Assembly (NCBI GenBank): GCA_041946805.1
Contig: JBHGBC010000083.1
Coordinates: 1-25,926 of the forward strand
Reading direction: 5' to 3'
Length of the DNA: 25,926 nt
Source of the DNA: a bacterium
GTDB taxonomy: Bacteria; Hinthialibacterota; Hinthialibacteria; Hinthialibacterales; Hinthialibacteraceae
A model generated the notes under the pieces. It had not been told where the DNA came from, did not search any database, and saw only the letters and a list, made by a program, of their open reading frames with translations. This document shows, piece by piece, positions 1 to 25,926 of the stretch (position 1 is the stretch's first letter; every line of letters begins with the position of its first letter). Position numbers and translations under genes: made by a program.

Positions 1-225
1 CGGGAATAGCACTTCCATAAAGGATAGTGGTTTCCGTTAGGGAATCGAGTTGTGTGGAACATAAATTTTACCGCTAAAATCCCTTCGAATCCCTGTATGG
101 CTAAACAAATGAGCAGTATGGTTTGGTTGAACGAAATGAGAAGCATGTGTTTTTATTGGTAAAGAAAGAAGACCGGGAACGAGCGGAAGACAAATTGAGA
201 GCGGCGGGGATTTGAGGAGACGGCC

Positions 226-783
226 ATGAATTATCTACACCACCAATGGAACCGGATGGCGGTGATTACAACGTTGGTTGAAAAATCACCTGGCCAAATG
301 CTCGGCCATACAGGAATTATGAAACTGGCCTATTTTTTGCAGGAGTTGAAGCAAGTTCCGCTTGGGTACGATTTCCGCATGCATTTTTATGGACCGTATG
401 ATTCAGAAGTCCTGAGCGATTTAAAATACGCTGAATCCTTGCAGTTTCTAAAGAGCGAAGTCGAACTCTTTTCCAAGGGATACCGATACAAAGTGACTCC
501 CGGGCCTCTCACTCCGCTGATTCATGAAAAAGGGGATGCTTTTGTTTCAAAATATAATCAAGAGATCGGCGATATCGTACGGATATTTGGAGCTTACCAA
601 CCTTCTGAACTCGAACTTCTTAGCACGATTCATTATACCAGTGCCTATCTTTCCAGTCCTTCCCCCGTTTCCATGGAGGAAATCGCCGCTCGAGTCAAAG
701 CGATCAAGCCCCATTTTTCTTTAGCGCAAATTCAAAAACAAATTCTGTGGTTGCGGGACCGGGGATTCATCCAAGTGAGATGA
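226..783 (+). CDS. SocA/Panacea (DUF4065/YwgA)-like antitoxin-family protein
   Basis: 185 aa; GAGGA RBS at 214-218; family-type motifs G(H)TGIMKLAYFLQE, LGYDF...YGPY and ELELLSTIHY; C-terminal winged-helix-like end (LRDRGFI). Confidence 0.65.
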   Translation: MNYLHHQWNRMAVITTLVEKSPGQMLGHTGIMKLAYFLQELKQVPLGYDFRMHFYGPYDSEVLSDLKYAESLQFLKSEVELFSKGYRYKVTPGPLTPLIHEKGDAFVSKYNQEIGDIVRIFGAYQPSELELLSTIHYTSAYLSSPSPVSMEEIAARVKAIKPHFSLAQIQKQILWLRDRGFIQVR

Positions 784-927
784 ACTTCGTGAGGCATAAA
801 AAAATCCCGGCCGCCGCGCGGTGCTTTCCAGGAATCGGGAATCCCGCCTCGCTTTTCCAGCCTGCCGTCATCAAGTATGATAGTTCGCAGCGGCATTTAT
901 CTTCCATTCGATTGGAGAATTGAATCC

Positions 928-1509
928 ATGTCCTTTGCCCGGTACCTCGAGACATTCGGCCAGCTGTTGGAGAAGGTGGATCCCCGGGAGGTCGAAGCCC
1001 TGGTGGACGCCATTACGGACGCGTACGAGCGGGAACAGTTCGTTTTTCTCATCGGCAACGGCGGCAGCGGCGCGAACGCGTCCCATTTTTGTGAGGACCT
1101 GGGAAAGGGCACTCTTTGCGATTTTGAAAACCAGAAACGGCTGAAGGTCATCAGCCTGACCGACAACACACCGTATATCCTGGCCTGGGCCAACGACACC
1201 AGCTACGACCGCGTGTTCGTCGAGCAACTCAAGAACCTGGCCCAGCCGGGCGCGCTGCTGATCGCCATCAGCGGCTCGGGCAACAGCCCCAATGTCCTCC
1301 GGGCCGTCGAGTATGCCAACGCCAACGGCTTGCGGACCTTCGGCATGACCGGCTACGACGGCGGCCGGCTCCGCCAGACCGCCCAGCAGAACCTGCACGT
1401 GCCCTCGTTCGACATGGGCGATGTGGAATCGGTCCATGCCGTGTGCATTCACTATATCCTGAAATCTCTGTATCAGCGGTTCAAGCAACTTCACGAAGCA
1501 TGCGCGTAG
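928..1509 (+). CDS. SIS-domain sugar-phosphate isomerase (GmhA/DiaA-like)
   Basis: Motifs [35 protein letters not shown] and MTGYDGG. ATG at 928 follows GGAG; the track's 877 start is probably too long. Confidence 0.9.
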
Positions 1510-2453
1510 CCATCGGAATCGAAATCGGCGGAACCAAGCTGCAGGCGGGCGTGGGCGGAGAGGGCGGCCGCCTGCTCGGACGGGCGCGGCGGACGGTCGA
1601 TCCCGCCCGGGGGGCGCAAGGCATCCGCGAGGTGATTCCCGGCCTGGTGGATCAGGCCCTGGCCGAGGCTCAGGCCGGGCGGAAGGACATGGCCGGCATC
1701 GGCGTTGGATTCGGCGGCCCGGTGGACACCACGCGGGGCGTCACCTTGGTTTCCCACCAGATCGAGGGCTGGGACCAGTTTCCGCTCCGGCAATGGCTGG
1801 CGGATCAGTTTCAAGTCCCCGTGGCCATCCAGAACGATGCCAGCCTGGCGGGATACGCCGAGGCGGTGGGCGGCGCGGGGAAAGGCTGCCGCCGGGTCTT
1901 TTACATGACCATTGGCAGCGGCATCGGCGGGGGCTGGATCGTCGACGGCGTGATTGACGAGGGCCAGGGACTCGGGGCCGCCGAGATCGGCCATACCTGG
2001 GCGCCCGATCCCGACACCGGAGAACCGGAAAAATTGGAGTTGCTCTGCTCCGGCTGGTCGATCGGGCGGCGGGCTCGCGAGGCGGTCGAGGAAGGGGAAA
2101 GTTCCATCATGCCCCGGTTGTGCGGCGGGGATCCCGCGGCGATCACCGCCCAGACGGTGTACGCCGCCGCGGAGCAGAACGACCTGCTCGCCCGCACCTT
2201 GCTGGATGAGACCTGCGTCAATCTGGCCGTCGCGCTCTGTAACGTGATCGCCTTGCTGCATCCTGAACGGATTGTGATCGGGGGCGGCGTTTCACTCATG
2301 GGACCGTTGTTCTGGGACACCTTGCGGGAAAAAGTCAAACGCTTCGTGTTCCGGCCGTTCGCGGATACTTATTCCATTGTCCCCGCACGGTGGGGCGAGG
2401 ACGTGGTCCTGGTGGGCGGGGTGCTGCTGGGGCTGGCCCTGGGACGGGAGTAG
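1500..2453 (+). CDS. ROK family sugar kinase
   Basis: N-terminal IEIGGTK phosphate loop, [29 protein letters not shown] and IVIGGGV. ATG at 1500 overlaps the 3' end of the SIS gene by 10 nt. Confidence 0.92.
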
Positions 2454-2487
2454 GGATTTCAATCATCGCCACGAAGCCGGGTGTCTT

Positions 2488-4071
2488 ATGATGCAGCCGC
2501 TCGCGATCGGATTGTGTTTCGTCATCCTGACCCAGCCGGGAAACGAATCCGCGGCCCCCCCGGCCAATAAACCGGCGCCGTCCGTCCAGATCACGTGGAA
2601 CTTCGATAATGGCGCTTTGGGCGCTTGGGAAACCAATGCCGCCGGCGAGATCCAGCTCACGCATTCCCCCGGCTCGGGCGGCCTCTGGTACTATTTCCAA
2701 ATTGACGGCGCGGCGAACCAGACCCGGACCTTCGTTTTTGAAAACGCGCGCAAGGATTCCTACGGCCATTCACTTTTGCCATCCATCAGTTACGACCAGG
2801 AGCATTGGGCCTACATCAAGGACCGGCTCATCGAACCGCATCCCACCGATCTCGACCGCGTCCGGTTCCGTTTCACCCATACCTTCGCCGCCGACCGCGC
2901 TTGGATCGCCTACACTCCGCCGTATCCCAATCCCCGTCTCGACGCCTTGGTCAAACGGACCGCCTCTTATCCCCAATGCCGGGTGGAAATCCTTGGCGAA
3001 GCGCCCCTGTCCAATCTGCCCATCCCCATTTTCATTCTTACTGATCCAGAAACTCCCGATGTTAACAAAAAATACGCTCTGATTCTGAGCCGGGAGGAGG
3101 GCCATGAAACCGCCAGTTCATGGCTGGCGGAGGGCATGGTTCGTTTTTTACTTTCCAGCGATCCCGTGGCCGCCGCCCTCCTGCGCGCCGGTGTGTTTCT
3201 GATCGCCCCCCTATTCGACCGGGACGCGGTGGCCGCCGGGTACGCCGTCCATCCGTTGGCCAAAAACGGCCCCGGCGTGTATTGGACCGAGACTTGGCCG
3301 GAATCCACCTATTCCTTCTTCGAGCAGCGCCAGTTGAAACGCTTTTTGCAGGGATGGAAAGATGGGGAAAAAAGGGTGGATTTCTCGTTCCGGATTCACT
3401 CCCAGTCCTGGAACGAAGACCAGGCGCGGCGCGAACACGCCGCCGAAGCCAACATTCCGCTCCAGGACCGGATATTCACCGAGGGGCTGGGACGGACCTA
3501 CATGCCGTGGTACCGCGTTCCGGAACGCCTATTGCAGGATACTCGGTTTTCCAAGTACGTCCTCGATCTGTTTCCCGGCGCGGTGACCGGCCTCTTGCAG
3601 AGCGATTATCTGTATTCAAACGATTTCGGCCTGAATTTTCACCTCTATAAGACCCCGGACGATCTGCTGACGGAGGGGGAACTGATGCTTCGCGCCCTAG
3701 GTGAAAGCCTGGGCATCCCTTCCTTGGATCCGCCGCCGTACCTGCATGCCGCCGAGTTGTACGAACTCACGGAATCCCAGAAAAACCAGCCCAGCCACGC
3801 GCGCTGCGTATACCGTGACCTATTGGGCCGCCCGCCCGAGTTTGTCCGCCTGTATATCAATGATACGCCGTACGAACTGAAGCCCGTGACAGAGGGCAAG
3901 GAACCCGACTTCCGCGCCGGGATTCCATACACAGGGTATTACCGGGTGGAGCAGGAGGTCAACCGCCACCATTTCGAGGCCGCCAACGGGTCCCGGACGG
4001 TCCGGATTCCCGCGGAAGGGGATTTCCTGGGACCTTTTCGCATCACCTCCACGAGAACAAGGAGGAGGTGA
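2488..4071 (+). CDS. Secreted M14-like zinc carboxypeptidase-fold protein with an N-terminal CCP-type beta domain and a C-terminal beta-sandwich domain
   Basis: Hydrophobic N-terminus (MMQPLAIGLCFVILT); NFDNG, WYYF, AYTPPY, LSREEGHE..SSW..EG and RIHS motifs occur in the order seen in the M14 cytosolic-carboxypeptidase-like family. Catalytic motifs diverge. Confidence 0.7.
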   Translation: MMQPLAIGLCFVILTQPGNESAAPPANKPAPSVQITWNFDNGALGAWETNAAGEIQLTHSPGSGGLWYYFQIDGAANQTRTFVFENARKDSYGHSLLPSISYDQEHWAYIKDRLIEPHPTDLDRVRFRFTHTFAADRAWIAYTPPYPNPRLDALVKRTASYPQCRVEILGEAPLSNLPIPIFILTDPETPDVNKKYALILSREEGHETASSWLAEGMVRFLLSSDPVAAALLRAGVFLIAPLFDRDAVAAGYAVHPLAKNGPGVYWTETWPESTYSFFEQRQLKRFLQGWKDGEKRVDFSFRIHSQSWNEDQARREHAAEANIPLQDRIFTEGLGRTYMPWYRVPERLLQDTRFSKYVLDLFPGAVTGLLQSDYLYSNDFGLNFHLYKTPDDLLTEGELMLRALGESLGIPSLDPPPYLHAAELYELTESQKNQPSHARCVYRDLLGRPPEFVRLYINDTPYELKPVTEGKEPDFRAGIPYTGYYRVEQEVNRHHFEAANGSRTVRIPAEGDFLGPFRITSTRTRRR

Positions 4072-4127
4072 GGAATGGGAATGGGGAAGCAGGTATTCAG
4101 GGTTGAAAAACAGGAATTTGCTACTCT

Positions 4128-4467
4128 TTATTCTCCGGTAAGGATAGCGGCCACTTTTTTACGGAGATCGGGGAGTTCATGAATTATCGTTTTCCAGATT
4201 ATGTCGAGTTGAATATCAAAATAGGCATGTATCAGCCGGTTCCTCATTCCAATAATACTCTCCCATGGAATTTGGGAATATTTGTATCCGGCAATCCGGT
4301 GAGATTTTTGAGGCGGCTTCGCCTACAACCTCAAGGCAACGCGGAACCGCATGGCAAAACATCCGGTCGGATTCCAAATCATCCCGTTTTCGCTTATCCG
4401 CCATCCGCAAAATTTCGTCGGTCCATTCCAGGATATGTTGCAAGCGCAGCCGGTCTCGGTTATTCAT
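4128..4467 (-). pseudogene. HEPN (DUF86/HepT-like) ribonuclease toxin, frameshifted
   Basis: First frame reads MNNRDRLRLQHILE...LEVVGEAASKISPDCR. After skipping one base near 4284-4287 it continues KYSQIPWESIIGMRNRLIHAYFDIQLDIIWKTIIHELPDLRKKVAAILTGE* (TAA 4130-4128). Total length 340 nt = 3n+1. Confidence 0.92.
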
Positions 4468-4787
4468 GATGCCCGCTCATACTGAACTTCCGCAGTGGCG
4501 ATGACCTCATCCCGAAAATACCGGCTTAGGTCTTCGGGGGTTCGTAGATCGGCCTTTTTCCCGAGGAGCCGGCTCATTTCGATTTCCATGCCGGCAAAAC
4601 CAATCAGTCCAGGTTCCAAACCCGGTTCGAATTCCACCAGGAGATCAATATCACTATCGGGATGTATTTCTCCGCGCAAAGCCGAACCGAACAAGGATAA
4701 TTTGCGGATATGATGTTGGCGGCAAAACGCATCCAATGTTTCAGGAGTCAGTGTAAGCATGGGGTGAATGTGAATCGTGATACTCAT
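4464..4787 (-). CDS. Minimal nucleotidyltransferase (MNT/MntA-like) antitoxin
   Basis: GS-x10-DxD motif (GSALRGEIHPDSDID), then LLVEF and ADLRT; its TGA overlaps the HEPN start (ATGA). Confidence 0.93.
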   Translation of the reverse strand: MSITIHIHPMLTLTPETLDAFCRQHHIRKLSLFGSALRGEIHPDSDIDLLVEFEPGLEPGLIGFAGMEIEMSRLLGKKADLRTPEDLSRYFRDEVIATAEVQYERAS

Positions 4788-4883
4788 GATAATTACTCAG
4801 GGCATATAGGCTCTGCGAGGCTCTGTTGAATTGTTTCAATCGGTCCTCAAATAATCCATATTAGTTGCACGGATAGCCATTTT

Positions 4884-4905
4884 CCCAGGGCTGAAGCCGT
4901 GGGCT
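4884..4905 (+). repeat. REP-like palindrome, family A copy 1 (CCCAGGGCTGAAGCCGTGGGCT)
   Basis: Imperfect stem CCCAGGGC/GCCGTGGG with a TGAA loop; similar copy at 5061-5082. Confidence 0.6.
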
Positions 4906-4974
4906 AGTTTAATGGTCATCCGAGAAATGTGTGCATGATATAATATAGTCAAATTTTCCATTCGCTCCTAGATG

Positions 4975-5001
4975 AGGGCGGATACCCAGATCCGCTTTTA
5001 C
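4975..5001 (-). repeat. REP-like palindrome (minus strand GTAAAAGCGGATCTGGGTATCCGCCCT)
   Basis: Stem AGGGCGGAT/ATCCGCTTT with a 6-nt loop and a GTA- foot on the minus strand, resembling GTAG-type REPs. Confidence 0.55.
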
Positions 5002-5007
5002 AACAGT

Positions 5008-5036
5008 TCCCTCGCCCTCGCCCAGAGGGTGAGGGG
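5008..5036. repeat. CCCTC/GAGGG palindromic hairpin
   Basis: TCCCTCGCCCTC-GCCCA-GAGGGTGAGGGG forms a 12-bp stem with G.T pairs; related to the element at 6811-6896. Confidence 0.6.
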
Positions 5037-5060
5037 ATTGATCACTTTTGTCTTATCCCT

Positions 5061-5082
5061 CCCCGGATTGAAGCCTTGGGCT
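5061..5082 (+). repeat. REP-like palindrome, family A copy 2 (CCCCGGATTGAAGCCTTGGGCT)
   Basis: 18/22 identical to 4884-4905, in the same orientation. Confidence 0.55.
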
Positions 5083-5159
5083 GGTGCAAACGGTCCGTTG
5101 GTGTTCGATAGACTGTTCTCCATTCCGGTGAATCATTCCGCACGAAAACGCAACAGAAC

Positions 5160-6461
5160 CTAAAACGTGAACGCGCCTTGCAGATAGCCCCAATCGGCGT
5201 CATCGCTCCCGCCGGTGTCTTGCACATAATCGCCCGCGAAAAAGTGCGAATACCCCGCTTCCAGGGTGAATTGGTCATGGATCCGCCAAGTGGCCATGAA
5301 ATCCAGTTCGGCGCCCACATACGGCCGCGCGTCCCGGCCCGCCGCCGCCCGCCGGAGGATCCCCCCGCCGGCGTTGTACCACGCGTCGCTGTCCGGTTCC
5401 GGCAAAAAGAATCCATGCGCTTCGAACAGCACCTTGAGCCGTTCCACCGGCAGCGCCGAGAACTCCAGTTCCACGTCGTGCACGTTCCGCCACGAAAACA
5501 GATCCATGTAGCCGTAATGAATATGGTTGGTGGGGAACAGGTTGTCGAAGGTCTCGTGGCCGCCGTCCCGCGGATCTTCATCGCCGGTGGCGTAACTGTA
5601 TCCCAGGGAGACGCGGGGTTTCCAGGCGGGATCCAGGGTGTAACCGGCCTCGGCGTGCGCGGCGAAAGCGGTATGGTCGAGGTCCGTGAACTCGCCCGCC
5701 TGGCCGGCGAGTTCGATTTCCCAATCCCAGCGGTTGTCATACGCACGGCCGGCCCGGACGCCCAGCGTGTGCACATGATCCCGGCGTTCGTCGTTGTCCC
5801 GGGCTAGATAATAGGCCTCCAGAAAATCCATGCCGGGAACGCTTTTCCAAGTGGTATAGACGCCGTAAAACAGATCGTCGTTGTGGAAGATATCATTGAA
5901 ATTCCCCCAATCGTGGATCACCGGCTTCCCGATGAAGAGATCGATGTTTCCTTGGACAGTGGACGGCCAATCCAGGTTCAGCAGCAGGGCGTCGAACGAA
6001 CGGGCCACGTTGCTCCATAAAAATCCCCCCACCAGCCGTTGTTTGCCGAACGCGAGGAGCTGGCGGCCGGCCCGCAGGGAGAGCGGCGCATCGGCGATGC
6101 GGCGGAGGTCGAGATACGCCTGGAACAGATCGAGATCATCCTCCATGGCGTTGGGGACCGTCCGGCGGCTGTTCCAATCCGATCCGAATTCCCGCGAATC
6201 TTGTCCTTCGATAAAGATGCGCCACGACTCATCCGGATGGACATCCAGGTGCAGCTTGGTCCGGAGCAGGAAGAATTCGTCCTCCTTGTCCGAACGTCCG
6301 TCTGGAGTGTAGAAGTTGCCGTACAACTCCCCGCGGCCCCGAATCTCGCCTCCGATGCTCACCCGGTCCTCGAACCACGATAGAGAATCTTCCGCCCGGA
6401 GGCCCGGTACCGCGGCCGCGGACAACCATCCCCAAAGTCCGAGATAGAACCGATATTTCAT
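5160..6461 (-). CDS. Alginate export (AlgE-like) family outer-membrane beta-barrel protein
   Basis: Signal peptide (MKYRFYLGLWGWLSAAAVPGLRA); LDLFQAY, GRQLLAFGKQRLVG...W.N..RSFD, ATGDEDP.DG..ETFDNLFPTNH..YGYMD and GAELD motifs; C-terminal Phe (FTF). GGAG precedes ATG 6461. Confidence 0.88.
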   Translation of the reverse strand: MKYRFYLGLWGWLSAAAVPGLRAEDSLSWFEDRVSIGGEIRGRGELYGNFYTPDGRSDKEDEFFLLRTKLHLDVHPDESWRIFIEGQDSREFGSDWNSRRTVPNAMEDDLDLFQAYLDLRRIADAPLSLRAGRQLLAFGKQRLVGGFLWSNVARSFDALLLNLDWPSTVQGNIDLFIGKPVIHDWGNFNDIFHNDDLFYGVYTTWKSVPGMDFLEAYYLARDNDERRDHVHTLGVRAGRAYDNRWDWEIELAGQAGEFTDLDHTAFAAHAEAGYTLDPAWKPRVSLGYSYATGDEDPRDGGHETFDNLFPTNHIHYGYMDLFSWRNVHDVELEFSALPVERLKVLFEAHGFFLPEPDSDAWYNAGGGILRRAAAGRDARPYVGAELDFMATWRIHDQFTLEAGYSHFFAGDYVQDTGGSDDADWGYLQGAFTF

Positions 6462-6646
6462 CTTTACTCCCCGCTCCTGCATATCCCTGCAATCGATTCA
6501 ACATCCGCGCCGCCCCGGAGGCAACCGCTCTCCGGTATAGTATCCAGCCGGTTGTTACCCTTGTCCAATCTCCGTGTTGTGGATAAATAAGGATCATCCG
6601 GCATGTTCAGACCGTTATTATGACGGAGCGGCCCAAAGTCACTTTA

Positions 6647-6707
6647 TTGTGGTGCAGACATCTTGTCTGCACTCCATAGGGTTGCAGGCGGGACGCCTGC
6701 GATACAA
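6647..6707. repeat. Inverted pair of REP-like hairpins (BIME-like)
   Basis: GTGCAGACA-TCT-TGTCTGCAC and GCAGGCG-GGA-CGCCTGC are perfect stems and inverted homologues of each other, with complementary flanks TATTGT/ACAATA. Confidence 0.7.
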
Positions 6708-6810
6708 TATATGAAACAACTCAGGATTAACTTCACTTTTTGCCGCTATGTCTTTTTATGCGGGCATGACCGGGATCCAATTCGGCCGGTCAAACAGACA
6801 AGCCTCAAAT

Positions 6811-6896
6811 CCCCTCTCCCGCGGATGAAGGTGAGGGTGAGGGAAGTTCTCTCTGGAATGCCCTTCACCCCGGCCCTGTCCCATTAAGGAAGAGGG
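6811..6896. repeat. Degenerate CCCTCTCCC/GGGAGAGGG-type inverted repeat element
   Basis: CCCCTCTCCC...GGTGAGGGTGAGGG faces CCCTTCACCCCGGCCCTGTCCC...GGAAGAGGG. Confidence 0.6.
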
Positions 6897-7050
6897 AAAA
6901 TCCTGACACTTTTTACTGATGCGGAAGGCCGGGATTGGCCCATGGCGGGATTGGCCATGTTCTCAGGATGATGCACTGGCTGGATGCTCCGAATCAAGCC
7001 GGCTGAATAAGACACGGTCCTGCTACCCAGACAAGGAGACGGAGATTTCC

Positions 7051-7614
7051 ATGAGCCGCTCTTGGATCAAACGGGAAAGCGAATATATCGCCCATTATCC
7101 GGTGTTCACGCTGCGCCGGGATATCTGCGTCTCGCCCCGCACCGGATCGGACATCTCAGCCTACGTGTTGGAAACCCGCGACTGGGTTGTGGTCTTGCCC
7201 ATCACACCGGAGGGGGACGTGGTCTTCGTGCGCCAGTACCGCTTTGCGTCCGAGGAAATCACCCTGGAGATTCCCGGCGGCCTCTCCGACGAATCCGATG
7301 GCTCCATGGCCGACGCCGCCCGCCGGGAATTGCGTGAGGAAACCGGCTACGACAGCAGCCAGATCATCTTGCTGGGGACCTGCCGCCCCAATCCGGCCAT
7401 ACTCAACAACACTTGCTACCTGTTCGCCGCCCTGGGCGCCGTCCGCCGGCACGATCAATGCCTCGACGCGGGGGAAGACATCCAGGTGGAGCGCATTCCC
7501 CTGGAGGAGATTCCCGGCATGATCCTCAATGGGACCATCAATCATTCCCTGGTGTTGAACGCGTTTCACTTTTTGGATTTGCAGCGCCGGAACCGCCGAA
7601 TACAGATTGGATAA
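7051..7614 (+). CDS. Nudix hydrolase (ADP-ribose pyrophosphatase-like)
   Basis: VRQYR, LEIPGG and Nudix box GG....AARRELREETGY; GGAG RBS at 7041-7044. Confidence 0.92.
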   Translation: MSRSWIKRESEYIAHYPVFTLRRDICVSPRTGSDISAYVLETRDWVVVLPITPEGDVVFVRQYRFASEEITLEIPGGLSDESDGSMADAARRELREETGYDSSQIILLGTCRPNPAILNNTCYLFAALGAVRRHDQCLDAGEDIQVERIPLEEIPGMILNGTINHSLVLNAFHFLDLQRRNRRIQIG

Positions 7615-7625
7615 CGACCGCTCTC

Positions 7626-8042
7626 ATGCCGTATTTCGATAAGCATTTCACCTTGGTGGAAGCCACCGGCCTCCTGCCGCGCCTGCGAGAAATCTTCCAG
7701 CAGGTCCAGAGCCTGGTCGACGAGGCCCGTCAAGGCCCGGTCCTTTCCCCTCCCGAGCCATTCTCCCTCACGCCGGGACGGATCAATGGCCACGCGAGCC
7801 GGCGGCAGCGCCTGAGCCGGGAGGAAATCACCCGCCGGATCAACGATCTCGTCACGGAAATCACCGACCAGGGGATCGTCATCCAGGATATCAACCGGGG
7901 GCTGATCGACTTCCCCGCGTTCATCCACGGGGAGGAGGTTTTTCTCTGTTATGAATTGAACGACGGCGACCGCATCCAATATTATCATGCCATCAACGCG
8001 GGATACGCCGGCCGCCAGAAACTGCCCGAAGACCTGGAATGA
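7626..8042 (+). CDS. DUF2203 family protein
   Basis: FTLVEATGLLP at the N-terminus, GLIDFPA...EEVFLCY, and YYH...GYAGRQ.L at the C-terminus. Confidence 0.85.
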   Translation: MPYFDKHFTLVEATGLLPRLREIFQQVQSLVDEARQGPVLSPPEPFSLTPGRINGHASRRQRLSREEITRRINDLVTEITDQGIVIQDINRGLIDFPAFIHGEEVFLCYELNDGDRIQYYHAINAGYAGRQKLPEDLE

Positions 8043-8153
8043 GAGACCGTTCCGGGTCAAGGCCTTGCTCAACCGGCTCGCAATTGTATCCTTACACCCA
8101 GGACGGCTTCCGTCCGACCGACCATTCTGAAAGGACGCTTCCTATTCAAATCC

Positions 8154-8966
8154 ATGACGGTATTCGAAGCCTTGCTCCTCGGAATTCTCCAGGGATTCAC
8201 GGAATTTTTGCCGATTTCCAGCGACGGCCATCTAACCCTCGCGGAAACCTACTTTCATTTTCAAGCCTCCCGGTTTCTCTTCTTCGATGTGCTTCTGCAT
8301 GCCGCCACACTCATCGCCGTCTGCATTTTCTACCGGCGGCGCCTCCTGGAGCTCATCCAGGTGCTCTTGACCTGGTTTTCCAAGGAGCCTAGGTCCCCGG
8401 AACGGGATTACGACAAGAATTTGATACGGGCCATCACGGTCAGCACCATTGTCACGGGCGCCATTGGGATCATCTTCCGCGATCAATTCGCCCTGGTACG
8501 CGATTATCTTTGGGGCGTGGGTCTCTCGTTCATTCTGACCGGTGTGATGCTGACGGCTACGCGGTGGGCGCCGCCGCAAAAAGAGAATCCGGAATTCCGC
8601 ATTCCCGGATCGATCTGGGTTTTCGCCGTCATCCTGGGTGTCGCGCAAGCGGTCGCCATCCTGCCCGGTGTTTCCCGTTCCGCCATGACCATCAGTTCCG
8701 CCTTGCTTCTGGGTATGTCCCGGGTCACGGCCGTGGAATACTCGTTCCTGATATGCATCCCGGCCATTCTCGGCGCGTGCCTGCTGGAATTGCCTCATGC
8801 GGAAATCACGGTCGGATGGGAAGCCGCTCTCGTAGGTTTCATCAGTTCCCTGATCTCGGGTATGATTTTTCTCTGGTTCCTGGTGTGGATCGTGCGCAAG
8901 GGCCATTTTCACCAATTCGCGTACTACGTGATTCCCCTGGGGCTTTATCTGCTTTTCATCGCCTGA
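8154..8966 (+). CDS. uppP: Undecaprenyl-diphosphate phosphatase (BacA/UppP)
   Basis: LGILQGFTEFLPISSDGH and AILPGVSRSAMT signature motifs; multiple transmembrane segments. Confidence 0.93.
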   Translation: MTVFEALLLGILQGFTEFLPISSDGHLTLAETYFHFQASRFLFFDVLLHAATLIAVCIFYRRRLLELIQVLLTWFSKEPRSPERDYDKNLIRAITVSTIVTGAIGIIFRDQFALVRDYLWGVGLSFILTGVMLTATRWAPPQKENPEFRIPGSIWVFAVILGVAQAVAILPGVSRSAMTISSALLLGMSRVTAVEYSFLICIPAILGACLLELPHAEITVGWEAALVGFISSLISGMIFLWFLVWIVRKGHFHQFAYYVIPLGLYLLFIA

Positions 8967-9003
8967 GTCAACCGGATCCCCGCGCGGATCGCACCGTGGC
9001 ATC

Positions 9004-9969
9004 ATGAACTACAAAACCAAACTCTATTGGACCATTGCCTTCGCCGCGGCGCTCTACCTGGCCTGGTGTCTGTGGACCGGATGGGAATCCATTCTCCAGG
9101 CCTTATCGGTTTTCCGGTGGTGGATCCTGCCCCTGTGCCTGGCCCTGGCTTTTTTGAATTATGTCATCCGGTATCTCAAGTGGCATTATTACTTGACGCT
9201 CCTGGAGATCCCTCTGCCCCGGCTGGTTTCTTTTCAGGTGTTCCTGGCCGGCCTGGTCATGTCCGCCACGCCCGGCAAGATCGGCGAGGTTTTCAAGTCA
9301 TACCTGGTCAAGGAAATCAACGGCACGCCGATGAGCCGGTCCGCCCCCATAATTGTCGCCGAACGCTTCACCGACTTCATCGCCTTTGTTCTCATGGCCC
9401 TGCTCGGCGTCACTCTGCTGCCCAACGGCGCATGGGTTTTTTCGGTATCCATCGGAATCATCGTATTCATCCTGGTGCTGGTTTCCTGGAGGCCGGCCGC
9501 CGAAGCGCTGATCGGCCTGCTGGCCCGCCTGCCCGTGACCGGCCGCCACATTGAAAAGATACACACCGCCTATGAGAGCACGTACCGCCTCATCGCTCCC
9601 CGGCCGTTGTTTTGGGCCACCAGCGTGAGCCTGATCTCCTGGTTCTTCGAAGGCGTCTCCTTTTATCTGATCCTGTGGGGATTCGGGCAAACGCTGCCAC
9701 TCACCTCCGTGGTCTTCATCTACGCGTTCGCGACCATCGTCGGCGCGCTGTTCATGACCCCCGGCGGCATCGGCCCCACGGAAGGCGCGATGGGCGGCAT
9801 GCTCATCCTGCTGTATCAGATTCCCGCGGGCACTGCCGCGTCCGCCACGCTGATCGTCCGCATCTGCACCTTGTGGTACGCGGTCGCCGTCGGTTTGCTG
9901 GTCCTGACCTGGCGCGCATCCGCCTTCACCCGCGATCCGTCGGTTATCGTGACCAAGCCGGTGGCCTGA
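9004..9969 (+). CDS. Lysylphosphatidylglycerol synthase TM-region / flippase-like (UPF0104) membrane protein
   Basis: Highly hydrophobic; R..KW...L, TPGKIGE..K, ERFTD and TPGGIGPTEG motifs. Confidence 0.88.
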   Translation: MNYKTKLYWTIAFAAALYLAWCLWTGWESILQALSVFRWWILPLCLALAFLNYVIRYLKWHYYLTLLEIPLPRLVSFQVFLAGLVMSATPGKIGEVFKSYLVKEINGTPMSRSAPIIVAERFTDFIAFVLMALLGVTLLPNGAWVFSVSIGIIVFILVLVSWRPAAEALIGLLARLPVTGRHIEKIHTAYESTYRLIAPRPLFWATSVSLISWFFEGVSFYLILWGFGQTLPLTSVVFIYAFATIVGALFMTPGGIGPTEGAMGGMLILLYQIPAGTAASATLIVRICTLWYAVAVGLLVLTWRASAFTRDPSVIVTKPVA

Positions 9970-10045
9970 TAACCTTGGCAGGGTGGTTTGAGTGTGGCGA
10001 AATCCACCAATAATCCCGCGTACTCACCGGATAGCTCGGATTTTC

Positions 10046-10074
10046 TTGACAATTTCCCATTCCGGACGCATTGT
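10046..10074 (+). promoter_or_regulatory. Candidate sigma70 promoter (TTGACA-N17-CATTGT)
   Basis: Perfect -35 at 10046-10051, 17-nt spacer, weak -10; about 55 nt upstream of ATG 10129. Confidence 0.35.
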
Positions 10075-10128
10075 AAATCCGATAGATGGGCATTCCTATC
10101 CATTCCAAGATTGGAAACCGAGGTCCCC

Positions 10129-11010
10129 ATGAAACGAAGAGAATTCATCCAAACCACGGGAGGGGTTCTGTTGGCGGCGGGAACCCTGACGGGCACGGCC
10201 TCCGCCGGGGAAGCGATACCCCAGGGCAAATTCAATATTTCCATCGCCGCCTGGTCCTGGCACCGGTTGTTCGGCGAGGGGAAGATCAAACAGATCGACA
10301 TGCCCCGCCTGGCCCATGAAGCCGGGGCCGCCGGTCTGGAACTGGTCAATTCCTTCTTCCCCTCTCCGCAGCATGATTACTTGATGGAACTGAAAAAAAC
10401 GGCGGAAGGCGAAGGCATTAAGATTCTGCTCATCATGTGCGACGGGGAGGGAAGCATGTATTCGCCCGGCCACCACGAGCGCCATTGGGCGGTCGTCAAC
10501 CACCATAAGTGGCTCGACATCGCCGCCCAACTGGGTTGCCATTCGATCCGCTGCAACGCGGGCGAGGGCAATGTGGATCCCGGGGAAGCGATGAAATGCG
10601 CGGCGGACAGCTTCGCCGAGCTGGCCGGGTACGCCCGCCAGTACGGACTCAACGTCACCATCGAGAATCACTGGGGGCTGTCGTCCAATCCGCAGTGGCT
10701 GACCGGCCTGATGAAAATGGTCGACATGGACAACTTCGGCACGCTGCCCGACTTTGGCAACTTCCCGGATGACGTGGACCGCTACGCCGCCGTGGAGGCG
10801 ATGATGCCCTACGCCAAGGCCGTCAGCGCCAAGACGTACGACTTCGACGAGCAAGGCCTGGAAACCAAGATCGACTACCCGCGCATGATGCGCATCGTCC
10901 TGGACGCCGGCTATCACGGCTTTCTGGGCGTGGAGTACGAGGGGGACCGTTTGAGTGAACTCGACGGCATCAAGGCCTCGGTGGCCCTGCTCAAAAAATT
11001 TCAGGCGTGA
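10129..11010 (+). CDS. Tat-exported sugar phosphate isomerase/epimerase (xylose-isomerase-like TIM barrel, AP_endonuc_2)
   Basis: Twin-arginine signal MKRREFIQ...TASA; metal-site motifs IENHWG, LPDFGNF, SAK and GVEYEG; GAGG RBS. Confidence 0.9.
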   Translation: MKRREFIQTTGGVLLAAGTLTGTASAGEAIPQGKFNISIAAWSWHRLFGEGKIKQIDMPRLAHEAGAAGLELVNSFFPSPQHDYLMELKKTAEGEGIKILLIMCDGEGSMYSPGHHERHWAVVNHHKWLDIAAQLGCHSIRCNAGEGNVDPGEAMKCAADSFAELAGYARQYGLNVTIENHWGLSSNPQWLTGLMKMVDMDNFGTLPDFGNFPDDVDRYAAVEAMMPYAKAVSAKTYDFDEQGLETKIDYPRMMRIVLDAGYHGFLGVEYEGDRLSELDGIKASVALLKKFQA

Positions 11011-11222
11011 GGGCCGGAAAGCGGAAGCCCGGGCCTTCCCGGATCAGCTTCCCGAGGGAAAAGAAAGAGAGGGCCGAGGGGAGGTATTGATGAGTGCGCT
11101 TCACGAATCCATCCTCCCCTCCCGCCCGATTGAATTTTGATCGCGTGAATTCCGATCGCACCTTCTCGGAAATGAAACATGGGCCGGATGAATCGCACCA
11201 ACCTTCGGCCCGGAGGCCTGCC

Positions 11223-11990
11223 ATGAAAACTCCACGCTTGCCGATACAGATTCTTGTTCTTGGATTGTTGATTTTGGTTTCATCCAGCCCGGTTTCCGCG
11301 CAAGAATCTCCCCGGCCGCCGATGTGCTTTGTCGTGTATGAGGAAGAGGTCCTGCCCGCCCGGATGGATGAATACCAACAAGCCGCCCGGGAACGGGAAA
11401 CCCTCTTCGGCGATTTTCCCCTCCCCATTTATCCCGCCCGGAACGGGAACCGCTTGCTCTACGTTTTTCCCGTCCGGGGCTTCGGCGGATTGGAACAATT
11501 CCTGAACGCCGTCACGGCCGCCGAAACCAAAGCCGGGGATGAATCAGAACGGGTGAACGCCCGGATCGCCGCAACTCTCCAGTCCCGCTCCCTGAGCATG
11601 ATGGCCTACCGGCCCGATCTTTCGTATATTCCCGAAGGTTTCCGGGGCTCCGGGGAGATGAAATTCCGCCGGCACGCGCTCTATCACGTTCTGCCGGGGG
11701 CGGGAAAAGAATTCGAAGCGCTGGTCCGGGAGTACGTGGCCTTGTGCCAGGAGAAGAACGTCCAGCATGAAATCATCGCCTACACGCCCGTCACCGGGGA
11801 AGATCTGGACGTGTATCTGTTCGGGACTTTCGCCCAAGACCGTGAGGACTTCGGCCGCCTGGCCGCCCGGCACCTGGAATTGATCGGTGAAAAGGGGCAA
11901 GCCCTCCGCCTGCGGGGCCTCGCGCTGTGCCGGTCCTTCGAGCAGCTGGATTTCGAGGTGCTGCCTTCTCACACCCCCGCAACGAAATAA
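11223..11990 (+). CDS. Secreted hypothetical protein with two internal ferredoxin-like (NIPSNAP/dimeric alpha-beta barrel-like) repeats
   Basis: GGAGG RBS; signal peptide ending VSA-Q; two similar halves (EEEVLPARMDEYQQAARE / LYHVLPGAGKEFEALVRE) joined by YRPDLSYIPE. Confidence 0.65.
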   Translation: MKTPRLPIQILVLGLLILVSSSPVSAQESPRPPMCFVVYEEEVLPARMDEYQQAARERETLFGDFPLPIYPARNGNRLLYVFPVRGFGGLEQFLNAVTAAETKAGDESERVNARIAATLQSRSLSMMAYRPDLSYIPEGFRGSGEMKFRRHALYHVLPGAGKEFEALVREYVALCQEKNVQHEIIAYTPVTGEDLDVYLFGTFAQDREDFGRLAARHLELIGEKGQALRLRGLALCRSFEQLDFEVLPSHTPATK

Positions 11991-12182
11991 GCCGGGGGGG
12001 ATGCTCTTTGTGCCGATTTGTTCCGCCAGCCGGTTGACCTTTTCTTCCAGCGCTTCCAGCCGTTCCCGCAGAGAATTCTGGTCGAGTTTGTCCTCGATGC
12101 TGACCAGCCGGTATTGCAGGTTGTAGTACTGACCGGCGCGGGCGATCAGGATCTCTTCGCACAGCTTGTCGTGTTCATCCAT
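11544..12182 (-). CDS. Hypothetical coiled-coil protein; only the first ~65 aa look protein-like and the 3' end is uncertain
   Basis: GAGG before ATG 12182; MDEHDKLCEEILIAR...LRERLEALEEKVNRLAEQI has a heptad pattern. The frame then runs 447 nt antisense into the convergent gene. Confidence 0.45.
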   Translation of the reverse strand: MDEHDKLCEEILIARAGQYYNLQYRLVSIEDKLDQNSLRERLEALEEKVNRLAEQIGTKSIPPGLFRCGGVRRQHLEIQLLEGPAQREAPQAEGLPLFTDQFQVPGGQAAEVLTVLGESPEQIHVQIFPGDGRVGDDFMLDVLLLAQGHVLPDQRFEFFSRPRQNVIERVPAEFHLPGAPETFGNIRKIGPVGHHAQGAGLESCGDPGVHPF

Positions 12183-12369
12183 GGCGGCCCTCATTTACAT
12201 GTCGGAGCGGCCCTTCAAAAGTTCAAAGGAAAGGAAGGTGAAATCCAAAATAAGGGCAAAAACAGGCTTATCACCTACCCTTTCCACCCCGGAAGTGGAA
12301 ATAATGGTGCTGTATCCTGAAAATCCCTTGGGTTATTATCGCATTCTGTTGTGCAAAGGAACTCTCACC

Positions 12370-12693
12370 ATGAAACGCTATGGCATGTGCGTGCGGCTTC
12401 ATCCGGAGAAAATCGAGGAGTACCAGCGATTGCACGCGGCGGTCTGGCCCCCGGTGTTGGAGATGATCACCCAATGCAACATCCAAAACTACAGCATCTT
12501 TCTCCGGGGCGATTGGTTGTTTAGTTATTTTGAATACACGGGAGATGACTTTCAGCGCGACATGGATAAAATGGCCGCCGATCCGGTGACCCAGGAATGG
12601 TGGAAAGTCTGCACCCCCTGTTTCGATCCGGCCTGCCATCCGGAAAAGAAAGCCTGGTGGCTCGGGATGGATGAAATTTTTCATCTCGATTGA
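12370..12693 (+). CDS. rhaM: L-rhamnose mutarotase family protein
   Basis: MKRYG, EEYQRLHAAVWP, IQNYSIF, LFSYFEY, DPVTQEWW and EIFHLD motifs; AAGGA RBS. Confidence 0.88.
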   Translation: MKRYGMCVRLHPEKIEEYQRLHAAVWPPVLEMITQCNIQNYSIFLRGDWLFSYFEYTGDDFQRDMDKMAADPVTQEWWKVCTPCFDPACHPEKKAWWLGMDEIFHLD

Positions 12694-12764
12694 TGGAAAT
12701 CAATCCGGGAATCCGAAGCCACCCGGCAATCGCCGCGCCCTCCGCGCGGGGAAGGAAATGAATC

Positions 12765-13991
12765 ATGACCCCCCGAGCCCGAGTTCTTGACGCCCTCAAC
12801 CACCGCGAGCCGGACCGCGTGCCCATCGACTTTTCCGGCCACCGCTCCTCCGGCATCAGCGCCATGGTCTATCCCCGGTTGCGGGAATACTTGGAATTGC
12901 CCCCGAAACCGGTCCGGGTGTACGACCCCGTCCAGCAGCTGGCCATCGTGGATGAAGACGTGCTGGACCGCTTCGGCGTGGACACCATCGAACTGGGCCG
13001 CGCCTTCGCCCTCGAGGACGAGCACTGGATTGATTGGACCCTCCCCGACGGCGCGCCCTGCCAGATGCCCGTCTGGACCCAACCGGAACGGGGTGACCGG
13101 GAATGGGTAATCCGATCCCAGAGCGGCCGGGTGATCGCGAAGATGCCCGACGGCGCGTATTATTTCGAACAATGCCACTACCCGTTTTTGGAAGGGACCG
13201 CGGACTTCAACCGGATCGCCGAAGTTCTCGATGAGTGCATGTGGACCGCCATCGCCTCGCCGCCCGGCCCTCTCGTGGCCGGTCCCGGGGGGAAGGAACG
13301 GCTGCGGGAAGGGGCGCGCGCTCTCCGGGAGCAGACCGACCGCGCCATCATCGGCCTGTTCGGGGGGAATCTATTGGAGACAGGGCAGTTTCTCTTCCGG
13401 AACGATATGTTTTTGATGATGCTGGCCGGCGAGCCCCGCCGCGCGCACGAATTCCTGGACAAGTTGGTGGCGATTCATTTAGCCAATCTCGAGAATTTTC
13501 TCGATGCCGTGGGCGGCTATATCGACATCATTCTCTTCGGGGACGATTTGGGGATGCAGAGCGGACCCCAGATCTCCCCCAAAATGTACCGGGAATTCTT
13601 CAAGCCCCGCCACGAGATCATGTGGACCCGAACCAAGAAATTGGCGGATGTGAAGATCATGCTGCATTGCTGCGGCGGCGTGCGCCCGCTCTTGGCCGAT
13701 TTGATCGACGCCGGCCTCGACGCCATCAATCCCGTGCAGATCAGCTGCGCGGGGATGGATCCCGGCGAGTTGAAATCCGAGTTCGGGCGGGATATATGTT
13801 TCTGGGGCGGGGGCTGCGACACGCAGTACATGCTGCCCAACTCCGCGCCGGAGGAAGTGCGGCACCATGTCAAGGATCTGGTTTCAATCCTCCGCCCCGG
13901 GGGCGGATTCGTCTTCCAGCAGGTGCATAACATCCTGGCCCATGTGCCGCCCGCCAACATCGCCGCCATGTTCGACGCGGTGAATTCGTAA
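12765..13991 (+). CDS. Uroporphyrinogen decarboxylase superfamily protein (MtaA/CmuA-like)
   Basis: MTPRARV..AL.H.EPDRVPID, GDDLG.Q.GPQISP, HCCGG, INPVQ, FWGGGCDTQ and GGGFVF..VHNI motifs. Confidence 0.88.
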   Translation: MTPRARVLDALNHREPDRVPIDFSGHRSSGISAMVYPRLREYLELPPKPVRVYDPVQQLAIVDEDVLDRFGVDTIELGRAFALEDEHWIDWTLPDGAPCQMPVWTQPERGDREWVIRSQSGRVIAKMPDGAYYFEQCHYPFLEGTADFNRIAEVLDECMWTAIASPPGPLVAGPGGKERLREGARALREQTDRAIIGLFGGNLLETGQFLFRNDMFLMMLAGEPRRAHEFLDKLVAIHLANLENFLDAVGGYIDIILFGDDLGMQSGPQISPKMYREFFKPRHEIMWTRTKKLADVKIMLHCCGGVRPLLADLIDAGLDAINPVQISCAGMDPGELKSEFGRDICFWGGGCDTQYMLPNSAPEEVRHHVKDLVSILRPGGGFVFQQVHNILAHVPPANIAAMFDAVNS

Positions 13992-13993
13992 TC

Positions 13994-16900
13994 TCATTCC
14001 CCGGCCTGAATCTCATACCGGATGGCGTTTTCCATCACGGGGATCTCCCACGCCGAAGTGTCCGTTTTTTGCCGCAAGACGACCGGTTCCGCGTTGATCC
14101 GGCGGCCGTTCACATCGAACGCGTTCACGGTGATTTGGGGCGCTTGATGGATCCGCGCGATTTCGGAACGCACGTCGTTCGGCGCCCATTCTCTCTCCAC
14201 CGGGCCGATCGCCAACTTCTCCACCCCTTCCACCGCGGTGATCGACAGGCCCCGGCGCGCCTCGCCCCAGCGCGCGGCCACACAGCCCGCCGTGCCGAGG
14301 CCATCCCGCTGCCGGAATACGCCGCGGCCGTCCACGAAGACGCTCTCCGGTGCGCTCATCCAATCGCACCGCCGGCCGTCCACCAGCCACGAGCCGGTCA
14401 GGAAGTCATCGTTTTGGACCGCCAGCCAGCCGTAGGGAGGAAGCGTGTAGGTCTGATCCGCCACCTTGATATTCCAGTTCTTTTCGGGATTTCCATTGAT
14501 CCACACTTCCAGGCCGTTGGCGTAACGGATGAAGAGGCGGCTGTCTTGCCACGCGCCCGTGCGGAGCGCGCTGGAGGTGTCGATCAAGCCTTCGTCCTTG
14601 CCATAGCGGATGCATTCCGGCTGGACCAGGGCGTAGCGGCTTTGCAACGGCTGCAGCATATAGTACGAGCGGCAGGTCTGCCGGATGCCATACGTATCCT
14701 CCACCAGCCAACCGATATGGCCGTAGGCGATGGTGGCGGCGATGAACTGATCGATGCTGGCTTCGATGTTTTCCTTTTTGTCCCAACCCTCCTTGCCTTC
14801 AAAGAAGCGGCCGGTCCAGGGCATGCCCATATCAACCGTGAGGGGATGCATTTTCAACAGGTCGAAATGCGGCAGGTAGGGATGTTTCCACAGGGCCAGG
14901 GCGCTGTACGTCAGCCCGTAATTCCCCGCGCATAATCCGGCGTACAGCCATTGGTGATTGCCTTCCGACCAGCAATGGCCATCGTAGACATCTTGATCGT
15001 GCAGCAAAAGTTCTCCATAAGCGTAAAACGTGGCCGCGAAAGTCCCCGCGCCCGGGACGCGGGCGTCGTAGTCGCAGCGGTCCCACGGCGAAACCGAAGT
15101 ATGCACGTCGGTGTAGGCGGCGTTGGTGTTGAACTTGGCCTGGATGAGGGGCGCGAGTTGGCGGTCCATTTCCACGGCGAAGAGGGCCTTGGGCGAATAA
15201 CAGCGCGGCCAGGCGCGCGTGAGATCGAAGTTGGCGTTGCGCATGACCATGTCGATATCCCAGAATTCGTTCACCGGCGCGAAATCGCAGTAGTTGGTGT
15301 ACAATCCGGCCCGCCAGCCCAGCGACTTTTGATGGGCGATGTATTTTTTCAGCGCCTCATCGCCTCCCTTGCCCGGCGCGGACCGGGTGCGGAACGTGAA
15401 ACTCTCGCCGCCGTCCCGCCAGGTGATTTCATGGTTGCATTGCGTCAACTGTTCGATGCCATAGGCGCGCAGCATCCGGGAATGCTCCATTTCCCGCTCG
15501 TAATTCTCCGGCCCCCAGCTTTCCACCCACAAGCGGCTGCCGGCCTCTTTCCCCTGCTTGGCGGGGGGGTTGTCGATCGTGGGCAGAATCTCCTCGAAGA
15601 AGGGCGAGACGGTGATGAACACCCGCTCGAAGAGATCGTTGCGCGCGCCGTCGGATTTGGGCAGATAGCGCACGCCGCCATTGAGTTGGATCCGGCCGGA
15701 TTCAATCGTGTCGGCCGCGTAGGGCTGGGAGGCGTTGGAGCGGTACCAGTCCATCCACACCGACGCGAAAAACGGCGTCTTGCCCTTGGACATCAGCACG
15801 TTCAAATGATGCCCGCCGTAATTAATATACGGCAACTGCATCAGTTCGGGATTCTCGACCTCCGCCCAGTATCCGTACGATAACTCCGTGGCCTGGCCCC
15901 CCAGGCAAAACGTGTCCAGGACCAGGGATTTCTGCCACAGGCGGGCTTGCATCTCCACCTGGACTTCTCGATCACCGGTTCTTCCTTGCCAAAACGCGCG
16001 CAAGACGTCGTTTCCGAGTGTTTCGGCTTTCAATAGTTGCGGATCTCTCAGTTCTTCCGCGAATTTCGGCCCGGCTTCGTTCCAAAATGTGGCAATGAGC
16101 TTGTCATTCAGCCGGACCTGGATCTGGCGGAAAAATAATTCGTTGGATGAAAGCTGATATTCCAGAGTGCCATCCGCGCCCTGGTAGCGGAAGATGAAGC
16201 GATTTCGTATTTTTTCCAACGAGGTTTGAAAATCCGCCGTGAAATTTTCGGGCAGGATGGTCTCTTCCCGCGTGGGGAAGGGCAGCCGGCCCGGACCCGT
16301 GTTGGCTCCGGGGGATTGTCCCGGAAACGGATCGACGCCGCGCTTGGGCCGAGGCTGGAAGGTCAGCGGGGCAGGGGATTCACGGATGAAGCACAAATCC
16401 TCCAAAAACAACTCGCGGGTTTCCGTATTGGCGCCACCTTTGATTTGAATCCCCACGAGCCGCAAGGGTTGTTTCTCCTGGAGGACGGGAGGAATCACCT
16501 TGTGAATCAGCCACCACTCCTTCCAATTCACGCGGTTCATCGCGAGCGGGTGCATGGCGTCCTGGGAGTCCTGCAGCAGCAATACGATCTCCACCTGCGG
16601 CGTGGTGGGATCGGACACCCAGCCCCAGTTGTTCCCGTAACACCACAGTGTGGCGGCATTGGAACCTTCCGGAATCGGCAGGGGCTTGGGCGGGCGCAGC
16701 GTGATTTCGCTTTCTTTCGACGCGCCATGGTACGTCAGCCGGGCCACGGGAGATTCCCACACGCGCTGCGCTTGTGACACGGCCAGCTCGCCTTGCGCCC
16801 CGTGGCGGCCTTCGAGAATCCAGCCGTCCAGCGAATTGAAATCGGCCAGGGGCTCGTGCGGAGGAACGCGGCCGGCCCGCACGATTTCGTAAGGGCGCTC

Positions 16901-17026
16901 TCCCACCGGTTCACCAGAAGGCATGGGTTTGGCCGGAGACAGAAACGGGGCTTCGTCAGATAATCCCACTACCGGGATTACGGAACCGAACGTGAAAACC
17001 AAAAGCAGCATGGAAAGGATGTACAT
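13994..17026 (-). CDS. Large secreted protein, putative glycoside hydrolase (GH101/GH129/DUF5696-like TIM barrel with N-terminal beta domains)
   Basis: 1010 aa with a hydrophobic N-terminus. The central region has GG.EALK..I...K.LG...GLYTNY.D, AYTDVHT and WSEG, in the order of the Asp-nucleophile/Glu acid-base motifs of GH101/129-like barrels. Family call is by eye. Confidence 0.55.
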   Translation of the reverse strand: MYILSMLLLVFTFGSVIPVVGLSDEAPFLSPAKPMPSGEPVGERPYEIVRAGRVPPHEPLADFNSLDGWILEGRHGAQGELAVSQAQRVWESPVARLTYHGASKESEITLRPPKPLPIPEGSNAATLWCYGNNWGWVSDPTTPQVEIVLLLQDSQDAMHPLAMNRVNWKEWWLIHKVIPPVLQEKQPLRLVGIQIKGGANTETRELFLEDLCFIRESPAPLTFQPRPKRGVDPFPGQSPGANTGPGRLPFPTREETILPENFTADFQTSLEKIRNRFIFRYQGADGTLEYQLSSNELFFRQIQVRLNDKLIATFWNEAGPKFAEELRDPQLLKAETLGNDVLRAFWQGRTGDREVQVEMQARLWQKSLVLDTFCLGGQATELSYGYWAEVENPELMQLPYINYGGHHLNVLMSKGKTPFFASVWMDWYRSNASQPYAADTIESGRIQLNGGVRYLPKSDGARNDLFERVFITVSPFFEEILPTIDNPPAKQGKEAGSRLWVESWGPENYEREMEHSRMLRAYGIEQLTQCNHEITWRDGGESFTFRTRSAPGKGGDEALKKYIAHQKSLGWRAGLYTNYCDFAPVNEFWDIDMVMRNANFDLTRAWPRCYSPKALFAVEMDRQLAPLIQAKFNTNAAYTDVHTSVSPWDRCDYDARVPGAGTFAATFYAYGELLLHDQDVYDGHCWSEGNHQWLYAGLCAGNYGLTYSALALWKHPYLPHFDLLKMHPLTVDMGMPWTGRFFEGKEGWDKKENIEASIDQFIAATIAYGHIGWLVEDTYGIRQTCRSYYMLQPLQSRYALVQPECIRYGKDEGLIDTSSALRTGAWQDSRLFIRYANGLEVWINGNPEKNWNIKVADQTYTLPPYGWLAVQNDDFLTGSWLVDGRRCDWMSAPESVFVDGRGVFRQRDGLGTAGCVAARWGEARRGLSITAVEGVEKLAIGPVEREWAPNDVRSEIARIHQAPQITVNAFDVNGRRINAEPVVLRQKTDTSAWEIPVMENAIRYEIQAGE

Positions 17027-17217
17027 GATCAGATTGCCTTTCTGGAAAGGAGGTGATTTAACGATAATATCTTGCTTCTTCCAGGAGAAAGCGCCAGACG
17101 CAAAGGCTTTCCCCTACCCCGGTTTGTGCCTCCTCCCTTCCCCTTTGATTCACTTGACTCTGCGGGGGCGCGTTGCAACGTGATCCCGCGGATTATGAAC
17201 CTCCAAGGTCCAAGATT

Positions 17218-18048
17218 TCATTCATCCAGCACAAGAATCTCCACCTTCCGGAAATCCACCGGGTGGCTTTCCGACTGGAGGGAGATATACCCCTCCTCCA
17301 GCAGTTTGTTACCGTTTTTGATCAATGACTTGCCGTCGGGATCTTTCTCGTCCAACTGCGGCTGCTCGTATTCCAAAACCACCTCGCCGTTGATCTTGTG
17401 TTTGATGATGGCCCCGCCGTGGACTTCCACTTCCGCGGTCACCCATTGGTCACCATGATAGGTCTTGGATTTGGAATTGGTGCAATGCTGGGTGATCAAC
17501 TGGCCGCCCATGACGACATTCGTTCCCGGCGTGCACAGATTGCCGGTGGCGCGTTCATCCTTGCCATTGCCTCCCAGGAGCTGGACTTCGATGCAAACCG
17601 GGAACTCCTGATCCTTTCTCATGCTTTCAGGGGACTGGCAGTGGATCATGATCCCGCTGTTGCGAAGCGCCCAATTCGGGCCGTCAGGTATCTGCTCACC
17701 CACAAAACGGTATTCCGCCCGGATGATGTAATGGGAGAACTTGTCCTTATAGAAGATGTGCCCGAATCTTCCATTGAACTTGTCGTACTGGTCATACCGC
17801 ACCTTCAGGATGCCATCCTCCACCCGGAAGGTGTTGCCGAAATTGTCGCCCAGCTCGTACCCGGTGATTTTGGGTTTCCAGCCCTCCAGGTCCTTGCCGT
17901 TGAAGAGGGGTATCCATTTCATGTCTTGGGTTTGATCCAACTCCGCGGCATAAATCCCTCCCGCCAGGATGGCGCAAAAGATCCACGCGGCGGTTCCAAC
18001 GAGGTAGCGACAAGTGAAGTATCGGGAAAACAGGGATTGATACATCAT
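17218..18048 (-). CDS. DUF1080 (3-keto-disaccharide hydrolase family) protein
   Basis: WIPLFNGKDLEGW, FRVEDG, NSGI, IEVQLL and GYISLQSESHPVDFRKVEI motifs; hydrophobic N-terminal segment. Confidence 0.92.
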   Translation of the reverse strand: MMYQSLFSRYFTCRYLVGTAAWIFCAILAGGIYAAELDQTQDMKWIPLFNGKDLEGWKPKITGYELGDNFGNTFRVEDGILKVRYDQYDKFNGRFGHIFYKDKFSHYIIRAEYRFVGEQIPDGPNWALRNSGIMIHCQSPESMRKDQEFPVCIEVQLLGGNGKDERATGNLCTPGTNVVMGGQLITQHCTNSKSKTYHGDQWVTAEVEVHGGAIIKHKINGEVVLEYEQPQLDEKDPDGKSLIKNGNKLLEEGYISLQSESHPVDFRKVEILVLDE

Positions 18049-18314
18049 GATTCATGGCTCCTTCATGCGAGTATTCACGGGTAGTTCATTTTCAGGATGG
18101 CTTAGCGGATTTTATCCTACCAGCCCTCCCCAAGGATTTCTATTACTCTCCACTTTCCATGAGCCATTTGTCCCCGCGAAATCATGAATAATCAATCAAT
18201 CGATAATCCTGGTTGACGGAATCCGAGGAATGGGGGGAGAATGGTGTATCTTCTGGGAAGTGAAGCCGATAGCGGTTCCTGGAGAGATTATCTGTAAAAA
18301 GCAGGAGAATGCTC

Positions 18315-18953
18315 ATGAAAAACCGCCGGCGGGCGTTTACCTTGATCGAGCTGCTGATCGTGGTGGCCATCATCGGTGTCTTGGCGGCCATCGCCGTACC
18401 CAATTTCTTGAACGCCCAAGTGCGGGCGAAGATCGCGCGGGTCCGCAGTGACTTGCGGTCGTTGGCGCTGGCCATCGACAGTTACAACCTGGACCGGGGC
18501 GCGTATCCCTGGCCCATCCGCAACGGCCAAGTGCTGGGGACTTACAACCACATCGCCAATTGCATCGAACTGACCACTCCGGTATCGTACATCACGTCGG
18601 TGGACATGGAGGATCCCTTCATTCCCCGCCGGGATTGGAACAACCAGCAACACGCGATCCACCCTACGTACGTCTACGTGAATTACCGGGGGGACTGGGG
18701 ACGCCAGTGGGGCTTGAGCGCCACGGGAGTCAAGTCGCTGACCGATATGCCCAACGGGTACGGATTGACTTCGCAGGGGCCGGATGATCAGGATTCCGGC
18801 GGAGTGCACTGGCCGCTCCTGGTGCGGTATTCGAACAATCCCGCCGGCGCGAACAACACGCTGTATCATCCCTCGAACGGCCTGCGCAGTTTGGGGGACA
18901 TCACGCGCTACGGCGGCGACGTCAACGCCCCCTCCACCCTGGGCGGGGGATGA
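18315..18953 (+). CDS. Prepilin-type N-terminal cleavage/methylation domain protein (GspG-like pseudopilin)
   Basis: Basic leader MKNRRRA, then FTLIELLIVVAIIGVLAAIAVP (E at +5), Y.LD.G.YP, DPF, S.GPD and YHPSNG..S.GDI. AGGAG at 18303-18307 favours ATG 18315. Confidence 0.9.
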   Translation: MKNRRRAFTLIELLIVVAIIGVLAAIAVPNFLNAQVRAKIARVRSDLRSLALAIDSYNLDRGAYPWPIRNGQVLGTYNHIANCIELTTPVSYITSVDMEDPFIPRRDWNNQQHAIHPTYVYVNYRGDWGRQWGLSATGVKSLTDMPNGYGLTSQGPDDQDSGGVHWPLLVRYSNNPAGANNTLYHPSNGLRSLGDITRYGGDVNAPSTLGGG

Positions 18954-19349
18954 GACCGGGGGGGGCTCCAACCGGGGCGGGGATCGCTCAGGCGGCCCAA
19001 ACGCCCTTCATCCGGGAACATCCAGGCGCACGAAGCGCCCCGCTTGCGCTGGCCGGCGGACGGCTTGGGCGATCGGGCGGGGGAGTTTTTTTTCCAGGCC
19101 TCTTGGGCCTGGGTGTCCGACCGGGGATGGCGCGGGCGCGTGGTGATCTTCCACCAGCCCTGGCAGGCCAGCATCCGGTACACCGTGGACTTGGGCACGG
19201 GATGCCCCACGGCTTGCTCATGGGCCGCCTGGATCTCGCGGACCACGAGGATGCCTCCGTGTTGGGCGGGCTTCAGGAAATCCGCCGGCAGAGCTTCTTC
19301 CTCGGCCGGGGTGAGCTACATTAGTTTTCCTATGAATGCAACTTGATAT
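18954..19349 (-). mobile_element. Degenerate IS630-family transposase fragment
   Basis: Reads LTPAEEEAL...GGILVVREIQAAHEQAVGHPVPKSTVYRML..QGW.K..RPRHP...AQEAWKK (winged HTH), then an A8 tract (19086-19093), then MFPDEGRLG (first Asp of the DDE triad). No start codon; the rest of the DDE domain is missing. Confidence 0.85.
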
Positions 19350-19390
19350 GAGAGGGCGAGCCGCCGGCTCGGCGGGAGCCTCGCACTTCC
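19350..19390. repeat. REP-like palindrome (GGCTCGGCGGGAGCCTCGC) just downstream of the response regulator
   Basis: GAGGGCGAG..CGCCGGCTCGGCGGGAGCCTCGCACTTCC contains nested inverted repeats (GGCTC/GAGCC; GCGAG/CTCGC). It may act as a 3' hairpin for the minus-strand operon. Confidence 0.5.
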
Positions 19391-19400
19391 TTCCGCGGCT

Positions 19401-20774
19401 TCACTCCGGGCCGGTCGGGAATCCCTGTTCGGCATAGCGTTGCAGTTTGTAGGTCAGCGCGCGGCGGCTGATGCCCAGGGCTTTCGCGGTTTCGGTGCGG
19501 TTGAATTGACACCGGCGCAGCGCTTCCAGGATGGCGGCGCGCTCGATTTCTTCCATGCGCCGGCCGGTGGGGGTTTCTCCGGTCCGCGTTCCCATCACGG
19601 ATTTCTGGATGCGCTTGGGGAGGTGTTCGGGAATGATCAGCTCGCCCCGCGCCATCAGGACAGCCCGTTCCATGGCGTTGCGCAGCTCGCGGACGTTGCC
19701 GGGCCATTCGTATTCTTCCAGGCAACGGATGAGGGAAGCGGAGAGCCGCGGATTGCCCTGGGAGAAGCGTTCGGCGAAGCGCTTGGCGAGGGGGACGATG
19801 TCCTCGCGCCGTTCGCGCAGGGGCGGGATGTAGATTTCCATGACATTCAAGCGGAAAAAGAGATCTTCCCGGAAATTTCCCTTTTCCACCTCTTCTTCCA
19901 GGTTGCGGTTGGTGGAGGCCAGGACGCGCGCGTGAGTGATCCGCGGGGTGTTGGAGCCAACGCGTTCGAAGGAGCCGTCCTGGGTGACGCGCAGCAGCTT
20001 CGCCTGGAGGGAAGGCGACATTTCCGCGATTTCATCCAGCAGAATGGTCCCTTTGTCCGCTTCCTCGAAACGTCCGATGCGCTGACCGGCGGCGCCGGTG
20101 AAGGCCCCTTTTTCATGGCCGAACAGTTCGCTTTCCAACAGGTTGTCGGGAATCGAGGCGCAGTTCACCTTGATCAGGGGATGATCCCGGCGGGGGCTCC
20201 AGGCGTGAATCACATCGGCCAGAATTTCCTTGCCCACGCCGCTTTCGCCGGTGATCAGCACCCGGCTGTCCGTGGGGGCCACGAGGGCGGCTTCGTGGAA
20301 GATTTCGCGCATGAGCGGGCTTTGGGCGACAATTCCTTCGGGCAAGGCCAATTGGCCGGGCAGGGCGGGCGAGGGGGAATCCTGGATGCCCAGGACGTCC
20401 AGAACCGAGGCGAGCAGTTCATCGAGGTCAATGGGTTTTTCCAAATAATTGACGGCGCCGTCCCGCATGGCGTGGACCGCGTCGCGGACATCGGGGTAGG
20501 CGGTGATCAACAGGATGGGGAGCGTGGAGAACTTCTCCCGGGAGCGTCGCAACATCTCCAGGCCGGAGACGCCGGGCATGCGCACATCGGATATCATTAA
20601 CTGAATCCCGCGGGAATCGAGGAGGTTCAGGGCCTCTTCCCCGGAGGCGGCGGACTCCACCGGGAAGCCTTGGCCGGTGAGGAAGGAAACCAAGAGATTG
20701 CGCTGATTGGAATCGTCGTCCACGACGAGAATCGTGAAACGGGACCGCTTATCCTGGAACGCCGGATTCGACAT
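19401..20774 (-). CDS. Sigma54-dependent response regulator (NtrC/ZraR/AtoC family)
   Basis: Receiver domain (VDDD, SDVRMP, EKP); AAA+ domain with GESGVGKE, intact GAFTGA, ILLDE, FREDLFFRLN and WPGNVREL; C-terminal Fis-type HTH. Confidence 0.95.
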   Translation of the reverse strand: MSNPAFQDKRSRFTILVVDDDSNQRNLLVSFLTGQGFPVESAASGEEALNLLDSRGIQLMISDVRMPGVSGLEMLRRSREKFSTLPILLITAYPDVRDAVHAMRDGAVNYLEKPIDLDELLASVLDVLGIQDSPSPALPGQLALPEGIVAQSPLMREIFHEAALVAPTDSRVLITGESGVGKEILADVIHAWSPRRDHPLIKVNCASIPDNLLESELFGHEKGAFTGAAGQRIGRFEEADKGTILLDEIAEMSPSLQAKLLRVTQDGSFERVGSNTPRITHARVLASTNRNLEEEVEKGNFREDLFFRLNVMEIYIPPLRERREDIVPLAKRFAERFSQGNPRLSASLIRCLEEYEWPGNVRELRNAMERAVLMARGELIIPEHLPKRIQKSVMGTRTGETPTGRRMEEIERAAILEALRRCQFNRTETAKALGISRRALTYKLQRYAEQGFPTGPE

Positions 20775-20811
20775 AGACCGCCACTTTTCCAAGATTCTTT
20801 CAGAGGATCGT

Positions 20812-22386
20812 TCAAAGGATTCTCATGCCGCCGATATGGAATAACGCCCCTCCTTCCGGCGGGGAAGCGCATACCACCGTCCAGCCATGCGACATCACGA
20901 TCTGCCGCACAACGGCCAGCCCCAGCCCGGTACCCTTGGAATGGGTGGTGAAGTACGGTTGGAAAATTATATCCCGATTTTCTTCCGGCACACCGGGGCC
21001 GTTGTCCCGGATTTCCAGAAAACCTTCCGCGGGCGACGAACGGCCGGTGGTGATCTCCACCCGGCCGCCGGGGGGGACGGACTGAATGGCGTTGATCAGC
21101 AGATTGAAAACGACCTGGCGCAGGAGCGATTCATCCGCGTCGACGGTGAGGCTGGGCCCGGACTGTTGGAACTCAATGGCCTTGTCCTCGAGGTCGGAGC
21201 GGAGAGCGCGTTCCACGTCCTGAACCACCGCGTGCACCGCCACCGGCGCGGGTTTCGGCTTGCGGGGCTTGGAATAGTCGATGAACTCGTTGAGTTGGGC
21301 GGTTACCCGGTCGACTTCCTCGGTGATCATGACCGAGCGGTCACGGGTTTCGTCCGGAATGCCGGTTTGCTTGGCGATCATCTGCGCCAGGCCGCGGACG
21401 ATGTTCAGCGGATTGCGCGTTTCATGCGCCAGGCCCGCGGCGGCGATGTTCATTTCCCGCAGGTTGGCGTTCATCTCGCTGGCGCGGACCAGCCGGAGTT
21501 GCAGGTCACCCGTCTTGATCTGGTTGCGCCACGCCAGCCAGATGCCCACCATGGCGAGGAGGGAAAATCCGCCGATGGTGGAACGCATCCACAAATCCTT
21601 GGACAAGGCGCTGTTATAACCCTGGGTGGACAGGACAAGAACGAATCCATGCAATCCTTGCTTTTGCAGCAGCGATTGGTATTGGCTTTCGTCCATCCAG
21701 AACGGCCGGCCGAACCAGGGCGGGCGGCGGCGCGCCCCGGGCCCTCCGCGCCGGTCCCGGTCCGCGGCACCCATCTCGGAGGGAGTAGCCTCGGTGAGCG
21801 CGCCCGTCGCGGACGCCGGGCCGCGGTTCTCCCATTCCGGCGGGGGCGGACCGTCGGCAAACGGCGGCGGGCCGCCGTCCGGTGAAGGCGGGCCGCCGTC
21901 CGGCGGGGGCGGAGGCCCCTCCCGCTCGTCCCGGCGGGGTTCGGGCAAGGGCAGAATCAGAGTGCGGGGTTCGCCGGGACGGGTATCCTCCGGGTCCACC
22001 CCCAGATCGACCAGGTTAACGTACGTGACGGTTTCGGTTCCCCAGCGTTCGCCGGTTTGAGGGAGATTGTCAATATCGATAGGGGTAGTGGATTCCCCGG
22101 CGGAAGTCACGACCTCGCCCAAGGCGTTGAGCAAGGCGATGGATTGCAGATCTTCCTGCTTGCTCAAGTCTTGGAGGGCCTGTTCCAGCCGGTTTTTGGA
22201 AATGACGCCCCCGAAGCGGCGCATGGAACGGATCACCGTGGCCAGCGAGTTAGTGATGTCGCGCGTCCGGTTCAGCAATCCCGTGCGGACATTGGCTTTG
22301 AAACGGTGATGATCGATCACCTGCCATCCGATGATCACCAGCCAGATGAGAACCAGAATAAGAGGGATGGTGGTTTTCCGTTGCAT
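20812..22386 (-). CDS. Membrane-bound sensor histidine kinase with a Pro/Gly-rich periplasmic insertion
   Basis: Two TM segments; H-box AHETRNPL, N-box NLLINA, DNGPG, IFQPYFTT and GTGLGL. Confidence 0.95.
   Translation of the reverse strand: MQRKTTIPLILVLIWLVIIGWQVIDHHRFKANVRTGLLNRTRDITNSLATVIRSMRRFGGVISKNRLEQALQDLSKQEDLQSIALLNALGEVVTSAGESTTPIDIDNLPQTGERWGTETVTYVNLVDLGVDPEDTRPGEPRTLILPLPEPRRDEREGPPPPPDGGPPSPDGGPPPFADGPPPPEWENRGPASATGALTEATPSEMGAADRDRRGGPGARRRPPWFGRPFWMDESQYQSLLQKQGLHGFVLVLSTQGYNSALSKDLWMRSTIGGFSLLAMVGIWLAWRNQIKTGDLQLRLVRASEMNANLREMNIAAAGLAHETRNPLNIVRGLAQMIAKQTGIPDETRDRSVMITEEVDRVTAQLNEFIDYSKPRKPKPAPVAVHAVVQDVERALRSDLEDKAIEFQQSGPSLTVDADESLLRQVVFNLLINAIQSVPPGGRVEITTGRSSPAEGFLEIRDNGPGVPEENRDIIFQPYFTTHSKGTGLGLAVVRQIVMSHGWTVVCASPPEGGALFHIGGMRIL
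21866..21903 (-). repeat. In-frame tandem repeat (21-bp period) encoding PDGGPP in the kinase sensor loop
   Basis: GGCGGGCCGCCGTCCGG is identical at 21866-21882 and 21887-21903, with a degenerate third unit near 21845-21857. Confidence 0.8.
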
Positions 22387-22392
22387 GATGGT

Positions 22393-23688
22393 TTAGAACG
22401 CCCGGGAGGGGACGGCCTTGCTGTCCCGGGATTTTTTCGCGTTCGCGCCGGCTTTCGTCGAGGTTTTCTTCTTGGCCGCCGGTTGTTCCTTGGCCGCCGG
22501 TTCCGCTTTCTCCTGGACCGCGCCGGCCTTGGGAGCGGTTTCCGGTCCCGGTTGAATTTCGGCCGGCTGGATATCCCCCGCTTCGTTGCCGAGAGCCTTC
22601 TTCTGCTGTTCGTCGAAGAACTTGTTCAGTTGGTCCTCGGAAAAGGCCTGAGGAATCAGCTGGGAAGCCTGTTTTTCCTTGTTCGAGAGATCCACCAGGG
22701 GCTCGGGCCCCTCGACCACGTAGGGCGTCAGAAAGATCAACAATTCGGTCTTGGACGTATTCTTGATTTTCCGGCGGAAGGCCAGGCCCAGGAGAGGGAT
22801 ATCCCCCAGCACCGGGACCTTGGTCAACGTTTCCGTGTTATTGTCCTCCATCATGCCGCCGATGACTACGGTCTTCCCATTGGGCGTGCGCACCACCGTG
22901 TCGGCGGAGCGCTTGGCGAAGACCGGCGATTCGAGGGTGTTGGAGATGGGCACGGTTTCATCGGTCATGGTCGAGATTTCGGGCGCGAGGATCATTTCCA
23001 CCAGGCCGTCCTGGGTGATGAACGGGGTGACGCGCAGGATGATCCCGATATCCTCGTATTCGAGCGTGTTGATGGTCTGTCCGTCATCGGTGATGCGGGA
23101 GTTCGTGATCAAGGGAACTTCCTTGCCCACGGTGATCACCGCCTCCTGATTGTTGCGTGTCAGCACCGACGGCCGCGATAGGATTTCGGTCCTCCCCTTC
23201 TCCTGAATCGCGCGCAAGGTCATCTGGAAGTCGTTTTCCAGAATCCGATAGAAGCCGCCCTGGGTTTCCGCGGCCACCCCGAAAACGGTCTCCAGGATCC
23301 CGCCGTTCCTTCCGCCATCGTCGGCGTTTATGGAGCCTTCGATCCCGATATCGGAGTCGTCCCGGTAGGTGACTTCCAGGAACACGACTTTGATCAGCAC
23401 CTGCTGGACGGGGTGGTCCAGGCTCTTGATGATGTCGCCGATGTGCTGGTTCGTCTCTTCGTCGGTGATGACGATGATGGAGCGCGTGTCGTAATCGGCC
23501 TCGATGATCGCCTCGCCGACCATGCCGTTGGGCGTGTAGGTCCGCTGGTAGGAACTCGACGTCGAACCCATGAAGCCGCGGGATTGCTGGCCCATTCCCG
23601 CGAATTGGGCCTTGGCTTCAACCGCCGCCCATCCCAGGACCAAGAGGCCGGCGGCCAGTGTTCTCCAAACTGCGTTAAACCTGTTCAT
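22393..23688 (-). CDS. Short type II secretion secretin (GspD-like barrel with only half an N domain)
   Basis: Own RBS (GAGGT) and Sec signal (..AVEAKA-Q); QVLIKVVFLEV, ILSRPSVLTRNNQEAVITVG, GIILRVTPFI, GKTVVIGGM, KVPVLGDIPLLGLAFR and TELLIFLTPYV motifs; Lys/Ala-rich tail. Confidence 0.93.
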   Translation of the reverse strand: MNRFNAVWRTLAAGLLVLGWAAVEAKAQFAGMGQQSRGFMGSTSSSYQRTYTPNGMVGEAIIEADYDTRSIIVITDEETNQHIGDIIKSLDHPVQQVLIKVVFLEVTYRDDSDIGIEGSINADDGGRNGGILETVFGVAAETQGGFYRILENDFQMTLRAIQEKGRTEILSRPSVLTRNNQEAVITVGKEVPLITNSRITDDGQTINTLEYEDIGIILRVTPFITQDGLVEMILAPEISTMTDETVPISNTLESPVFAKRSADTVVRTPNGKTVVIGGMMEDNNTETLTKVPVLGDIPLLGLAFRRKIKNTSKTELLIFLTPYVVEGPEPLVDLSNKEKQASQLIPQAFSEDQLNKFFDEQQKKALGNEAGDIQPAEIQPGPETAPKAGAVQEKAEPAAKEQPAAKKKTSTKAGANAKKSRDSKAVPSRAF

Positions 23689-23717
23689 GATGGTTACCTC
23701 GATTGGTAGAGGGGGAA

Positions 23718-25925
23718 TCAGTTGCCGCTCCCGCTCCGGCTGTTGAATTGCATGGTGTTGGTGTTTTGCATGGTGCGGTTGCTTAACGTATTGCCCGTGG
23801 CGCCGGAGGTGGAGGAACTCCGCGACGTCCGGTTGTTGGAGCCGTAGGCTGTATTTTCGAACATGTTGCGCAGAATCTCGGAGACGTTTTCGACGTCCGC
23901 GTAATCCAACTTGTAGACGTATACTTTTTGCTTTTTATCGGCCCGGGAATCGAGTTGCTCGACCATCCGCCGGATCTGATCCATGGTGGCGCTGGCGGCG
24001 CTGACGATAACCGAGTTCGTGCGCGGATCGGCGACCGCGTGGACCGTGGTCTGCTGCAGTTGCCGCTGGCTTTGATTGGAAGAAGACCCCATGCCGGGAG
24101 GCATGCCCGGCATCCCGCCCGGTCCGCCGCCCATGCCGCCGCGCATCCCCATGCCGAAACGGGGCGCGAACTGGCCCAGCTGGGTGGAAGAGGTTTCCGG
24201 GAACAGATCGGTGAGGATCTGGGCCATCTCGGTGGCGTCGGCGTGCTCCAGCGGGATGGACGTCAGCTGGGGGCTGCCGACCTCGGCCTGCTTGTCGATC
24301 ATCTGGATGACCGGCTCGATCCGCTCCCAGTCCGACGGCGGGGCGATGCAGATGAGCACGCCGGCCGTCTCGATCGGCAGGAACCGGACGGGGTTGTTCG
24401 GCCTGCCGGGCTGGTTGGCGAAGATCCCGGTCAGGGCGTTGGAGACCTCGCTGGGCCGGGCGGACTTGAGGTTGACGACGTGCTCGAGGGCCTGGTTGGT
24501 GGAGGCCTGGTCGAGCTGCTTGACCGCGTCGGCGACCCGGTCGAGGTACTGGGGCTCGCCGGCCGCGACGATGGCGTTGTTGACCGTGTCGGGGGTGATG
24601 GTCAGGGGCGAGCCCTTGGCGCCCTGGGGCCGCATGATCGACAGGAAGGCCTGGCGGAGGACCTCGACGACCTGCTCGCAGCGGGCCTCGGTCAGCGGGA
24701 TCCGCCGGATGGAGCCGGCGGCGTCCTCGACGTCGAAGCGGGCGACCAGGTCCTTGATCTCCTTCTGGGCGTCCTTGTCGGCCGTGACCAGCAGGGTGTT
24801 GGTCCCGCCGTCCGGGACGATCAGGACCGCGACGCTGGAGGCGCCGGCGCTGCGGCGCCACCACTGGCCGCTGCTGCGGCCGGGGACCTTGGGCTGGCCG
24901 GCGCTGGCGAAGAGCTGGCGCAGGGTGTTGGCCAGTTCCTCGGCGCGGGCGTGCTCGAGCTTGTAGCAGGCCATGGTGGCGTCATCGGGCAGGTCGATGT
25001 CGAGCTGCTCGATGAACTTGCCGATCTCCTCGAGCTTGCGCGGGGTGGCCTTGATCAGCAGGGCGTTGGCCTTGTCGTCGACGGCGATGTCGATCTTGTC
25101 GCCGCCGCCGCCGCTGCGGGCCTGCCCGGGCTGGCCCGGCTGGGGCACGGGCCGCGCGCCGCCGCCGGTCGGGAACATCTGCTGGATGATGTTGCGGGCG
25201 TCGCCGGCCACGGCGTTCTTGAGCACGAAGCGCTTCATCGGCCGCTGGTCGTCGGCCATGGGCCGCTGGACGATCTGCAGCCACCGATCCACGTCGGCGG
25301 CGGCGCCGGAGACAATCAGCGTGTTGGACTCGCCCATGGGCTGGATGAGCATGGTCATGTCGGGGGCGAACTGGCGGCACTGCTCGAACAGGTCGCCGGC
25401 GTCGGCGTTGGTGGGCGTGTAGAAGACCACGCACTTCTCGTCGTCGCCGAGGTCGGCGGCCTTGAAGGCCTCATAGCCCTCGTAGAAGTGGTCGACGTCC
25501 AGGACGCGGAGCCAGCCGCCGCTGCCGGAGATCTTGATGACCTGGATGTAGTCCTTGCGGAGCAGGGCGATCCGCGGCTGCGCCTGGGAGGTCAGCAGGC
25601 GGTTGAGGAAGCTGAAGGCGTCCTTGAAGGTCATCGGCCGCTGGTGGAAGAAATCGACCGTGCCGGTCAGGTCCTGGGTGTCGCCGACGATGCTCAGGCC
25701 GGTGGCGCGGCTGAAGTACTCCAGCACGTCCTTCCACTCGGCGCCCTTGAGGTTGAAGTTGTAGGCCTTGCGGAGGTACTCCGGTCGGCCGTCGGCCGCG
25801 ACGATCTGCGAGGTCACGGAGGAGGCCGGGGCCTGGACCGCGCCAGCGGGCTGGGCCGCCGGGGCTTCCGGGGCCTCCGGGGCGGCTTCGGCGGAAGGCT
25901 CGGGGGCCGGCGGGTTCTCGGCGGC
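23718..25925 (-). CDS. Secretin N-terminal-domain protein (N0, six KH-like N repeats and half a repeat) with no secretin barrel; 5' end is off the window
   Basis: N0 (FNLKGAEWKDVLEYFSRATGL), then repeated L..A.A..(L/I)..(L/M)F...D..(T)N.LIV......(L)D units. The frame stays open to the window edge through a Pro/Ala/Glu linker (AAENPPAPEPSAEAAPEAP), so GTG 25817 is probably not the true start. Confidence 0.85.
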   Translation of the reverse strand, partial: AAENPPAPEPSAEAAPEAPEAPAAQPAGAVQAPASSVTSQIVAADGRPEYLRKAYNFNLKGAEWKDVLEYFSRATGLSIVGDTQDLTGTVDFFHQRPMTFKDAFSFLNRLLTSQAQPRIALLRKDYIQVIKISGSGGWLRVLDVDHFYEGYEAFKAADLGDDEKCVVFYTPTNADAGDLFEQCRQFAPDMTMLIQPMGESNTLIVSGAAADVDRWLQIVQRPMADDQRPMKRFVLKNAVAGDARNIIQQMFPTGGGARPVPQPGQPGQARSGGGGDKIDIAVDDKANALLIKATPRKLEEIGKFIEQLDIDLPDDATMACYKLEHARAEELANTLRQLFASAGQPKVPGRSSGQWWRRSAGASSVAVLIVPDGGTNTLLVTADKDAQKEIKDLVARFDVEDAAGSIRRIPLTEARCEQVVEVLRQAFLSIMRPQGAKGSPLTITPDTVNNAIVAAGEPQYLDRVADAVKQLDQASTNQALEHVVNLKSARPSEVSNALTGIFANQPGRPNNPVRFLPIETAGVLICIAPPSDWERIEPVIQMIDKQAEVGSPQLTSIPLEHADATEMAQILTDLFPETSSTQLGQFAPRFGMGMRGGMGGGPGGMPGMPPGMGSSSNQSQRQLQQTTVHAVADPRTNSVIVSAASATMDQIRRMVEQLDSRADKKQKVYVYKLDYADVENVSEILRNMFENTAYGSNNRTSRSSSTSGATGNTLSNRTMQNTNTMQFNSRSGSGN

Positions 25926-25926
25926 C

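Follow-up and report, generated by a model that had tools for sequence, protein, structure and literature searches.

The window, the whole 25,926-nt stretch of DNA analysed here, carries on its minus strand a type II secretion system (T2SS) secretin that is encoded by two genes. Secretins are textbook single-chain ring pores of 12-15-fold symmetry, and their N3 domain, which sits directly beneath the gate, drives oligomerisation. Judging from alignments to solved secretins and from predicted structures, the cut that separates the two genes falls inside N3 itself, in the variable loop between its first helix and its second strand. Comparison with relatives indicates that the split is an old arrangement common to many uncultured bacteria and not a broken gene, and the two products probably make up a working, natural bipartite GspD secretin of the T2SS whose halves pair into a composite N3 domain.

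A two-gene secretin in the window

The open reading frames confirmed the presence of a two-gene T2SS secretin. The features at the split are given below, with sub-gene coordinates obtained by hand arithmetic from residue numbers.

23718..25925, minus strand: upstream N-domain frame as printed in the window (open reading frame ending in TGA)
23721..24250, minus strand: native 3′ part of the N-domain gene, its last 177 codons (Pfam, AlphaFold2, contig comparison)
23859..23924, minus strand: N3 first half, made up of strand 1 and helix 1, at the upstream protein's C-terminal end (GspD alignments, AlphaFold2)
23721..23858, minus strand: Ser/Thr/Asn-rich C-terminal tail, 46 aa (alignment A2, AlphaFold2)
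23718-23720, minus strand: TGA stop codon of the upstream gene
23689-23717, minus strand: 29-nt spacer between the two genes, with a GAGGT ribosome-binding site
22393-23688, minus strand: short secretin, 431 aa, the downstream gene
23608..23688, minus strand: predicted Sec signal peptide, aa 1-27, A-x-A before Q28 (conservation, crude rule, AlphaFold2 helix)
23518..23607, minus strand: Gly/Ser/Thr/Gln low-complexity linker at the mature N-terminus, aa 28-57 (AlphaFold2, alignments)
23410..23517, minus strand: N3 second half, made up of strands 2 and 3 and helix 2, aa 58-93 (Pfam, XcpQ alignment, AlphaFold2)
22711..23211, minus strand: Secretin pore domain, aa 160-326 (Pfam PF00263, structure overlay)
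22393..22710, minus strand: C-terminal helices (aa 328-366), Lys/Ala/Pro-rich disordered tail and stop codon (sequence, AlphaFold2)

The two genes lie in different frames. The GAGGT sequence (23696-23700) stands 7 nt ahead of the ATG of the short secretin (23686-23688), and GAGG-type sites are found at equal distance from the ATG in many relatives. A preliminary description of this DNA had reported the same succession of TGA, 29-nt gap, GAGGT and change of frame, and the open reading frames bear it out. It had also placed the second half of N3 exactly where we find it; the orphan first half is present as claimed, with its limits at 23859-23924 in our analysis and at about 23856-23924 in that description.

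The N-terminus of the short secretin combines basic residues, a hydrophobic core and an A-x-A site, as expected of the signal peptide that had been predicted for it. In alignment A1 of short secretins, Q28 is invariant and A27 nearly invariant, and AlphaFold2 predicted aa 2-30 to form one helix. The signal-peptide calls rest on our own crude rule, which was satisfied by the short secretins of 79/79 relatives.

The contig end beyond the split belongs to another organism

The window is an assembly chimera, and its last part belongs to another organism:

24230..24250, no strand: chimera join, a 21-nt overlap common to two contigs (contig comparison)
24251..25926, minus strand: foreign high-GC contig end (GC, depth, nearest protein)

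The GC content of 24251-25926 is 70%, versus a genome mean of 58.4%, and 69% is reached in only 0.02% of the 2-kb windows of the genome. Contig depth is 6.8-7.4 in this part versus 17.1 next door, and the protein nearest to it, P0270 from another genome, is 87% identical over aa 244-554. Contigs of sequencing runs locate the join. In run X1, the match of record 1 covers 22300-24250, after which the contig diverges from the window; record 3 matches 24230-25332 and diverges in the opposite direction; and the match of record 9 from the independent run X2 ends at 24251 with about 410 nt remaining. The composition junction, of which the split had been said to be independent, is this assembly join; it lies outside both halves, and the split lies 530 nt inside native DNA.

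Because the upstream frame is chimeric above about 24250, its length of 735 aa and its seven-domain count are artefacts, and the long seven-domain protein is not to be trusted as printed. Pfam analysis of the frame as printed, foreign DNA included, returned 7 Secretin_N stretches (PF03958, 254 bits) and a weak N0 match below the cut-off (PF21305, 17 bits versus 27); the N0 match is located in the foreign end, which encodes it along with several N domains belonging to the N-domain protein of a different organism. In relatives, the upstream protein has roughly 480-490 aa and includes N0 and about four N domains behind a predicted signal peptide. The N0 and the signal peptide of the upstream protein are known from these relatives alone, as its native N-terminal two thirds are missing from the assembly: a whole-genome tblastn search with a same-genus orthologue matched only contigs C298 and C16, and the native 5′ part of the gene was on neither.

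The cut leaves two complementary halves of N3

The native part of the upstream gene supplies the greater part of the last complete N domain, followed by the orphan N3 half and, finally, the tail. AlphaFold2 modelling of a 185-aa fragment, residues 1-8 of which come from foreign DNA, predicted a complete strand-helix-strand-strand-helix domain at residues 3-110, and overlays of the upstream model on GspD N domains reached Z scores up to 10.9 (rmsd 0.8-1.7, 58-60 residues). The orphan half has no counterpart in this chain; its helix was predicted with a pLDDT of 84-89, its strand was left unpaired and the tail that follows fell below 50.

The short secretin matched Pfam Secretin (PF00263) with aa 160-326 over the entire profile (1-169/169, E 2.9e-48, 164 bits, cut-off 27.5), and this complete pore domain above the curated score places it in the secretin superfamily. 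When compared with the 69 positions of Secretin_N, only positions 32-69 were matched, by aa 59-96 and below the cut-off (E 0.09). This second half of N3 runs straight into the barrel and was modelled as strands at 61-65 and 70-74 and a helix at 77-90 (pLDDT 70-80). In the linker (aa 29-57, pLDDT <50), AlphaFold2 placed no element able to replace the missing strand and helix, in agreement with the earlier view that the short secretin does not complete N3 by itself. According to these models, neither half of N3 is complete when folded alone.

The position of the cut was located by alignment and by structure overlay, and both methods support the proposal that the split lies within the N3 loop. 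The upstream C-terminus aligned to residues 195-265 of ETEC GspD (PDB 5zdh) and to residues 204-287 of E. coli GspD (5wq7), a stretch comprising the preceding N domain plus the first N3 half with its loop, and the short secretin aligned to XcpQ (5wln) from residue 256 on. The predicted models of the two proteins tile chain 5zdh_A: residues 1-145 of the upstream model overlaid 167-286 (Z 10.4, rmsd 6.5, 91 aligned), and residues 54-363 of the short-secretin model overlaid 263-620 (Z 12.4, rmsd 6.5, 248 residues aligned). Overlays of the latter on GspD chains gave Z scores of 11.5-12.4 and began at model residues 51-57. The NCBIfam GspD model TIGR02517 (600 positions) is likewise shared between the proteins, with positions 100-334 matched upstream (best stretch) and 288-597 downstream. 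GspD is the best-scoring model for both, and neither the upstream protein (268.9 bits) nor the short one (222.6 bits) reaches the equivalog cut-off of 351.35 alone; because of this, such systems may be scored as secretin-less or broken. N domains and pore are encoded not in one polypeptide but by two genes with separate starts and separate predicted signal peptides, both in the window and in every informative relative.

By alignment, both halves of N3 are under constraint. The orphan half has 2 invariant and 8 nearly invariant columns in alignment A2, and the remainder of the fragment ahead of it 11 and 4, respectively. The tail is variable, apart from one short conserved motif at about 23769-23792 (A2) whose Arg is nearly invariant across 77 sequences (alignment A3), and in the linker of the short secretin a small aromatic/Arg motif, at about 23536-23550, is conserved.

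The split layout is conserved across several phyla

We found orthologues in 29/35 genomes of the phylum to which the window belongs and in all 19 genomes of its family. The split layout, consisting of a stop, a spacer and an ATG with a predicted signal peptide, is present in 25 of the 27 phylum loci that carry both genes. It is also present in 79/79 informative loci among the best 80 of 555 relatives from other genomes, including genomes labelled Sumerlaeota, Verrucomicrobiota, Kiritimatiellae and Hydrogenedentota. Close homologues, examined for fusion, are thus not fused, and recurrence in every informative related locus examined indicates that the arrangement exceeds chance. Two candidate fused revertants, L118 (977 aa) and L072 (636 aa), were spurious, the real upstream gene lying in another frame in both. 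Across the 79 loci, spacers range from -4 to 335 nt, the three frame relations between the genes occur in 40, 23 and 16 loci, and the upstream gene ends in TAA (39), TGA (24) or TAG (16). A quick, unrooted FastTree tree united 29 of 32 split-type representatives with the window in one group (SH-like support 100), and 83/83 fused forms fell outside it; the other 3 rows, labelled split by a length rule, sit among fused forms. On this tree, the split apparently arose once.

Two readings would make the split less than real. The source is a metagenome-assembled genome of 315 contigs with an estimated contamination of 4.2%, and the contig is truly chimeric 530 nt upstream of the split, as might be expected if the interruption were a sequencing or assembly error, a recent lesion (frameshift or nonsense) of a decaying gene, or a by-product of the chimera. 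This is already contradicted, and we consider it next to impossible: stop, spacer and start recur in the 25 phylum loci and the 79 others in all three frame relations, each downstream gene comes with a ribosome-binding site and a predicted signal peptide of its own, and the chimeric join is outside both halves. Moreover, an indel was looked for at 23680-23730, and the contigs of X1 (possibly the source run) and of X2 and X3 (both from other studies) span this region without any and agree at the junction. This check relies on contigs and not on reads because the depth of run X24 is almost nil here. The earlier argument against a simple lesion, based on a dedicated signal peptide, is strengthened by the ribosome-binding site of the second gene and by a layout kept across several phyla. 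Hardly more credible is programmed recoding, by which read-through of the stop or frameshifting would still yield a single-chain GspD. The genes share a frame in 40/79 relatives, with a spacer of only 21 nt in many of them, but the frames differ in the window and in the remaining 39, the spacers are of widely different lengths, all three stop codons are used, and a fused product would have a periplasmic loop interrupted by a hydrophobic signal peptide.

The secretin genes of a relative lie in a T2SS operon

In the relative L040, the gene order is GspE, F, H, J, K, L-like, M, a 196-aa gene, the N-protein and the short secretin. Profiles identified the genes directly upstream as T2SSE, T2SSF, GspH, T2SSJ, T2SSK, a PilM_2-type L-like gene and T2SSM_b, and the N-protein as containing N0 (43.5 bits) and 4 Secretin_N stretches, as on the periplasmic side of GspD; GspE, F, pseudopilins, K, L and M of a T2SS operon are all represented. 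A conserved gene for a protein of 196-221 aa always adjoins the N-protein gene, just upstream. In the genome of the window, tblastn found GspK, L, M and the unnamed upstream gene at the end of contig C33, to which the window secretin would be joined across a contig gap. The same genome contains an unrelated fused secretin on contig C16, detected by tblastn with the same-genus orthologue. Directly downstream of the short secretin, the window contains two further genes:

20812-22386, minus strand: histidine kinase (Pfam HisKA, HATPase_c)
19401-20792, minus strand: sigma-54-dependent response regulator (Pfam Response_reg, Sigma54_activat, HTH_8)

A proposed model for a secretin built from two chains

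We propose that the ancestral gene was undivided and that the cut arose within the long disordered loop of N3, the domain that builds the ring. The first product would be a periplasmic protein with a signal peptide, N0, about four N domains, strand 1 and helix 1 of N3 and a polar tail. The second would be a short secretin with its own signal peptide, which after cleavage would begin with a polar linker, followed by strand 2, strand 3 and helix 2 of N3 and then by the pore domain. Both products would be exported by Sec, and the half-domains would pair in the periplasm to give one composite N3, so that the N-domain stalk would be held non-covalently under the pore. The stoichiometry would most likely be 1:1, with a ring resembling those of solved GspD, which have 15 subunits, and the small conserved motifs of both new free ends may strengthen the joint. 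Reconstitution of N3 in trans is suggested by two complementary, equally conserved half-domains, each predicted to be incomplete alone.

Complex prediction with aa 27-345 of the short secretin and the last 77 residues of the upstream protein gave scores of 0.28 and 0.27 (mark 0.32; 23-row alignments, without controls), which speak neither for nor against binding. APC-corrected mutual information over 78 paired sequences (effective 56) gave a 99th percentile of 0.164 for the trans halves, 0.135-0.147 for negative controls and 0.156 for the positive control, a true single-chain N domain. The trans halves thus did not differ from either kind of control, and the test is powerless at this depth.

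Both proteins might instead be functional with N3 not rebuilt in trans. The short secretin would then be a pore with a truncated N3, and the N-domain protein a separate periplasmic ring or an adaptor on the inner-membrane platform, its terminal strand-helix contacting the N domain of a neighbouring subunit or the 196-221-aa protein of the adjacent gene. Pairing of the two proteins is something that we infer, a conserved extra gene always lies beside the N-protein gene, and in mitochondrial T2SS relics of eukaryotes the GspD cores stand alone and short N-domain proteins are separate, according to the available sections of the source (PMC10128026). Nevertheless, we regard this alternative as rather unlikely, since the cut leaves exactly complementary halves that together tile a solved GspD chain, and since the orphan half keeps the hydrophobic core pattern of an N domain across phyla, which is hard to explain if it has ceased to form such a domain. 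A permanent half N3 would also be costly because N3 is needed for secretin oligomerisation (PMC6155069).

The preliminary description had gone on to propose a two-subunit secretin with N3 rebuilt from both chains and a detachable stalk. Its loop position, its lack of a lesion and its independence from the junction have stood; the pairing itself keeps the status of a proposal. In its fullest form, with N3 made from two chains, the free-end motifs acting as an inter-chain clasp and the stalk exchangeable or reversibly docking, the idea seems to us quite possible, if a little short of probable. If true, insertion of the pore in the outer membrane and coupling to the inner-membrane platform could be assembled, regulated or evolved independently of each other, and no such way of assembling a T2SS has been described for any bacterium.

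Relation to known secretins

A literature search revealed no bacterial T2SS secretin described as encoded by two genes, and the words secretin, GspD and T2SS are absent from the main text of the Hinthialibacterota genome paper (PMC9324843). A conserved two-gene secretin is described, in the available sections of PMC3574062, for the rhizobial-type type III secretion system (T3SS), namely RhcC1/NolW and RhcC2, or HrcIIC1 and HrcIIC2 in Pseudomonas syringae. As in the window, one gene encodes the N-terminal part and the other the C-terminal part, but that secretin belongs to a T3SS (SctC), and its two genes are separated by others or far apart. The SctC model TIGR02516 gave the window protein 122.8 bits (cut-off 238.45), below its GspD score, and the neighbours are T2SS genes, which places the window pair outside the Rhc type. 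Some eukaryotes, too, make core and N domains as separate products, in a mitochondrial T2SS relic (cores GspD and GspDL, and GspDN1-3) that we liken by description; it differs in being eukaryotic and in having several short N-domain proteins, and the available sections of PMC10128026 describe no cut in N3.

A lineage-wide natural cut in N3, kept across several phyla, amounts to a ready-made split-protein experiment. It raises the questions of whether two chains can make up N3, in which order the pore and the periplasmic stalk are assembled, and whether the coupling of outer-membrane pore and inner-membrane platform can be reversible.

The closest counterpart is canonical single-chain GspD (PulD, XcpQ, EpsD; PDB 5wq7, 5zdh, 5wln, 6hcg), which has the same order of N0, N domains, N3, pore and C-terminal helices and the same T2SS-type operon, and which provides the best sequence and fold matches of the window proteins. 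In contrast, the window has two genes, two predicted signal peptides and a chain broken inside N3. The fused GspD relatives closest in sequence (P0146, P0132, P0133, P0154 and others; 700-1030 aa) show 42-49% identity across the second N3 half and the pore. They contain both halves of N3, joined by a polar low-complexity loop of about 40 to 110 residues, and differ in being one chain and in lying on the other side of the branch with a support of 100.

Organization of the two secretin genes and position of the cut

The two secretin genes were arranged on the minus strand as follows:

23718..25925, minus strand: upstream frame, open at the contig end, with its TGA stop at 23718-23720
Between the TGA and the ATG, minus strand: intergenic spacer of 29 nt, with GAGGT 7 bases ahead of the ATG
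22393..23688, minus strand: short secretin gene, 431 aa, in a frame different from that of the upstream gene

Pfam searches located a complete Secretin pore domain at residues 160-326 of the short secretin (E 2.9e-48), preceded at residues 59-96 by a match to the Secretin_N profile that was confined to its final 38 positions (32-69 of 69). The upstream frame, which encodes the N-domain protein (N-protein), contained seven Secretin_N stretches as assembled. T2SS GspD was the top NCBIfam model for both the N-protein frame and the short secretin. The upstream protein covered positions 100-334 of this 600-position profile in its best stretch and the short secretin positions 288-597, and neither reached the GspD equivalog cut-off. 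Hand arithmetic on residue numbers showed that the half-domain coordinates in the preliminary description were correct to within one codon.

The divided domain is N3, which is essential for secretin oligomerisation (PMC6155069). The cut had been proposed to fall inside the N3 loop insertion, and alignments to solved secretins bore this out. The upstream C-terminus aligned with residues 195-265 of ETEC GspD (5zdh) and 204-287 of E. coli GspD (5wq7), a region comprising the preceding N domain, strand 1 and helix 1 of N3, and then the N3 loop. The alignment of the short secretin with XcpQ (5wln) started at residue 256 and ran from what is left of the loop through strands 2 and 3 and helix 2 into the barrel. 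When modelled alone with AlphaFold2, the short secretin was predicted to form a helix (residues 2-30), a disordered stretch (29-57), two strands (61-65 and 70-74), a helix (77-90) and then the barrel. For the last 185 upstream residues alone, the prediction was one complete N domain and, beyond it, an unpaired segment leading to a helix (pLDDT 84-89), with the tail disordered. On 5zdh_A, the upstream model covered residues 167-286 (Z 10.4, rmsd 6.5, 91 aligned) and the short-secretin model residues 263-620 (Z 12.4, rmsd 6.5, 248 aligned); the two predicted models in turn tile this single solved chain.

Both sides of the cut also showed constraint. In an alignment of 23 upstream C-termini, the orphan strand-helix contained 2 invariant and 8 nearly invariant columns, and the fragment before it 11 and 4, respectively. 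The tail that follows was variable except for one short motif, whose Arg hardly varied in 77 sequences drawn from several phyla. The downstream linker was variable except for a small motif directly ahead of strand 2. These motifs, lying in the two free ends made by the split, are candidates for inter-chain contact:

23769-23792, minus strand: conserved motif of the upstream tail, within an otherwise variable free end
23536-23550, minus strand: conserved motif of the downstream linker, within an otherwise variable free end

We favour the reading of a bipartite secretin whose half-domains, one in the N-protein and the other in the short secretin, would pair to complete N3 in trans. Excerpts from the literature record split secretins in the rhizobial-type T3SS (RhcC1/RhcC2; PMC3574062) and in the mitochondrial T2SS relic (GspD cores plus GspDN proteins; PMC10128026). 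The latter paper, a review, gives the bacterial pore as a single polypeptide, and no paper reporting a bacterial T2SS secretin encoded by two genes came up in our literature searches.

The split is conserved and lies in native DNA

The window is a whole contig from a 6.7-Mb metagenome-assembled genome, and the names that close homologues carry put it in Candidatus Hinthialibacterota, a group frequently labelled Omnitrophota. A lesion or an assembly error was weighed as the source of the split. Recurrence in other genomes and agreement among independent contigs argue strongly against both; for a simple lesion, the preliminary description had already done so from the dedicated signal peptide. 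The short secretin had an orthologue in 29 of the 35 phylum genomes searched and in 19/19 of the family; open frames not truncated at a contig edge were ~390-470 aa long. In 25 of the 27 phylum-set loci holding both genes, the upstream gene ended in a stop codon and, after a spacer, an ATG opened a second gene with a predicted signal peptide; this count excludes three further loci cut by contig ends. Of the other two, one had a layout not called by the script and one, from another phylum, had a single 821-aa secretin of the usual fused kind. Pattern scanning across 185,579 species genomes yielded 555 relatives. Among their best 80 loci, which partly overlap the phylum-set genomes, the split was present in all 79 that were informative. 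Taxon labels in these 80 included Sumerlaeota/BRC1, Verrucomicrobiota (Limisphaerales, Pedosphaera, Chthoniobacter), Kiritimatiellae and Hydrogenedentota, together with a few other labels that resemble binning errors. Across the 79 split loci, spacers ranged from -4 to 335 nt, the frame relations between the two genes were distributed 40, 23 and 16, upstream stops were TAA (39), TGA (24) or TAG (16), and short secretins started with ATG (77) or GTG (2). Contigs from three public runs spanned 23680-23730 without indels. One run is possibly the source sample and two come from other studies, whose contigs were ~96% identical over 22300-24251 in one case and 359 nt long with a single difference in the other.

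An assembly error was found further upstream. Positions 24051-25926 had 70% GC, compared with a genome mean of 58.4%, and just 0.02% of the genome's 2-kb windows reach 69%. In the possible source run, a contig of depth 17.1 matched 22300-24250 exactly and then diverged, and another of depth 6.8 matched 24230-25332 and diverged in the opposite direction; the two share 21 nt. In an independent run the contig match also ended at 24251, with ~410 nt of contig remaining. The unmatched end of the native contig, read on the minus strand, extends the frame, encoding strand 1 of an N domain. The high-GC part was 87% identical to a protein from another genome, and residues 1-234 of the same-genus N-protein had no match in the window. 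Window 24230-25926 is an assembly chimera, in which ~1.7 kb of foreign N-domain-protein DNA was joined via the 21-nt overlap. From contig divergence, GC, depth and the missing native match, it follows that the native portion of the upstream gene is limited to 23721-24250. The upstream protein of 735 aa and seven domains is artefactual; the split itself, 530 nt within native DNA, is unaffected by the join.

Relationship to fused secretins

An exhaustive profile search returned 42,173 relatives. The 13 best representatives were short (289-480 aa), and fused forms (666-1030 aa, 42-49% identity) appeared from rank 14, with the same two N3 halves joined by a polar loop of ~40 to 110 residues. For a quick, unrooted FastTree of 127 rows, 24 of 150 representatives had been dropped beforehand (14 partial matches, 10 N-terminally truncated). 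One group, with SH-like support 100, united the window with 28 more split-type representatives plus a short form that lacks a clear signal peptide. None of the 83 fused forms belonged to it, and three rows classed as split by a length rule fell among those fused forms. A single origin of the split form would fit this tree.

Giant secretins of 3423-5532 aa also occurred among the 150 nearest representatives (P0213, P0215, P0221, P0225, P0239, P0242, P0248, P0250, P0255, P0256, P0260 and P0265). They lay on the fused side in one group of 17, where eleven shared a subgroup and the twelfth sat in a different one.

Operon and genome context

In the related locus L040 the gene order was GspE, GspF, GspH, GspJ, GspK, an L-like PilM_2 protein, GspM, a 196-aa protein without family, the N-protein and the short secretin. 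The N-protein of L040 has N0 and four Secretin_N domains (463 aa); in four relatives it has 483-493 aa and a signal-peptide-like N-terminus. In the window's own genome (G000), the K, L and M genes and a family-less gene were found at the end of contig C33, 59-77% identical to a same-genus genome. A conserved gene of 196-221 aa without Pfam family always lay between gspM and the N-protein gene, and its product might partner N0 in the manner of GspC:

L040:7989-8579; relative L127:4030-4695; G000:C33 38-460: conserved 196-221-aa gene, positioned after gspM

Directly downstream of the short secretin and on the same strand, window 19401-22386 encodes a histidine kinase and a sigma-54-dependent response regulator; in another relative, L041, ORFs sized like this pair come after the secretin.

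Ordinary long secretins were present on G000 contigs C16, C35, C268 and C17 (open frames of 970, 1061, 793 and 738 aa), so this genome has both the split form and fused paralogues. On C16 there is, in addition, a second GspK-like gene. G000 has a further unusual secretin locus at C223 92684-96166 (L008:98-3580, minus strand), in which two adjoining stand-alone short secretin genes of 370 and 401 aa (Pfam Secretin only) come after a gene for a TPR protein.
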